A DNA stretch of 64,000 nt from a virus (IMGVR_UViG_3300050011_000542:1-64000), one strand, 5' to 3'. Positions 1 to 64,000 are shown, counted from the stretch's first letter. Numbers and translations: made by a program. The notes: a model not told the origin generated them from the sequence alone.

Positions 1-2
1 CT

Positions 3-218
3 GGTTTTACGACAGAAGAATTAGCTTTTGATTATTTAATGTGGAACGCTCTGGTCTCGGAGCGCCGAGCTACTCTCAACCCCGATATAGTGATCTGGTT
101 GTCAGTTTGGGATTGTCACGATTTAGCTATGAATGTGCGTGACGACGATGAGAGGAGATTTGAGCGACGGGGTCATTATCACGGTTGGTTTGATGCTAAA
201 AAAGGGGCAGGTCAGTGA
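3..218 (+). CDS. 3' end of hypothetical protein (truncated by window edge)
   Basis: Open frame GFTTEELAFDYL...KKGAGQ*; its TGA overlaps the GTG start of the next gene (GTGA coupling). Confidence 0.6.
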   Translation, partial: GFTTEELAFDYLMWNALVSERRATLNPDIVIWLSVWDCHDLAMNVRDDDERRFERRGHYHGWFDAKKGAGQ

Positions 219-1702
219 GTATTAAGTGCTTAGTGGACATAATTCTCACTGCCCAGCCGAATCAATGTTCGAGTATGGTGCATGGGTACAAATTTACAGA
301 GGCCGTGCTCAAGCAGCGCTCTGATGTGTTTTTCTATTGGATGGTGCCTGATTACCTGGACGAGGCTGGCATGGCCCAGTTGCCTCAGCACCCAAATATC
401 CGATACATCAAGGTAAAAGCTCACAAAGACCGCACCAAAGAATATCTGACCTTCAACGCCGATCACGACAACTGCGTGGCCTTCAACGGCGATACCTGGG
501 ATTGGGATATCCTGGTGACGACGCGCACTGGCATGACCCCGCTGATGAAGCTGGTGATGTCATCGCCCCGGCTCAGTAAGTTCACCTGGATCAAGGAAGT
601 CTGGCTGCTTGAAGAAATGCCCCTGATGGATTTCAAATCCTCAGTGGTTACGATTGACGCTGACGTGCAGGATCGCTTTACCATTGCTGGGCACCTTGCA
701 GCTGATAAGGTATGGATCGTCTCATATCACGAGAAAGGCCATATCCTGCGCCGGGCTAAGGATTTCTACTCGCCGGCCATGGTCCAGAGCCTCGACAAGA
801 AAATCAAGTCGATCTGCCCTAATTCCTTTTCGGCGTTCGATCTAAAAAAGCCAGAGCATTTCTTCGTGAAAGGCGGTGAGAAGCCTTTCTGCATTGCCTA
901 CACGGGACGCATGACCAAGACCTCGGCACGCTTGCACGAGACCAGCGACGTAATGCTACGCCAGTGGATCATGCGATCCGACGTGCGGCCGATGGTATGT
1001 ACGGTCAGCACTGGCCTCAAGGTGTTCAACAAGGACTCGACCGAGGTTCATTTCGCCAATCGGGAAGAGTTTTGGAAACTGGCCCAGGAAGATATGCACG
1101 TCATCCTGATCCTCTATACCGAAGGAGGCTTCGCCCTCTCGCTATTCGAGCCCATCATGCTAGGCACCCCAGCGATCGTCGCTAAGGAGGACTGGTCGGT
1201 CGCCATGCTGCCTGATTATCCTTTCCTGGCCAAATCCACGACAGAGGCTTACGGCTACTGCAAGCGCTTCTACGACGATTACGCAGGCATGTATGAGACC
1301 TTCCGGCAATGGCACCAGGAAGTGTTCATCCCGGTGTTCAAGAAGCGGTTCGAGACGGATCTGCTGCACGACTTGATGCTGCAGGGATTGACAGACTTCG
1401 AGACGCGAGTGCCCACCCTATTCAAAGATCGGGCAGCGCCCCGGTCCACTGGAGGTATCATTAAGACGCTTATCGATGCCCTGAAAGATCGTAATGAGTT
1501 TGTGCTATTCGATCTTATTAGAGAGCTCGGGGCGTCTGGTGAGTTTAAGATGTTGGCCCAGAAGACCGTAGACCATGATCGAGATCGCAGGGGCCTGGTC
1601 TGGAGCTCCCCCTGGCCGGATATAAGAATGATTCTCAAGGTGTTCTACGGCTGGGAAGACGCCTCGACTGTCACCGGCCACATGAAACGAAAAGCTGCCT
1701 AG
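215..1702 (+). CDS. GT-B fold glycosyltransferase-like protein (possible DNA-modifying enzyme)
   Basis: C-terminal GT4-like motifs IAYTGR and EGGFALSLFEPIMLGTPAIV; context next to dNMP kinase, ParB and terminase. Confidence 0.6.
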   Translation: MSIKCLVDIILTAQPNQCSSMVHGYKFTEAVLKQRSDVFFYWMVPDYLDEAGMAQLPQHPNIRYIKVKAHKDRTKEYLTFNADHDNCVAFNGDTWDWDILVTTRTGMTPLMKLVMSSPRLSKFTWIKEVWLLEEMPLMDFKSSVVTIDADVQDRFTIAGHLAADKVWIVSYHEKGHILRRAKDFYSPAMVQSLDKKIKSICPNSFSAFDLKKPEHFFVKGGEKPFCIAYTGRMTKTSARLHETSDVMLRQWIMRSDVRPMVCTVSTGLKVFNKDSTEVHFANREEFWKLAQEDMHVILILYTEGGFALSLFEPIMLGTPAIVAKEDWSVAMLPDYPFLAKSTTEAYGYCKRFYDDYAGMYETFRQWHQEVFIPVFKKRFETDLLHDLMLQGLTDFETRVPTLFKDRAAPRSTGGIIKTLIDALKDRNEFVLFDLIRELGASGEFKMLAQKTVDHDRDRRGLVWSSPWPDIRMILKVFYGWEDASTVTGHMKRKAA

Positions 1703-1729
1703 ATAACCACAAGACCATGGAGGGTCTAA

Positions 1730-2323
1730 ATGCTGGTAGGGATCATCGGTCCGAAAGAGTCTGGTAAGTCCACGTTGGCCCTGCAGCTGTGTGAGCACCA
1801 GGGCTTTAAGCGTATGCGCTTTGCTGACACTCTCAAGGAAATGCTGGTTTGTTTCTTTCGGGGCCAGGGCTGCCCCGAGACCAGAGCCTGGGATATGGTC
1901 GACGGCGAGCTCAAGGAAGTCGAAACTCCTTACCTAGAAGGCCGCACGCCTCGCTGGGCAATGCAAAGCCTTGGCACCGAATGGGGCCGGCGTCTTATTG
2001 CCGATCAGCTGTGGGTAAATGTCTGGCGCCGGTCGGTCGAGAAAGCTTTAGCGGCTAACGACAAAATAGTTGTCGACGATGTGCGCTTTGCGAACGAAGC
2101 CAAAGTCATCAAAGAGCTTGGTGGAACACTTGTCCGACTGGAAAGGGACGGCTGTGTTCCGGGCACGCATGCCTCGGAGCGCGAGTACCTCACAATCGGC
2201 CCCGACTTTACGATCATGAACCCGCGCTCTGCCAATAAGACAGAAAGACTTGATCCTCACATGTCTCGACTGGAACTGCTACGACGTTTCACTGCTGGGT
2301 GCATCAAGCATCTTGGGCGGTAA
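1730..2323 (+). CDS. Deoxynucleoside monophosphate kinase (T4 gp1/T5-like)
   Basis: GIIGPKESGKST P-loop, FADTLKE, TPRWAMQSLGTEWGR, VVDDVRFANE, HASE motifs. Confidence 0.9.
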   Translation: MLVGIIGPKESGKSTLALQLCEHQGFKRMRFADTLKEMLVCFFRGQGCPETRAWDMVDGELKEVETPYLEGRTPRWAMQSLGTEWGRRLIADQLWVNVWRRSVEKALAANDKIVVDDVRFANEAKVIKELGGTLVRLERDGCVPGTHASEREYLTIGPDFTIMNPRSANKTERLDPHMSRLELLRRFTAGCIKHLGR

Positions 2324-2325
2324 CC

Positions 2326-3174
2326 GTGAGCGCAATCGATAAGACCAAAGCGCTCAAGCGGCTTGTTGTCCCCGTCGATCAACTGGAGCCGAACCCTAAT
2401 AACCCAAACAAGATGAAGCCCAGCGAGTTTAATTTGCTCGTTGATAATCTCCAACGCACTGGTCTGACCGACGCCATCCTAGTGCGCCGGCTGGGCAAAG
2501 ACCGCTACCGCATTGTTGGCGGCCATCATCGCTGGGAAGCGGCCCGGTATCTCGAATTCTCCGAGGTGCCGATCTGTGTGATCGACGACCCCGACTTCGA
2601 TGACGATGCCGAGACCTTCCAAGTGGTCAGGATGAACGTCATCCACGGCCGCATGGACCCGACTGCCTTTACCGCCCTCTACGAGCAGATGAGCGGTAAA
2701 TACACTGAGGAGATGCTGCAGGATTTGTTCGGCTTCGCGGAAGAGGCCGAGCTTAGAAAGCTGATCAAGTCGACTGCCAAGGGCCTTCCCCCGGAGATGA
2801 AGCAGGCGTTCCAGGAAGCATCCGGGGAAATCAAGACTATCGACGACCTGGCCAAACTGCTGAACAGGCTATTTACCACGCACGGCGACAGCCTTCCCTA
2901 CAACTATCTTTTTCTTGACCACGGTGGAAAAGAGAGCATCTGGCTGCGTATCAATAAGTCGACGCTAGATGCTTGTTTTCTGATTGGAAATATTTGTCGA
3001 GACCGCAAACGCACCATGGACGACCTGGTAGGCTTTGTTCTGCAATCGATTGCAAAGGGCGAGCAGAACGACCTCCTCGACATGGCCCAGAAAGTTACCA
3101 AGGAAGTTGTAATCCCAGCAGGTATGCCTGTGTTGCCCACTAAGGACAACATCAAGGCAGTGATGTCGATCTGA
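2326..3174 (+). CDS. ParB/Sulfiredoxin N-terminal domain protein
   Basis: LEPNPNNPN...ILVR...YRIVGGHHRWEAA ParB-N motifs; GTG at 2326 just after upstream stop. Confidence 0.85.
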   Translation: MSAIDKTKALKRLVVPVDQLEPNPNNPNKMKPSEFNLLVDNLQRTGLTDAILVRRLGKDRYRIVGGHHRWEAARYLEFSEVPICVIDDPDFDDDAETFQVVRMNVIHGRMDPTAFTALYEQMSGKYTEEMLQDLFGFAEEAELRKLIKSTAKGLPPEMKQAFQEASGEIKTIDDLAKLLNRLFTTHGDSLPYNYLFLDHGGKESIWLRINKSTLDACFLIGNICRDRKRTMDDLVGFVLQSIAKGEQNDLLDMAQKVTKEVVIPAGMPVLPTKDNIKAVMSI

Positions 3175-3755
3175 TGTCGACCGAGGCTTACGCACCGCTC
3201 AAAGCCTTGGGCGAACAACGGATGTCCGATCTCACCGATCTAATGGTGACGGGGCAGTCGATCTCGTCGCTCGTGCGCGTGCTGCATGAGGAATGGTGTG
3301 TCTGCCTCGACATGAAAGCCGCAGCTCTGCACAAGATGCTGCAGCGCTACCGCAAGAATGTCGTCGAGCCAACTGAGCGGGAAAGAATTTCCCAGGCCCT
3401 GGTAGCCAAGAGACTGCCAGAAGTAAGGCTCACGTTAAACGCCCTGCACGAGCTCGAAGCCACCATCATGGTGCAGCAGGAGCGTATCCAAAAAGCCTTG
3501 AACACTGAAAATAAGATGCAGGGCCTCTTACTCAAAGATACCCGTGAGGAGATACGCCTATTAAAAGATTTGTTGCATGAACTAGCGATGGTGCAGCTTG
3601 AGACCGGCGTGATGAAGCGTGCCACCAAGACTTTCCAGGGCACTTTCCTCAACCCCGATGGCACCCTCTCGGCCGTGCAATGGACCGAGAAAACCGAAGA
3701 GGCGCTCCAGTTCCTGGAGCAGGATTTGCTTGAACTCGCCGCACCAGCAGATTGA
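3174..3755 (+). CDS. Probable terminase small subunit
   Basis: Helical/coiled-coil 193 aa protein immediately upstream of and overlapping TerL; positional call. Confidence 0.5.
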   Translation: MSTEAYAPLKALGEQRMSDLTDLMVTGQSISSLVRVLHEEWCVCLDMKAAALHKMLQRYRKNVVEPTERERISQALVAKRLPEVRLTLNALHELEATIMVQQERIQKALNTENKMQGLLLKDTREEIRLLKDLLHELAMVQLETGVMKRATKTFQGTFLNPDGTLSAVQWTEKTEEALQFLEQDLLELAAPAD

Positions 3756-5607
3756 CGTGCTCCGGCAGAAGCTGGAAGCCTGTCGTATCGTCTTAGAGCA
3801 GTACACCCTGTCTGGGCCGATAGTGCTGCAATACGGCCTTACCATGAAGGACGTGCGCGAGCGCGTGTCCTACTACGTCCGCATGATTAAGCACTTCCAG
3901 GGTATTGAAAGCCCAGAGAAGTATCTATGCCTCCCCGTAGACGCCGACACCTTTCTCATGGCTCCGGAGCTGGGCAACCATAGCGAGTCTGTATATCCCG
4001 AAGTGCGCAGGTGTTTCGCCGAGTTGAATTCTGGGCAGTATGTAGAGGGTGTGTTCACCGGAGGCATCGGGTCAGGTAAAACTCAGATCTCACTATGGAC
4101 ACAAGAGTTTCAGCTTTACTTGCTGTCTTGCTTGAAGAACCCACACAGGGAATTCAACCTAGACCCGTCCAGTGAGATTATGTTCGTGTTCCAGAACCTC
4201 TCTGGGAAGCTGGCTAAGGTTGTCGACTTTGACAGGTTCAAAGCCTCCGTAGAGCAGATTGCCTATTTCAAACTGCATTTCCCGTTCGACCCTAATTTAA
4301 CTTCAGAGTTAAGATTTCCAAGACGAATTATAATAAAACCTCTTACTGGTGATGTAGGTGCAGCTATTGGTCAAAACATTTTTGGCGGGATTATCGATGA
4401 GGTGGATTTTATGGCCATCGTCGAGAAGTCCAAACAATCAACAGACGGTGGTGAATTTGACCAAGCTAAGGAAATGTATGATTCTATTGTTAGAAGGCGC
4501 AAATCTCGCTTCTTAATTAATGGCAAGATGCTTGGTATGCTTTGCCTTGTTTCTTCTAAAAGGTATCCGGGGGCTTTCACAGATAGAAAGGAGCTGGAGG
4601 CCAAGACTGATAATACGATCTATGTTTACAACAAGCGTGTCTGGGAGATTAAACCGCCTGGCACTTATTCCGGCGAATGGTTCTATGTTTACATTGGCAC
4701 TGATAGTCAGAAGCCCCGCATACTCCAAGATGGAGAAGACGTAAGTGGCCTCAACCCAGATTTAATTAGGCCGATACCTGTAGAGCTTCGCACTGAGTTC
4801 AACCGCGATCTCCTGTCGGCTCTGCGGGACATCGCGGGCGTAGCCACCCTGGCGCTGCACCCGTTCATTCTCGATCGTGATGCTTTAGGCCGGGCTTTTG
4901 GCCGCTGCATCTCGATCTTGTCTTCTGAGACGTGTGATTTCACGACCTCGCAACTGAAGATTTTCCCGCGTCGGTTTATCCGGCAGCAAGAGCCCCGGTG
5001 GATACACCTAGACATCGGTATCACTAAGGACAGCCTGGGCATGTCTTGTGCCTGGGTGCCGGGGTTTGTGAACATTCCCCGCACCGAAGATGAGTCAGAG
5101 CAGCTGCCACAGATCCAGTTTGATTTTGTATTGGAAGTACCGCCCCCACCTCACGGGGAAATCTCGCTAGAGCGGGTACGGTCGGTTATCTACAAATTAA
5201 GAGAGCAGGGCCTTAACATTCGATGGGTGTCTATGGACTCGTCGAACTGCCGTGACATGATGCAGATCTTGCGTAGTCGAGGTCTTACGTCTGGCTACAT
5301 CTCGGTAGATGCCACATCACTGCCTTATGACCTCTGCAAGACAGCTATGTACGACGGCCGGTTGTCGGCCCCGATGCACGATAAGGCTTTGTCTGAATTC
5401 GGAAGGCTTGAGGTGGATGTCAAATCAGGGAAGATCGATCACCCGGCAGATGGTAGCAAAGATTCGAGCGACAGCATGGCAGGTTGTGTGTATGGCCTCA
5501 CCATGCGCCGAGAGATTTGGCACCGCTACGGCATCCCGCCCAATGCAATTCCCCGGAGCCTGATAGCTAAGATCCAGTCAGGGCCAAGCCAAGGAGTGGC
5601 GATATGA
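3730..5607 (+). CDS. terL: Terminase large subunit
   Basis: Walker A GGIGSGKT, Walker B GGIIDE, RNase H-like nuclease HLDIG and DHPADGSKDSSD; start (TTG 3730 or GTG 3757) uncertain. Confidence 0.9.
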   Translation: MNSPHQQIDVLRQKLEACRIVLEQYTLSGPIVLQYGLTMKDVRERVSYYVRMIKHFQGIESPEKYLCLPVDADTFLMAPELGNHSESVYPEVRRCFAELNSGQYVEGVFTGGIGSGKTQISLWTQEFQLYLLSCLKNPHREFNLDPSSEIMFVFQNLSGKLAKVVDFDRFKASVEQIAYFKLHFPFDPNLTSELRFPRRIIIKPLTGDVGAAIGQNIFGGIIDEVDFMAIVEKSKQSTDGGEFDQAKEMYDSIVRRRKSRFLINGKMLGMLCLVSSKRYPGAFTDRKELEAKTDNTIYVYNKRVWEIKPPGTYSGEWFYVYIGTDSQKPRILQDGEDVSGLNPDLIRPIPVELRTEFNRDLLSALRDIAGVATLALHPFILDRDALGRAFGRCISILSSETCDFTTSQLKIFPRRFIRQQEPRWIHLDIGITKDSLGMSCAWVPGFVNIPRTEDESEQLPQIQFDFVLEVPPPPHGEISLERVRSVIYKLREQGLNIRWVSMDSSNCRDMMQILRSRGLTSGYISVDATSLPYDLCKTAMYDGRLSAPMHDKALSEFGRLEVDVKSGKIDHPADGSKDSSDSMAGCVYGLTMRREIWHRYGIPPNAIPRSLIAKIQSGPSQGVAI

Positions 5608-5789
5608 ATTTCATCTTCTGGTCCGATACCAATGAGCGTCTGTGGCAGGACGCCGTAGACGCCGCAGGCTTCGATGTACGCTATCAGGTGATCCAGTCAG
5701 GCTCACGAAACTGCGGGGTGTTTACCGGCAATCTGCCAGACAGCCTGATAGACCTCGCTAAAGAGCTGGGCGCTGACATTATAGATTAG
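5604..5789 (+). CDS. Hypothetical protein
   Basis: ATGA overlap with terL, AAGGAG RBS. Confidence 0.6.
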   Translation: MNFIFWSDTNERLWQDAVDAAGFDVRYQVIQSGSRNCGVFTGNLPDSLIDLAKELGADIID

Positions 5790-5804
5790 ACCAAGGAGGG
5801 TCAT

Positions 5805-6278
5805 GTGCGTAACTACGAAGTGATCGAACGCTGCGTTCTCGCCACCATGCTAGGGTCTGTTGTAGAGAGCCTGCAGAGGCAGGGAATGACTCTGCGAGCA
5901 GATGTGCTCAAATACCTGAACACGGCTGCAGCGGCCCCGCTGGGCGCACTACGGCCCGCTGAAGTGGGTGTGCATGCCCGACACGCTGTCGATATGTCAG
6001 ACGCCCTGCTGAAATCCATTAATGAAGACGATCTCCGTACCGTGCTGTTGATCGTGTGTCTCTTTATCGAGAAGCTGGTTGACGAAGGCTTGTTCGTGGA
6101 TGTGCAGAATCAAGCTGTGCTGATAGCCATGCTGATTGTTACCGAAGCCAAGGAAGATGAAGGAGCGGGCTGGCCCGCCTTGCAAGACCGTCTGATGATG
6201 AGAGCCAGCAACCTGGTTTGTCGAGCCCAGTTGCTGGGGTACTTTACTCAGCTAACCATGAAGCCAATCCTGCATTAG
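5805..6278 (+). CDS. Hypothetical protein
   Basis: ORF with AAGGAGG RBS in a hairpin. Confidence 0.7.
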   Translation: MRNYEVIERCVLATMLGSVVESLQRQGMTLRADVLKYLNTAAAAPLGALRPAEVGVHARHAVDMSDALLKSINEDDLRTVLLIVCLFIEKLVDEGLFVDVQNQAVLIAMLIVTEAKEDEGAGWPALQDRLMMRASNLVCRAQLLGYFTQLTMKPILH

Positions 6279-6289
6279 TCGCTATTTAA

Positions 6290-6317
6290 TTGACCTCTGC
6301 ACGGGGCCAGGTACTTT
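6290..6317 (+). promoter_or_regulatory. Putative sigma70-type promoter TTGACC-N16-TACTTT
   Basis: Intergenic, upstream of the PPDK block; same 16-nt spacer architecture at 11597, 59849 and 62213. Confidence 0.4.
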
Positions 6318-6352
6318 AACCCGTACCAAATTCCTACACCAATGAGGGTGTC

Positions 6353-6565
6353 GTGCAGAAGTCAGCTCTCGAAGTTCACGGCCTGTTAAAAGCCAAGGGC
6401 GGCAAAGTCCAGGCTTGGGTGCAACTCGCGCCTGGTCATGGGTTGTTCGTGTATGTGGAAAAAGGACATCTGGCCGATGGGCTCAAGATGTTCAGTTCCG
6501 CCCTCAAGATCGAAGTGGCCGAAATGGAAGACGGCACCCCGATGCTGGGAGGGCCGGCAGCATGA
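6353..6565 (+). CDS. Hypothetical protein
   Basis: ORF coupled (ATGA) to PPDK-like gene. Confidence 0.65.
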   Translation: MQKSALEVHGLLKAKGGKVQAWVQLAPGHGLFVYVEKGHLADGLKMFSSALKIEVAEMEDGTPMLGGPAA

Positions 6566-8634
6566 TCAAACTCTCCGATATCGTGCGCTTTTCCAAAGAT
6601 TTGAACGCATACGACTACATTACAGAAAAAGGCGAAGAGGCTGCTATAGCCAGGCTAGGAGGTAAGGGCCAGGGCTTGGTCGCCATGACCCTGTTAGGCA
6701 TCCGCGTTCCCCCAGGCTTTATCATCGGGACGGACTGGTGCAATCAATTTCAGCAAGATCCAGAGGGGGTGATGGAGGCGGCGAAAGCCGATCTGCCGGC
6801 CCATCGTAGTTGGATGCAGCTGAGCAGCGTAGCTGGCAAGGATCATCTGGTTTCGGTTCGGTCAGGCGCCCCGGTGTCAATGCCAGGAATGATGGACACC
6901 ATCCTTAATGTCGGTCTCACCAAAGAGACTATGGGTATCTGGGAGAAGAAGCTGGGCCGGCGCACGATGCTCGACTGCTACCGGCGACTGATCTCGATGC
7001 TGGGCACTACGGCTTACGATATTCCGGCCGATCGCTTTGCTATGATCCTGGACAAGATGAAAAACCAGGAGGCTGTAAATAGTGACAAGGATTTAAATGC
7101 TAATGCGCTGGAAGCTATAATAGCCGAGAGCCTGGTGTTGTTCAAAGCCAGCACCGGCAAGGATTTCCCCGATACGGTCGAAGAGCAACTGCTTGTTTCA
7201 ATCGAGACGGTGTTCAAATCCTGGAACAGTGAAAGAGCCAAGATTTATCGTAAGCTCGAAGGCATACCAGACGACCTGGGCACTGCTGTTACCGTTCAGA
7301 TGATGGCCTTCGGCAATCTTAATGAGCAGTCTGGGACAGGCGTGATGTTCTCACGGAATCCCAATACGGGAGAGAACACGCCACTGATCGAGTATCTGGA
7401 CAACGCCCAGGGCGAGGATGTGGTTGCCGGTATCAGGACGCCTTATACCCCTACCGACAAGAAGATGCTGATGGAGTTGAAGAGCATCCTCTACACTCTG
7501 GAACAGATGTACCAGGACATGGTGGATGTCGAGTTCACCGTGCAGGATGGCGTGATCTACGTGCTGCAATCCCGCAAGGGAAAGCGCACGGCACGGGCGG
7601 CTGTCAAAGTGTGGCTCGACATGGATGGTAGCCTGGCTGGCTTTAAGAAGCGGGTAACGCGCAAGCAGCTGCATCAGTTGTTCAAGCCCCAGCTAGACCC
7701 GAGTTTTAAGGCGCCTCCGATGTTCGAGGCTCTCGGGGCGAGTGCTGGTTTCGCCCAGGGCGAGGCAGTGTTCTCGGCCCAGGCTGCAATCGATTGCAAT
7801 GCCGCAGGCAGGCCCTGCATCCTCGTCCGCTCCGAGACTTCTCCTGACGATATCGGAGGCATGGAAGCAGCCAAGGGAGTGCTCACAGCGACAGGTGGCA
7901 GCACATCTCACGCGGCCGTCGTGGCGAGAGGCAGAGACAAGCCATGCGTGGTCGGCTGCACGGCCCTGACATTCCATGAAGACGGCACTGTAGACCTGGG
8001 CGACGTGCTCCGCGAGGGTGACAAGATCGCGATCGACGGCGATACTGGCAGGGTATGGCGTGACGTAGACCTGCCGGTTATATCGGCCGAAGGCAGCGAG
8101 CTTGTCGCCAAAGCTTGCGAGTCGCTGATGTACGATTTAGCCAAGCGAGGGATTGAGATAGCTAAACAAATTATCGATCCTTATGCCTCGACCTTTCTAT
8201 CTTTTTCAGAAGTAGCCGCCGATGCGCTAGTGTTGTATGATCTAACATTGCCAAGTCACAAATTAGAAGACTCAGACTTAGAGTTTCTGGACAGCTGTGG
8301 AAAGACGGTTGATCTAAGCCAAGACCTGGCGACTATGGCTATAACTGCAGCTGCTTTACAGCAGGCTCCAGACAATTGTTACGCTCTGTATCCTTACCGC
8401 AAGAAGTCACCTGATTTGCCTGCCAAAAGGCGTTATGGCCCAGCCCCGGTATCGGTTGGCGAGGCTCTATTCAAAACCACGCCTTGTCAGGTAGCCATGG
8501 AGAGCATCATCGAAGTCGGTCGTTTGCAGGGTTTCCATAAGCTCCGGGCAGCCTTGAAAAAGTCGGGCACCGTAGCACCCTTGTTTCAGGTTGTGCCTTT
8601 AGAGTATGCTTTGTTTTCAGTTCTAGCCGACTAG
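6562..8634 (+). CDS. PPDK-like dikinase: ATP-grasp plus phosphohistidine swivel domain, lacking the pyruvate/PEP TIM barrel
   Basis: LGGKG, VPPGF, LVSVRSGAPVSMPGMMDTILNVG, GTAVTVQMMAFGN, NAQGEDVVAGIRTP, DVEFT, LQSR, ETSPDDIGGM, GGSTSHAAVVARG; about 690 aa with an unrelated C-terminal about 130 aa. Confidence 0.9.
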   Translation: MIKLSDIVRFSKDLNAYDYITEKGEEAAIARLGGKGQGLVAMTLLGIRVPPGFIIGTDWCNQFQQDPEGVMEAAKADLPAHRSWMQLSSVAGKDHLVSVRSGAPVSMPGMMDTILNVGLTKETMGIWEKKLGRRTMLDCYRRLISMLGTTAYDIPADRFAMILDKMKNQEAVNSDKDLNANALEAIIAESLVLFKASTGKDFPDTVEEQLLVSIETVFKSWNSERAKIYRKLEGIPDDLGTAVTVQMMAFGNLNEQSGTGVMFSRNPNTGENTPLIEYLDNAQGEDVVAGIRTPYTPTDKKMLMELKSILYTLEQMYQDMVDVEFTVQDGVIYVLQSRKGKRTARAAVKVWLDMDGSLAGFKKRVTRKQLHQLFKPQLDPSFKAPPMFEALGASAGFAQGEAVFSAQAAIDCNAAGRPCILVRSETSPDDIGGMEAAKGVLTATGGSTSHAAVVARGRDKPCVVGCTALTFHEDGTVDLGDVLREGDKIAIDGDTGRVWRDVDLPVISAEGSELVAKACESLMYDLAKRGIEIAKQIIDPYASTFLSFSEVAADALVLYDLTLPSHKLEDSDLEFLDSCGKTVDLSQDLATMAITAAALQQAPDNCYALYPYRKKSPDLPAKRRYGPAPVSVGEALFKTTPCQVAMESIIEVGRLQGFHKLRAALKKSGTVAPLFQVVPLEYALFSVLAD

Positions 8635-8643
8635 GAGTGTCTG

Positions 8644-8955
8644 GTGCCTCTCATTCTCACGCTAAAGCAAGGCGAAGGTTTCACGGTCGGAGACAAGACC
8701 GTCATCGTCGACAAGATCCTGTCGGAGACGCAGTTTATCCTGCGGGTAGCTGGCGGCGAGGTTGTCGCGGTAGACGATATGAAAATGACGAAAATCGCCC
8801 CGGGAGTGAGAGTGATGTCGGGCACTCGTGGACAAAACACGCTGGCACGGGTATGTATCGAGGCTCCCTTGGATATGAAGATCCATCGGCGCCAAGGATA
8901 CAGCAATGCCCATTCCGAGAGGCGACATCAATACGGACGGGCTGGGCCGCTATAG
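8644..8955 (+). CDS. Divergent CsrA/RsmA-like RNA-binding translational regulator with internal insertion
   Basis: LILTLKQGEGFTVGD aligns with CsrA LILTRRVGETLMIGD; RVCIEAPLDMKIHR aligns with RIGVNAPKEVSVHR including the R44 equivalent; AGGAG RBS. Confidence 0.75.
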   Translation: MPLILTLKQGEGFTVGDKTVIVDKILSETQFILRVAGGEVVAVDDMKMTKIAPGVRVMSGTRGQNTLARVCIEAPLDMKIHRRQGYSNAHSERRHQYGRAGPL

Positions 8956-9229
8956 CCTGGCAGAAGGGATTGTAGAGGCTGCTAAGGCTCAGGGGCTATT
9001 CGGTAATGTTGCGGGCTTCATACTCCGCGCTGCCAGCGAGTCAGGTCCCTACAAGCACCCAGAGGGCAACAGGAGATACTTTAACTACCTGCTCGATATC
9101 CAGGGCGGCGTAGTTGTCGGGATTAAGCGTATGGACAGCGACACGCCAATGTCGCGGGCCGGTGCCAAGAAAGCAGACTTGTCTAAGGAAATCGTGGCCC
9201 AGGTGATAAAGAAGCATCTGGGCGGGTAA
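8906..9229 (+). CDS. Hypothetical protein
   Basis: ORF filling the operon gap. Confidence 0.6.
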   Translation: MPIPRGDINTDGLGRYSLAEGIVEAAKAQGLFGNVAGFILRAASESGPYKHPEGNRRYFNYLLDIQGGVVVGIKRMDSDTPMSRAGAKKADLSKEIVAQVIKKHLGG

Positions 9230-9256
9230 CACCATGCAACTCCATGGAGGGAGCAA

Positions 9257-9766
9257 ATGGGCAAGCGTAAAGAAGCCGAGCAGCGTCATGCAATTAGTTG
9301 CAACGGCAGCTTTCATCTTTGGTTTATGGGCTACAAGGTAAAGGTTGTCGGGGCACCGTTCCGCAACTTTGTCAAGGCCAAGCCGACTGTGTGCCTGCTC
9401 GAAGAAATTCCGCAATGGATGACAGCCGGCGTTCATCTGCCGATCCAGGACTTTAAGACCCCAGAGATTGGCGAGTTGGAAACCGCCCTGATCAAGTCAG
9501 CTGCCTTGATGGGAGAACATCGTGAGCTCTATGTAGGCTGTGCTGGCGGCTACGGTCGTACAGGGACGTTTCTAGCAGCCCTGGTCAAGATCGCCGACAA
9601 GCCCCCGGCTCACGCAGTGTTCTATGTGAGAGCGGTCTACCACCACAAGGCTGTTGAAACAACCGACCAGTTCAGACTGGTTGAACAATGGAAGCCCAGC
9701 TTCTGGTTCATGCTCAAGTTCAAATGGAGCTTTGTGAAAGGTGTATTCCGGTATCTCTTTACCTAA
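9257..9766 (+). CDS. Cys-based protein-tyrosine/dual-specificity phosphatase-like protein
   Basis: LPIQDF acid loop, VGCAGGYGRTG (CX5R), AVETTDQ. Confidence 0.85.
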   Translation: MGKRKEAEQRHAISCNGSFHLWFMGYKVKVVGAPFRNFVKAKPTVCLLEEIPQWMTAGVHLPIQDFKTPEIGELETALIKSAALMGEHRELYVGCAGGYGRTGTFLAALVKIADKPPAHAVFYVRAVYHHKAVETTDQFRLVEQWKPSFWFMLKFKWSFVKGVFRYLFT

Positions 9767-9813
9767 GACCGTCACTCCCATACGATCGGTTTTATAGGTA
9801 AAGGAGAGGCGTA

Positions 9814-10899
9814 ATGTTGCCTTTTGACACTCTCGGGCATCATCGAGAGAGGCCGGTTAAAAAGAAACTCGATCTGTCATCGGTTCCGGTCGGGGCGGTT
9901 TCGAAGAAGGCCAAGGCATACACCGATAAGCCAATGGTCGAGCCCGTCCATGAAGCGGCCTGGTTCTACGTGTATAGTCAGGCCGACCAGGCGATAGCGA
10001 AGCAGTATCATCCACTGGAGCCACTGCCCCAAGACGTGCTCGATATCGTGATCGACCGCATGGACCACATGAATCGTCTGGCAACCCGGATGTTCTACTA
10101 CCTGCTGGTGGTATGCACCCGCGAGGCTCGGCACGAGCATGGCACTCTTGACTATGAGTTCATGTCTCAGGAGTTCGGCCCCGAAGCCTCTACCTTTCAT
10201 CAGTCGATTAAGTCGAGTGGAGAACAGGGGGCTGTTGGCAAGCTCTATAATCACCCGCCCCTGATGGGCCTGGGCGCTTATACTCGCTCTTTGCAGCACA
10301 TCTTCTACAAGGGCGGTTTTAACGGAGGTTATGGAGGCCCGAAGTGGGGCAGCATAGCTGACTGCCTAGCCTCCTATGCGACCGGCCAGACCACTGGCGA
10401 GGAAATGATCGATACCGCCTTTACGCTGGAGCACAATGGCGGGGCGATGTTTAACAAGAATGTGTTCTTTAGCTTTGCTCACAGTCAAATTCATAAGATT
10501 TTGGATGTTCAGAGGTCGGGGCAAGTTCCGGCTCTGATGATGGCCCCGGTCGGTCAATATCCAAAAAAGTACATACCAGAAGGTATCCTTGAACAGATAC
10601 TGAAGATGAGAAATGTCCTCGGAGAGGATTTCATCGACCGCGCTTATGTGGATTGGTACAAGGTAATGGCCTTGGGCTCTATCCATGACTATTGGGGGTA
10701 CACGACTGCCCAGAAGGAAGTCCACGGCGATAGCCAGTGGGAAGCCCAGGCAGAGAAAATGAAGAACAAACCCGCGAAACAGAATGTGCCTGATTTTAAT
10801 AAGATGCTCGCTACGAAAGAGCCGGCTTGGACGAAAGAAACCCATTTCATCCTGCCAGGGCAGCTCGGCGCCTTGAAGAAACTGGCGAGGGCCGCATGA
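9814..10899 (+). CDS. Conserved-looking hypothetical phage protein
   Basis: 361 aa, AAGGAG RBS, motif-like segments REARH, GGYGGPKW, IDTAFTLEHNGG. Confidence 0.75.
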   Translation: MLPFDTLGHHRERPVKKKLDLSSVPVGAVSKKAKAYTDKPMVEPVHEAAWFYVYSQADQAIAKQYHPLEPLPQDVLDIVIDRMDHMNRLATRMFYYLLVVCTREARHEHGTLDYEFMSQEFGPEASTFHQSIKSSGEQGAVGKLYNHPPLMGLGAYTRSLQHIFYKGGFNGGYGGPKWGSIADCLASYATGQTTGEEMIDTAFTLEHNGGAMFNKNVFFSFAHSQIHKILDVQRSGQVPALMMAPVGQYPKKYIPEGILEQILKMRNVLGEDFIDRAYVDWYKVMALGSIHDYWGYTTAQKEVHGDSQWEAQAEKMKNKPAKQNVPDFNKMLATKEPAWTKETHFILPGQLGALKKLARAA

Positions 10900-11600
10900 C
10901 CGCTACAGTCAGTCGTTTCGACGAATACCTGTTCGATAAGGACGACGATATGTCCAAGAAGAAGGGTCACAGTCACGGGTATGGTCTTAATGACTTTGGC
11001 CTGGGCAAGTGTGCCCTGTCGCATCCTGCCCTGGTGATAGGCGACCACAAGATCTGGGGCGGCTCGTGCGTGGCCCCGGCCATTACCGATTGTGATGTCT
11101 ACATAGGCTTCGACCGAGGCATGGGACTGACCGCCAAGCGGTTTCCCTGGACTAGCGGCCACGAGTTCCTGTTTCCGATCCCCGACATGGGTGTGCCCGC
11201 CACTGTCCCGACTTTCAGGGCGTTGGTAAAATGGACTGCCCAGCAGCTGGAAGAAGGTTTGAAGGTGCATTGCGGCTGTATAGGAGGCCACGGCCGCACC
11301 GGCACGTTCCTAGCCGCCCTGGTCAAGGAAATGACCGGCAACGAAGACGCCATCGAATATGTGCGCGAGCACTACTGCAAGAAGGCTGTTGAGTCGAACG
11401 AGCAGATAGCCTTTCTGGTCAAGAATTTCGGCATCAAGTCGACCAAGGCCAACAAGGTATGGAGTCACAGCCCAGCCAAGTCAGCTATCAAGTGGCCAGC
11501 CCAGACAGGCAGTAGCAAGGCAGCAGCTGTAAATGCCAACAGCAACACTTTCTTCCCGATGAAGACCGGCTACACGCTATTTACTGCCGGTAAAACTTGA
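10896..11600 (+). CDS. Second Cys-based PTP/DSP-like phosphatase
   Basis: FPIPDMG, HCGCIGGHGRTG (CX5R), KAVESNEQ; ATGA coupling. Confidence 0.85.
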   Translation: MTATVSRFDEYLFDKDDDMSKKKGHSHGYGLNDFGLGKCALSHPALVIGDHKIWGGSCVAPAITDCDVYIGFDRGMGLTAKRFPWTSGHEFLFPIPDMGVPATVPTFRALVKWTAQQLEEGLKVHCGCIGGHGRTGTFLAALVKEMTGNEDAIEYVREHYCKKAVESNEQIAFLVKNFGIKSTKANKVWSHSPAKSAIKWPAQTGSSKAAAVNANSNTFFPMKTGYTLFTAGKT

Positions 11601-11624
11601 TCCCATCGGGGATATGACTACGAT
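11597..11624 (+). promoter_or_regulatory. Putative sigma70-type promoter TTGATC-N16-TACGAT
   Basis: Shares CTACGATACCCT and downstream CAAATT with the site at 59849-59891. Confidence 0.45.
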
Positions 11625-11660
11625 ACCCTCATAACAAATTTCCCATGGATGGGGCCGGTA

Positions 11661-12467
11661 ATGATATCGTTTACTAACCTTGCAAACCTCAATCTGGAGT
11701 GCCTCACGGCCGACGCCATGCTGGCGCCTTTGGCGAAAGACCTGCAGACGCAAGGTGTGAAGCTGTCTCCGAGTGCCAAGGGTCTCGATCTGCTGAAAGA
11801 CGGAAAATACGTGTACCGGGGCGTGTCGCTGCGCCCACAGACGGTTCTGGATTTCCTCGATAAGAAGCTGGGCGATCGGCAGATGTCGGTGCGGACGCTG
11901 CTGCTGCACTGGCTTAATGGTGCCAGCATGGCTGCTGAGAAGACCCCAAATGAAGCGTCTACGCTAAAGGAAGCTTGGCAAAAAGCTGCGGCTTCAGGAG
12001 GTGACATTATCCTGAAACCGCCCAGTGAAAAGATCAAGATAGAAACGATCAATGTAACCGGGGCCGGTAGTTATCCGGTTTCTAGTGACCCTTTGGAAGC
12101 CTCTATCGTTAAGCTGGCCCAGGCCACGGCGCTATATCAACGAGTACACGGTACTGGGGCTGGCACGATCTATTTTATGATCGCGGCCACTGCAGACGGC
12201 AGCTTAAAGCTGGCTGCCAGGTATCTGGCCAGCGGCAACAAGCTTACTCTCCGGGCCGAAGGTAGCATGATTAAGCATGGGGCTCGTCTGCAAGCGGCCG
12301 GGATCGACGTGAAGAAAGACTATGCTTCGGTGCATCTGCATGCCGAGAACAATCAGATGCTGGCCAGGGCTTTGGGGGCGTTCCTCTATGCCCTGGATGT
12401 AGAGTGGGCGACTCCACTGCCCCGGCTTAGCACGATTATATCGCTATGCGCTCACGGGGCTAAGTGA
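11661..12467 (+). CDS. Hypothetical protein
   Basis: Long ORF; start placed after the CCC-ATGGAT-GGG hairpin. Confidence 0.7.
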   Translation: MISFTNLANLNLECLTADAMLAPLAKDLQTQGVKLSPSAKGLDLLKDGKYVYRGVSLRPQTVLDFLDKKLGDRQMSVRTLLLHWLNGASMAAEKTPNEASTLKEAWQKAAASGGDIILKPPSEKIKIETINVTGAGSYPVSSDPLEASIVKLAQATALYQRVHGTGAGTIYFMIAATADGSLKLAARYLASGNKLTLRAEGSMIKHGARLQAAGIDVKKDYASVHLHAENNQMLARALGAFLYALDVEWATPLPRLSTIISLCAHGAK

Positions 12468-12676
12468 TGTCCAAGTATAAGGTGCCAGCTGAGCTCGTGA
12501 CGGTGATCCAGAGCCTCGGTGTTGGCGATATGGTAGACGGTAGACCCCTGTTCCCCGGCATCTGCGACGAGCCGGTGAAAGCAGAGCTCAGGTTTCGCGA
12601 CGAAGACCAGCACCAGATGCGACTCAGCTATTTCGGGATAAAGCTCTGTACTCGTACTTACGTCGCCAAGGAATAG
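12464..12676 (+). CDS. Hypothetical protein
   Basis: Coupled ORF. Confidence 0.6.
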   Translation: MMSKYKVPAELVTVIQSLGVGDMVDGRPLFPGICDEPVKAELRFRDEDQHQMRLSYFGIKLCTRTYVAKE

Positions 12677-12678
12677 GC

Positions 12679-13119
12679 ATGTCGCACACGTACCCGACCA
12701 TTTCTCTCTACACTCTGGCTGATACGCTGGAATGTAAGATCGAGGTTAACAAGCAGGGCCTGGTCGAGGTAGCGCGACCCGTCCGGTTTTCGGCCCCGAA
12801 AGGTATGGCCTTTGAAGAGAAGATGATGGCGATTGGCTCATGCTTTATTCCCGATGAGAAAGTCACCTGCCTACTGCTAAAGCTTGATGTCGAGGGTGAT
12901 CTAAGAGTAATCCTGGGCACGTCGTCATCGGCCACTCCGGAGACCTTCGTTTGGTTTGTTGATGCGTCGAAGTCTAAGGATTTAAGCAAGTTCGACGATC
13001 TTGAGTCTCTGCCTGATCTGTTTGGTATGGTCGGGGCCGGGTTGGTAAAGTGCTTTATGCAGAAGGGCAAGAACACGCCTTGGCACGAACGCGACCTTAA
13101 TGAGTTTCTTGTGCTTTAG
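12679..13119 (+). CDS. Hypothetical protein
   Basis: ORF with AAGGA RBS. Confidence 0.65.
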   Translation: MSHTYPTISLYTLADTLECKIEVNKQGLVEVARPVRFSAPKGMAFEEKMMAIGSCFIPDEKVTCLLLKLDVEGDLRVILGTSSSATPETFVWFVDASKSKDLSKFDDLESLPDLFGMVGAGLVKCFMQKGKNTPWHERDLNEFLVL

Positions 13120-13130
13120 GAGTTAGGCTT

Positions 13131-13352
13131 ATGGCCGCACTAAAATTAGGAACGACTTCTGAATTTATAGAGTTTGTTAGGCAAGGTACTCAGATTCATG
13201 TCTTCATTCGTGAGAAGGCGTGCCCAGAAACCAAAAACAAACCGTCTCATTGTGAATTCACGCTGGGTATGGCCGAGGCTGAGAAACTAGCAGCGTGGTT
13301 ACAGAGACGAGTTTCACCACGGACGGTGATTGATGCTAACGATCTGGACTGA
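13131..13352 (+). CDS. Hypothetical protein
   Basis: ORF with AGGAG RBS. Confidence 0.6.
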   Translation: MAALKLGTTSEFIEFVRQGTQIHVFIREKACPETKNKPSHCEFTLGMAEAEKLAAWLQRRVSPRTVIDANDLD

Positions 13353-15702
13353 CCAGTACGATAAGAAGGTTCTCGACCAGACAATCGGGGCTGGGTTGAA
13401 AGACCTGCCTGATGTGCCTGAGCATCGTATGCTCGCCTTGAAAGACGAGCTGTACTTACCGCAGGTAGGAGAGGTTGTTCTAGCCTGCGGTAAGAAGGCT
13501 TTGCAGCTGCTGCAGGCCCACAAGCTCGTACCGAAGAACCGGGGCTTAGAATCTCAGCGCGGTAATGCTATCCAAGCCTCGGCCGAGGGCGGTAAGTATC
13601 TAATCACGGTCGACCCCTACCTAATCAACAGCGATGCTAACATTGGTTTTGAGATAGGCTGGGACATACGCCTGGCCTGGCGTTTGCTCAAGCACGGTCA
13701 TACCAGGGCGATCCTGGGCAACTATCGCTGGGTGCCAGACTTCTCCGATGCAATCAATTGCATCAAAGCCAAATTCGCCCAGACCGGAAAGCCAGTCTCT
13801 ATATCCATGGATACCGAATCCATGGGCCTTTACCCATGGTATCCAGATAAGCACCTGCTCACTGTCCAGGTTACGCATACGGTTGGCATGGCCGATGTCT
13901 ACAAGGTGCCAGCGGGTGGCCAGTTCCATCCTGAAGTCGCCCAGCAAATCTCCTGGCTGCTCAACAGCCCTATGGTTAAGACCAGGGGAGCTAACTTCAA
14001 ACACGACCTGTTGTGGTTCTGGGTGAAGCTCAGTTTGGAATGTTCGAACTTCAGCCTCGACACGACCTTGGCAGGCAGTTTGTTAAATGAAAATCGCTCG
14101 AACAGTTTGAATACTCACGTCAAGTGGTACGACCCAGAATTGGGTGGCTACGACGATGACCTGAACAACAAGCATGATAAAGGGCACATGGAGCTCGTGC
14201 CTGACGACGAGTTATTGCCCTACGCAGGAGGCGACACGGACGGCGATCTACGAGTCTCCAATCACATGATTAAAGAACTGGGCCAAGACCAGCAGTTGTT
14301 CAAGTTTTACATCACGATCCGCCATCCTTCGGCGCGAGCCTTCGAGAAGATTGAACGTCGAGGCGTGGTGTTCGATGTTGAGAAGGCGACCAAGCTAGGC
14401 GAGGAGCTGCAAGCGACTTCGAAGGAGCTGAACAGGGAAGCACTAGATCTGCTTCCGGCTCGGCTTAAAATGAAGTACATGGACAACCTGTCGCTCACGC
14501 GACCGGCGATCCTGCGTGATTATTTCTTTACGCCTCTGGGCCTCAATCTAAAGCCTAGGGTTTACACAGCTTCTGTAGAGAACCCGCAGCCGTCTACGGC
14601 CAAGTCGCATTTGCAGATGTTTGCTGACGATCCTGCAGCTAAACGCATGTGCGAAGTCATGACCGAGATGCGGTCGTGCGATAAGATGAACAGCACGTAT
14701 GTTGTCGGTTTCTTGTCTCACCTACGCCCTGATGGTTTGTTACACCCGACATATTTCCTGTTCAAGGGCGAAGCCTACGAGAACGATGACGGGGATGATG
14801 ATGCGGGGGTTGTTACCAGCAGACTCTCCTGTCGCGATCCGGCTTTCCAGACAATTCCCAAGCGCTCGAAGTGGGCTAAAAAGATTAGAGCCTGTTACCC
14901 GGCCCCGCCAGGATACGTCATGTGGGCCGTAGATTATTCCCAAGGTGAGCTCAAAATTGCCGCTTGCTTGGCAAATGAAAAAACAATGATACAGGTCTAC
15001 CTCGACGGATTTGATCTCCACAGCAAGACTGCTTCAGGTATTGCCGGAATGAGTGTTGAAGACTTTCTTGCATTGGAGCAAAGCAACAACTTGTTGTTTA
15101 CACAGTATCGCACAGCAGGTAAGGCTGGTAACTTTGGTCTTATTTACGGAATGGGAGCAGAAGGCTATCAGGTGTATTGTTGGGCTCAGTTCGGGGTTAA
15201 GAAAACGATTGAAGAGTGCGAGAACGAGCGCAACGCCTTCTTCGCCACTTACCCGGAGCTATTGCCCTGGCACGCTAATTACAAACACATGGCCCATCAA
15301 AACGGGCATGTACGATCGCCTTTGGGTGTTGCCAGGCACCTACCTCTGATCCATAGCCGCAACGGCTATGAGCGCAGTAAGGCTGAAAGAATGGCCGTGA
15401 ATTCCCCGGTGCAAGCGACTCTGTCAAATGCCCTGGAATGGTCTATTGTCCGGGTAGACCAGGAAATACCAGAGGACGACGCCTTCGTTGTCGGCATGGT
15501 TCACGACCAGATGATCGGCTACGCCAAGGCAGATAAGGTCGACAGTATCGTTCCTCAGATCATGGAGCTCTGCGAGACACTGCCGTTTGAGAAAGAGTTT
15601 GGCTGGAAGCCTCAGTTGAAATTCACGGTCGATGCCGAAATCGGCCCCGACATGGCCTCGCTCAAAAAGGTGCCCAGGCCGGAGTTCCTACTCGCAGCAT
15701 AG
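13333..15702 (+). CDS. Family A DNA polymerase with 3'-5' exonuclease and N-terminal UDG-like remnant
   Basis: ExoI SMDTES, ExoII NFKHD, ExoIII YAGGD; motif A DYSQGELK, motif B RTAGKAGNFGLIYG, motif C VHD. Confidence 0.95.
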   Translation: MLTIWTDQYDKKVLDQTIGAGLKDLPDVPEHRMLALKDELYLPQVGEVVLACGKKALQLLQAHKLVPKNRGLESQRGNAIQASAEGGKYLITVDPYLINSDANIGFEIGWDIRLAWRLLKHGHTRAILGNYRWVPDFSDAINCIKAKFAQTGKPVSISMDTESMGLYPWYPDKHLLTVQVTHTVGMADVYKVPAGGQFHPEVAQQISWLLNSPMVKTRGANFKHDLLWFWVKLSLECSNFSLDTTLAGSLLNENRSNSLNTHVKWYDPELGGYDDDLNNKHDKGHMELVPDDELLPYAGGDTDGDLRVSNHMIKELGQDQQLFKFYITIRHPSARAFEKIERRGVVFDVEKATKLGEELQATSKELNREALDLLPARLKMKYMDNLSLTRPAILRDYFFTPLGLNLKPRVYTASVENPQPSTAKSHLQMFADDPAAKRMCEVMTEMRSCDKMNSTYVVGFLSHLRPDGLLHPTYFLFKGEAYENDDGDDDAGVVTSRLSCRDPAFQTIPKRSKWAKKIRACYPAPPGYVMWAVDYSQGELKIAACLANEKTMIQVYLDGFDLHSKTASGIAGMSVEDFLALEQSNNLLFTQYRTAGKAGNFGLIYGMGAEGYQVYCWAQFGVKKTIEECENERNAFFATYPELLPWHANYKHMAHQNGHVRSPLGVARHLPLIHSRNGYERSKAERMAVNSPVQATLSNALEWSIVRVDQEIPEDDAFVVGMVHDQMIGYAKADKVDSIVPQIMELCETLPFEKEFGWKPQLKFTVDAEIGPDMASLKKVPRPEFLLAA

Positions 15703-15750
15703 CATAGCCAATCCGTTTCCCCTCCGTAGCCAAGGCACGGAGGCCGAACG

Positions 15751-17421
15751 GTGGCTGGTAGGAAAAAATTAGACCCGGTAGAGGTAGGCCGGGTTTCTGA
15801 AATCGGCCCGATGCCTGTCGAGGCAATGATACAGCGCTCGTTGCAGCCTGTTGTCTGGAGCTCTGACGAAAACAAATACGTTAAGCGCGACAAGGCCGAT
15901 GTAGCTACCAGCGGCACCACGCACTCGAACGCCCTGAGCTACGAAGACGAGTTTACGGCCTTTTATACCGACCCGACTCTGCTGGGCTCTGGCGTCTCGA
16001 TTATGATGCCCCCTTTCAATATGCAGCAGTTGGAAGAGCTGGCCCAGAACAACAATGCCCTGATGCCTTGCATCGACTCGATGATCGCTAACATCGACGG
16101 CACGGGCCACATCATCAAGCCGATCGACAACACCGATCCTAACAAGCGCCAGGAAACCAGCATAGGGTCGCTGAACGATTTCTTCAATGAAGTCTATCCG
16201 GGCATGTCGTTTATCGGCTTACGCAAGCTGATCCGCCGCGATCTGGAAACTGTCGGTAATGCCTTTATCGAAGTGCTTCGGACCATGGACGGCAAGATTG
16301 CTTTCATGCGTCACATCGAAGCCAAGACCATGCGTATCGTGCGGCTCGATAATGCCGTGCTCGTTGCCAAAGAGGTTATGCGTAATGGCAAGCTGGTAAA
16401 GATCAACATCAATGTGCGCGAGCGCCGGTTCGTGCAACGGGTCAATCTCAAGCTGCAGTATTTTAAGGAGTACCAGGCCAGCCGAGAGGTTAGTAAGACT
16501 ACCGGGGCCTGGGAAACTGCCCAGTCCCCTGTTGCAGTAACTGACCGGGGCACTGAAGTTGTTCATTTCATCAAGATGAAAGACCCAGGCACTCCTTATG
16601 GCGTACCGTTGTGGGTTCCGCAAATTCCTAGCGTGCTCGGTAGCCGTAAGGCCGAGGAGTACAATCTCAATTTCTTTGACTCAGGGGGTATCCCGCCGGT
16701 GCTGTTCATCGTCTCTGGCGGTGTAATGGCGGAAAAGGCCAAGGAGTATCTCAACCGCTTAATGTCCTCGTCGGGGTCTCTTAGGTCTCGGGGCGCTGTT
16801 CTTGAAGCCTATGCGACAGATGGCTCTCTGGAGCAGGCGAACAACGTCAAGGTGACGGTCGAGCGCTTCGGTCACGAGCGCCAATCCGATAGCCTGTTCG
16901 AAAACTATGATAAGCGATCGGCGAACCGGGTTCGCATGGCCTGGCGCTTGCCCAGCCTGCTGATCGGGGATGTGACCCAGTACACCTACGCGGCGGCTTA
17001 TGCGAGCTACTCGGTTGCCGAGGCCCAGATATTTTCACTTGAGAGAAAAGACTTCGACGAATTTGTGAACACCAGGCTGTTGCCTGAGCTCGATCCCAAG
17101 CGCGAATTCGTCTTCAAGTCCAATCCGCTCATGGTCAAGGACTCTCCGTTGCAGATGGAGGCTATGACATTGGCAGCCGCTGCTGCGGTGATCGACGGCG
17201 ATGAGTTGGTTACCAACCTCAATCGCATTGCCGGCACTGAGATGCATTACAGCGATAATTCCACTCTGCCCGTAGGACCAATTACTAGTAGAGTGATACC
17301 GGGGCAATCTGCTGATGGCAGTAGCACTGTCGATCAGGGCCATAGCGGGCGTGGGTCTACCCCGCACGTGGCCCCGCGCGGCTCGAAAAAAAGCGTCGAG
17401 CTTGAAGAAGAGCCCACGTAA
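15751..17421 (+). CDS. Portal protein (PBSX/XkdE-like)
   Basis: DLETVGNAFIEV, EVVHF, PYGVPLW, YNLNFFDSGGIP motifs; first gene of head cluster. Confidence 0.85.
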   Translation: MAGRKKLDPVEVGRVSEIGPMPVEAMIQRSLQPVVWSSDENKYVKRDKADVATSGTTHSNALSYEDEFTAFYTDPTLLGSGVSIMMPPFNMQQLEELAQNNNALMPCIDSMIANIDGTGHIIKPIDNTDPNKRQETSIGSLNDFFNEVYPGMSFIGLRKLIRRDLETVGNAFIEVLRTMDGKIAFMRHIEAKTMRIVRLDNAVLVAKEVMRNGKLVKININVRERRFVQRVNLKLQYFKEYQASREVSKTTGAWETAQSPVAVTDRGTEVVHFIKMKDPGTPYGVPLWVPQIPSVLGSRKAEEYNLNFFDSGGIPPVLFIVSGGVMAEKAKEYLNRLMSSSGSLRSRGAVLEAYATDGSLEQANNVKVTVERFGHERQSDSLFENYDKRSANRVRMAWRLPSLLIGDVTQYTYAAAYASYSVAEAQIFSLERKDFDEFVNTRLLPELDPKREFVFKSNPLMVKDSPLQMEAMTLAAAAAVIDGDELVTNLNRIAGTEMHYSDNSTLPVGPITSRVIPGQSADGSSTVDQGHSGRGSTPHVAPRGSKKSVELEEEPT

Positions 17422-17485
17422 GTAACCGGCTCTAGCCTACAACCGAGTTACTGCAATCGATTGCACTGACCGCGTTATGCGGTCG

Positions 17486-18079
17486 ATGGCCAATCAACAT
17501 GCCCAGATCAAAAAGAGTGACGAAGAACTCCAGATAGTTTGGTCTGAAGTTTACGCACCCATGATTCCAGATAGTACCGGCGATTACATGACCGCCGATG
17601 AAATCCGCAAGATCGCCTACGATTTCCTTATCAAGCGCCGCACCGCCCAGATCGACGTAAACCACGACAACGTGTTGTATGGCTGCTTTGTTGTCGAGAG
17701 CTTTATCGCGCGTGAGGACGACCAGATATTCATCCCAGGTTCTTGGGTACTGGGAGTGCATATCCCGCCTCCAGAAATCTGGGCCATGGTCAAGTCTGGC
17801 GAGCTCAACGGCTTCTCTATGGAGATCTATGCTGTTCGCACTCCAACCTCGCTTTTAATGGAAATCCCAGAGGTCATTGCTGGTTTAACAGAGATCACCG
17901 AAGGTCATGATCACCGCTTTGAAGTCTCTTACGACGATGACGGCAGCTTCGTTGGTGGAAAGACTAACACGGTAGCTGGCCATTACCATGAGATCGTGCG
18001 CGGCACAGTAACGGAACCGGCCCACAACCATACACACCGTTTCTCGTATGTCGAGGTTCTGGCAGATGCCCAAGGTTGA
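17486..18079 (+). CDS. Prohead serine protease (XkdF-like)
   Basis: EVYAPMIPDSTGD, IDVNH, VVESFIAR, GSWVLG, WAMVKSGELNGFS. Confidence 0.85.
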   Translation: MANQHAQIKKSDEELQIVWSEVYAPMIPDSTGDYMTADEIRKIAYDFLIKRRTAQIDVNHDNVLYGCFVVESFIAREDDQIFIPGSWVLGVHIPPPEIWAMVKSGELNGFSMEIYAVRTPTSLLMEIPEVIAGLTEITEGHDHRFEVSYDDDGSFVGGKTNTVAGHYHEIVRGTVTEPAHNHTHRFSYVEVLADAQG

Positions 18080-19352
18080 TGTCCAAGCAAATGAATTGAC
18101 GGACGGTGAGGTTCGGTACGTGTCGCTGGTAAGTCGCGGCGCCAATCGCATCCCGTTCAGGATCACGAAAAGTAGTGAGGGTGAGATGGATTTGGATATC
18201 TCGAAGCTGTTCCGCCGCAAAGGTGAGCTCGCCGGTCTTCAGGGGGGCATTGCCCCGGTTGTGACCAAAGTGGTGTTGCCGAAGACCGACGCGGAAGGTG
18301 AGCTCGATATCCAGAAGACCCTGATTACGACTTTGGGTTTTAAGGCCGACGACGTGACCGAGGGTGACACTTATCGGTCCTTTAAGCAGGCCGATGGTGA
18401 GCTTGACGAAGTGGCGCTGAAGCTTGACGAGGGTATTCACCTGGTCGTGGCACACGCCAAGAAGTCCTTTATGGACCTGGGCGGGGCCAATGAGGGCAAC
18501 AGCTTTGCCACTCAGGGCTTTTTCCCCAGCTTCTACAACGCGATGGACATGCTGTCGGCTTCGGTCTGGGATCTGATGGCCGATGCCAACTCCTCGCCGG
18601 AAGCGGCCCAGAAGCTTGAACTGGTTGCTACTGATTTCGGCAACTACATGAAGACCTTGATTTCGGCGATCCCGGAGACTGCCTGGAAGGCTGACAAGGA
18701 AGTTCAGGCTATTCGGGTGAAGCGCGAGAACGCTCCGGCAGGTACTGAGGAGAGTGGCATCAAGAAGTCGGACGAAGCCCCGACCCTTGAACAGATTCTC
18801 AAGTCGATCGTCGATGGCAAGCTGACCAAGAGCGTGCTCGAAGGGCTGGCCAAGGCTGATAGCGGAGAGGTCGCCGGCTACATTGCCGAGATCACCGGCA
18901 TGAAGGTCGCTGATATCACGACTGTTCTGGGCAATCCGCAAGCTGGCGGCAAGCTAGTCGCTGACGTGTCGCTTAACGAAAGCGCTGATTACGCAGCCGG
19001 GCTTGGCAAGCCGAGCACCGACAATGCGCTGTCGCCAGCTACGGACGCCGTAGACAGCGAGGCTTTCCTGAAGTCCGACGCAGGCAAGGGTCTGCTCGCG
19101 GCTTTCGGTGAGATTGTGAAACAGACTGTCGCTCCCATTCAGGAGACGATCGAGAAGATGGACGGGCGTTTGGGGACGGTTGAAGCGACCGCGACCGAGG
19201 CCAAAGAGCTTGCCACCAAAGCCGATGGCACTCTTTCGACCACTCTGGCCGGTGGGAGTGACACTGGTGACCTAGAAGTACGACGTGAGACGGTGCGTAA
19301 GGGTTCGGGCGGTCCGCCGCCACTGCTCGATACGGCCTTCATGCGCCCGTAA
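18066..19352 (+). CDS. Capsid scaffolding-like protein
   Basis: Between protease and MCP; N-terminal VSLVSRGANRIPFRITK, acidic/coiled-coil body. Confidence 0.6.
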   Translation: MPKVDVQANELTDGEVRYVSLVSRGANRIPFRITKSSEGEMDLDISKLFRRKGELAGLQGGIAPVVTKVVLPKTDAEGELDIQKTLITTLGFKADDVTEGDTYRSFKQADGELDEVALKLDEGIHLVVAHAKKSFMDLGGANEGNSFATQGFFPSFYNAMDMLSASVWDLMADANSSPEAAQKLELVATDFGNYMKTLISAIPETAWKADKEVQAIRVKRENAPAGTEESGIKKSDEAPTLEQILKSIVDGKLTKSVLEGLAKADSGEVAGYIAEITGMKVADITTVLGNPQAGGKLVADVSLNESADYAAGLGKPSTDNALSPATDAVDSEAFLKSDAGKGLLAAFGEIVKQTVAPIQETIEKMDGRLGTVEATATEAKELATKADGTLSTTLAGGSDTGDLEVRRETVRKGSGGPPPLLDTAFMRP

Positions 19353-19384
19353 GCGTCAATTGAGTTAAGCCCACGGAGGGGATA

Positions 19385-20371
19385 ATGGCTGGTAATTCGG
19401 AACTTCTGAAAAAGGCTGATCTGGCACTTTCTGATCTGTCTTCGGGAGGCTCGCTCAATCCTGAACAGTCGGCGATGTTTATTCGCAAGCTGATCAAGGA
19501 GCCGACGCTGCTGAAGCAGGCTCGTATCATCGAGATGCTGGCGCCGCAGCGGAAGATCAACAAGATCGGTTTCGCCCAGCGCATCCTGCGTGCCGCGACC
19601 TCCGCGACTGCACTGCCGCAGAACGGCGCCGGTGCCCTCGGTGGCCGGGCAAAGCCGACGACTTCGCAGATTTCCTTAAATACCAAGGAAGTCATCGCCG
19701 AGGTGCGGTTGCCCTACGATGTGTTGGAAGACAACATCGAACGCGCTCAGACTGCGGACAACGGCCTGCCGAATACCGGCCCCGGTGGTCTGCGTGAGAC
19801 GCTGGTTTCCATGATTGCCGAGCGTGCTGCGCTCGATGTCGAGGAGCTGGCGCTGCTGGGTGATACGGCTTACACCAACGGTGGAGACTCGGACGATCAG
19901 GCGTATCTCACCCTGGTCACCGGCTACATCAAGAACGCCAATGCCAACGGCCATGTGGTCGACAACGCCTCGGCGACCATCAGCAAGACCATGTTCAAGA
20001 ATGGTCTCAAGGCGATGCCTCCGCAGTTCCTGCGCAATCGCCTGGCGATGCGGCACTTCGTCTCCGTCAACCAGGAGACCGAATACCGGGATACTCTCTC
20101 GGATCGTGTCGGCCAGCTGGGTGACAGCCACGTTACCGGCTACAACGCCTGCTTTGCTTACGGCGTCCCGGTTCAGCCTGTCGCGCTCATGCCCGAAGCC
20201 AAGGGCCTGTTCACGAATCCGCTGAACTTCATCGTTGGGGTCGAGCGTAATCTGTCGATGGAGTACGACAAGGACATCACATCTCGTGTCTACATCATCG
20301 TCCTGACCATGCGCCTCGATGTGCAGGTCGAGGAAACGGACGCGCTTATCGAGTATATCAACATAGCGTAG
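19385..20371 (+). CDS. Major capsid protein (XkdG-like, HK97 fold)
   Basis: GGSLNPEQSAMFI, YDVLEDNIE, ALDVEELALLGD; strong codon bias; followed by a terminator. Confidence 0.9.
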   Translation: MAGNSELLKKADLALSDLSSGGSLNPEQSAMFIRKLIKEPTLLKQARIIEMLAPQRKINKIGFAQRILRAATSATALPQNGAGALGGRAKPTTSQISLNTKEVIAEVRLPYDVLEDNIERAQTADNGLPNTGPGGLRETLVSMIAERAALDVEELALLGDTAYTNGGDSDDQAYLTLVTGYIKNANANGHVVDNASATISKTMFKNGLKAMPPQFLRNRLAMRHFVSVNQETEYRDTLSDRVGQLGDSHVTGYNACFAYGVPVQPVALMPEAKGLFTNPLNFIVGVERNLSMEYDKDITSRVYIIVLTMRLDVQVEETDALIEYINIA

Positions 20372-20393
20372 GACGTTTAAGCGATAGGGAGCT

Positions 20394-20429
20394 AGGGCTG
20401 CCTGCCTCGTGTGGGCGGCCCTTTTTCTT
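20394..20429 (+). terminator. Rho-independent terminator after MCP
   Basis: AGGGCTGCCTGC-loop-GTGGGCGGCCCT stem (with G-U pairs) followed by TTTTCTT. Confidence 0.8.
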
Positions 20430-20464
20430 GCTGCAATCGATTGCAATAACCACGGATGGTAACA

Positions 20465-20827
20465 ATGGCCCAGGTTACTCTTGTGAGCCCGAATAGCTAT
20501 TCGACGCCCACACGCACCTTCTATAAAGGTGACACCATTTCGATGCCAAATGACGAGGCCAAATATTTCTCTGATAACCCGCACTTTGAAGTGCGTATGG
20601 ACGCGGTGCTCGTAGCCCCACCCGCTGAGCCTTTGGCTCAAGAAATTAAGACCCCTGAAGAGCTTGCAGCGGAGGCCGCAGCAGCCACTGCGACTGCTCC
20701 GGCTGCCCCTGTTCGTATGACTGTCAAGGTCGGGGCTAAGGTTGCAGAGCTTGCTTCGGAACTGGCGAAAGCCGAGGCCGAAGACGAAGCGGCCGACGAT
20801 ACCAAGGGGGGAGCGGTTTCCGCCTAG
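20465..20827 (+). CDS. Hypothetical head-associated protein
   Basis: ORF after MCP, Ala/Glu-rich tail. Confidence 0.65.
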   Translation: MAQVTLVSPNSYSTPTRTFYKGDTISMPNDEAKYFSDNPHFEVRMDAVLVAPPAEPLAQEIKTPEELAAEAAAATATAPAAPVRMTVKVGAKVAELASELAKAEAEDEAADDTKGGAVSA

Positions 20828-20830
20828 TCC

Positions 20831-21520
20831 ATGTATCTTATCGGCACCACAGATGCACTAGCTGACCTGGGCGTTGATAACACGGTTGATCTAAAGGAGG
20901 GCACTGTCCTCGCTCTGGAAGCCGCAACGGCCCAGCTTACTGGTGATTTGCGGAACGGGTCATTCGACAGGGTGACCCGCACCGATATCTTCTGGGTGGA
21001 TGTTAGACTTCTGTTGACTCCAGTGCTCCGGGGCGAGCTCAAGCTCACCTCCGGGTTCGTGGACAAGAATCAGACCTTTACGATTGTTGCCGGGTCCGAC
21101 TGGAACGACCTCACCAACACCCCGCCTGTAGATCCGTACCTGAATTTCACGGCCCAGCTAGGGGCCACGCTCGATATCACTCAGTACGTCACGATCGACT
21201 ACGAAGCCGGCAAGGTCTCCTTGACCGGCATGTGGCTCGACATGTTTCCGTGGATTAAAGTTACTTATACGGCTGGTTTTGCTCCTTTTGGTGGAAGCCC
21301 CGCTGAGACTGATTTGTACGACCCCGCCCAGGTTCCTACATGGCTGCAAAAGCTATGCTTGATGGGGGCTCGTTGCTTGTTGGCCGACACAATACCGTCT
21401 AAGGAAAGCGGACAGAAGACTGACCCGTCACGGCTGGTGCGGGCCTATAATACGGCGGTTGGCGCGAAGTCCCGGTACATGCCTGGGGCGACGTTGCCAA
21501 TGTCCAGCCAGCTCGCATGA
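20831..21520 (+). CDS. Probable head-tail adaptor
   Basis: Position; IKVTYTAGF...VP motif typical of adaptor proteins. Confidence 0.6.
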   Translation: MYLIGTTDALADLGVDNTVDLKEGTVLALEAATAQLTGDLRNGSFDRVTRTDIFWVDVRLLLTPVLRGELKLTSGFVDKNQTFTIVAGSDWNDLTNTPPVDPYLNFTAQLGATLDITQYVTIDYEAGKVSLTGMWLDMFPWIKVTYTAGFAPFGGSPAETDLYDPAQVPTWLQKLCLMGARCLLADTIPSKESGQKTDPSRLVRAYNTAVGAKSRYMPGATLPMSSQLA

Positions 21521-22152
21521 TCACCCTAGAGATCGACGGGCGCCCGTACAGCGATGCTGCGGGGGGTCTACGGCAGCTTGCTCGGCAGTTTGAGACTGCT
21601 CCTAATAGAGCCGCGCCCCGGATTGCTAAAGACCTGGACGAGTATCTACACATGATCGGGGCAAAGCTGGCCCAGAGGCACAGTGCTTCGTACCCGAATG
21701 CTTCAAGTGATCGTCTCGCTCGGCGCACCGGGGAATTGGTTGCGGCCCTGACAGACGGTATTCGTGTAACTAGCGCTGAGTCGATCGGTAATATCTCCGG
21801 GGAATTTCAGCTTCCAGACTATGCCGGCATCCAAGAGACTGGCGGTGTGATCGCTGGTAGGGCTGGTAATTACCTGGCCATCCCCTTGCCGGCCGCCTTA
21901 CGGGCTGATGGCACGCCGATCATGGCCCGGCCCAGAGACTGGGATAACACCTTCACGGCAATGTCTCGTAGAGGAAACTTGATCCTCTTTCGTCGTACAG
22001 GCCGGGGCAGGGTGGTGCCCCTCTATGTTCTAAAGCGACAAGTGGCTGTACCGCCCCGGTTGGGCCTGGTCGACACCATCGAGACCGACATGGGGTACTT
22101 CGTTGATAAGGCGATGACCTCGATCCTCAACGCCATATTGGAACTGGCATGA
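21517..22152 (+). CDS. Probable neck/tail completion protein
   Basis: RRTGEL, YAGIQETGGVI, YLAIPL, LYVLKRQVAVPPR motifs; position. Confidence 0.6.
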   Translation: MITLEIDGRPYSDAAGGLRQLARQFETAPNRAAPRIAKDLDEYLHMIGAKLAQRHSASYPNASSDRLARRTGELVAALTDGIRVTSAESIGNISGEFQLPDYAGIQETGGVIAGRAGNYLAIPLPAALRADGTPIMARPRDWDNTFTAMSRRGNLILFRRTGRGRVVPLYVLKRQVAVPPRLGLVDTIETDMGYFVDKAMTSILNAILELA

Positions 22153-22616
22153 CCGATACCGTTCGCCAGACCGTAATGGCGTATTTGACCAATCAGTTTA
22201 AGACGATTGTCGCCGGCTCTCCGGGTGGTGACCCTTATACCGTCCAGTGGACTCGTGTCGAGAATGCCCCGTTCGAGTACACGGCTGGCAAGAAAGCCTT
22301 TGCTCTGGTTATTCAAGATGTGACCGAGAAGAAGGTTCAAGAGATTGGCATCTACGATTGCACGATGAAAGTCGTGTTTGAATTCTATGCTTATACGGCG
22401 ACAGACTCTGACCGCTCTGCCATGGGTAGGATTATTCTTGGTGAAATAGAGAGACGTATTGGCGAAGACCCGTCTCTGGGCGGTCACGCCATCACCATGT
22501 ACGAAACCGCTAATGACGTGAAGGTAGACTCCCCTGACGTTCATGAAATATGTGGGGTGGTTTACTACGATCTGCGCTATCGCCATTCAATACGCGATCC
22601 CCGAAAGGTCGCGTAG
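22149..22616 (+). CDS. Probable tail terminator
   Basis: Position; DPSLGG motif. Confidence 0.55.
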   Translation: MTDTVRQTVMAYLTNQFKTIVAGSPGGDPYTVQWTRVENAPFEYTAGKKAFALVIQDVTEKKVQEIGIYDCTMKVVFEFYAYTATDSDRSAMGRIILGEIERRIGEDPSLGGHAITMYETANDVKVDSPDVHEICGVVYYDLRYRHSIRDPRKVA

Positions 22617-22654
22617 AGCCTGCAATCAATTGCAATTGGGCCACGGAGGGCACC

Positions 22655-22852
22655 ATGGACGACCTAAAGAACCTAGAGCCAGAAGCAGACTCCGTTATGG
22701 AGGTGTCAGCTGCGGCCCCGGAGGCACCGGCCCCGACTGGGAAACCGATTACCCAGGAGGACCATGTTCCACCCGGCGTAGGCGGCGAATTTGTGCTCCT
22801 GCCCAATGGCATTCGTGTCACGGCAGCTCGTTACGAGGAGTCACTTAAATGA
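22655..22852 (+). CDS. Hypothetical protein
   Basis: ATG after the GCC-ACGGAG-GGC hairpin. Confidence 0.6.
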   Translation: MDDLKNLEPEADSVMEVSAAAPEAPAPTGKPITQEDHVPPGVGGEFVLLPNGIRVTAARYEESLK

Positions 22853-23610
22853 CCACGCCTGTTGTCAAGCTTGAAACTTTTTCTGCCCTCAGCAAGCTTT
22901 ATAGCAAGGGGCCTTTTGGTCTGGCCGCTATCGTGCGGAGCATTCTGCAGGTGCAGGCCAAGAACGCTGCGTCCCTGATCACGGTTCTTACCGATAGCTC
23001 GACTGGCACCAGCGGTGGCAACACGGTTGGTGCGGTTCCGTCTTCGCTTGCTGTTACCGTAGGCGGCGGGTCTGTCCTGGCCCCGAAGGCTGGGTGGGAT
23101 ACCGACTGGGCCGAAATCCGCAATGGTGTTGCTACGCTGGCGGCTCAGTATAACGCCATTCAAGCTGTCATCCCGGTCGGGGCGATCACCGATAGCACCG
23201 GAGGCACCTCTGGTGGCGCGACTGTTGGGGCAATCAGCCATGCCATGGCGGCTGTGGATGGGACCGCGAGCAATGCTCTGGCCCAGGCTCAGGTTACGGC
23301 TGACGCTGCCGTGCTTCAGGCCAACATCTCAGAGCTGACCTTCTGGGTGAACAAGCTCTGCACTGCGACAGGCACGACTCCGCTGGTGGACAGCACTGGC
23401 GCTGCCAGTGTGCTTCGCTCCGGCACCTTGGTTGCTATGCACGCCAGTTCGGCTGCCGGCGTTGATGGGACTGGCAATTCGGTGCTCAACACCGTAGCCA
23501 ACACTTTCCTCACCGATGCGGCAAACGCTATTGCCACGTTGGCGGCGAAGCTGAACGCGATCGTGGCTCATTCCGGGGGTTACCTGGTTCTTGGTGCGGT
23601 GGCTGGTTAA
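22849..23610 (+). CDS. Probable virion structural protein with internal repeats
   Basis: Ala/Thr/Gly-rich, repeated (T/V)DS(S/T)(T)GG units and NAIATLAAKLN-like segments. Confidence 0.55.
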   Translation: MTTPVVKLETFSALSKLYSKGPFGLAAIVRSILQVQAKNAASLITVLTDSSTGTSGGNTVGAVPSSLAVTVGGGSVLAPKAGWDTDWAEIRNGVATLAAQYNAIQAVIPVGAITDSTGGTSGGATVGAISHAMAAVDGTASNALAQAQVTADAAVLQANISELTFWVNKLCTATGTTPLVDSTGAASVLRSGTLVAMHASSAAGVDGTGNSVLNTVANTFLTDAANAIATLAAKLNAIVAHSGGYLVLGAVAG

Positions 23611-23640
23611 TCTGGCCACTCCCACGGAGGGATTTAGACG

Positions 23641-24900
23641 ATGCTCGTCGTACAACGCACCCTGCTTACTGCCAAGGTCGAAAGCACCTACGGTGTCGAC
23701 GCTTCGCCGTCGACTGCTAACGACTGCTTCTTGGTCAGCAATCCTGACTTTACGTTCGTAGGCAATGTGCTGGAGCGCAATTTCATTCGCCGTAACTTCT
23801 CGCAGCTGCCCCACGTCATGGGCCTGCACATGGCGAAGATTAAGTTCGAGCATGAAATCCGTGGTAACGGCCTGGAGCAGTCTGGGATTATCACCGATGC
23901 CCCGCGTCTAGGCCGCCTGCTGCAGGGTTGCGGGTTTTCGGCGACTGCCATGGCCGCTGACGGTGTGATTTGGGGTCCGTATCCCATTCGTCCGTCCGGG
24001 GCCGCGTCGATTGTTACGGCGGTAGGTAGCTCGTCCGCGCCGACCAATACCGAGTCGGTTGGTTACAGCATCATCGTGACAACCCCTGGTGTGTCTGCTA
24101 CGGCGGCTGTTACCATCACACCAGACGACTTGGCCCTAGATACCGTTCAGACGGGCGTCGTGGTTACCAGCGGCACGCCCTTTGCGGTTGGGGCTCTGGG
24201 CGCTCACGCGACCCTGACCTGGGCTGGCAGCCTGGTTAACGGCTGGGGCTGGCAGATGTCCTTGATGAAAAAGGGCACCCGCTACGATCCGGTGTCGACC
24301 GCCCAGCAGTCGCTGACGATCAAATTCTATTTGGACGGCATCCTGCACAGCCTCACCGGCTGCTTCGGCACGTTCTCGATGCAGGCTGACGCCGGCAAGT
24401 ACGCCAATGGCACGTTCGAGTTTACCGGGTTTTATAATCCGGTGGTCGATACCGCGTTCCCGACCGACAGCGTGTACGAGACACAGCTACCGGCAATGGT
24501 CGAGCTCGGCAAGCTCACGATCGACAAGGGCTTCCAGGGCGTCGTGTCGATGTTCAGCTTCGATCTGCAGAACACGATCAGCCAGCGCGACGACATCAAC
24601 TCGGCGAACGGCCTGAAGGCTATCCGTATCACCGACCGCAAGCCCAAGGGCGGGATCGACCCAGAAGGCGAGCTGGTGGCTACCGAGGATTTCTGGGGTC
24701 AGCTGGTTGGGGCTACGCAGATGCCGCTCCAGATCCGCATCGGAACGGTGCTGGGTAATACGGTGCGTCTCTTGGCTCCGAACACCCAGTACGCTGGCAT
24801 CACCTACAAGACTCTGAATGATATCCGGCACAACGACATCGCGCTGGAGTTCCGTTCAGGGCCTCTCGGTAATGACGAGGTAATGTTCGCCTTTATGTAG
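23641..24900 (+). CDS. Major tail tube protein with inserted domain
   Basis: AKVESTYGVDA, LERNFIR, RLLQGCG, GCFGTF, FEFTG; upstream of chaperones and TMP. Confidence 0.8.
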   Translation: MLVVQRTLLTAKVESTYGVDASPSTANDCFLVSNPDFTFVGNVLERNFIRRNFSQLPHVMGLHMAKIKFEHEIRGNGLEQSGIITDAPRLGRLLQGCGFSATAMAADGVIWGPYPIRPSGAASIVTAVGSSSAPTNTESVGYSIIVTTPGVSATAAVTITPDDLALDTVQTGVVVTSGTPFAVGALGAHATLTWAGSLVNGWGWQMSLMKKGTRYDPVSTAQQSLTIKFYLDGILHSLTGCFGTFSMQADAGKYANGTFEFTGFYNPVVDTAFPTDSVYETQLPAMVELGKLTIDKGFQGVVSMFSFDLQNTISQRDDINSANGLKAIRITDRKPKGGIDPEGELVATEDFWGQLVGATQMPLQIRIGTVLGNTVRLLAPNTQYAGITYKTLNDIRHNDIALEFRSGPLGNDEVMFAFM

Positions 24901-24911
24901 TTTCGAGAGTT

Positions 24912-25100
24912 GTGGAAGAGTCGTCTGAATACTCGACGACATACGATGCTGCTCCAGAGCTGCGTCATCTCATCTGGAATCCACATCTGAGCACGAGCCC
25001 TGATGTGGCTTGTATGCTCCTCCTCGCTCTCATCTCTGCTCTCGTTATCATTGCTTTTTGGGATCTGCTTATGATCCTCGATAAGCGACCGAAACGTTAG
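24912..25100 (+). CDS. Small putative membrane protein
   Basis: One hydrophobic helix; weak RBS. Confidence 0.35.
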   Translation: MEESSEYSTTYDAAPELRHLIWNPHLSTSPDVACMLLLALISALVIIAFWDLLMILDKRPKR

Positions 25101-25127
25101 AGGTTGAGATAGCCATGGAGGGCGCAA

Positions 25128-25547
25128 GTGGGTGTTCGTGCAATCACGGTCGGTCAGACCAAGAATTACGTGTCGGAGAGTGACCCTGATAAGGGCACTG
25201 ACAAAGAAACTGTTTTCGAGATCGGGGCACTTGACGTATTCGTAAATGCCCAGCTTACCGATCAATCGACCGTGTTTCATGACGGCGGCGCGTCTATCCA
25301 CACCCAGACGCTTGCCCTGTCCCGTGTGCGCTTTGGTTTGAAGAGCCTGCGCAACTTCCGCACTGCCGATAACAAGGTTGTCGCCTTTAAGACCGAAGAC
25401 GTTCAGCTCGGGGCGAGGACTTACAAGGTTGTCTCCGACGAGATCATCATGAAGATGGACCCGGAGCTGATTAATGAGCTTGCCAGGGCCATTACCGACT
25501 ACAACACGGTGCCCCCGGACGAAGCAAAAAACTCCGCAAAGGCGTAA
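25128..25547 (+). CDS. Tail assembly chaperone (gpG analogue)
   Basis: Between tube and TMP; ends with slippery A AAA AAC. Confidence 0.8.
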   Translation: MGVRAITVGQTKNYVSESDPDKGTDKETVFEIGALDVFVNAQLTDQSTVFHDGGASIHTQTLALSRVRFGLKSLRNFRTADNKVVAFKTEDVQLGARTYKVVSDEIIMKMDPELINELARAITDYNTVPPDEAKNSAKA

Positions 25548-25951
25548 TCGCGCTTTCTCTCTTCAGGGATCGCAATTGCGCCACATGCGAGTCGGCCCAG
25601 AAGGTCTTATGGGGCTGTACTGCTAAGAAACAGCCAGACGGAACCTGGCTAAACCCGGCTCGCATGCCGCAAATTATCGACGGTGAAGAAGACTGGGCCT
25701 GTCCACGGCAGGGTATTCGCGAGAACCCAGCCTACTGGCAGCAGCTACTGTTCTTCTACAATAACTACAAGTCCGGCTTCCTTCCTGATCCGGGGGCGCT
25801 ATCGGAACAGTGTGCCCGCCTTATGACTATCGTTTCGATACTGTCGGCTACGTTTGATGAAGCCGATGAGGAGCTTTCCGATCAGCGGCGCCGGCAGATG
25901 GTAAGCGCCGCCTCTGCGGCTAACCAAGCCCAGGCCGGCCAGAGAAGGTAG
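25526..25951 (+). CDS. -1 frameshift extension of tail assembly chaperone (gpGT analogue)
   Basis: -1 frame is open from the slippery heptamer 25526-25532 through ORF 25664..25951, up to the TMP start. Confidence 0.75.
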   Translation, partial: KKLRKGVIALSLFRDRNCATCESAQKVLWGCTAKKQPDGTWLNPARMPQIIDGEEDWACPRQGIRENPAYWQQLLFFYNNYKSGFLPDPGALSEQCARLMTIVSILSATFDEADEELSDQRRRQMVSAASAANQAQAGQRR

Positions 25952-28900
25952 ATGCCGGACTCAAAGCAAATCACTCTGATCATGCAAATGCGCGACGAGC
26001 TGTCGTCTGCATTGCAGAAACAGGGCCAGTCGATCGATGCTTTGTCCGCCAAGGTCAATGCTCTTGACTCGTCTTTGAACCGGGTGGCAGCTCGTCAGGT
26101 TACGCTGGCCCAGCAAACCAAGAGCCTGGGCACGGCCCTGCAGGGCAACACCTCGGCTCTTACCCAGCTGACCAACGCCCAGACCACGCATAGCAATGTA
26201 CTGCAATCGGTTGCAACGAATACCAAGGGTGTAACCAGTGCAGCTGTAGCCGGGGCGGCAGCGGCTCGTACCGGCAGCACGGCGGCCAATCAGCAAACTA
26301 CAGCTGTAAAAGCTTTAGGAGCCGCTCACGGTTCGGCCGCCATCAGGTTCCGTGAAACCCTGGTGCTGTTGCGAGAGTTCGGCCGGGGCAACACCAGCCA
26401 GATGCTGGGCTCGGCCTCGATCCTGTTTAACCAGGGCTTTAAGGTTCCTCCGCAGTTGTTCCTGCTCGGGGCGGTTATCCTCGGGGCCGGGGCCGCTTTC
26501 GTTTATTTCGAAGACAAAGGCTCTAAGGCGTTCAAAAATGTCGCTGAGGCTGCCAAACAGATGGGCAGTGCGATCGGGCTGTCGACCTCGCAGCTCTCTC
26601 AGCAAGCCGATAAAATTGCTACTTCCGGCCAGTTTAGCATCGCAGACACCCGCAATCTTCAAGCCCAGGCGCTTCGCGCTGGAGTTATTAGTCCGCAGGC
26701 TCTAGAAGGCATTCTTGCCAACTCGCACAACTTCGCGGCCCTAACTGGACAGACTCAAGCAGCAGGAAACAAGCAGCTTACGGAAATGATTGGAGACCCG
26801 TCTAAGGGTCTCAAAGAACTTAGCACTGTTATACCGATCTTGACCGCAAAGGAGCAGGATCTAGTCCACAAGCTTATTCAGCACAATGAAATAACCCAGG
26901 CCCAAACCGTTCTTATGGACGCTTTGACCCAAAAATCTAAAGGAGCGGCTGATGAAGGTCTTGGGTATCTTGGCCGGGCCATCGATAGTCTGAAGAAGAA
27001 AGCGTCTGAAGTCGGCAATGCCATCATGAATGCTGGCGTGCCGAGCTCTAGCGGGGACGCTGATCGGTTGCTTCAGACACTACGAAACCAGACTGCTACA
27101 GCTGCTCGGGCCGGGGACGCCTCCGGCCTACCAGTGGCTTTTGGGAGTCCAGGGGGGCTACCTTCGTCCTCTGACATATTGGCTCGTCGCCGGGCTTTGC
27201 TTGGAACAGAAGGCCCAGAAGCTGGTGGACCGGCCATTAGTCCTGAATTGCAAAGGCTGACTCACGAGCTGGTTGCTGCGGTTTATCAGAACGAGTCGGG
27301 TAGTGGCCAAAACAACAGCATCCATACGATTAATGGCCAGCGCATCGGCGGCCCAATGCAAATTGCAGAGGGGACTGGCGCACCATATTTGAAGCCTGGA
27401 GAAGACCTCTTTAATTTCAATACCAATATGCGTGTGAGTACGCAGATTCTCCAAGACTACATCGTCAAATACAAGGACGTAGACAAGGCGCTAATTGCCT
27501 ATAACGCTGGGCCTAAATATGTCAATACGCCTCATGATCAGTTGTCCCAGGAAATTCAGAAATATCTAGATCAGGCTCATCAATACATATCCGCAGCTGG
27601 TAATGTTACCGGGACTAGCGAAGGTGGCGAACAAGCAGCGATGATCTCTGCTGTGCGAGCTTATGTTCATGGAGTGGATAGAGCCCAAGGAGATTCCACT
27701 ACTGCCAAGGCAGTTGACGCCTATAGGCAGTCAAAAGAGAAATTCGACGCATCAGATCCAAAAGAGCGCGCCTTTAACGAAGGTACCTCTATTTATAGTC
27801 GTGCGAGAGACGCGCTGAATGCACCTGGTCTTAGCGATGAAGATAAAAAGAACTTACAACTTCTGCAGAGCCGTGGAGATTTTCAGCGCCACACAGCCAT
27901 CTCCGATACCGAGCGTCAGAGGCTAGTGACCCAGGCCGAGACCAAAGCCGGAGGCATGCCTCCACAGCAGGCCCAGGAATATCTTGCCGGCCGCCTGAAG
28001 GAGATTGAGCTCCTCGGAACCCTGCACAGCCAGGAAGAGGTAGAGGCCGCGTCTAAGGCCGCTATGGCGCGGGTAGCGCGAGAGCACGCATCAGCCCTTA
28101 AACTGACAAACCTAGAGCTGGCAGCCTCTACAGACGGCCTGAAGAAGGAAGCAGCGGCATACGCTGTGAGTCAGGCCGAAGGCATCCGTGCGGCGGCCCA
28201 GCGTGAAGCCAATATGAAGGGTTTGCAGAACGACGGTATTAGTCCGGACGTTCGAACTAATCAGTTGTTGGCCGAGGGGTCGGCCAAGGCTTTGTCTACG
28301 CTAAATCAGCAAGTGGTTAAGAGCAACGAAGCGGCCGAGGCCGCTCTAAAGCTCGCCGGGGCCACTAACATCAGTGTGGTGGAACAGAAAAAACAGGAAG
28401 TTCAGAACCGTGCCACGGCTGCCTCGGCTGATGCTATGGCACACGCGCTCTCCTTGGCCACTGACGCGGAGAGAGCTGCTGCAGTTGCCCAGGTTACAGT
28501 TGCTCGGGATAAACTAGCTACAAACTTCAAGACCGAGGAAAATTCTAAGGAAACCGTCGACTTCAATAAGTCGATGGCTCACGCCAAGGAGCAGTTAGCA
28601 ATTAATGAGGCCGAATATAAAGCTGTCCAGGACGGTTCCAAAGGAGCCAAGGAACAAGTAGACATCCTGAAGGCAAAGTTTGCCTTGCAGCAGCAATTTC
28701 CGAATATGACCGATGAAGAGGCAAAAGCCTGGGTAGAAGTTAATAAGCAAATAGGGGCGGTACACGATAAGACGCTGAAAGCAGAGGAGGCTCTTAAGCC
28801 GTATCAGGAGCTGACTAAGCAGATTGAGAGCTCGATGAATTCGGTGTTTGACAGCTTGCTTACGAACGGCACGCGCAGCATGCAGAACATCCGGCGCCTG

Positions 28901-29539
28901 GTCGGCGACTCCATGAGAAAAATTGCTTCAGATATCGCCAATACCTTCGTCTTTAAACCACTTGAAAACGGTATTGCCTCACAACTATTCGGTAGTGGTG
29001 TAGTCCCAGGCGGATCTGCTGCCGGGGCTACTGGGGGTCTTTTTAGCGGAGCTACAGGGGCAGCCGGTGGTGGTTTATTGGGCGGTGCTTTTAGTTGGTT
29101 GCATGGCCTTGTAAGTGGTGGGGCCGGAAGTAGCCTCTCTGCTGCGGCGCTTAGCGACGAGGGCTTTGCCCACGGCGGGGCTTTCACGAACGGCATTCGC
29201 TGGATGGCCCAGGGCGATATCGTTAATTCGCCGACGCTTATTGGTCGGGTAGGTAGCAAGGCAGGGGTAGCCGGTGAGGCTGGGCCAGAGGCCGTGCTAC
29301 CGTTGTCGCGCGATAAGTCGGGCAACCTTGGTGTCGCTTCGTCTGGGCACGGCGCTGCCTTTTCCCCGACCGTAATCATCAACAACAATGCCCCTGGCGG
29401 GGACAAGCGACAAAACGCCGACGCAGCGGCCCAGTCGGCGGCTGCGGTGCAGCACGCTCTAAATGCCATGTTCACCAGCGGTGTGCGTAACGAGCAGCGC
29501 CCCGGTGGCATGCTTAACCAGATGAGTCAGCTGTCATGA
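25952..29539 (+). CDS. Tape measure protein with lytic transglycosylase (SLT) domain
   Basis: 1195 aa, Ala-rich helical; NESG...GPMQI...IAYNAGP SLT motifs; C-terminal FAHGG...AGEAGPEAVLPL. Confidence 0.92.
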   Translation: MPDSKQITLIMQMRDELSSALQKQGQSIDALSAKVNALDSSLNRVAARQVTLAQQTKSLGTALQGNTSALTQLTNAQTTHSNVLQSVATNTKGVTSAAVAGAAAARTGSTAANQQTTAVKALGAAHGSAAIRFRETLVLLREFGRGNTSQMLGSASILFNQGFKVPPQLFLLGAVILGAGAAFVYFEDKGSKAFKNVAEAAKQMGSAIGLSTSQLSQQADKIATSGQFSIADTRNLQAQALRAGVISPQALEGILANSHNFAALTGQTQAAGNKQLTEMIGDPSKGLKELSTVIPILTAKEQDLVHKLIQHNEITQAQTVLMDALTQKSKGAADEGLGYLGRAIDSLKKKASEVGNAIMNAGVPSSSGDADRLLQTLRNQTATAARAGDASGLPVAFGSPGGLPSSSDILARRRALLGTEGPEAGGPAISPELQRLTHELVAAVYQNESGSGQNNSIHTINGQRIGGPMQIAEGTGAPYLKPGEDLFNFNTNMRVSTQILQDYIVKYKDVDKALIAYNAGPKYVNTPHDQLSQEIQKYLDQAHQYISAAGNVTGTSEGGEQAAMISAVRAYVHGVDRAQGDSTTAKAVDAYRQSKEKFDASDPKERAFNEGTSIYSRARDALNAPGLSDEDKKNLQLLQSRGDFQRHTAISDTERQRLVTQAETKAGGMPPQQAQEYLAGRLKEIELLGTLHSQEEVEAASKAAMARVAREHASALKLTNLELAASTDGLKKEAAAYAVSQAEGIRAAAQREANMKGLQNDGISPDVRTNQLLAEGSAKALSTLNQQVVKSNEAAEAALKLAGATNISVVEQKKQEVQNRATAASADAMAHALSLATDAERAAAVAQVTVARDKLATNFKTEENSKETVDFNKSMAHAKEQLAINEAEYKAVQDGSKGAKEQVDILKAKFALQQQFPNMTDEEAKAWVEVNKQIGAVHDKTLKAEEALKPYQELTKQIESSMNSVFDSLLTNGTRSMQNIRRLVGDSMRKIASDIANTFVFKPLENGIASQLFGSGVVPGGSAAGATGGLFSGATGAAGGGLLGGAFSWLHGLVSGGAGSSLSAAALSDEGFAHGGAFTNGIRWMAQGDIVNSPTLIGRVGSKAGVAGEAGPEAVLPLSRDKSGNLGVASSGHGAAFSPTVIINNNAPGGDKRQNADAAAQSAAAVQHALNAMFTSGVRNEQRPGGMLNQMSQLS

Positions 29540-29913
29540 CGATTCCTCTGTTTCTATCGTCTCTGACGGTATTTCCCACGACTGTAGCCCAGCCCAGCTA
29601 CAACTCGTCGGAGGATCATACCCCGCGCGTGCTCACGGCGTCGTTCGGAGACGGCTATTCCCAAAGAAGCCTCGATGGAATCAATAATGATCCTGGGCTT
29701 TTCAATCTGGTGTGGACCAATCTGCTCGACGCAGAGAGTGACAACATCGTCAATTTCCTGTCGGCCCGCGCTGGAGTCGTAGCCTTTACTTGGACGCCTC
29801 CACGCGGGAGCGTGGCGATAGCCGTTACCTGTAAGAAGTGGAATAAGACGTGGACTGATGCTGGAGCCCAGCAGCTTACCGCTGAATTTAGACAGGTATT
29901 CGATATCACATGA
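29536..29913 (+). CDS. Distal tail protein (lambda gpM-like)
   Basis: FGDGYSQR..DGIN, FTWTPP, FRQVF. Confidence 0.9.
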   Translation: MTIPLFLSSLTVFPTTVAQPSYNSSEDHTPRVLTASFGDGYSQRSLDGINNDPGLFNLVWTNLLDAESDNIVNFLSARAGVVAFTWTPPRGSVAIAVTCKKWNKTWTDAGAQQLTAEFRQVFDIT

Positions 29914-30638
29914 CCAGTAACATCACGCTCGCCGTACAAACCCCGGCTCCTGGAGAGTACGTCGAGCTGTTCACTCTTAATGCCATCGCCATCGGCTCTG
30001 GGGTGTTTCATTTCACGCTTAGCGAGTTCTCGAATACGGCCCCGCTGCTTTTCAATGGCGTGTCGTACCCACCGCTTGATGTCGAGTTTACGGGTATGGA
30101 GACGACCTCGGTCGGGTCTATCCCGCAGCCGACGCTAAGGGTGAGAAACCATAATTACATCCTGTCGACGCTGATCGCTGATTTTGCTGATGGGGTCGGG
30201 GCCACACTCAGTCGGATACGTACCTTCGGGTGCTTTCTCGACGGCCAGCCGGAGGCCGACCCTAACGCTTACATCAGCCAAGACACCTTTATCATCGAGC
30301 AGAAAACCTCTGCCGATAATGTCGCCATCGAATGGAAGCTCTCTTCGGTGCTAGACCAGCAGGGCATGATGCTGCCGGCACGTAATGTGCTGCGGGACAC
30401 CTGTACGCTGGTCTATCGAATCTACGATAATAACCTGGGCGTGTTCGATTACAGCCGGGCAACTTGCCCGTATGTCGACGGCAATTATTTTACGATCCTA
30501 GATCAGTCGACCAATCTGCCTTTCAAGGACGAATGCAGCCACCTCCTGAGCGGTTGTAAGTTGCGGTTCGGCGGCAACCCGATACCTGCTTCTTTCTTCC
30601 CTGGAGCTGGGCGGTTCTCGTCTGGGTTCGGCGGCTAA
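29910..30638 (+). CDS. Tail tip protein (lambda gpL-like)
   Basis: VELF, PQPTL, RIRT...FLD, conserved Cys cluster C...C...CSHLLSGCKLRF. Confidence 0.9.
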   Translation: MTSNITLAVQTPAPGEYVELFTLNAIAIGSGVFHFTLSEFSNTAPLLFNGVSYPPLDVEFTGMETTSVGSIPQPTLRVRNHNYILSTLIADFADGVGATLSRIRTFGCFLDGQPEADPNAYISQDTFIIEQKTSADNVAIEWKLSSVLDQQGMMLPARNVLRDTCTLVYRIYDNNLGVFDYSRATCPYVDGNYFTILDQSTNLPFKDECSHLLSGCKLRFGGNPIPASFFPGAGRFSSGFGG

Positions 30639-31342
30639 TGTTCGATCCAGCGATCATTTCTGAAATCCGTAAGCACGCCCTGGACTGCTACCCGCACGAA
30701 TGCTGCGGGGCGGTGACCTCTGATGGCTATCTGCGCCAAGAGAACATCTCCGATACCCCAGAGAGCAATTTCAAGATAGACTCGGCCAAGGTGCGCGACC
30801 TCGATGTGAAAGCCTACGTGCATTCACACTGTGGCACCAGCCAGTCTCCTTCGACGCTCGACATGCAGCAACAGGTCGCTACAGCGGTGCCCTGGGGTAT
30901 TGTTGCTACGGACGGACATCAGGTTAGCGATGTGGTTTGGTGGGGCAGGGGAGCCCCGGTAGCACCACTGTTCGGCCGCAAGTTCATTCACGGCATCTGG
31001 GACTGCTACAGTCTGATCAGGGACTTCTACTCCGAGTACCTGAAGATAGAGATACCAGACTTTCCTCGTGAGGAAGGCTGGTGGATGAATGGGTTGGATT
31101 TATACCAAGAAGGCTTTACCAAGGCTGGGTTTATCAAGTTCGACGGCCCAATCACCGAGCTGCAAAGGGGCGATGTGTTTCTCATGCAAATCCGCAGCCA
31201 GGTGCGCAATCACGGCGGCGTGCTGTATGATGTCCACCAGGTAGCTCATCACCTGGCGGGGCGGTTGTCGACTCGTGAAGTTATGCCGGCGTACTGCAGA
31301 CGCCCTTCTACCGTGTGGTTGCGACACACAAGCAAAATCTAA
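30638..31342 (+). CDS. Tail assembly protein (lambda gpK-like; JAB plus NlpC/P60)
   Basis: PHECCG, VHSH, PS..D, GIWDCYSLIRD, NHGG. Confidence 0.9.
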   Translation: MFDPAIISEIRKHALDCYPHECCGAVTSDGYLRQENISDTPESNFKIDSAKVRDLDVKAYVHSHCGTSQSPSTLDMQQQVATAVPWGIVATDGHQVSDVVWWGRGAPVAPLFGRKFIHGIWDCYSLIRDFYSEYLKIEIPDFPREEGWWMNGLDLYQEGFTKAGFIKFDGPITELQRGDVFLMQIRSQVRNHGGVLYDVHQVAHHLAGRLSTREVMPAYCRRPSTVWLRHTSKI

Positions 31343-31403
31343 TTGCAATCAATTGCACTGAGTTTTACGCTCGCCCAGAGGTTTCTTGTGGGAGGGCGTA
31401 GTT

Positions 31404-31805
31404 ATGCGTAAGGTCGCTATTTTAATCTGCTGTTTTGCTATTTTCAGCTCAGCGAAAGCTGCCGATAAGATCATGAGAGATCACGATGCTGATAAATTCA
31501 TCACATCTGACTTCACAGTGCTGTGTGAATCGGCATTTTCACTGACTGAAGCCACTAAAGCTGCATCTAAAAGAGATAGTAATTGGCTCAAGCAGCTAAA
31601 TTGTGTTAAGGCCGACGCGGGTCTAGAAGTTACATTGGTAGAACCAGTTACCTGGTTCTTAAGCGATTTAACAATTCCATGGAAAGTCCGGGCTCCCACA
31701 AAAGACGGTAAAGGAGTTACGGTTTACGTCGATCATTCTGAACTTAGATGGCCTGACGGTAATTACATACACCCAAGCGCAAGCGAAGCTACTAAGCCTC
31801 AATGA
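31404..31805 (+). CDS. Secreted hypothetical protein (moron-like)
   Basis: Signal peptide MRKVAILICCFAIFSSAKA; AT-richer DNA. Confidence 0.65.
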   Translation: MRKVAILICCFAIFSSAKAADKIMRDHDADKFITSDFTVLCESAFSLTEATKAASKRDSNWLKQLNCVKADAGLEVTLVEPVTWFLSDLTIPWKVRAPTKDGKGVTVYVDHSELRWPDGNYIHPSASEATKPQ

Positions 31806-31812
31806 AATTGAA

Positions 31813-32208
31813 TTAAATAAGTCGATTAGAGATCACGTATTTATGGGCTATCTCGAACGAAGCCTCGTCTCCAATAATGATAAGGTTGTGTATTAGACGG
31901 GTTTCTAAATAGACATTTTTGCGAGCCTTGAAATTAAGTACGAGCATTTTCGGGGTACTGCGAACGATAGTTGCCTTAACGGCAATGCGCGGCTCAATCT
32001 TCTTTTGACGTGCCTGGGGCCGCCACGGCGTATTTTCAGAACTGGCTCTCATAAGGCGCAGGCCCCGTCTATCTTCTCGGCCATCGTTATCTGTCAACCA
32101 TCGCCATAGATGTACGCTGTATCCGACGATAAAAACCATGGCTACTACGGCCAGGGCGTACCACGTGAAGAAGTCGTCCACAGCCTTGCCTCCCCCTGCT
32201 GTGGCCAA
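31813..32208 (-). CDS. Hypothetical membrane-anchored protein
   Basis: Single TM segment; minus-strand ORF filling an otherwise empty gap. Confidence 0.5.
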   Translation of the reverse strand: MATAGGGKAVDDFFTWYALAVVAMVFIVGYSVHLWRWLTDNDGREDRRGLRLMRASSENTPWRPQARQKKIEPRIAVKATIVRSTPKMLVLNFKARKNVYLETRLIHNLIIIGDEASFEIAHKYVISNRLI

Positions 32209-32364
32209 GCCTATAGGTTGTGGTGGTAGGTTGCAAAGTGCCTTCGACGACTTTAGTAATCACATGACATGCACACAGAACACTAATGCTATAACCTAAC
32301 TATACTGCTCACGTACTCCAGATACGATCGGTTTGGTCAAAACAAACCAACTGGAGTAAGTAAG

Positions 32365-32547
32365 ATGTCTGTAGGAGAATTGATCGACAGCCTCTCCATG
32401 ATCGGAGATCAGTCTTTACCAGTTTTCTTAGACAGTGGGTGTGACTGCTCTGTAGTCTTAACCGACCGGGGCGTGTTGCTGGAGGATGACAGCCCTGAAT
32501 GGATGGGAGCTTGCTCCAAGTCCATGTTCTTTGCTCTTCACGCTTAG
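32365..32547 (+). CDS. Hypothetical protein
   Basis: GGAG RBS. Confidence 0.55.
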   Translation: MSVGELIDSLSMIGDQSLPVFLDSGCDCSVVLTDRGVLLEDDSPEWMGACSKSMFFALHA

Positions 32548-32556
32548 GAGGGCGAT

Positions 32557-33075
32557 GTGAAAAAGCAAAAATGGATTGATCGCCTAGGCGAGCTGGTGAA
32601 GCTACAGCATCAGGTATACCTGGACATGGGCGAAGCTCTCAAAGAGGTGAGGGCGAGAACCTCGTCTTATGAGTACGCTGAAATCCTGACTCGGTTGGGG
32701 CTCAGCTATCGGCGAGCCAGATATTTTATCATCCTGTATGAGACGGCTGAGCGGCTTGAGATCACCCGAGAGGACAGCCTGCAACTAGGCTGGACCAAGT
32801 TCTCTATCATCGCCCCGATCCTGACGGCTAGTAACAAGGATGCTTGGGTCGAGACTGCCAGGGCCACAACCGTATTAGAACTTCGAGCCTTGGTACGTAA
32901 AGCTCTCGGGGAAATCGACGGTGGTGAGATAGGCGTCTCCTTCGTGCTCACGAAAAATCAGGAAGCTCGCTTGTTTAATGCCTTGGTACAGGCCGGAGCG
33001 GTGCAGCACGGCTGCGGTCTGCTGTTCAAAGGGGAGGCTTTGGACGTTATTATCTCTGACTGGCTAGGGACGTAG
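32557..33075 (+). CDS. Putative HTH DNA-binding protein
   Basis: MGEALKEVR...LGLSYRRARYFI...LGWTK pattern; AGGAGG RBS. Confidence 0.5.
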   Translation: MKKQKWIDRLGELVKLQHQVYLDMGEALKEVRARTSSYEYAEILTRLGLSYRRARYFIILYETAERLEITREDSLQLGWTKFSIIAPILTASNKDAWVETARATTVLELRALVRKALGEIDGGEIGVSFVLTKNQEARLFNALVQAGAVQHGCGLLFKGEALDVIISDWLGT

Positions 33076-33115
33076 GCGTTGCACTTGATTGCAATGAACA
33101 CGACCACGGAGGGTT

Positions 33116-33754
33116 GTGTTGCGGGACGTAGTGCTCCACGGATTCCTTAAGGATAAGTACGGTGGACCGTTTCGCTTAAATGCGAATACGCCACGACAAG
33201 TTGTGTCTTTGCTGTCGGCCAATTTCCCAGAGTTCGACCAAGACATCAGGCAGGGCCACTATCGAGTGGTTCGAGGCGATTTCGACACCGGCATGGAACT
33301 GACTGTCGACTTGCTTGGTATGAGCCTGGGCAACGCTACGTTGCACCTCGAACCCATTATCGAAGGCGCGGCCTCGGGGTCAGGCAAGGGCATCGCCAAG
33401 GCTGTGATCGGCGTAGCGCTTATTGCTGCAGCGGTCTTTCAGCCAGAATTTCTCGGGTTCGGAGCAAGTGGCCTAAGTGTCTTTGGAACAGGGCTATCGA
33501 TCCCAGCTGCCAGCATCGGCATGTTTGGCCTTGCCTTGGCGGTTAGCGGCGTGGCCCAGGCCATCTCACCGACCCCGACAGGTAAGGTAGACCCCCACGC
33601 CTCATTCCTGTTTGGTTCGATCCAAAACATAACCCAGCAGGGCAGCTCAATCCCCCTGACCTACGGTCGTATCCGAGTGGGCTCTATCATGATTTCGGCT
33701 GACATCCAGACCACTGACGACATTCAAGACACCCCTGGGTTCACCACGAAATGA
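33116..33754 (+). CDS. Tail assembly protein (lambda gpI-like)
   Basis: LHGFL, N-terminal ubiquitin-like part, hydrophobic middle, QGSSIPLTYGR..VGS. Confidence 0.9.
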   Translation: MLRDVVLHGFLKDKYGGPFRLNANTPRQVVSLLSANFPEFDQDIRQGHYRVVRGDFDTGMELTVDLLGMSLGNATLHLEPIIEGAASGSGKGIAKAVIGVALIAAAVFQPEFLGFGASGLSVFGTGLSIPAASIGMFGLALAVSGVAQAISPTPTGKVDPHASFLFGSIQNITQQGSSIPLTYGRIRVGSIMISADIQTTDDIQDTPGFTTK

Positions 33755-36700
33755 CCTCGAAAATCATCGACTTTACCGAGGTCGACGGCGTATTTGTCGA
33801 AGGCAGCAAGGGCAGCAGCAAGAGCGGCGGCGGTAATTCCCCAGGTGTGTCTTCGAGTGGCGGTATCGAAGCCCCGAATACGCTGCAGAACAATACTTTT
33901 GCTGTTTGCGTAGACCTTATCGGGGAAGGCCCTATCCTGGGCTTGTACGACTCTGTGATTACGGCCCTGGGGGGTGGTAACGGAAGCGGGGCCAAGTCGG
34001 TTTACTTTAACAATGTGCCGTTTGTATCGCCCATCGGGGATCAGAATTTCTTCGGGGCAATCTTTGGCTTTCGTAATGGCGTGCCCGGCCAGGACGTAAT
34101 GCCTGGAGTGGTGACCGCCTCTAATGAGGTTTCGGTCAATACCAACGTCACTCAGACGGTCGGCCCGATTGTCAGGACGGTCACGGATAGCACCGTCACG
34201 GCGGTACGGGTTACGATTGAAATTCCGGCGCTTTATCATTTGGTTACAGGCACTGGCGATGTCACAGGCACAGACCTAGAAATCACCGTCGAAATCCAGA
34301 CCGGAGGCGGTGCCTACGCCAACGTCATTACCGACTCGATAGTTAATCAGAAATGTACCAGTCCTTATGAGCGCAGCTATACGATCGCTCTGGGAGACGG
34401 GTCGGTAGGCAGTGGCCCTTGGAACATCAGGGTTACTCGCATCACCCCAGACAGCACCGACAGCAACCTGGTCAATGCTTTTGCCTGGGCCGGCTACACC
34501 GAAATAACTTCTGGAAATTTCCCGTACCCTAATTGCGCTGTCATAGCCACCAGCTTTAATGCTCAGTTGTTCGGTACGCAGGTGCCTACCCGTAGTTTTG
34601 ACGTGCTAGGTTTGATCGTCGATATACCGTCCAATTATGATCCGGTTGCTCATGTCTATACGGGTGTTTGGGATGGTACATTTATTCAAGGTTGGACGAA
34701 CAACCCTGTCTGGGTGCTGCTAGACCTCTTGCTGAATCCTCGCTACGGCCTGGGCCAGCGGGTGTCGCTAGACAACATCGACATCGGTAGCTTCTACTTG
34801 GCGGCGCAATACTGCGATGTGCAAATTCCAGACGGTAAAGGTGGCCTGGAGTTTCGCTACACCTTCAATGGTCAGATCACCCAGCAGAACGACGCTTACA
34901 AAGTGCTGCAATCGGTTGCATCGAGTTTCCGGGGCATTTTGTTTTGGACCAACGGCACGGTTTACCTCAAGGCGGATATGCCGACCCTGCCAGTTGCCCT
35001 GGTCGCCCCGGCCAATGTTATAGACGGCAAATTCACTTATAGTGGTTCGGCCCTGAAGTCGCGCCATACCGCCGCCCTGGTGACTTTCAAAGACCCGCTC
35101 AACAACTACGATGACACGGTAGAGTTTGTCGTCGATAACCCAGGCATTCAAGAACTAGGCTATCGCCAGATTAACATCGTTGCTTTCGGTTGTACCTCGC
35201 GGGGCCAAGCTCATCGCTTCGGGGCCTGGATACTCGATACTGAAAGAACCCAGACTGAGACTGTCGTTTATCAGGCGTCTTTCGATCAGTGCTTCTTAAA
35301 GCCTGGTGATGTTGTTTACATTGCTGACCCAGCTTATTCCGGGGCGCGCTACGGCGGCCGTATCGTCAACTACGTGAATAGCGGTGGCACCGACCTAGTA
35401 ACCATCGACCAGACCCTGAACCTCGACGGAAATCAGACCTATCAGCTGCAATTCGTTAAGCAGGATCAAACTATGATCCCGCTAACCACCATTCTCAATC
35501 CTGGTGGTACGTGGAACGTAATGACGATTGCTGCCCAGGGCCTGTCGCCTCTAAAGAACGCGATGTGGATGATCACATCGTCCAATCTACAGCCCCGGCA
35601 GTTCCAGGTACAAAGCCTGCGTGAAGTTTCGCGTGGCATCATCGAAATCACGGCCCTGTTCTATGACCCTAACAAGTTTGCTCGTGTCGAAGAAGGCGTC
35701 ACTGTTACTACGCCGGTTTATACGAATTTCCCGGTTACGCCTCCGGTGCCGCCTTCAAACCTCTCTGTCATAGAGTCAGACTACATCGCCAATGGCGTAG
35801 CGGTAAGCCGACTCACTTTTGGCTGGTCGCCTTCGACAGACGTGCTGGCCTTCAAATACGGCGTGTACTACGAAGACCCGAGCCATCAGGTTGTAAACCT
35901 ACCTCTGACTTCACAATTTGCTATTTCGGTCGATCCGGCTCAGCTCGGTCCGTACACATTCAATGTGTTCTGCTTGACCACGGACGGCAGGCAGTCGATC
36001 GTCTCTGCAATCACAGTTACCTGCACGGGAAAGTCGACGGCCCCGGCCCCGCCAAGCGGTATTACGCTATTCGGAGGATCACACCAGATCACCATCAAGT
36101 GGGTGATCCCGCCTAACCTGGATTATGCCTATACCGAAGTCTGGGCTTCCCAGACTAATGACATCGCAACTGTTACATTGATAGGACTGGCGGCTGCCGG
36201 ATCGTTCATTTTCACTGGCCTGGCCAATAGTGCGACTTGGTATTTCTGGTTGAAGTCGGTTGACCAGTCCGGCAATCATAGTGCGTTTACCTCGCCGTCA
36301 GTTCATGCGACCACGGTTTACCTGATCGCCGACGATATTGCTGACGCCTTGCTAACTACGGCGGCCTTCGCCCAAAGCATTAAAGCCCCGGCAGTTGTAA
36401 ACGGTCTGCCAAATCCGCTAACCTGGGGCGGTAATACCTTCGTCTACAACACCTTGGACGGTAAGCTCTATAACCTGATATCGGGGGCTTGGGTTAAGAT
36501 CTACTCGGACAATAACTCGACCACTATGACCAACCTCAATGCTGCGTTCTTCAGCTTGGGAATCAACATTCCGGCAGTGGTAACCAGCCTTCCTGTGACC
36601 GGCACTGAAGGCCAGACAGTTACTCTGACCACAGATGGCAAGCTTTATCGCTGGCATAGCGGAGCTTGGACGGTTACCACTGACGGCGTTGATATAGCTG

Positions 36701-37590
36701 CCAGGTCGATCGCAGCAAACAAGCTTATTGTTGGCACAATCACTGCTAATGAGATTGCTGCGAACACGATTACAGCTGGCCTCATCGCAGCCAATACCAT
36801 TACCGCAGGTCAGATCGCTGCCGGTGCAATCGGGGCGGCCCAGATTGCCGCCGGGTCGATTAGAGGCACAAACATAGCCTCGAATACCATCACTGGCGAT
36901 TTGATAGAAGCCAATACGATTGATTGTATCTCGCTAAAGAGTTCAACCATATCGTCGGTAGATATATTTGTAGGTAACCCTAATGGATCTGCGTATATCA
37001 AGCTACATGCCCTGGACGACGGCAACGGCTGGGGTCCATATATGGAAGTTGTCGATGCCAATAGCATTGTAAGAGTAGCAATCGGGCGTATCGCGGGAGA
37101 CTACGGTATCTTTATTGCTGACCATTTTGGTAGCCCAGTCCTCTTGGAGACTGGCGTTTTAGGAAACGACATCGTTGGTTTCGGTCAAATCATCAACGGT
37201 AACGTCAATACCAATCATCTAGCTATCTCTACTGTTACCAATGTAGCTTCTGATGTCAGTGCTAGTGGTGTCACTACGTCGTCTTGGGTGTCTTTCTCCA
37301 GTGTAACACTGAGTTTTTCTGGGCAAAACGCCCTCGTTATGTTTTCCGCTATAAGTGATTACAACAATAATGGATCGGCAATATATCTTCTTAATGGGCG
37401 TATTGTGTTGGACGGAAGCACTGTAGTTTGGTCAGGGGTTGTTACATCCGGATCTCCTATTGTCGGGTCAGTTAGTGTGCCTGGTATTTCTGGCAGTCAT
37501 ACTTTCGATTTTGAACTGCAGAACGGCTCTACAGGTATAGCTATCGTCGTACATACCGTCAGCATGATTGTTATGGATGCAAAACGATGA
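33751..37590 (+). CDS. Central tail fibre/host specificity protein (lambda gpJ-like)
   Basis: DLIGEGPI, WDGTF..WTNNP.W, RYGLG, GCTSRGQAHR.G.W, FN3 domains, C-terminal ITA..IAA repeats. Confidence 0.95.
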   Translation: MTSKIIDFTEVDGVFVEGSKGSSKSGGGNSPGVSSSGGIEAPNTLQNNTFAVCVDLIGEGPILGLYDSVITALGGGNGSGAKSVYFNNVPFVSPIGDQNFFGAIFGFRNGVPGQDVMPGVVTASNEVSVNTNVTQTVGPIVRTVTDSTVTAVRVTIEIPALYHLVTGTGDVTGTDLEITVEIQTGGGAYANVITDSIVNQKCTSPYERSYTIALGDGSVGSGPWNIRVTRITPDSTDSNLVNAFAWAGYTEITSGNFPYPNCAVIATSFNAQLFGTQVPTRSFDVLGLIVDIPSNYDPVAHVYTGVWDGTFIQGWTNNPVWVLLDLLLNPRYGLGQRVSLDNIDIGSFYLAAQYCDVQIPDGKGGLEFRYTFNGQITQQNDAYKVLQSVASSFRGILFWTNGTVYLKADMPTLPVALVAPANVIDGKFTYSGSALKSRHTAALVTFKDPLNNYDDTVEFVVDNPGIQELGYRQINIVAFGCTSRGQAHRFGAWILDTERTQTETVVYQASFDQCFLKPGDVVYIADPAYSGARYGGRIVNYVNSGGTDLVTIDQTLNLDGNQTYQLQFVKQDQTMIPLTTILNPGGTWNVMTIAAQGLSPLKNAMWMITSSNLQPRQFQVQSLREVSRGIIEITALFYDPNKFARVEEGVTVTTPVYTNFPVTPPVPPSNLSVIESDYIANGVAVSRLTFGWSPSTDVLAFKYGVYYEDPSHQVVNLPLTSQFAISVDPAQLGPYTFNVFCLTTDGRQSIVSAITVTCTGKSTAPAPPSGITLFGGSHQITIKWVIPPNLDYAYTEVWASQTNDIATVTLIGLAAAGSFIFTGLANSATWYFWLKSVDQSGNHSAFTSPSVHATTVYLIADDIADALLTTAAFAQSIKAPAVVNGLPNPLTWGGNTFVYNTLDGKLYNLISGAWVKIYSDNNSTTMTNLNAAFFSLGINIPAVVTSLPVTGTEGQTVTLTTDGKLYRWHSGAWTVTTDGVDIAARSIAANKLIVGTITANEIAANTITAGLIAANTITAGQIAAGAIGAAQIAAGSIRGTNIASNTITGDLIEANTIDCISLKSSTISSVDIFVGNPNGSAYIKLHALDDGNGWGPYMEVVDANSIVRVAIGRIAGDYGIFIADHFGSPVLLETGVLGNDIVGFGQIINGNVNTNHLAISTVTNVASDVSASGVTTSSWVSFSSVTLSFSGQNALVMFSAISDYNNNGSAIYLLNGRIVLDGSTVVWSGVVTSGSPIVGSVSVPGISGSHTFDFELQNGSTGIAIVVHTVSMIVMDAKR

Positions 37591-37802
37591 GTAATGAAAT
37601 GCCACCTGTTGTTAAGCAGGTTAATTATGTGTTGGTTGACGGCTCTGGAGCAATCACTCGGGCCGGGCACTGTCTGGAAAGTAATTTAGAGCTAAAGCCT
37701 ATACCAGCGGGGCTGTCTCTGATCCAGACAGACCAGATGCTGCACCCGCCGTCTTGGTCACAGTACCAGGCCGTAGACGGAGTTATCACCAAGATCGCCT
37801 AA
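37587..37802 (+). CDS. Hypothetical protein
   Basis: ATGA-coupled to gpJ. Confidence 0.6.
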   Translation: MSNEMPPVVKQVNYVLVDGSGAITRAGHCLESNLELKPIPAGLSLIQTDQMLHPPSWSQYQAVDGVITKIA

Positions 37803-37874
37803 ATCGCCGCCGTTTTAAGGATGTGAGCACGGGATAGCCCCGTTGCAACTGATTGCAGCTCGGAGGCCCTCATC

Positions 37875-38312
37875 ATGGCGGATAACAATCCGAAGGAAGT
37901 CCCCCCGCGTTATTGGGTAGACCCCGGAGCTCCGGTAGAACACGAGCGCCCAGATCATAGAAATGAAATGAAGCGAGATTGGGTTGGTTATGTCATCCAG
38001 TCTGTAGCTATCTGTTTTACCGTCGTCGCAGCTATTTTTGTTTACTCCTGGCACATCGATGCACGGTTCGATGACCTGTCTCATAAATGGGACAACAGAT
38101 TTGGCGAACACACTGGTTTGATTTCTTCTCTGCAGACGCAACAGGCCACGCTGCAGGCCCAGCAACTCGGGTTACAGCATCAGTTCGAAACTGCCGAAAC
38201 CAGGCACAATAGCTTTGAAGGCGAAGTATCGCGCAAGCTTGATTCAGGCATGAACCAACTGGGTACGATTGCCACGGATCTGGCGCTTCTCCGCAAGGAG
38301 ATTAAACATTGA
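37875..38312 (+). CDS. Membrane protein with coiled coil (holin/i-spanin-like)
   Basis: One TM helix followed by coiled coil. Confidence 0.5.
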   Translation: MADNNPKEVPPRYWVDPGAPVEHERPDHRNEMKRDWVGYVIQSVAICFTVVAAIFVYSWHIDARFDDLSHKWDNRFGEHTGLISSLQTQQATLQAQQLGLQHQFETAETRHNSFEGEVSRKLDSGMNQLGTIATDLALLRKEIKH

Positions 38313-38551
38313 AAATTTTCCTAGCGCCGGTCCTTGTCGGGCTCTTGCTAGGAGCCTGCGCCGCCGACCGGCCCCGGCCTATCGAAATTAAAGGCCCTCT
38401 CGTAGATGGCCCAGTTGCCGACGCTTCACCTGCGCGCCGAACTGCCCCGTCAAATACCACCGAAACTGATTATCGAATTGATAAGCTTGAGAATTCCGTT
38501 CAGCAATTGAAAGACACGTTGTCGGCGCCCCCAGCGCCACAAGGCCACTGA
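38309..38551 (+). CDS. Small lipoprotein (o-spanin-like)
   Basis: Lipobox LLLGAC, Pro-rich, overlaps the preceding gene. Confidence 0.5.
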   Translation: MKIFLAPVLVGLLLGACAADRPRPIEIKGPLVDGPVADASPARRTAPSNTTETDYRIDKLENSVQQLKDTLSAPPAPQGH

Positions 38552-38567
38552 CCAATGAGGGTCTACC

Positions 38568-39860
38568 TTGCGAGATTTCAAAACTGTAGCTGAAGCCGAG
38601 GCGTTTCTTCAGGTCGCCTCCGAATTCCCCTCCAAGGCTGAATTCGCCAGGCACTTAGGCAAGTCAGTCACTACCGTAAAAGACACGCTGACTAGAGCAA
38701 AGCGCCTAGTACAAAAAGGTGACGAGCCAATCAGGCCGATGCCTGAAGTGCCAGAGGAAGCCGAAGAGCCCAAAATAGACCCTGCTGAACATGAGCGCTT
38801 GCGCCGGGCCAATGTTCGCCTCGAAACCCAGCAGCGCCATCTCACCACTAGGCTGCGCGAGCTCGACCAAGACAATCTGTCGGCCGAGCATGTGCGTGAG
38901 GCCATTTTCCATCTCAAAGCCGAAAGCTCGCTGCCCCCCGATTGGCTGATCGACGACCGTCCCGGTAAGGGTGTGTCTGGAGTTCCTTGCACCATCTGGA
39001 GTGACTGGCATCTCGGGGAAGTAGTCTCTCGGGCCGAGACCAACGGCATCAACGAATTCAACCTGTCGATCGCCGACACACGAATTCGCCGCCTAGTTAG
39101 CAGGACGATCGACCTTTGTTTTAACCACATGACCGGCACTGACTATCCGGGGCTGGTTGTAAACTTGATTGGCGACATCGTTTCCGGCTCGATCCACGAC
39201 GAGCTGACCCGTACCAATGAGATTACTTCTCTGCAGGTGGTTGTCTGGGCCAGGGACCGGATCTGCTGGGCACTGTCACAAATGGCCGACAAGTTCGGCA
39301 AAGTGTTCGTGATCGGCGTCCCCGGAAACCATGGTCGTACCACCAAGCGCATCGAGTCCAAGACCTTCGTCTACCAGAACTACGACTGGCTGATCTACAC
39401 GCTGTGTGAAGCCTACTTCAAAGAGGCCGGAGACGAGCGCGTGCGCTTCTATGTGCCGGTGTCAGGTGACGCTTATTACAATGTCTACTCGCATCGCTAC
39501 CTGGCGATCCACGGCCATGATCTGGGCGTTAAAGGCGGGGACGGCATTATCGGTGCGCTAGGCCCCATCCAACGCGGGGCCATTAAGACGCAGCATAGCT
39601 CGTCTCAAGTGCAGCGTGATTTCGATACCTTGCTGCTGGGCCATTGGCATCAAGAACTATGGCTTCCCAAGGTTTTCGTGAACAATACTCTCAAGGGATT
39701 CGACGAATTTGCCCTGAAATTCCTGCGCGCCCCGGCATCTGCACCGAGCCAATCCCTGTGGTTCACTCACCCTAAGCATGGAATCACCGCCAGGTGGTCC
39801 GTTTTCCTTGAGGATCGTCAGCGCGTAGATAACCCAGAATGGGTGTCCTGGGCGTCCTGA
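38568..39860 (+). CDS. Calcineurin-like metallophosphoesterase with N-terminal HTH/coiled coil
   Basis: SDWH, GDIVSG, GNHGR, HGHD, GHWH motifs. Confidence 0.85.
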   Translation: MRDFKTVAEAEAFLQVASEFPSKAEFARHLGKSVTTVKDTLTRAKRLVQKGDEPIRPMPEVPEEAEEPKIDPAEHERLRRANVRLETQQRHLTTRLRELDQDNLSAEHVREAIFHLKAESSLPPDWLIDDRPGKGVSGVPCTIWSDWHLGEVVSRAETNGINEFNLSIADTRIRRLVSRTIDLCFNHMTGTDYPGLVVNLIGDIVSGSIHDELTRTNEITSLQVVVWARDRICWALSQMADKFGKVFVIGVPGNHGRTTKRIESKTFVYQNYDWLIYTLCEAYFKEAGDERVRFYVPVSGDAYYNVYSHRYLAIHGHDLGVKGGDGIIGALGPIQRGAIKTQHSSSQVQRDFDTLLLGHWHQELWLPKVFVNNTLKGFDEFALKFLRAPASAPSQSLWFTHPKHGITARWSVFLEDRQRVDNPEWVSWAS

Positions 39861-39883
39861 TCTGCTGAACAGGAACGCACCCC

Positions 39884-40309
39884 ATGGCGTTAGATGTTGC
39901 CGGCACACAAGCCCAGAAATGGATGGCCGGTGACGGGACCGGGGCCAGTGTTGGCGACCCGCTTATCCAGTCGATCGAAATTAATGGCGTAACCGACCAG
40001 GACGGCCTGGCGATTAAAGCCAGCTCGATCAACATCATCGATTTCAGTTTCACTTGCAACGGCAGCTGGCAGCACATCCTGACGGCCCAGGCCACCCGCA
40101 AGTATATGAAGATCCAGAACATCGGCACGGCCCTGATTGGCTGGGCCATTAACGATCTTACCAGTGCCAAGACGCCGCCTTGCCTCAGTGCAGTGACGCT
40201 TTATCCGGGTGGCTCCGAGAACAGCGACGGCTCGTCTTTCCATCACGGCGATGTGTGGATTAAAGGGCCGAGCGGCACCCCGGTCACCGTATTTTCGGAT
40301 GTCGCCTAA
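39884..40309 (+). CDS. Hypothetical (probable virion) protein
   Basis: Beta-rich ORF coupled to the fibre gene. Confidence 0.55.
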   Translation: MALDVAGTQAQKWMAGDGTGASVGDPLIQSIEINGVTDQDGLAIKASSINIIDFSFTCNGSWQHILTAQATRKYMKIQNIGTALIGWAINDLTSAKTPPCLSAVTLYPGGSENSDGSSFHHGDVWIKGPSGTPVTVFSDVA

Positions 40310-42108
40310 TGGGGACATTCAATCCGTATGTGCCGTTACCTGAAACCACGGTAACCGCAACCAAAGCACTTGCTGCCGGCACGATTGGCTCGGTGTTTGT
40401 TAATAACACCTCTGGGTCTGGCATTACGATTACCTTGCCGCCGAACCCATACGACAATCTTGTCATTGATGCTTTCGATGTTGCCGGTACGGCAGGTGCT
40501 CATACGATTACCTGGGTCGGAGCTGCCGGGGCCACTATCGGCGGTTCTTCCAGCTACCTTATGTCGGTTAATTTCGCCGCCATCAAGTTTTACTATTCGA
40601 CGGCGGCAGGCGGTTGGTTTGTTGATCTAACAGCTTCTACCTATGCGTCTAATGCCGCAACGTCGGCGACGGCTGCAGCATCTTCAGCTACTGCAGCGGC
40701 AGGGTCTGCAACCACGGCGACTACACAGGCAGGCAATGCCGCGACTTCGGCTACCGCTGCTGCCTCTAGCGCGACTGCTGCAGCATCGAGCGCAACAGGA
40801 GCTGCAACTTCTGCTACCACAGCTACGACGCAAGCTACCACAGCTACGACGCAAGCCACCACAGCTACGACGCAAGCGGGTATAGCGACTACCCAGGCAG
40901 GCAATGCCGCGACTTCAGCCACAGCCGCAGCAAGTTCTGCCACGGCCGCTGCTGCAAGTGCTACCGCTGCAGCGGGGTCGGCTACGGCTGCAGCGGGGTC
41001 AGCTGCCACTGCCCTGACAACTATAGCCGGCGCTATTAATGGCGTGTCGGTAGCCAAAACAGCAGCCTACACAGTAGCAAATTCCGATAAACGGCTTACG
41101 CTTAGTTTCGGAGGCAGCACTGGCTACACTGTTACTGTTCCTTCAGCAGCGGGCTTTGACTCCGACTTCCAGGTACGGCTCTTTAATGCAGATGCAGGTC
41201 GTGCCAAAACGATAGCTATAACCGGGTATTCTAATTTCTTTCTGTGGCCATTGCAGTCGGTAATTGTTCATAACATCGGTGGCACTTGGGAAATGTACCC
41301 ACGTACCCAACGCTGGATACTACCTGGCGGCGGCATTCCTATGTATGTAGATCCAAGTGGCGGCCCGACTAATGACGGTCTGACGCTAGGATCAGCCAAG
41401 GCTACGATATTAGATGCTTGGAATACTATTAGGGATCAAACCGATGGTCCTCTATTTATTCAGCTTACGCCAGGGGTTACTTACTCAGTTATTGCTGGGG
41501 GAGGGGCTGTTTCAGGAGAGCTAGACGGGGACACAACTTCATCGTTTGGTAGACTAATACAGATTGTCGGAGATCCTACTCTAGTAAACCCGCCTATTTT
41601 GATTTGTGGTAGTGGCCAGTCGTGCATTGTTCTTAGAGACGGTGCTTGGAGCATCATCCATGGCATTTCTTTCAAGACAGTTGGCAATAGTAGCACCGGA
41701 GTTAATATTCAACAAAAAGCTCTTGGGGATATACAAGATTGTACTTGGGATATTTTTCCGCTTGGCTATCATATAATTGTTGATGATGATGGCGATGCTA
41801 ATATGGCTGGCGCTATGAAATTTGTTGGCAGCACTTCTATGCTTGCTCACATTTATGTTGGTCATAAAGGTAAGGTACTTTCTGGAGCAAGCTTCGATGG
41901 TACGGGTCAAACCGTAGCCTTTACAGTTGGTTTTATACAGTTGGATTTACATGCGGAAGCAACCTTCAACGGCTCGTCATTCGCTAATTTTGGCTCCTTT
42001 ACCGGCCCCAAATACTTTATCACACACAGCAGTTTTTTAACTCAAGGGGGCCTTACTTTTCCAGGAAATGCCTCCGGCTCGGCTGATGGCACGAGCTTGG
42101 CATTCTAG
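40309..42108 (+). CDS. Side tail fibre/tailspike-like protein
   Basis: Stf-like Ala/Thr/Ser heptad repeats; YVDPSGGPTNDG...ATI..A start of a beta-helix-like C-terminus. Confidence 0.7.
   Translation: MGTFNPYVPLPETTVTATKALAAGTIGSVFVNNTSGSGITITLPPNPYDNLVIDAFDVAGTAGAHTITWVGAAGATIGGSSSYLMSVNFAAIKFYYSTAAGGWFVDLTASTYASNAATSATAAASSATAAAGSATTATTQAGNAATSATAAASSATAAASSATGAATSATTATTQATTATTQATTATTQAGIATTQAGNAATSATAAASSATAAAASATAAAGSATAAAGSAATALTTIAGAINGVSVAKTAAYTVANSDKRLTLSFGGSTGYTVTVPSAAGFDSDFQVRLFNADAGRAKTIAITGYSNFFLWPLQSVIVHNIGGTWEMYPRTQRWILPGGGIPMYVDPSGGPTNDGLTLGSAKATILDAWNTIRDQTDGPLFIQLTPGVTYSVIAGGGAVSGELDGDTTSSFGRLIQIVGDPTLVNPPILICGSGQSCIVLRDGAWSIIHGISFKTVGNSSTGVNIQQKALGDIQDCTWDIFPLGYHIIVDDDGDANMAGAMKFVGSTSMLAHIYVGHKGKVLSGASFDGTGQTVAFTVGFIQLDLHAEATFNGSSFANFGSFTGPKYFITHSSFLTQGGLTFPGNASGSADGTSLAF
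40816..40878 (+). repeat. 3 x 21-bp tandem repeat (TTATTQA) in fibre gene
   Basis: ACCACAGCTACGACGCAAGCN three times. Confidence 0.9.
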
Positions 42109-42116
42109 GTGTAACC

Positions 42117-42713
42117 ATGGATACCACCTTGACTACCATCACATTGTCTGCCCCGCCTGGAGTTACGCGAGTTCCTTACGGTAATTTCTTTATTATCGTC
42201 GAGCCGGACGGGACGATCCAAATACCTCCTGTCGCAGTGCCCACAATGCTTGCCGAAGGCTGTTCTCTGGTTAATGGAGTAGGGGGAGTACCTTCCACGT
42301 CTGACCTGGCCGCAGCAGCTATAGTCCCTGCCAGCCATGTGGCCACTGCTTCTCAGGACGAACTTTCTTACTACCTGGGCATTCACGGAGTCGCCAGTAG
42401 TGTTCTACAGCTTATGGCGCTACCCCAGATGAGGACTCAAGCGGTCACGATTGCTGAAGCGCAGGCATTGAAAGCCCTGGTGATTAGTAAAGCCGCGTTT
42501 ATCAATCTGTTTACGGACGCAGAATTTCTCGCCATTGCCACAGCGGCCCCGACGAATCCAAGGATCAATGTCTGGCTGATTAAAGCCCAGGCCAGGGATC
42601 AAATCGATCTTACCGACCCTCTGGCCAAGCAGGGTCTGGATGCCTTGGTAGCTGCTTCTCTCCTGTCTGGGCCGCGCGAGACCGCGATCCTCGCAAATCA
42701 GAAACCAAGCTAA
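42117..42713 (+). CDS. Probable tail fibre assembly-associated protein
   Basis: Follows fibre; C-terminal ISKAAFINLFT.AE...IDLTDP...GLDALV...R..AIL pattern. Confidence 0.5.
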   Translation: MDTTLTTITLSAPPGVTRVPYGNFFIIVEPDGTIQIPPVAVPTMLAEGCSLVNGVGGVPSTSDLAAAAIVPASHVATASQDELSYYLGIHGVASSVLQLMALPQMRTQAVTIAEAQALKALVISKAAFINLFTDAEFLAIATAAPTNPRINVWLIKAQARDQIDLTDPLAKQGLDALVAASLLSGPRETAILANQKPS

Positions 42714-42772
42714 AAACCGTTTAGGGGATGAATGAGGCTGCAATCGATTGCAGCGCCCTGGACGAGAGCACC

Positions 42773-43135
42773 ATGAACAACAACCCAAAGATCGTTTTTG
42801 TAGCGTCCCTGTTCACGTCCAAGATTTTCTGGGCGCAGGTCGTAGCCATTGTTGCAACCTTGGCGACCATGAGTGGCTTTCATCCGGGCTGGGCGACTGA
42901 AGCTAACCAGGCCGAGCTCGTCGGTATGATCGACATGTTTGCGACCACGGCGCTTCGTATCTGGGGATTTAGTGGCCCGGTCTCCCTGACCGCCCCGATC
43001 TCGGCCCTGGCTCCGCAAGAGCTTACTGCTGGCGTGCATACGGTAACTGTCACGCCGCCAGTGCCTGTACCGGCTCCGGTGCCCGTCCTCACCATCTCTT
43101 CGGCGCCGCTTCCGGGGCTGGCCCCGGTCGCCTAA
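42773..43135 (+). CDS. Holin-like membrane protein
   Basis: SKIFW followed by two hydrophobic helices ending LR. Confidence 0.5.
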   Translation: MNNNPKIVFVASLFTSKIFWAQVVAIVATLATMSGFHPGWATEANQAELVGMIDMFATTALRIWGFSGPVSLTAPISALAPQELTAGVHTVTVTPPVPVPAPVPVLTISSAPLPGLAPVA

Positions 43136-43162
43136 TCAAGTTCAACCACGGAGGGTTTATCT

Positions 43163-43591
43163 ATGAGTAAAAGTATCATTGCTGCACTGGGTCTCACTGT
43201 CGCTCTCGGGGCTTGTGCCCCGGTTGCACCGAACGGTGTTAACCCGGTTGCCAGTCTGGAAACCACGCTGTCTTCGCCGGCAGGGCAGGCGTTCGTAACC
43301 AACCTGGTGGGTACGGCTTTCCCGCAGCTGAACACGATCGTTGCCAAGGGCTCGGCGGCTTCGGCTGCTGACCTTCAAAAGGTTGCCTATTGGCTGCCTT
43401 GGGTTCAGGGCGCTGTCGTGCTGTTCGGCCCGACCATCATGACGCCTGACGAGGTTACCAAGGTCAGTCAGGGCATTTCGCAGGTGTCGGCGCTGGTCGC
43501 CAATCCGCCTGCTGATGTGAGCTCGGTGATGGTTACGGTTGGCCAGCTGGTCACCACGGTGCAGGCCGACCTCAAGCCGGCCCTGAAGTAA
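43163..43591 (+). CDS. Lipoprotein
   Basis: Lipobox VALGAC. Confidence 0.65.
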   Translation: MSKSIIAALGLTVALGACAPVAPNGVNPVASLETTLSSPAGQAFVTNLVGTAFPQLNTIVAKGSAASAADLQKVAYWLPWVQGAVVLFGPTIMTPDEVTKVSQGISQVSALVANPPADVSSVMVTVGQLVTTVQADLKPALK

Positions 43592-43896
43592 TGCCTATCC
43601 GTACCTGGCTTCTAGTGAGCCTAGCTTGCCTCGGGGCTTGTCAACCGCTCACTGGGAGTCAGGTTCAGGATACGGAGATTATACGACAAAGAATTGTCGG
43701 GGCTTGTCTGCTAACGCCGCTGTTTAAGCCGGTTGACACCGCCCTGACCGCTGCTATCCCAGCCGCCACTATCCCTGTCGACTTGAAGAACCTTGGTGTG
43801 GACATCGTGTGCAAGAACCCGGCGTTCTTCGCTGCGCAAAACGCCACGACGGCTGATTGGGTAATGGCCCAGCTAAAGCCCTATTTCAGAGACTGA
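43591..43896 (+). CDS. Lipoprotein
   Basis: Lipobox CLGAC. Confidence 0.6.
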   Translation: MPIRTWLLVSLACLGACQPLTGSQVQDTEIIRQRIVGACLLTPLFKPVDTALTAAIPAATIPVDLKNLGVDIVCKNPAFFAAQNATTADWVMAQLKPYFRD

Positions 43897-43898
43897 TC

Positions 43899-44549
43899 AT
43901 GCTCGATCTTGTAATCATCAATACCTCGGTGAAATTCAGCAGTTCGCTTATTGCTGCGATGATCCCGGCTTTGCAGCGCCAGGTTAGCGGGGACTTTGCC
44001 CCGCTGTGGGGTATCGACGCGACCCTGCATTTCGATACCCAAGATCCTGGCAATGTGCCGTATCGGGTGATCCTCAAAGACCAGACCGATGATCCCAAGG
44101 ATCTGGGCTTCCATCTGCTCGACAACGGATGCCCCGAAGCCCGTGTTTTCTGTGACACGCTGCCAGAAAACCAGGCGGCAAGCGTTCTCGGGCACGAAAT
44201 CATGGAGATGTTAGCCGACCCGCTAACCAATCGTATGGCCAAGGACGGTCGGCACATCATCGAAGTCTGCGACCCGTGTGAAGAGAATGGCTACATGATC
44301 GATGGCGAGTTTGTCAGCGATTTTGTGACGCCCAGCTATTTCGGTTTCGATTCCGGTACTCGATACGATTTCAACAGGCAGCTTGCTGGGCCGTGCCCGC
44401 TCTTGATGCCCGGTGGATACATTATGGAGCTTGTCAACAATCAGTGGACGAGCCACTTCGGACGTCGAGCTGACGGTACTATAAACCCACGCGCGCTTGA
44501 GTCCGGTCGCAGCCAATGGCGGGCAGCTCAGGGCATTTCGACCAAATAA
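43899..44549 (+). CDS. Putative zinc metallopeptidase-like protein
   Basis: LGFH, HEIMEMLADP, EVCDPCE, VSDFVTP. Confidence 0.5.
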   Translation: MLDLVIINTSVKFSSSLIAAMIPALQRQVSGDFAPLWGIDATLHFDTQDPGNVPYRVILKDQTDDPKDLGFHLLDNGCPEARVFCDTLPENQAASVLGHEIMEMLADPLTNRMAKDGRHIIEVCDPCEENGYMIDGEFVSDFVTPSYFGFDSGTRYDFNRQLAGPCPLLMPGGYIMELVNNQWTSHFGRRADGTINPRALESGRSQWRAAQGISTK

Positions 44550-44576
44550 TTCTCTACCTCACCACGGATGGTGACC

Positions 44577-45257
44577 ATGCTTACCGATCTCGACCTAGTA
44601 AAGCTGCAGCTTGCTGCTTACGAATATGACGGCATGCCATTTGCCTGGGATTGGTCGGCCCAGATAAAGAGCGATAACATCGTCCTGGGCGGTATCAAGA
44701 ATGTCGGTGACGATCAGGTTTTGATCTTCCCTGGCACGCGCACGCTCGACGAGTGGCGCATGAACTTTCAGGCTTTGCCAGAGAGCACGGACCACCCGGT
44801 GTTCGGGCCAGTGCATCGGGGCTTTTTCACTGGGCTTGAGCCTTTCGTTACCATGGCCCAGACTCATCTGAATCCCAATAAGACGATCTATGTAGTCGGC
44901 CATTCTCGGGGCGCTGCAGAAGCACCACTGGCAGCTGCATTGCTGCGTATGGCCGGGCTCCTGGTCACTCGCATCGTGATGTTCGCGCCCCCCAAGACCG
45001 GCGAAGCCAAGTTCGTCGCTTTCATGGCCCCGGTCGACAAGGTACTGTATCGAAACTCAGGCCCAGACGGGCATGACTATGTTACCGATGTCCCTGCTTA
45101 CATTCCTGGACTTGCCCCGTATGTGCATCTGGCAGGTCTAACCGATGTAAGAGGGGAGCCCGATCCCCTAGATGCCTGGGGGCTTTTCCGGTTCCACCAC
45201 ATTCAGTATTATTTACAAGGACTTAGCAGTCTTTACGCTCTCAAAGGTGTCCAGTAA
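44577..45257 (+). CDS. Lipase class 3 (alpha/beta hydrolase)
   Basis: FPGT, VHRGF, GHSRG nucleophile elbow, FAPPKTG, DYVTDVP, HHIQYY. Confidence 0.85.
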   Translation: MLTDLDLVKLQLAAYEYDGMPFAWDWSAQIKSDNIVLGGIKNVGDDQVLIFPGTRTLDEWRMNFQALPESTDHPVFGPVHRGFFTGLEPFVTMAQTHLNPNKTIYVVGHSRGAAEAPLAAALLRMAGLLVTRIVMFAPPKTGEAKFVAFMAPVDKVLYRNSGPDGHDYVTDVPAYIPGLAPYVHLAGLTDVRGEPDPLDAWGLFRFHHIQYYLQGLSSLYALKGVQ

Positions 45258-45775
45258 TGGACATCTACGACCTTATGTGGCTTGTCGGCTATTTAGAAGG
45301 AGAAGGCACTTTTATCTGCTCTATTATGAAAGGAGGCAGATACGCCAGTATCCAAATATCAGGATCATCAACTGATGAGGACATAGCAGCAAGAGCCAGC
45401 GCCCTTCTTGGCAAGCCCTCAATAGGCCCTTATACAAACAAAGGATCGCTTGGTAAAAAACCTTATTGGATATTTGCCATATCAGGAGAGCGGGCAGCCA
45501 GATTAATGGTAAAATTACCACCATTTATGGGCATTCACCGTCAAGCCCAGATAGATAAATCTTTAGCTCTCTGGGAAGCACGGCCTACGAGACATCGTGA
45601 AACTGGGCTCCCTCCTGATTGCCACCCCGATAAAGTCCACTATGCTCGGGGCCTGTGCCGGCCTTGCCATTACAAGTTCTTTCGGTACGATATCCATAAA
45701 TTAAGCGAGGAAGCGATAACTGATCGCTTAGCTCAGCGGCCAATGTCACTTTATGCAAGGGCACTAGGAGCCTAG
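45257..45775 (+). CDS. Free-standing LAGLIDADG homing-endonuclease-like protein
   Basis: WLVGYLEGEGTF motif; C-terminal CH...H..RGLCRPC Zn motif; AT-richer DNA. Confidence 0.7.
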   Translation: MDIYDLMWLVGYLEGEGTFICSIMKGGRYASIQISGSSTDEDIAARASALLGKPSIGPYTNKGSLGKKPYWIFAISGERAARLMVKLPPFMGIHRQAQIDKSLALWEARPTRHRETGLPPDCHPDKVHYARGLCRPCHYKFFRYDIHKLSEEAITDRLAQRPMSLYARALGA

Positions 45776-45894
45776 CTGCTCTGCAATCAATTGCAGCGGT
45801 GTGTCACTGGCTCCAGTAGCTATTCAAACCTCTCGTTATGGCTTTAGTCGAGGTGTGAGCCTCGAACCAGGATGGTTTGAGAGGCTACGTTGCC

Positions 45895-46284
45895 ATGAAG
45901 AGGTTGTTGGCTCTTCTTTGTGTAGTCGCTCTGGCGGGTTTTCCGATCAGCCGGGCTTATGCTGACACGGTTGTAAACACCGGCCCCAGCGGGCTTGATC
46001 ACAGCGGAAATCCTCCTTCGCTCAGCGGTCTTACTCTGCTGGCGACGATTGCCCCGAACAACAATCGCAAAGGGTACTTCGTTCAGGCCCAATGCACGGC
46101 CGGACTCACTGTTGTATTCGATGACGCAGCGGGTTCGACCACCGCAACTGTAGTGGTACTCGGAGGAGCGGCGTCTAACGGAGCCCAGGGTGGCTCTGTA
46201 AATATGGCGGGTATGCCTCACCAGGGTCGTATCAGGATCTACTCCAGCTCGGCTGGGTGTCAGATGGCTTCGCGTGTCTGGTAA
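45895..46284 (+). CDS. Hypothetical protein with signal peptide
   Basis: MKRLLALLCVVALAG...AYA. Confidence 0.7.
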   Translation: MKRLLALLCVVALAGFPISRAYADTVVNTGPSGLDHSGNPPSLSGLTLLATIAPNNNRKGYFVQAQCTAGLTVVFDDAAGSTTATVVVLGGAASNGAQGGSVNMAGMPHQGRIRIYSSSAGCQMASRVW

Positions 46285-46529
46285 TGAAAAGTCGGACCCG
46301 TATAGCTGTAGTTGCGGCGGCCTTAATAGTTGTCGCTGCTCTCAGCTCAGTCGCAAACGCTTGTATCGACCAGACTTTTGGTAGCACCGAAAACGACCCC
46401 GGTTCCTGTTCTGGGCTAGGTATCGGATTTCCTTTTACCGCAGCAGCACCACCGTCTGGATGCTCGGCTATTCAGCTAGATCAGACGGTTTCTTGCAACG
46501 CGGCGTCATTACCAATTTTGGGGATGTAA
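46284..46529 (+). CDS. Small Cys-containing protein with signal peptide
   Basis: TAATG coupling; hydrophobic leader ending ANA. Confidence 0.55.
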   Translation: MKSRTRIAVVAAALIVVAALSSVANACIDQTFGSTENDPGSCSGLGIGFPFTAAAPPSGCSAIQLDQTVSCNAASLPILGM

Positions 46530-46532
46530 ATC

Positions 46533-46832
46533 GTGAAGAAACGCTCAATCATTGTAGGTTTATTTACGCTGCTTTCAGTTAGCCCGGCGATGGCCTGGGA
46601 GCCGTCCAAGGACGCCCCGGCCTGGGCCAGAAGTTTACCAGCGGTACACGGCGCTCTGCAGGCTTGTCGTGACCTGGAAGACTCGGTCCAGACGGCAATG
46701 CTCACTGCTCGCGCACAATTAAATGCAGCACTTGCTGAGAATTCAGATCTAAAAAGCGCGTTATCCGATGCCATGGCTGATCGCGACAAAGCAGTAGCGC
46801 GAGTAAAAGAACTAGAGTCAGGAGCTCCGTAA
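46533..46832 (+). CDS. Coiled-coil protein with signal peptide
   Basis: Leader ending AMA; heptad C-terminus. Confidence 0.6.
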   Translation: MKKRSIIVGLFTLLSVSPAMAWEPSKDAPAWARSLPAVHGALQACRDLEDSVQTAMLTARAQLNAALAENSDLKSALSDAMADRDKAVARVKELESGAP

Positions 46833-46833
46833 C

Positions 46834-48936
46834 ATGAAAAGGCTCGTAATCGCAGCCGTTGTCGGCGCATTGCTGCATGGCCCTGCGTTTGCGGGGTCGA
46901 GCACGATCTCAGTTAAGGATGCTGGTGGATCTACGATCACTTTCGGAGCCACCACAGACGGGTCTACTAATCTTTATAGCAACTTCGCCATCGTTGACGG
47001 CTCAGCTGCCGCCAATAAGGCGGGAGTTACGGCGCGCGGTGCGCTCCAGATCGAAGGTGTAGCGAGCGGTACTGCGATTCCGGTCAGTGCGGCTTCGCTG
47101 CCGCTTCCGACTGGAGCCTCGACCAGTGCCAAGCAGCCCGCCTTGGGGACTGCCGGCTCTGCATCAACCGACGTTCTGACCATTCAGGGCGCTGCCAGCA
47201 TGACCAAGCTACTGGTCACTGCTGATCCGATCACCGGCACGGTCACGGCCAATGCAGGAACCAACCTCAATACTTCTGCGCTGGCTTTGGAGAGTGGCGG
47301 CAACCTCGCAACGATCGCAGGCAGTATTGTCTCTGGAGGTACGGCCCTTGGGTCGATTAAAAACAGCCTTACTGGTGGCTCGGTAACAACTGCTGCCCCG
47401 ACCTACACCACTGGTCAGATTGATCCGCTAAGTCTCAATACATCGGGTGGCTTGCGAGTCGATGGTTCTGGGGTAACCCAGCCGGTCAGCGCGGCCTCCC
47501 TCCCGCTTCCCACGGGGGCCGCCACCTCGGCAATCCAAACTGGTGGCAGCCAGAAGACCCAGATTGTCGACGGCTCTGGCAATGTTATCGCCTCGACCAG
47601 CAACAACCTCAACGTCCAGTGTGCGAACTGTTCTGGCTCTGGGGTGAGCGCGGCGGATGAAGCCTCGTTCACCGCTGGGGCTTCGGTGTTCGCTTCTGGA
47701 GGTGGGTTCTTCCAGACGACCGCGACCAGCAATCCCCTCACGACCGGCCAGCAGGGCGCCTTCCAGCTGACCGCCAACCGCGCGCTCTTTACCAATCTGC
47801 GCAATGCGGCCGGTACAGAGGTGGGAACCTCCTCGACACCCCTGCAAGTGAGCCTGGCGAACACCGCAGGCAATGCGACCGCAGTTAAAGTCGATGGCTC
47901 GGCGGTGACGCAGCCGGTTTCCATCTCCGGTAATCAGGCGGTTAACGAGGCACAGATCAACGGCGTCACGCCGCTAATGGGCAACGGCGTTAGCGGCACC
48001 GGCTCTCAGCGCGTAAACATCGCGTCTGACAACACCGCGTTTTCGGTCAATGCCAATGCTGGCACCAACCTTAATACCTCAGCCCTCGCGCTTGAGTCAG
48101 GGGGCAACCTGGCGACGATCGCAGGCAATATCGTTTCGCAAGGGACGGCGCTAGGCGCGATAAAAAACGAGCTTATGGGTGCCTCGGTCACGACCGCATC
48201 CCCCACCTACACGACGGGACAGATCAATCCGCTCAGCATGGATACTTCGGGTTCTCTGCGGGTCAATGTCGTCACCGGAGGCACGTCAGGTACGGTAGCG
48301 CAAGGTTCGACTACTTCTGGGCAGTCGGGCATGATGATCCAGGGTGCGGTTACGACCGCAGCCCCGTCATATACTACAGCGCAGACGAGCCCGCTCAGTC
48401 TCAATACATCTGGTCAACTGCGAGTATCGGTCGAAGCCATAACCAATTCGACGGGCGCTGCGACCGGCGCGAGCGTTCCCTCGAACGCCGGATATGCCGG
48501 GGTGCGTGCTACCACGTCGGAGCCCACGGCCGTTTCGGACGGCCAGCTAGCCGGCGTCATGGCCGATGTCCGTGGCGCCCAGGTGATGCTGCTGGGGGCG
48601 GTGCCGCAGAACTACGTCTCCGGGCTGATCAGCTCGGCCATGACCGGAACCACCAGCACCCAGCTTCTCGCCGCGCCGGCCGCGGGTTTGCGCAATTACG
48701 TGACGACCCTGGTCTGCTCAAACTCGCACGCCACGGTGAGTACGGATGTCGATATCAAGGACGGCAACGCAGGCACCTCGATTTTCACGATCCCGGCAGC
48801 CGCAGTCTACGGCGGCACGGCGATTTCCTTCCCGGTCCCGCTCAAACAGCCGACGACTGCAACCCGCCTCGACGCCGCTGACGTGACGACCGGCGCTAAC
48901 GTCCGCTGTGCCGCCGTAGGGTACAAGGGGGCCTAG
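46834..48936 (+). CDS. Repeat-rich fibre-like protein with signal peptide
   Basis: Leader ending AFA; duplicated ~70 aa ANAGTNLNTSALALESGG... unit; repeated PVSAASLPLPTGA. Confidence 0.75.
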   Translation: MKRLVIAAVVGALLHGPAFAGSSTISVKDAGGSTITFGATTDGSTNLYSNFAIVDGSAAANKAGVTARGALQIEGVASGTAIPVSAASLPLPTGASTSAKQPALGTAGSASTDVLTIQGAASMTKLLVTADPITGTVTANAGTNLNTSALALESGGNLATIAGSIVSGGTALGSIKNSLTGGSVTTAAPTYTTGQIDPLSLNTSGGLRVDGSGVTQPVSAASLPLPTGAATSAIQTGGSQKTQIVDGSGNVIASTSNNLNVQCANCSGSGVSAADEASFTAGASVFASGGGFFQTTATSNPLTTGQQGAFQLTANRALFTNLRNAAGTEVGTSSTPLQVSLANTAGNATAVKVDGSAVTQPVSISGNQAVNEAQINGVTPLMGNGVSGTGSQRVNIASDNTAFSVNANAGTNLNTSALALESGGNLATIAGNIVSQGTALGAIKNELMGASVTTASPTYTTGQINPLSMDTSGSLRVNVVTGGTSGTVAQGSTTSGQSGMMIQGAVTTAAPSYTTAQTSPLSLNTSGQLRVSVEAITNSTGAATGASVPSNAGYAGVRATTSEPTAVSDGQLAGVMADVRGAQVMLLGAVPQNYVSGLISSAMTGTTSTQLLAAPAAGLRNYVTTLVCSNSHATVSTDVDIKDGNAGTSIFTIPAAAVYGGTAISFPVPLKQPTTATRLDAADVTTGANVRCAAVGYKGA

Positions 48937-48939
48937 CCG

Positions 48940-49344
48940 ATGCAACGGACTTTCAAGGGTGAGTGGAGCCTCGGCGAGCTTCACGGTTATCCGTTTACGC
49001 TCGACGGGCGCGGAGCCTACACGCAGCTTCATGCCCACGATAAGGGCCATGTCATGCAGGCGACCCGGCGGGTTGGCGTCTATGCTGTGCTGCCGAGTGG
49101 TTTCGAGCACGTCGAGACCGTGCCGCAGGGCGAGACACGTTACATCAAGGCGCACATACCGCATATCGTCTTTGCGGTCGAGGATGGGTTGACTGAATGT
49201 CAGTGCCTGTTCTCCCGCTACGGCGCTGAGGGAGAGTTTCGCGCCGATCCGAAAGAAGGATCGCGGCAACCCTACGTCGAGACTTGCGACCTCACGCAGT
49301 TGCCCGATCTTGTTCAAAAATGGCTTACCGATGAAGCGGCGTAG
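48940..49344 (+). CDS. Hypothetical protein
   Basis: ORF in operon. Confidence 0.65.
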   Translation: MQRTFKGEWSLGELHGYPFTLDGRGAYTQLHAHDKGHVMQATRRVGVYAVLPSGFEHVETVPQGETRYIKAHIPHIVFAVEDGLTECQCLFSRYGAEGEFRADPKEGSRQPYVETCDLTQLPDLVQKWLTDEAA

Positions 49345-49783
49345 CGTCCTCCTTGCCGCGCTCGGTGCGCTATTCATTCCCGCATTTCGGCTGAAGGCTG
49401 CGGACGTGCCAAAACCAAGACTTTGCGTGTGGGCGAGCACCCGCAACACTGGGCTGCCGGGCCGACCGCAGCGCGGGGATGTGATCGACATCCTCGACAC
49501 GACGCAGCACCCCGGCCGTAGCGTCTATGGACATCCCGACTTCCGCATCGTCGATGTCAACATGCAGTGCGACAATCCGAAGCGCGAGCTGGCTAAGTGG
49601 ATCGCCCGCGACGATGCGCCGGAAGGTTTCCTGTCCTGGCATCGCAAGTTCACCCTCGACCTCGATGCGATTGAGCGAGCCGAACGCCGCCGCCTTGCGG
49701 TCGATGATGTGATCGTGACGCTGCCGGGCAATCTCTTGGTTAAGCCTAAGCTGATGCTGCCCGATCCGAGGATCATCGGATGA
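49331..49783 (+). CDS. Hypothetical protein with twin-arginine-like leader
   Basis: MKRRSVLLAALGA. Confidence 0.6.
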   Translation: MKRRSVLLAALGALFIPAFRLKAADVPKPRLCVWASTRNTGLPGRPQRGDVIDILDTTQHPGRSVYGHPDFRIVDVNMQCDNPKRELAKWIARDDAPEGFLSWHRKFTLDLDAIERAERRRLAVDDVIVTLPGNLLVKPKLMLPDPRIIG

Positions 49784-50790
49784 CGGTCACAAAGATCATC
49801 GGGCCAAATGTGGGGGCGGATTTTGCAACGCCTGCGCTGTGGTTTGCGTCTTTCCCTTCGACATTGATCGATAACGAGGTCGGCAACTTTCAAAATGCCG
49901 AGGTGGTGGCCTCGGCTTCTCAAGCGCTGACCGGCGTGACGGCGGGATCGTTTACCGTGACGATGCAGGCTGGTGCGGGAAATAGCTTCGCCGACAATGC
50001 CGGTAAACTGACTAACGCCCTGGCCTATAACGCGAGCAACGGTGCGGCGTTGCGGGTGACGGCGTCGAGCAGCAGTCCGGCACTCGACATCCAGTGTAGC
50101 AATTTCGCTCTGATCGGCATTCAAGTCGAGAAGACCGACGCCTACGGTTCCGTCATCAGCTTCGGCAATAGTTCGTTTAGCGGGCGATCGATCAATCAAG
50201 TTATCGCTCAGCACACCAATAATACGACCGTTACCGGCGATGTCTGCCTTGGAGTGAATGACGCCACCGGGCCGGTCAAGAATGTGCTGTGCCTTTCAGC
50301 CCCCAGTTCTGGCGCAGGGGTCGGCGGGATCAACAACATCAACCAGAACTGCGTTTATCAGGACATCACCATCGTCAATCTCGGGACTGGCGTGGGTCGA
50401 ATAGGCTTTCAGGCACCGTATGGCGCGCCGCTGCTGAATAACGTGGTCGTTGCTGGCTTTGCCACTGACTACAGCGGCACGGCTGGTACTTGCGCCAACA
50501 ATGCGACCGACAAGGGTACGTTTGGCGGGACGAACTACGGTACGTCGGGGCAGGTCTCGGTGCCGCTTTCGACGGCGACATGGCAGAATATCACGCCCGC
50601 GACCGCCGATCTTCGGGCCAAGTCGTCGGGTACGAAACTTCCAGCCAACGGCACGAACACCGGCACGCCCTCGACCGATATTGTCGGCACGACCCGCGCC
50701 AGCCCGACAACGATAGGGGCGTGGGAAGCAAGCGCTGGTGGTGGCGGTGGTGCCAAGCCGCATGGCTTGCTGTTGCGAGGGGCGGGCTGA
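49780..50790 (+). CDS. Beta-helix-like protein
   Basis: Asn/Gly/Thr-rich repeats; DIVGTTR...TIGAWE C-terminal motif. Confidence 0.65.
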   Translation: MTVTKIIGPNVGADFATPALWFASFPSTLIDNEVGNFQNAEVVASASQALTGVTAGSFTVTMQAGAGNSFADNAGKLTNALAYNASNGAALRVTASSSSPALDIQCSNFALIGIQVEKTDAYGSVISFGNSSFSGRSINQVIAQHTNNTTVTGDVCLGVNDATGPVKNVLCLSAPSSGAGVGGINNINQNCVYQDITIVNLGTGVGRIGFQAPYGAPLLNNVVVAGFATDYSGTAGTCANNATDKGTFGGTNYGTSGQVSVPLSTATWQNITPATADLRAKSSGTKLPANGTNTGTPSTDIVGTTRASPTTIGAWEASAGGGGGAKPHGLLLRGAG

Positions 50791-53700
50791 TGCAGCGCAT
50801 AAGCCGCCGCAGCTTGCTTGCAGGGAGTACTAGCGGCATAGCCTTGATGCGAGGGTTCGGGGGCGGCTTCATTGGCATCGGTGCCGGCACCAGCAGTAGC
50901 TGCGCGATCACGTCGGTCTTGCTCAACGGCAACTCAAGCACAGGAACGGTTTTATCAGGAAGTTCCGGGGCTACTGTGGGCACACTCACCAGCACCACGA
51001 CGGGAAGCTGCGGCGCGGATAGCTGGACAAAAAGCGGCACGGATGCCGCCTCGTTTACAATAACCGGCGCAGTGGTAACGGCAGCTTCGTCGCTCAGTCC
51101 GGGCACCTATAGCGTCAATTTCATTGATACGATTGCTGGGGCAACGGGTTCCGGGGCAACGCACGCATTTACGATTACGGCCGCGGCCTCCACAACCCTA
51201 GCCACGCTGACCGTGAACAACGTCAGCGGCAGCGCCATGCCGGCCTCGGCGTTCTGGGAGTTCGGCCAGCCCTTCGGCGACGGCGATGTGCCGACTGGCA
51301 GCATCGTTACGGCGACGCTCAACGGCACGAGCGTACCGCTTCAAGCCATCGCCAGAAGCACCCACGGCAGCGGCGCGGCTTCGTCCGGATCGCTGAAATG
51401 GGGCCTGCTCCAGGCCGATCTATCCGGCGTGGCTATTAGTGCGGGCTCAAGTCAGGCGCTTGTCCTTTCATCGACCGCGGGTTCTTGGAGTTCAACGACC
51501 GGACGCACCAATGCCGATTGGACGGGTCTGGTGGATACGGTCGAGTTGACGAACCTGACGACGACCGGAACATCATCAAGCACGATGAACAAGGCCGGGA
51601 CGTGGATCGCCGCGTTCGATAATGGCGCGAGCAATACTCTCGAAACCGTTGGCACCAGCCCGCTCGGTCTGCGGGTCAAGGTCTACGCCAATTTTGTCAA
51701 CACCGGCACGACCCACCGCTATCTGCGCGCGTATATGGAATATTGGGTGACGCAGCTTGCCGGCGGCGGTCTGGGGCCAATAGCTTCGTTCGGGCCGATG
51801 ATCGACAACACCCGGATGCTCGTCACCAGCGGCACCGATACGCCGAGCCAGTTCACCTACGATATCAATTGGAAGCGCAACGGCGCGTCGCAGCGCTCGA
51901 TCACCGGCATCCCAGGCATTGCAGGGACGCTCCTGCCGTTCTGCCGGGGGGATGGACAGTACGATTGGACGGCAAGCGAGCCGGTCGTTGTCGTCACGCG
52001 TGACATCACGGAGCTGCGCAAGACCAAGAAGGTTCCGCCCTTCATCTCAGGGCTGACGACCTATTCGTTCTCGACCGAAGGGCAGATCAGCTCTCTCGGC
52101 GCGACCATGACGATGATAAATACGGGAGTCGCCAATCCGCTGTGGGGCAGCCAGAACACGACAAACCCCGTAGCCGTGAGCTTCCGAACGACGGGCGCGT
52201 TTCCGACCGGGATAGTCTCTGGCACGACCTACTGGGCAGCGTTCCTCAGTTCGACGACGTTCTCCTTTTACGACACCCTGGCTCATGCGGTCTCGGCCGG
52301 TGCAACGGGCAAGGTGACGCCATCGGGCGGGAGCGGAACGCTCTTTGTGCGCCTCGACACAGCGCCGACCAGCCCAGGCCCGCTGTGCCAAGGTTTGGAG
52401 GCGGCGGGCAATCGGCCGGACATCAGTATTTTCACCGAATGGGCTGTGGCACCCCTTTTCGCGGCCAGCGTCTCGGTTGCCGCCGCTCAAGCTGCCCAGC
52501 GTATGGCGCGCGCCACGGCGATGGCGATGTCTGGCGTGCCGTATCACTACCTCGACAACACGACGAATAAGATCATCTCGCTCTTGCCGACCGCGCAAAC
52601 GCCCGCAGGGATGCAGGGGGCCGCCGATTACAGCGCCGCCTACTGGACGGGGAGCCTCTACAGCAGCGTAATCAATGGCGGCTCGGGGCCAACGGGAAGT
52701 CAAAACGGCTGGGATGCTAACACCACCTACGGGAACAGCAGTCACATCCCCTCGCCGATCTATCTGACGTGGCTGCTTGAGGGCAAAATCTATTTCCGGG
52801 ATTTGCTATTCAATCTCGGCAACCGGGCTATCGTTGGCGCGGGCGGAGCCTATGGTCCGCAGATGAATTATGTGGACTCAGCGGTTGGTAGTGGCACTAC
52901 CTATTATAGAAACTGGATATTGGACAGCGGCGAGTCGATCCGCGCCTGCGCATGGTCGATGCGTGATGTCGCCAATGCCGCGATGGCCGCCTCGGATGGG
53001 TCAGACGAGCGAACCTATTTCGTGCAATCGCTGCGGGATAACCTCGATCTCTACGCGGCGTTCCGCACCTACAAGAGCACCAATTACTCCAACTTGGGGA
53101 TTTTCTATTACGATACGGGCGACTGGCCGGCATCGACGCATAACCTGGCTCCTAGCGTCGTTGAAGGGTTTATGGCGGTCTATTACGTCAACGCGGCGCA
53201 GTTCGCGGCGATGCTGCACACGGACAACGCCAGCGTCGGAACTGATCTGAATACCTGCGCCAATAACTGGGCGACGTGGCTGATAAATTTCTACAATCAG
53301 TGGGGCTTTGCTAGCACCGGGTACTCGATCAACCCGCGCACAACGGCGATGGGGCAAGCAACAACCGGGGCGGCTTATGCCTCTGGCGTTGCCAATGTCG
53401 GACAGGGGCCGGGGTCGAATATCTTTTTCAGCTACTCGGGTACCACCATTACATGGAGCGGCGTCGATCCGTGGTGGACGCTGGCGGTGGGGGACAAGTT
53501 CCAGCCAACCAATTGGTTCTCCCTCGACACTGCCTCGGGTTCGACGCCGAGCTGCGCTGATCCTCCAGCATCGCTCACAATTGGGACGATCTATACGATC
53601 CTCACGGTCAATGTTGGGGCCAAGACCTTCACTCTAAATAACGGCAGCGGTTCGCCGATATCGTTCGCCACCTCGCCAAGCAATCTCGGTGGCTTCCTGC

Positions 53701-53927
53701 TCCCGAGCGGGCAGTCCTTCGCGTCTACCGGCTATATCAGCGACGCCAATGGTGCGGGTGGCGCTGACGGTTACGGCGCGCATGTAATATCTGGTCTGGG
53801 GATGGCGGCTGTCCGGGGCGTAAGTGGGGCATCTGCCGCCTTCACGAGCGCCAACAACCGCTATGTCCTGGGGACGCCGCTCGCCTATAACACCGAGGCG
53901 ATGTGGTACATGCAGAGTTCGGTTTAG
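50790..53927 (+). CDS. Large multidomain protein (Ig/cadherin-like plus glycan-lyase-like domains), Tat-like leader
   Basis: MQRISRRSLLAG; GTDAASFTITG cadherin-like segment; FGQPFGDGDVP...SLKW and RACAWSMRD helical-barrel-like motifs. Confidence 0.6.
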   Translation: MQRISRRSLLAGSTSGIALMRGFGGGFIGIGAGTSSSCAITSVLLNGNSSTGTVLSGSSGATVGTLTSTTTGSCGADSWTKSGTDAASFTITGAVVTAASSLSPGTYSVNFIDTIAGATGSGATHAFTITAAASTTLATLTVNNVSGSAMPASAFWEFGQPFGDGDVPTGSIVTATLNGTSVPLQAIARSTHGSGAASSGSLKWGLLQADLSGVAISAGSSQALVLSSTAGSWSSTTGRTNADWTGLVDTVELTNLTTTGTSSSTMNKAGTWIAAFDNGASNTLETVGTSPLGLRVKVYANFVNTGTTHRYLRAYMEYWVTQLAGGGLGPIASFGPMIDNTRMLVTSGTDTPSQFTYDINWKRNGASQRSITGIPGIAGTLLPFCRGDGQYDWTASEPVVVVTRDITELRKTKKVPPFISGLTTYSFSTEGQISSLGATMTMINTGVANPLWGSQNTTNPVAVSFRTTGAFPTGIVSGTTYWAAFLSSTTFSFYDTLAHAVSAGATGKVTPSGGSGTLFVRLDTAPTSPGPLCQGLEAAGNRPDISIFTEWAVAPLFAASVSVAAAQAAQRMARATAMAMSGVPYHYLDNTTNKIISLLPTAQTPAGMQGAADYSAAYWTGSLYSSVINGGSGPTGSQNGWDANTTYGNSSHIPSPIYLTWLLEGKIYFRDLLFNLGNRAIVGAGGAYGPQMNYVDSAVGSGTTYYRNWILDSGESIRACAWSMRDVANAAMAASDGSDERTYFVQSLRDNLDLYAAFRTYKSTNYSNLGIFYYDTGDWPASTHNLAPSVVEGFMAVYYVNAAQFAAMLHTDNASVGTDLNTCANNWATWLINFYNQWGFASTGYSINPRTTAMGQATTGAAYASGVANVGQGPGSNIFFSYSGTTITWSGVDPWWTLAVGDKFQPTNWFSLDTASGSTPSCADPPASLTIGTIYTILTVNVGAKTFTLNNGSGSPISFATSPSNLGGFLLPSGQSFASTGYISDANGAGGADGYGAHVISGLGMAAVRGVSGASAAFTSANNRYVLGTPLAYNTEAMWYMQSSV

Positions 53928-54661
53928 GGTGACGCAACGGCGATAAGTACGTCGCCCCGCTCGCCATTGGAAAGATACCCGATAAGCGATGCGAGCAGCG
54001 ACATTTTCCACCATCCCTCAGCGGAGGCCGTACCGGCGGAAGTCATCTTCTCCACGGCAAACCCGGTTTCAGTGAGCGCCTGATTGAGACAAGTGCTGGA
54101 GAGCGGAGTGATGTGGCCGCTTTCGGTATAGTCATTCGCGGCGAACCAGCGATAAACCCCGGATTGACAGAACATTGCCTTGGACAGCGGGCTTTCAATG
54201 TTGGGGGTCGAGAGGATCAGGAACCCAGTCGGTTTGAGCAATAGGCGGGTTTGGCGCAGAAAGTGCCTCGGGTTTTCCAGATGCTCGATGATCTCGCTGG
54301 CGATCACGCAATCGAAGCTGCGATTAAAACGGTGGTAAAAATCCTCGTTTAGATTGGCCTCAACGAAGTCAACCCCGTCTCGGTATTGCAGTTTGTCAGG
54401 GATGAAGTCGCAGGCCGTAACCTGATATCCGGCATCCGCAAGGCGGCGCGATAGAGCGCCGGCACCGCAAGCGAGATCGAGGACGGCACCCGCCGGCAGT
54501 TTGGTTTTGAGGATGTTCAGCAACTCGGCATGAACGCCGGGAACGCCATGTACCCGCAAGCCTGCGTATTTTTCGAGGCTGTCGCTATCGACCTGATCTT
54601 CGACCCGGTATCGACCCACGATTGTCATGCGCGCGCTCGATAGCAGATTTGCGGTTTTCAC
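53924..54661 (-). CDS. Class I SAM-dependent methyltransferase
   Basis: VLDLACGAG, FDCVIASEIIEHLENP, LKPTGFLILSTPN; true start may be ATG at 54628. Confidence 0.9.
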   Translation of the reverse strand: MKTANLLSSARMTIVGRYRVEDQVDSDSLEKYAGLRVHGVPGVHAELLNILKTKLPAGAVLDLACGAGALSRRLADAGYQVTACDFIPDKLQYRDGVDFVEANLNEDFYHRFNRSFDCVIASEIIEHLENPRHFLRQTRLLLKPTGFLILSTPNIESPLSKAMFCQSGVYRWFAANDYTESGHITPLSSTCLNQALTETGFAVEKMTSAGTASAEGWWKMSLLASLIGYLSNGERGDVLIAVASP

Positions 54662-54819
54662 TCAACCCTGAGTCTCGGCAGGTCTCCGGGACGGCTCAAA
54701 GCAACAGATAGACTACTGCAATCAATTGCAGCAACACAATCGACTTTTTCTTTACCCATAGCTGACTGGCCCATACACTCCCTTCATACCCTAATTAAAC
54801 AGGGCCATGGAGGGCTGTT

Positions 54820-55995
54820 ATGTTGCAATTGGCTGCTAAAGCCAGGCTTCCCCTGATCTTTGCCAGGTCTCAGGAGAGTTCGTCTTACCTCGGGGCCGTG
54901 CTGTCCGAGACGATCGGAGAAGAAGCGCTTAAATTTACCAAAACTCCACTCGAATCCGACCGTGTGTATTACTCCCGCACGGTTAAAGATTTTCCCAGCC
55001 GGCGAGCTTTGTTCGATTTATTCGAAGCAGCTGGGTCGTCTCTTATCACGGTCGACGCGGACGATAGCTTCCCCGGTGCTGTGGAGGTCGGGGAAGTTGC
55101 GACCCCGACAGATCTTCTGGTTAAGGCGATCGAGGAAGCCCACGGCAAGCCCGATAGCCTGCTTAGGGCCGTGAAGGGCTGCACCGTCATCGAAACCATC
55201 AACCTCTTGAAGATGACTCAGGTGCGTGAAGGCAAGCTGGACTTCGAGGGCATATCGAAAATGCGCCGAGATCTGGTGCAGCCGACCCAGGGCCTTACGG
55301 TGATCGATACCAAGGATGCGGTCTATGTCGCACCCAAGCGTATAGCCGAGTGGGAAGACCGTGAGAGGCACTTCTTCGGTAAGGTCGACCACAGGCTGGC
55401 CCCGCGCGGTCTGCTGCTCTACGGGCCTCCAGGCACCGGCAAAACCGCTGCCTCGAAGTGGCTGGCCCAGAAGTGGGGACTGCCCCTGTTCAGATTAGAC
55501 ATCGGTGGCACCAAGAACATGTTTGTTGGTAACTCGGAGAAGTTTCTGCGCGAGGCAATCTTCCGGGTCGAGCAAGCTGCGCCCTGCATCGTGCTGCTCG
55601 ACGAAATCGAGAAGATGTTCACCGGCAGCTACCAAGACTCAACCACCATGTCGATGGCCAGCTACCTACTGTGGTGGCTGTCTGAGCATCGAGCCCAGGT
55701 GCTTACCGTAATGACCTGCAACAACAAAGACGTTCTTCGCCCCGAGCTCTACCGAGAAGGCCGCCTGGACGGTCAGATTGAATTCCCGAACCTCGAGTCC
55801 ATGACGGCCGTGGTGGAGTTCGCCAAGCTGATCTTTGCCTCCTACGATATGAATACACCGCCTGATATCTTGGCCTGGGCAACTAAACTGAAGTCAGGAG
55901 CAACCGAAACCTGGTCTCATGCCAAGGTTATCGAGACGGTTAAACAGCGAGTCAAAAGCAACATGCTAAATCTCTTGACCCAGGAGGCCAATTAG
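54820..55995 (+). CDS. AAA+ ATPase (Ycf46-like)
   Basis: PRGLLLYGPPGTGKT, VGNSE, LLDEIEK, TCN...LRPELYREGRLD. Confidence 0.9.
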   Translation: MLQLAAKARLPLIFARSQESSSYLGAVLSETIGEEALKFTKTPLESDRVYYSRTVKDFPSRRALFDLFEAAGSSLITVDADDSFPGAVEVGEVATPTDLLVKAIEEAHGKPDSLLRAVKGCTVIETINLLKMTQVREGKLDFEGISKMRRDLVQPTQGLTVIDTKDAVYVAPKRIAEWEDRERHFFGKVDHRLAPRGLLLYGPPGTGKTAASKWLAQKWGLPLFRLDIGGTKNMFVGNSEKFLREAIFRVEQAAPCIVLLDEIEKMFTGSYQDSTTMSMASYLLWWLSEHRAQVLTVMTCNNKDVLRPELYREGRLDGQIEFPNLESMTAVVEFAKLIFASYDMNTPPDILAWATKLKSGATETWSHAKVIETVKQRVKSNMLNLLTQEAN

Positions 55996-56043
55996 GCAAA
56001 AGTTACTGTATCTTTATTTCCCTAATCACGGAGGAACAGGGAC

Positions 56044-56655
56044 ATGTCTGAACGACAGTTTATGAGAGGCACGACAGGTAGTAGTGATTACCTGATGATC
56101 GCCAAAAACGGCGATATCGGCCTGGGCGTTAAGCCCCTGTTCGAAAGCCATTACCTCACAATCGACGGTAAACACGGCACTGTCGGTGTGTTTGCAGTAC
56201 GCCTGCGTTCGGCGCCGCTCGATCATGCCGCAGTACCTAAGCATGTTATCGTCGAGACCTGGCCAGAAATTAAGTTTAAGGCTGTAGATTCACGGAGGGC
56301 TTCGGCAATTATTGGTGGTCCAGTCTGGGGCAAGAAACGGAGCTCGGAGCTATTAGCCGGTTTCGCTCTACAGAATGTAGACGCGGCGTTGACGGCCAAA
56401 ATTTTAGCGCTGCTGGGGGACCAGGTTGCCCTCGCCCCGGCCGATGAGATAAAAGCTTTCTTGCTTGAGAGCTTCATCGAGAAACTTGGCCCAGACCGCG
56501 CCGGTCCGCTCGATGGCACACCGTTAGATTTTGCTTCCTACCTCAATAAGACCCATCACTCAGTGTACGATATTGTTGCTCAGTACGATCATGTCGACGA
56601 CCCGTATGACGAAGAATTAATGGACGACGAGGAATTAGCCGACGAAGAAGACTAG
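56044..56655 (+). CDS. Hypothetical protein with acidic tail
   Basis: ORF with GGAGG hairpin RBS. Confidence 0.7.
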   Translation: MSERQFMRGTTGSSDYLMIAKNGDIGLGVKPLFESHYLTIDGKHGTVGVFAVRLRSAPLDHAAVPKHVIVETWPEIKFKAVDSRRASAIIGGPVWGKKRSSELLAGFALQNVDAALTAKILALLGDQVALAPADEIKAFLLESFIEKLGPDRAGPLDGTPLDFASYLNKTHHSVYDIVAQYDHVDDPYDEELMDDEELADEED

Positions 56656-56727
56656 ACCGCTCGGTTAGCACCCGGCAGGCTCGTTAGGGGCTTGCCGGGT
56701 TTTTCTGTATCGACCATGGAGGGTTCG

Positions 56728-57081
56728 GTGTATCTGGGCAAGGGGGAGCTTGTAAGAATCTCGTTCTGTCGGGGCATTACCAGGACGGTAAATGCGGGGC
56801 TGTTGCTTTTCGTAATTTCAGAAACAATTAGGCATGACAAGAAATTGCATAAGAACTTGGGCTGGAATTCTACACCGAAATGGCTTTGGGAAGCCCTGTC
56901 AGGGTTAAGCCTGTCTCAGTTTAATCGAGCTTTCAAAGAACTCAGGGATGAGCTATGTCTCATTGAGACGGATACCAAATTAATTGGTAGTGTTAGGGCG
57001 CATTACACTCGCATTACCGAAATAGGATGGCGACAACTTGAAATTAGACCTGACGTAGTTACTGCCCGCTTCCCGAAATAA
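56728..57081 (+). CDS. Winged-HTH protein, paralogue of initiator N-terminus
   Basis: W...SGLSLSQFNRAFKEL matches W...TGLSLNQYNRSLARL in the next gene. Confidence 0.6.
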   Translation: MYLGKGELVRISFCRGITRTVNAGLLLFVISETIRHDKKLHKNLGWNSTPKWLWEALSGLSLSQFNRAFKELRDELCLIETDTKLIGSVRAHYTRITEIGWRQLEIRPDVVTARFPK

Positions 57082-57105
57082 TCTCTTTAGACCATGGAGG
57101 GTCTG

Positions 57106-58044
57106 TTGAGTTCCGTGTCTATTATTACGAAATGCCGTAATTTAACCAAATCGGGTGACGCGGCAATCCTATACAACAGGGTTCAGTGGTGGTGTCAGTG
57201 GTCGCTCATTAAACGCCGGGGCGTTTTTTGGTATGCGAAAACCAGAAAAGACTGGTTAGCAGATACGGGCTTGAGCCTAAATCAGTACAACCGATCGCTG
57301 GCCCGTCTTAAAGCTCTGGGTCTCGTCGAGACTCGCCAGATGAAATATCACGGCGAGTTTATCACTCATATCCGGATATGTGAAAGTGCGGCAGAATTGC
57401 CGATAACTGCCACCGAGTCTCACATTGGAGACTCCACCGAGTCTCACATTGGAGACTCGCTTATCTATATGGGAGATAAGTCTAAGGAGATAACAGCGCC
57501 CAAGAGCGCTGAACCTCTAGCGGAGGAAATTAAGGAAGACTTTTCCGGAAAAGGGAAAGAGGAAAAAGCTAGACCCGAATTGCAATTGATTGCGGGAGGG
57601 CTCACGGAGGAGTCGATGAACGCCAAGGATTACATCCTGAAAGCTCAGGCAAAAGATAGACCCGTTCCTAAAAGCTCAGCGGAGGCGCTACGAGAGGCTT
57701 GGAGAGCCGGAGTACACCAACACCATAAGACATTCGTTCCTGCCCTCACGGGGCAGCAGATGGGGCAATTGAAGCATTTTGAGAATAGGACTCCACCGGG
57801 GCGGGCTGTGGAGATCCTTTCCTGGGCTTTGGAACACTGGGACAGGTTCCGAAATCTCACTGAGGAAGAGGCCGGGGCCTTCAATACGCCCACGGCGCCC
57901 ATGCTGGGATTTCTGCTCAAGCACGTCCAGCTGGCGATCAAGGGGGAGGCCGAGGTATCGGCCCCGGAGAATGAATACAAATCCAAGGTCAAGATTGGTG
58001 GCCCTAAGCCCAATATGGGGCTCAAGAGCGTCGCCAATGGATAA
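57106..58044 (+). CDS. Replication initiator-like protein (wHTH, internal iterons)
   Basis: N-terminal wHTH, internal direct repeats, upstream of loader and DnaB. Confidence 0.65.
   Translation: MSSVSIITKCRNLTKSGDAAILYNRVQWWCQWSLIKRRGVFWYAKTRKDWLADTGLSLNQYNRSLARLKALGLVETRQMKYHGEFITHIRICESAAELPITATESHIGDSTESHIGDSLIYMGDKSKEITAPKSAEPLAEEIKEDFSGKGKEEKARPELQLIAGGLTEESMNAKDYILKAQAKDRPVPKSSAEALREAWRAGVHQHHKTFVPALTGQQMGQLKHFENRTPPGRAVEILSWALEHWDRFRNLTEEEAGAFNTPTAPMLGFLLKHVQLAIKGEAEVSAPENEYKSKVKIGGPKPNMGLKSVANG
57410..57458. repeat. 2 x 24-bp iteron-like tandem repeat; putative origin
   Basis: CCACCGAGTCTCACATTGGAGACT twice, each containing the inverted repeat GAGTCTC-N6-GAGACTC. Confidence 0.75.
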
Positions 58045-58600
58045 GCTGCTCCCGGGCATCCTGGATGATGCGGTTCATGATCGCTTGTGGCTGGGCCGTG
58101 ACGAGTTCTGCAATGATGCCGGTATCCCGGTCGAGCATCTGCACACCAGCATGGTTGGAGTTTGCTCCGAAGCTGAATTGGCCTATTTCCTGCGCGGTTC
58201 GAAGACACTGATAACCGAAGATCACTGCTGGGGCCTCTACTACACTGGCACTGGCTATAAGCCTCCTGTAGCCCTGCGCATGTCATATCTAGCCGGCGGC
58301 TATCTCAGAAACTTTATCCGGGCCAGGGTGATTGTGCTTAACGACCTGATGGCCCAGATCGAGGCCAACAACCCGCCTGATATCTCGGTGGTGCTGATCC
58401 CCGATTTTTACACTGGCAAAACCGACAAGAAGGCCATGCCAGCCTGGAAAGTGAGGCAGCTGTATAGCTGGCTGCTCCAGAGATGGCAGAGGTCACAGCA
58501 CACGATTATCGCGGTTTCGAACCTCAAGGATTTGTCTTCGGAATGGGGGCCGCACGTTGGCGAGCATATTTCTGAGTTCTTCGCGGAGGTGACGCCGTGA
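58037..58600 (+). CDS. Degenerate DnaC/IstB-like helicase loader
   Basis: AGIP, GLYYTG, VVLIPDF, LLQRW...TIIAVSN layout; position between initiator and DnaB. Confidence 0.55.
   Translation: MDKLLPGILDDAVHDRLWLGRDEFCNDAGIPVEHLHTSMVGVCSEAELAYFLRGSKTLITEDHCWGLYYTGTGYKPPVALRMSYLAGGYLRNFIRARVIVLNDLMAQIEANNPPDISVVLIPDFYTGKTDKKAMPAWKVRQLYSWLLQRWQRSQHTIIAVSNLKDLSSEWGPHVGEHISEFFAEVTP

Positions 58601-64000: not shown

Follow-up and report, generated by a model that had tools for sequence, protein, structure and literature searches.

What does a CsrA-like protein, split by a large insert, do for a phage whose hosts mostly lack canonical CsrA? The question is raised by a gene in a 64,000-nucleotide stretch of viral DNA (IMGVR_UViG_3300050011_000542:1-64000; hereafter the window), which is part of a virus record of 95,216 bp, classified in IMG/VR as a provirus with an estimated completeness of 99%. 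CsrA proteins are among the best-studied translational regulators of bacteria; the canonical form is a strand-swapped homodimer in which both chains contribute to each of the two RNA sites, and it binds GGA, best when this is presented in a hairpin loop. To our knowledge, the structural variation known in CsrA is confined to this swapped dimer and the helix-insert form represented by RsmN/RsmF. An earlier note on the window, made from the sequence, had proposed a CsrA homologue at positions 8644-8955, and the open reading frame is indeed there, with a GTG at 8644, 103 codons and an AGGAG upstream. Its parts are the following.

8644..8955, + strand: CsrA-like gene (P0001), GTG start, 103 aa, stop codon at 8953-8955
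8633..8637, + strand: AGGAG Shine-Dalgarno sequence of the CsrA-like gene, 6 nt upstream of the GTG and overlapping the stop codon of the preceding PPDK-like gene
8644..8694, + strand: CsrA-like beta1-beta2, residues 1-17; L3/L5 correspond to CsrA L2/L4
8695..8805, + strand: insert at the beta2/beta3 junction, residues 18-54; four predicted beta strands, pLDDT about 90
8806..8901, + strand: CsrA-like beta3-beta5, residues 55-86, aligned with CsrA 24-48; contains A74-P75 and R82
8887-8889, + strand: codon of R82, the equivalent of CsrA Arg44
8902..8952, + strand: basic tail, predicted to be disordered, residues 87-103; the partner gene described below begins within it, sharing its last 47 nt and the stop codon

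The protein resembles CsrA in two pieces. It matches the Pfam CsrA family (PF02599) with an E-value of 8.5e-6 over two stretches, at 26.1 bits, 0.9 bits below the curated cut-off of 27; the NCBIfam CsrA equivalogs score it weakly (17.8-22.6 bits against cut-offs of 70-73), and in PHROGs it matches a 'CsrA-like regulator' (E 0.0025). A phmmer search of all PDB sequences returned six matches, exclusively to CsrA/RsmA/RsmE, in which residues 3-21 align with CsrA 2-20 and residues 60-96 with CsrA 24-58. The two matching pieces are separated by 38 extra residues, that is, between beta2 and beta3, in agreement with the earlier proposal of an insert of about 40 residues between the RNA-binding strands. 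The Arg44 equivalent is likewise in register, as R82 in an I-H-R motif (V-H-R in CsrA), and the whole set of RNA-contacting positions of CsrA is present (L3, L5, I80, R82 and A74-P75, corresponding to L2, L4, V42, R44 and A36-P37). One part of the earlier description needs correction. The C-terminal helix had been thought to be replaced by a basic tail; no helix is predicted, but HMMER matches residues 84-96 to the first part of the CsrA helix, and the family consensus R-G-E-x-Y-R resembles R-E-E-I-Y-Q-R of CsrA, suggesting that the tail is a degenerate remnant of that helix rather than a clean replacement.

A profile built from four close sequences, run on 1.84 billion cluster representatives, matches 721 of them at E <= 1e-3 (263 at the stricter E <= 1e-10); nearly all are 82-120 aa long and are matched by the profile over their full length, insert included. 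Taken one by one, 106 of 140 aligned homologues match Pfam CsrA with an E-value of 0.01 or lower, down to 1.7e-9, and no other Pfam family recurs among the 140; a profile of all 140 finds 11 PDB sequences, all of them CsrA, RsmA, RsmE, RsmF or RsmN (best E 6.7e-5). The earlier note had made its assignment depend on a profile search finding CsrA, which it does. Because most homologues match Pfam CsrA on their own and the family profile finds only CsrA-family sequences in the PDB, we judge that the CsrA similarity of the 103-aa protein exceeds chance. Conservation among the 140 homologues is high at the positions that matter in CsrA: L3 (137), L5 (109), A74 (138), P75 (133), I80 (113) and R82 (129), with arginine or lysine at the CsrA R31 position in 130. 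The insert is 36-40 residues long in 127 of the 140, and this constancy argues that the insert is a fixed and selected part of the protein. As judged from these alignments, the gene encodes a true relative of CsrA, a divergent member of the superfamily belonging to a large and distinct subfamily with a conserved insert. The earlier note had called this subfamily new; it is distinct, but some of its members have already received the automatic name 'carbon storage regulator' (in the ESM Atlas the protein adjoins clusters of 88-101 aa that annotation pipelines name in this way), and in a dikinase-carrying Vibrio phage a gene beside a phosphatase has been labelled CsrA, without analysis (PMC12038007).

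To place the insert in three dimensions we used an AlphaFold2 model of the monomer, built with a 4-sequence alignment (mean pLDDT 79.6, about 90 over residues 1-85; pTM 0.70). The model is a compact domain of nine strands that lacks a C-terminal helix, with residues 86-103 at a pLDDT below 50 and predicted to be disordered. Within the insert, which had been described as beta-rich, it places four strands (residues 18-25, 30-35, 39-44 and 49-52). RsmN/RsmF chains (4kji, 4k59, 4krw) match the model with Z 4.3-4.5 and an rmsd of 2.0 A over 48 residues at 38% identity, the superposition spanning beta1-beta2 and beta3-beta5 of the model; the concern that structure prediction might give a fold other than that of CsrA is in this respect answered. 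Strand-swapped CsrA/RsmE chains were absent among the matches listed in the same VIA structure search against the PDB, and Foldseek found nothing in the PDB at E <= 1e-3. The fold of the model recurs in 11 independently predicted viral proteins of BFVD, at E <= 1e-3 and with TM reaching 0.77; one of these bears the name 'carbon storage regulator'. The top VIA matches (class II fusion protein domain I, CcsBA/CcmF and an S-layer domain; Z 5.5-7.8) were set aside as generic beta sandwiches at background level. An internal duplication, in which the protein would be a single-chain pseudo-dimer of two CsrA halves, was also considered and finds no support in the sequence: hhalign of the two halves of the 140-member alignment gives a probability of 1.7%, and self-alignment of the family finds no repeat, a test whose power is low with strands this short.

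RsmN carries, between beta2 and beta3, a 16-residue helix that turns the chain in another direction. Its dimer is therefore formed without strand swapping, with beta1, beta5 and Arg62 of each monomer in contact with a single RNA hairpin (PMC3791407). Because the phage insert lies at the same beta2/beta3 junction and the flanking strands superpose on RsmN/RsmF, we infer that the protein is an RsmN-type protomer with a beta meander in place of the helix. The model suggests a self-contained domain with a single RNA-binding face formed by beta1 and beta5, which is probably not strand-swapped. Covariation (mean-field DCA over 140 sequences, noisy) has its best ladders at beta2-beta5, at beta3-beta4 and between the inserted strand 30-35 and beta3; this fits an insert that extends the CsrA sheet, although the signal is too weak to fix the topology. 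The ideas of the earlier note that the insert may serve as a sensing or interaction module, that it could account for tolerance of AATGAG loops and that the subfamily may be orthogonal to the host are speculative.

The relatives of the phage are Rhizobium phage RHph_Y1_11, Rhodobacter phage RcZahn and Stenotrophomonas phages DLP_3 and DLP_5. It is a phage of the alphaproteobacterial type, and the CsrA-like gene is a core gene of a lineage of phages of about 100 kb. The gene forms part of a conserved module, of which the remaining members in the window are these.

6562..8634, + strand: PPDK-like kinase, confined to PPDK_N and PEP-utilizers domains, with which the conserved module opens
8906..9229, + strand: partner gene, 107 aa, overlapping the CsrA-like gene by 50 nt
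9257-9766, + strand: DSP-type phosphatase, the first phosphatase of the module
9814-10899, + strand: 361-aa protein of unknown function
ending at 11600, + strand: second phosphatase; the part of the module beyond the partner spans 9257..11600

We examined the neighbourhoods of the gene in four GenBank phages, 11 IMG/VR contigs and four Reyranella contigs, and compared gene order in two GenBank phages and eleven distinct IMG/VR contigs. The order runs from the large terminase through a small gene, the PPDK-like kinase, the CsrA-like gene, the partner, a phosphatase, the unknown protein of about 360 aa, the second phosphatase and further genes to DNA polymerase I. Across 15 related loci the CsrA-like gene keeps its position between the PPDK-like kinase and the two phosphatases; in GenBank it is labelled hypothetical in both RHph_Y1_11 and RcZahn. 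Four Reyranella genomes carry a copy that lacks the arginine and lies outside the kinase/phosphatase module. A homologue of the partner adjoins the CsrA-like gene in every related phage locus examined, DLP_3 included, and seven proteins of 158-258 aa are matched by both family HMMs, with the CsrA-like part N-terminal and the partner C-terminal. Given this constant adjacency and the seven fusions, we conclude that the two products act together as a unit and that the partner is an obligate one. A 160-aa ORF at the same position in Vibrio phage VHB1 was considered as a further fusion but is not counted as a homologue by sequence, since neither family HMM matches it at E <= 10. Separately, the fold of the N-terminal domain recurs in BFVD models of 160-aa proteins whose presumed source is Vibrio phages (E 1e-4 to 6e-4).

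As for the hosts, a search for canonical CsrA was positive in 60 of the 301 alphaproteobacterial genomes sampled and negative in the three Reyranella genomes searched, which have relatives of the CsrA-like gene; Sinorhizobium meliloti has been reported to be devoid of csrA (PMC7366521). The statement in the earlier note that csrA is absent from most alphaproteobacterial chromosomes thus holds roughly, and the hosts of this lineage are mostly without canonical CsrA.

If the protein binds RNA, its ligands might be sought in the phage itself. The motif CCANGGANGG occurs 38 times on the + (coding) strand and not once on the - strand, with 2.4 copies expected from dinucleotide shuffles; CCAATGAGGG, a variant with an AATGAG loop that lacks GGA, has 5 copies against 0.1 expected. 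Together with a form that has a five-base loop, these make up 56 hairpin sites, 49 of which stand directly before the start codon of an ORF of at least 30 codons. Beyond the fixed CC/GG, the third stem pair is Watson-Crick in 46 of these 49, by four types of pair, and a fourth pair forms in 36 of the 49, compared with 12 of 49 in a shifted control; the stems of these ribosome-binding-site (RBS) hairpins covary. The loops read ACGGAG, ATGGAG, AAGGAG, AGGAG and ACGGAT, most of them containing GGAG. About 50 phage genes have their Shine-Dalgarno sequence inside an A(N)GGA(G/U) loop of 5-6 nt. Polymerase and structural-region genes are preceded by hairpins as well as small genes. Six examples follow.

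20449..20460, + strand: hairpin ACC-ACGGAT-GGT, 4 nt before the ATG at 20465; its loop is of the form ACGGAN, the RsmE motif on hcnA (PMC3791407)
19370..19381, + strand: hairpin CCC-ACGGAG-GGG, before the ATG at 19385
5789..5802, + strand: hairpin GACC-AAGGAG-GGTC, before the GTG at 5805
9241..9252, + strand: hairpin TCC-ATGGAG-GGA, before the ATG at 9257 of the module's first phosphatase
13315..13328, + strand: hairpin CACC-ACGGAC-GGTG, before the TTG at 13330 of DNA polymerase I
38550..38563, + strand: hairpin GACC-AATGAG-GGTC, the variant lacking GGA, before the TTG at 38568

The AGGAG of the CsrA-like gene itself (8633-8637) is not within a CC...GG hairpin, and folding gave no stable hairpin there. 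A search of the window with Rfam for sponge RNAs of the Csr type found only a tRNA. The hairpin stems are weak, from -2.6 to -6.4 kcal/mol, and individually indistinguishable from shuffles. Counted before starts without regard to stem sequence, on the coding and the other strand respectively, there are 50 and 1 in this phage, 50 and 3 in the related contig G001, 31 and 3 in RcZahn, and 5 and 4 in DLP_3. Their density here is 0.54 per kb, compared with 0.02-0.14 per kb in 972 kb of unrelated viral DNA. The background DNA came from a scan of IMG/VR for the 14-mer CACCAAGGAGGGTG, which among the matches listed gave mostly single hits in unrelated contigs. The same scan yielded the most hairpin-rich background contig, G306, which looked unrelated and has 30 copies of the motif against 1; it carries the whole module. 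A link between the conserved arginine and hairpin abundance across genomes was considered and fails: DLP_3 has both genes and keeps the arginine, yet shows no hairpin enrichment, and G306 is hairpin-rich, yet its CsrA-like protein has a threonine at the arginine position.

RsmN binds ANGGA in hairpin loops, and an ACGGAN hexaloop, of which ACGGAU is an instance, is the recognition motif of RsmE on hcnA (PMC3791407). With this resemblance in mind, we propose, at what we consider an even chance, that the divergent CsrA-type protein and its partner act as a unit whose likeliest ligands are the phage's own 50 or so RBS hairpins. The protein would use the RNA-contacting elements that it shares with CsrA, namely the leucine pair of beta1, the turn at A-P and the essential arginine of beta5; the insert would add four strands, and the CsrA-like strands would take up an RsmN-type arrangement, giving one complete RNA site per protomer. 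It could then dock on short hairpins in phage mRNAs whose A(N)GGA(G/U) loops hold the Shine-Dalgarno sequence, and binding there would set the translation or the fate of the mRNA for about a third of the phage genes. The partner, coupled to the CsrA-like protein and in some phages part of the same polypeptide, may cleave RNA, bind ribosomes, or do neither. We infer RNA binding, target identity, oligomeric state and partner activity alike, and the connection between protein and hairpins specifically from resemblance and co-occurrence. Because all hairpin-rich genomes belong to one phage lineage, the association of hairpins with the gene may reflect shared ancestry rather than function. A simple early shut-off would not account for the hairpins that precede polymerase and structural-region genes.

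The same observations bear on a different reading, in which the protein is a regulator directed at the host, binding GGA sites on host mRNAs or small RNAs so as to reprogram the cell, in the manner proposed for canonical CsrA/RsmA copies of phages, and the phage RBS hairpins are an unrelated architecture of initiation. Hairpins this weak could simply present the Shine-Dalgarno sequence to ribosomes and serve for nothing else, which would be consistent with the retention of the gene pair in DLP_3 without hairpins and with the persistence of hairpins in G306 beside a protein that lacks the arginine; furthermore, cas mRNAs are among the host targets that have been proposed for phage RsmA (PMC8450108). 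There is, however, no Csr system to hijack in most hosts of this lineage. The phage copies described so far are near bacterial CsrA and track CsrA-positive hosts (PMC8450108, PMC7366521), whereas the insert-bearing family is divergent, and its fixed place in a phage-specific kinase/phosphatase module, with an obligate partner, points to a role within the phage. We therefore consider a host-directed regulator unlikely.

Whether the preferred reading, a unit acting on the phage's own hairpins, extends to an effector activity depends on the partner. Its family comprises 115 clusters (from a word-index search), all named 'hypothetical' and none with a Pfam domain, and homologues are found in the chromosomes of Sinorhizobium and Nitratireductor. 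The protein is small and arginine-rich. N55 and R57 are invariant, in a G-N-R-R-F/Y motif, and R38, R41, R44, R45, T50, G54 and F58 are nearly so; there is no obvious catalytic histidine or glutamate. An ESM Atlas model was too poor and was set aside. An AlphaFold model from 10 sequences, with a core pLDDT of about 90, has an alpha-alpha-beta4 topology (helices 22-28 and 35-45; strands 47-51, 54-58, 61-66 and 69-75). In a VIA search with this model, 67 of 48,161 PDB representative chains match at Z >= 2, and those listed are nearly all RelE, ParE, HigB, YoeB, YafQ, MqsR, BrnT, colicin D, colicin E5-type, CdiA-CT, Cami1 or RNase A (Z 5.4-3.5); RelE is also the best Foldseek match, at E 0.19. 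By sequence, neither the protein nor its 10- and 101-member profiles match anything in Pfam, PHROGs, PADLOC or the PDB sequences. We assign the partner a RelE/ParE-type (BECR) fold with moderate confidence, on the strength of the model.

A fold of this kind raises the possibility that the two genes form a toxin-antitoxin-like pair, in which the partner is the toxin (an mRNA interferase or a gyrase poison) and the CsrA-like protein neutralises it, for maintenance of a plasmid-prophage or for superinfection exclusion. In its favour, a small upstream gene is followed by an overlapping gene for a RelE/ParE-like fold; relatives occur in bacterial chromosomes (Reyranella, Sinorhizobium, Nitratireductor); and the related phage DLP5 is reported to persist as a phagemid (PMC5834331). 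Such a pair seems quite unlikely to us, in view of the seven natural fusions and of the conservation of the CsrA RNA-contact residues, which an antitoxin would not need. Fusion to the toxin is rare among classical type II antitoxins. Moreover, the core pair sits at one fixed place across a lineage with lytic and temperate members, rather than moving as a cassette, and no PADLOC or Pfam toxin model matches it. It is very unlikely, finally, that the protein does not bind RNA at all and is a CsrA-derived beta domain acting as a protein-protein adaptor or substrate in a PPDK-like kinase/phosphatase circuit, a role that its invariant placement between kinase and phosphatases, the remodelling into a nine-stranded domain with loss of the helix, and the loss of the arginine in some members would allow, but against which stand the retention of that arginine in 129 of 140 homologues and of L3, A74 and P75 in nearly all, at positions that contact RNA in RsmN (PMC3791407), and a partner rich in conserved arginines, as expected of a nucleic-acid binder.

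Returning to the proposal that the pair acts on the phage's own mRNAs, one could go further and envisage a two-part or fused device that reads a phage-specific 'hairpin Shine-Dalgarno' code, one domain docking on the A(N)GGA loop and the other cutting GG/AG, by analogy with T4 RegB, or licensing initiation; we offer this extension tentatively and regard it as doubtful. If true, about a third of the phage genes would be under a control of the phage's own in hosts that have no Csr system, and the CsrA family would gain its first member linked to an effector domain, which would also be its first single-site, non-dimeric form.

What the locus encodes is a new structural variant of CsrA with a new partner, for which the proposed mechanism is plausible. 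Two elements are new: the obligate, overlapping and sometimes fused partner, with its predicted RelE/ParE-like fold, and the set of about 50 phage genes with Shine-Dalgarno sequences in A(N)GGA(G/U) loops on covarying stems. The partner had escaped the first reading of the sequence, as had the fact that the insertion point is the one that un-swaps RsmN/RsmF. In our literature search, no publication dealt with the insert, with the partner or its fusions, or with the set of hairpin RBSs. The family would add a third architecture to CsrA, a beta insert at the same junction, as well as a fixed protein partner with the predicted fold of a toxin-type RNase. The covarying GGA hairpins constitute a ready-made candidate regulon, the relatives RcZahn and RHph_Y1_11 are in culture, and the question of how translation is timed in large phages without T4-type RegA/RegB thereby becomes testable. 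A GGA-hairpin binder that is possibly monomeric, with a single site, could also serve as an orthogonal RNA tool. Should the hairpins prove unrelated, a well-defined, widespread and unstudied phage gene pair would still remain.

Several known systems can be set beside this one. The phage protein shares with canonical CsrA/RsmA/RsmE its homology over beta1-beta2 and beta3-beta5, including the equivalents of L2/L4, A36-P37, V42 and R44, and its candidate ligands resemble the hcnA/SELEX consensus, with GGA in a hexaloop closed by C-G. It differs in having 103 aa and nine predicted strands without a helix, whereas canonical proteins have about 60-75 aa and five strands followed by a C-terminal helix. 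Closer in architecture is RsmN/RsmF of Pseudomonas aeruginosa (4kji, 4krw, 4k59), with which it shares an insertion between beta2 and beta3, the absence of a C-terminal helix and the R44-equivalent arginine. Because the phage insert comprises 36-40 residues and four predicted beta strands, unlike the helix of about 16 residues ending in Gly-Ile in RsmN/RsmF, we regard the protein as a parallel variant and not an RsmN orthologue; its sequence similarity to RsmN does not exceed that to CsrA, and it is phage-encoded, always paired and sometimes fused with a second protein. Copies of CsrA on phages and plasmids are already known (PMC7366521, 30 phages; PMC8450108), and the insert-bearing family is set apart from them by its divergence and by hosts that mostly lack CsrA.

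The partner, for its part, resembles the RelE/ParE type II toxins in its predicted alpha-alpha-beta4 fold, in its overlap with a small upstream gene and in size (the superfamily has about 70-100 aa). It differs from them in lacking a sequence-profile match and in having its conserved Arg, Asn and Thr at other positions, and the upstream protein is CsrA-like rather than an RHH, HTH or Phd antitoxin, with fused forms in existence. By analogy, the nearest functional precedents for the pair as a whole would be T4 RegA, which represses translation of many phage mRNAs, and T4 RegB, the latter for a RelE fold coupled to recognition of ribosome-binding sites. RegB is an RNase of RelE/YoeB fold that cuts GGAG in the Shine-Dalgarno sequences of phage mRNAs (PMC3014915). 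The likeness, as proposed here, lies in phage-encoded post-transcriptional control aimed at ribosome-binding sites. Compared by fold and function, RegB is inhibited by RNA structure and uses the host ribosomal protein S1, not a CsrA-like partner, whereas in the present phage a protein of predicted RelE fold is coupled to a domain of the type that binds GGA loops, and the hairpins, in further contrast to the T4 systems, also stand before late-type genes.

The arginine R82 of the CsrA-like protein (8644-8955, plus strand), the equivalent of CsrA Arg44, is replaced by threonine in the homologues found in the chromosomes of Reyranella (loci L018-L021), which read L-I-V-T-G-A-K-K, and in the member from the IMG/VR contig G306.

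6001-6320 of each of L018-L021: CsrA-like match in Reyranella genomes
L156:1501-1776: CsrA-like member of contig G306, Thr at the arginine position

BLASTP with the module proteins of the window found no homologues of the dikinase, the partner or the phosphatase in L018-L021, and a terminase fragment in L021 only. The threonine-bearing G306 protein lies inside a complete module, and the genome around it is rich in the hairpins (30 copies of the motif versus 1); an "L-T-G" sub-type recurs in the fusion proteins P0136 and P0137 and in Reyranella. The family profile also matched P0030 (1326 aa) and P0145 (1363 aa), which consist of many tandem repeats and carry 10-13 short matches each, centred on an A-R-V-x-I-x-A-P motif; these matches probably stem from the repetitive sequence and not from homology.

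A hairpin whose AATGAG loop lacks GGA, CCAATGAGGG, occurs in five copies, against 0.1 expected, with a start codon downstream at four of them. Many start codons in the region 17477-92726 are preceded, 15-40 nt upstream, by the palindrome TGCAATCGATTGCA or near variants, often with an RBS hairpin immediately after it. This palindrome looks like a phage promoter or operator element. Separately, an RBS-type hairpin at 63251 directly follows a tRNA gene.

38550-38563, 6337-6350 and three more sites: hairpin CCAATGAGGG
20432-20445: example of palindrome TGCAATCGATTGCA
Upstream of starts at 17477, 33116 and 42773: further palindromes of this type
63168-63240: tRNA gene (Rfam RF00005, 63.7 bits)

Within the module, Pfam assigns only PPDK_N and PEP-utilizers (swivel) domains to the "pyruvate phosphate dikinase" at 6562-8634; it found no PEP/pyruvate-binding domain there, and the C-terminal ~140 residues are without domain assignment. 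The two phosphatases are paralogous:

9257-9766 and 10827-11600: DSP-type phosphatases (Pfam PTP-SAK / Tc-R-P)

Both belong to phrog_17568, a PHROG family labelled "thymidylate synthase". The counterpart of the second is called "thymidylate synthase" in the Stenotrophomonas phage DLP_3 and "pyruvate decarboxylase" in the Vibrio phage VHB1; all these labels, that of the PHROG family included, appear to be wrong.
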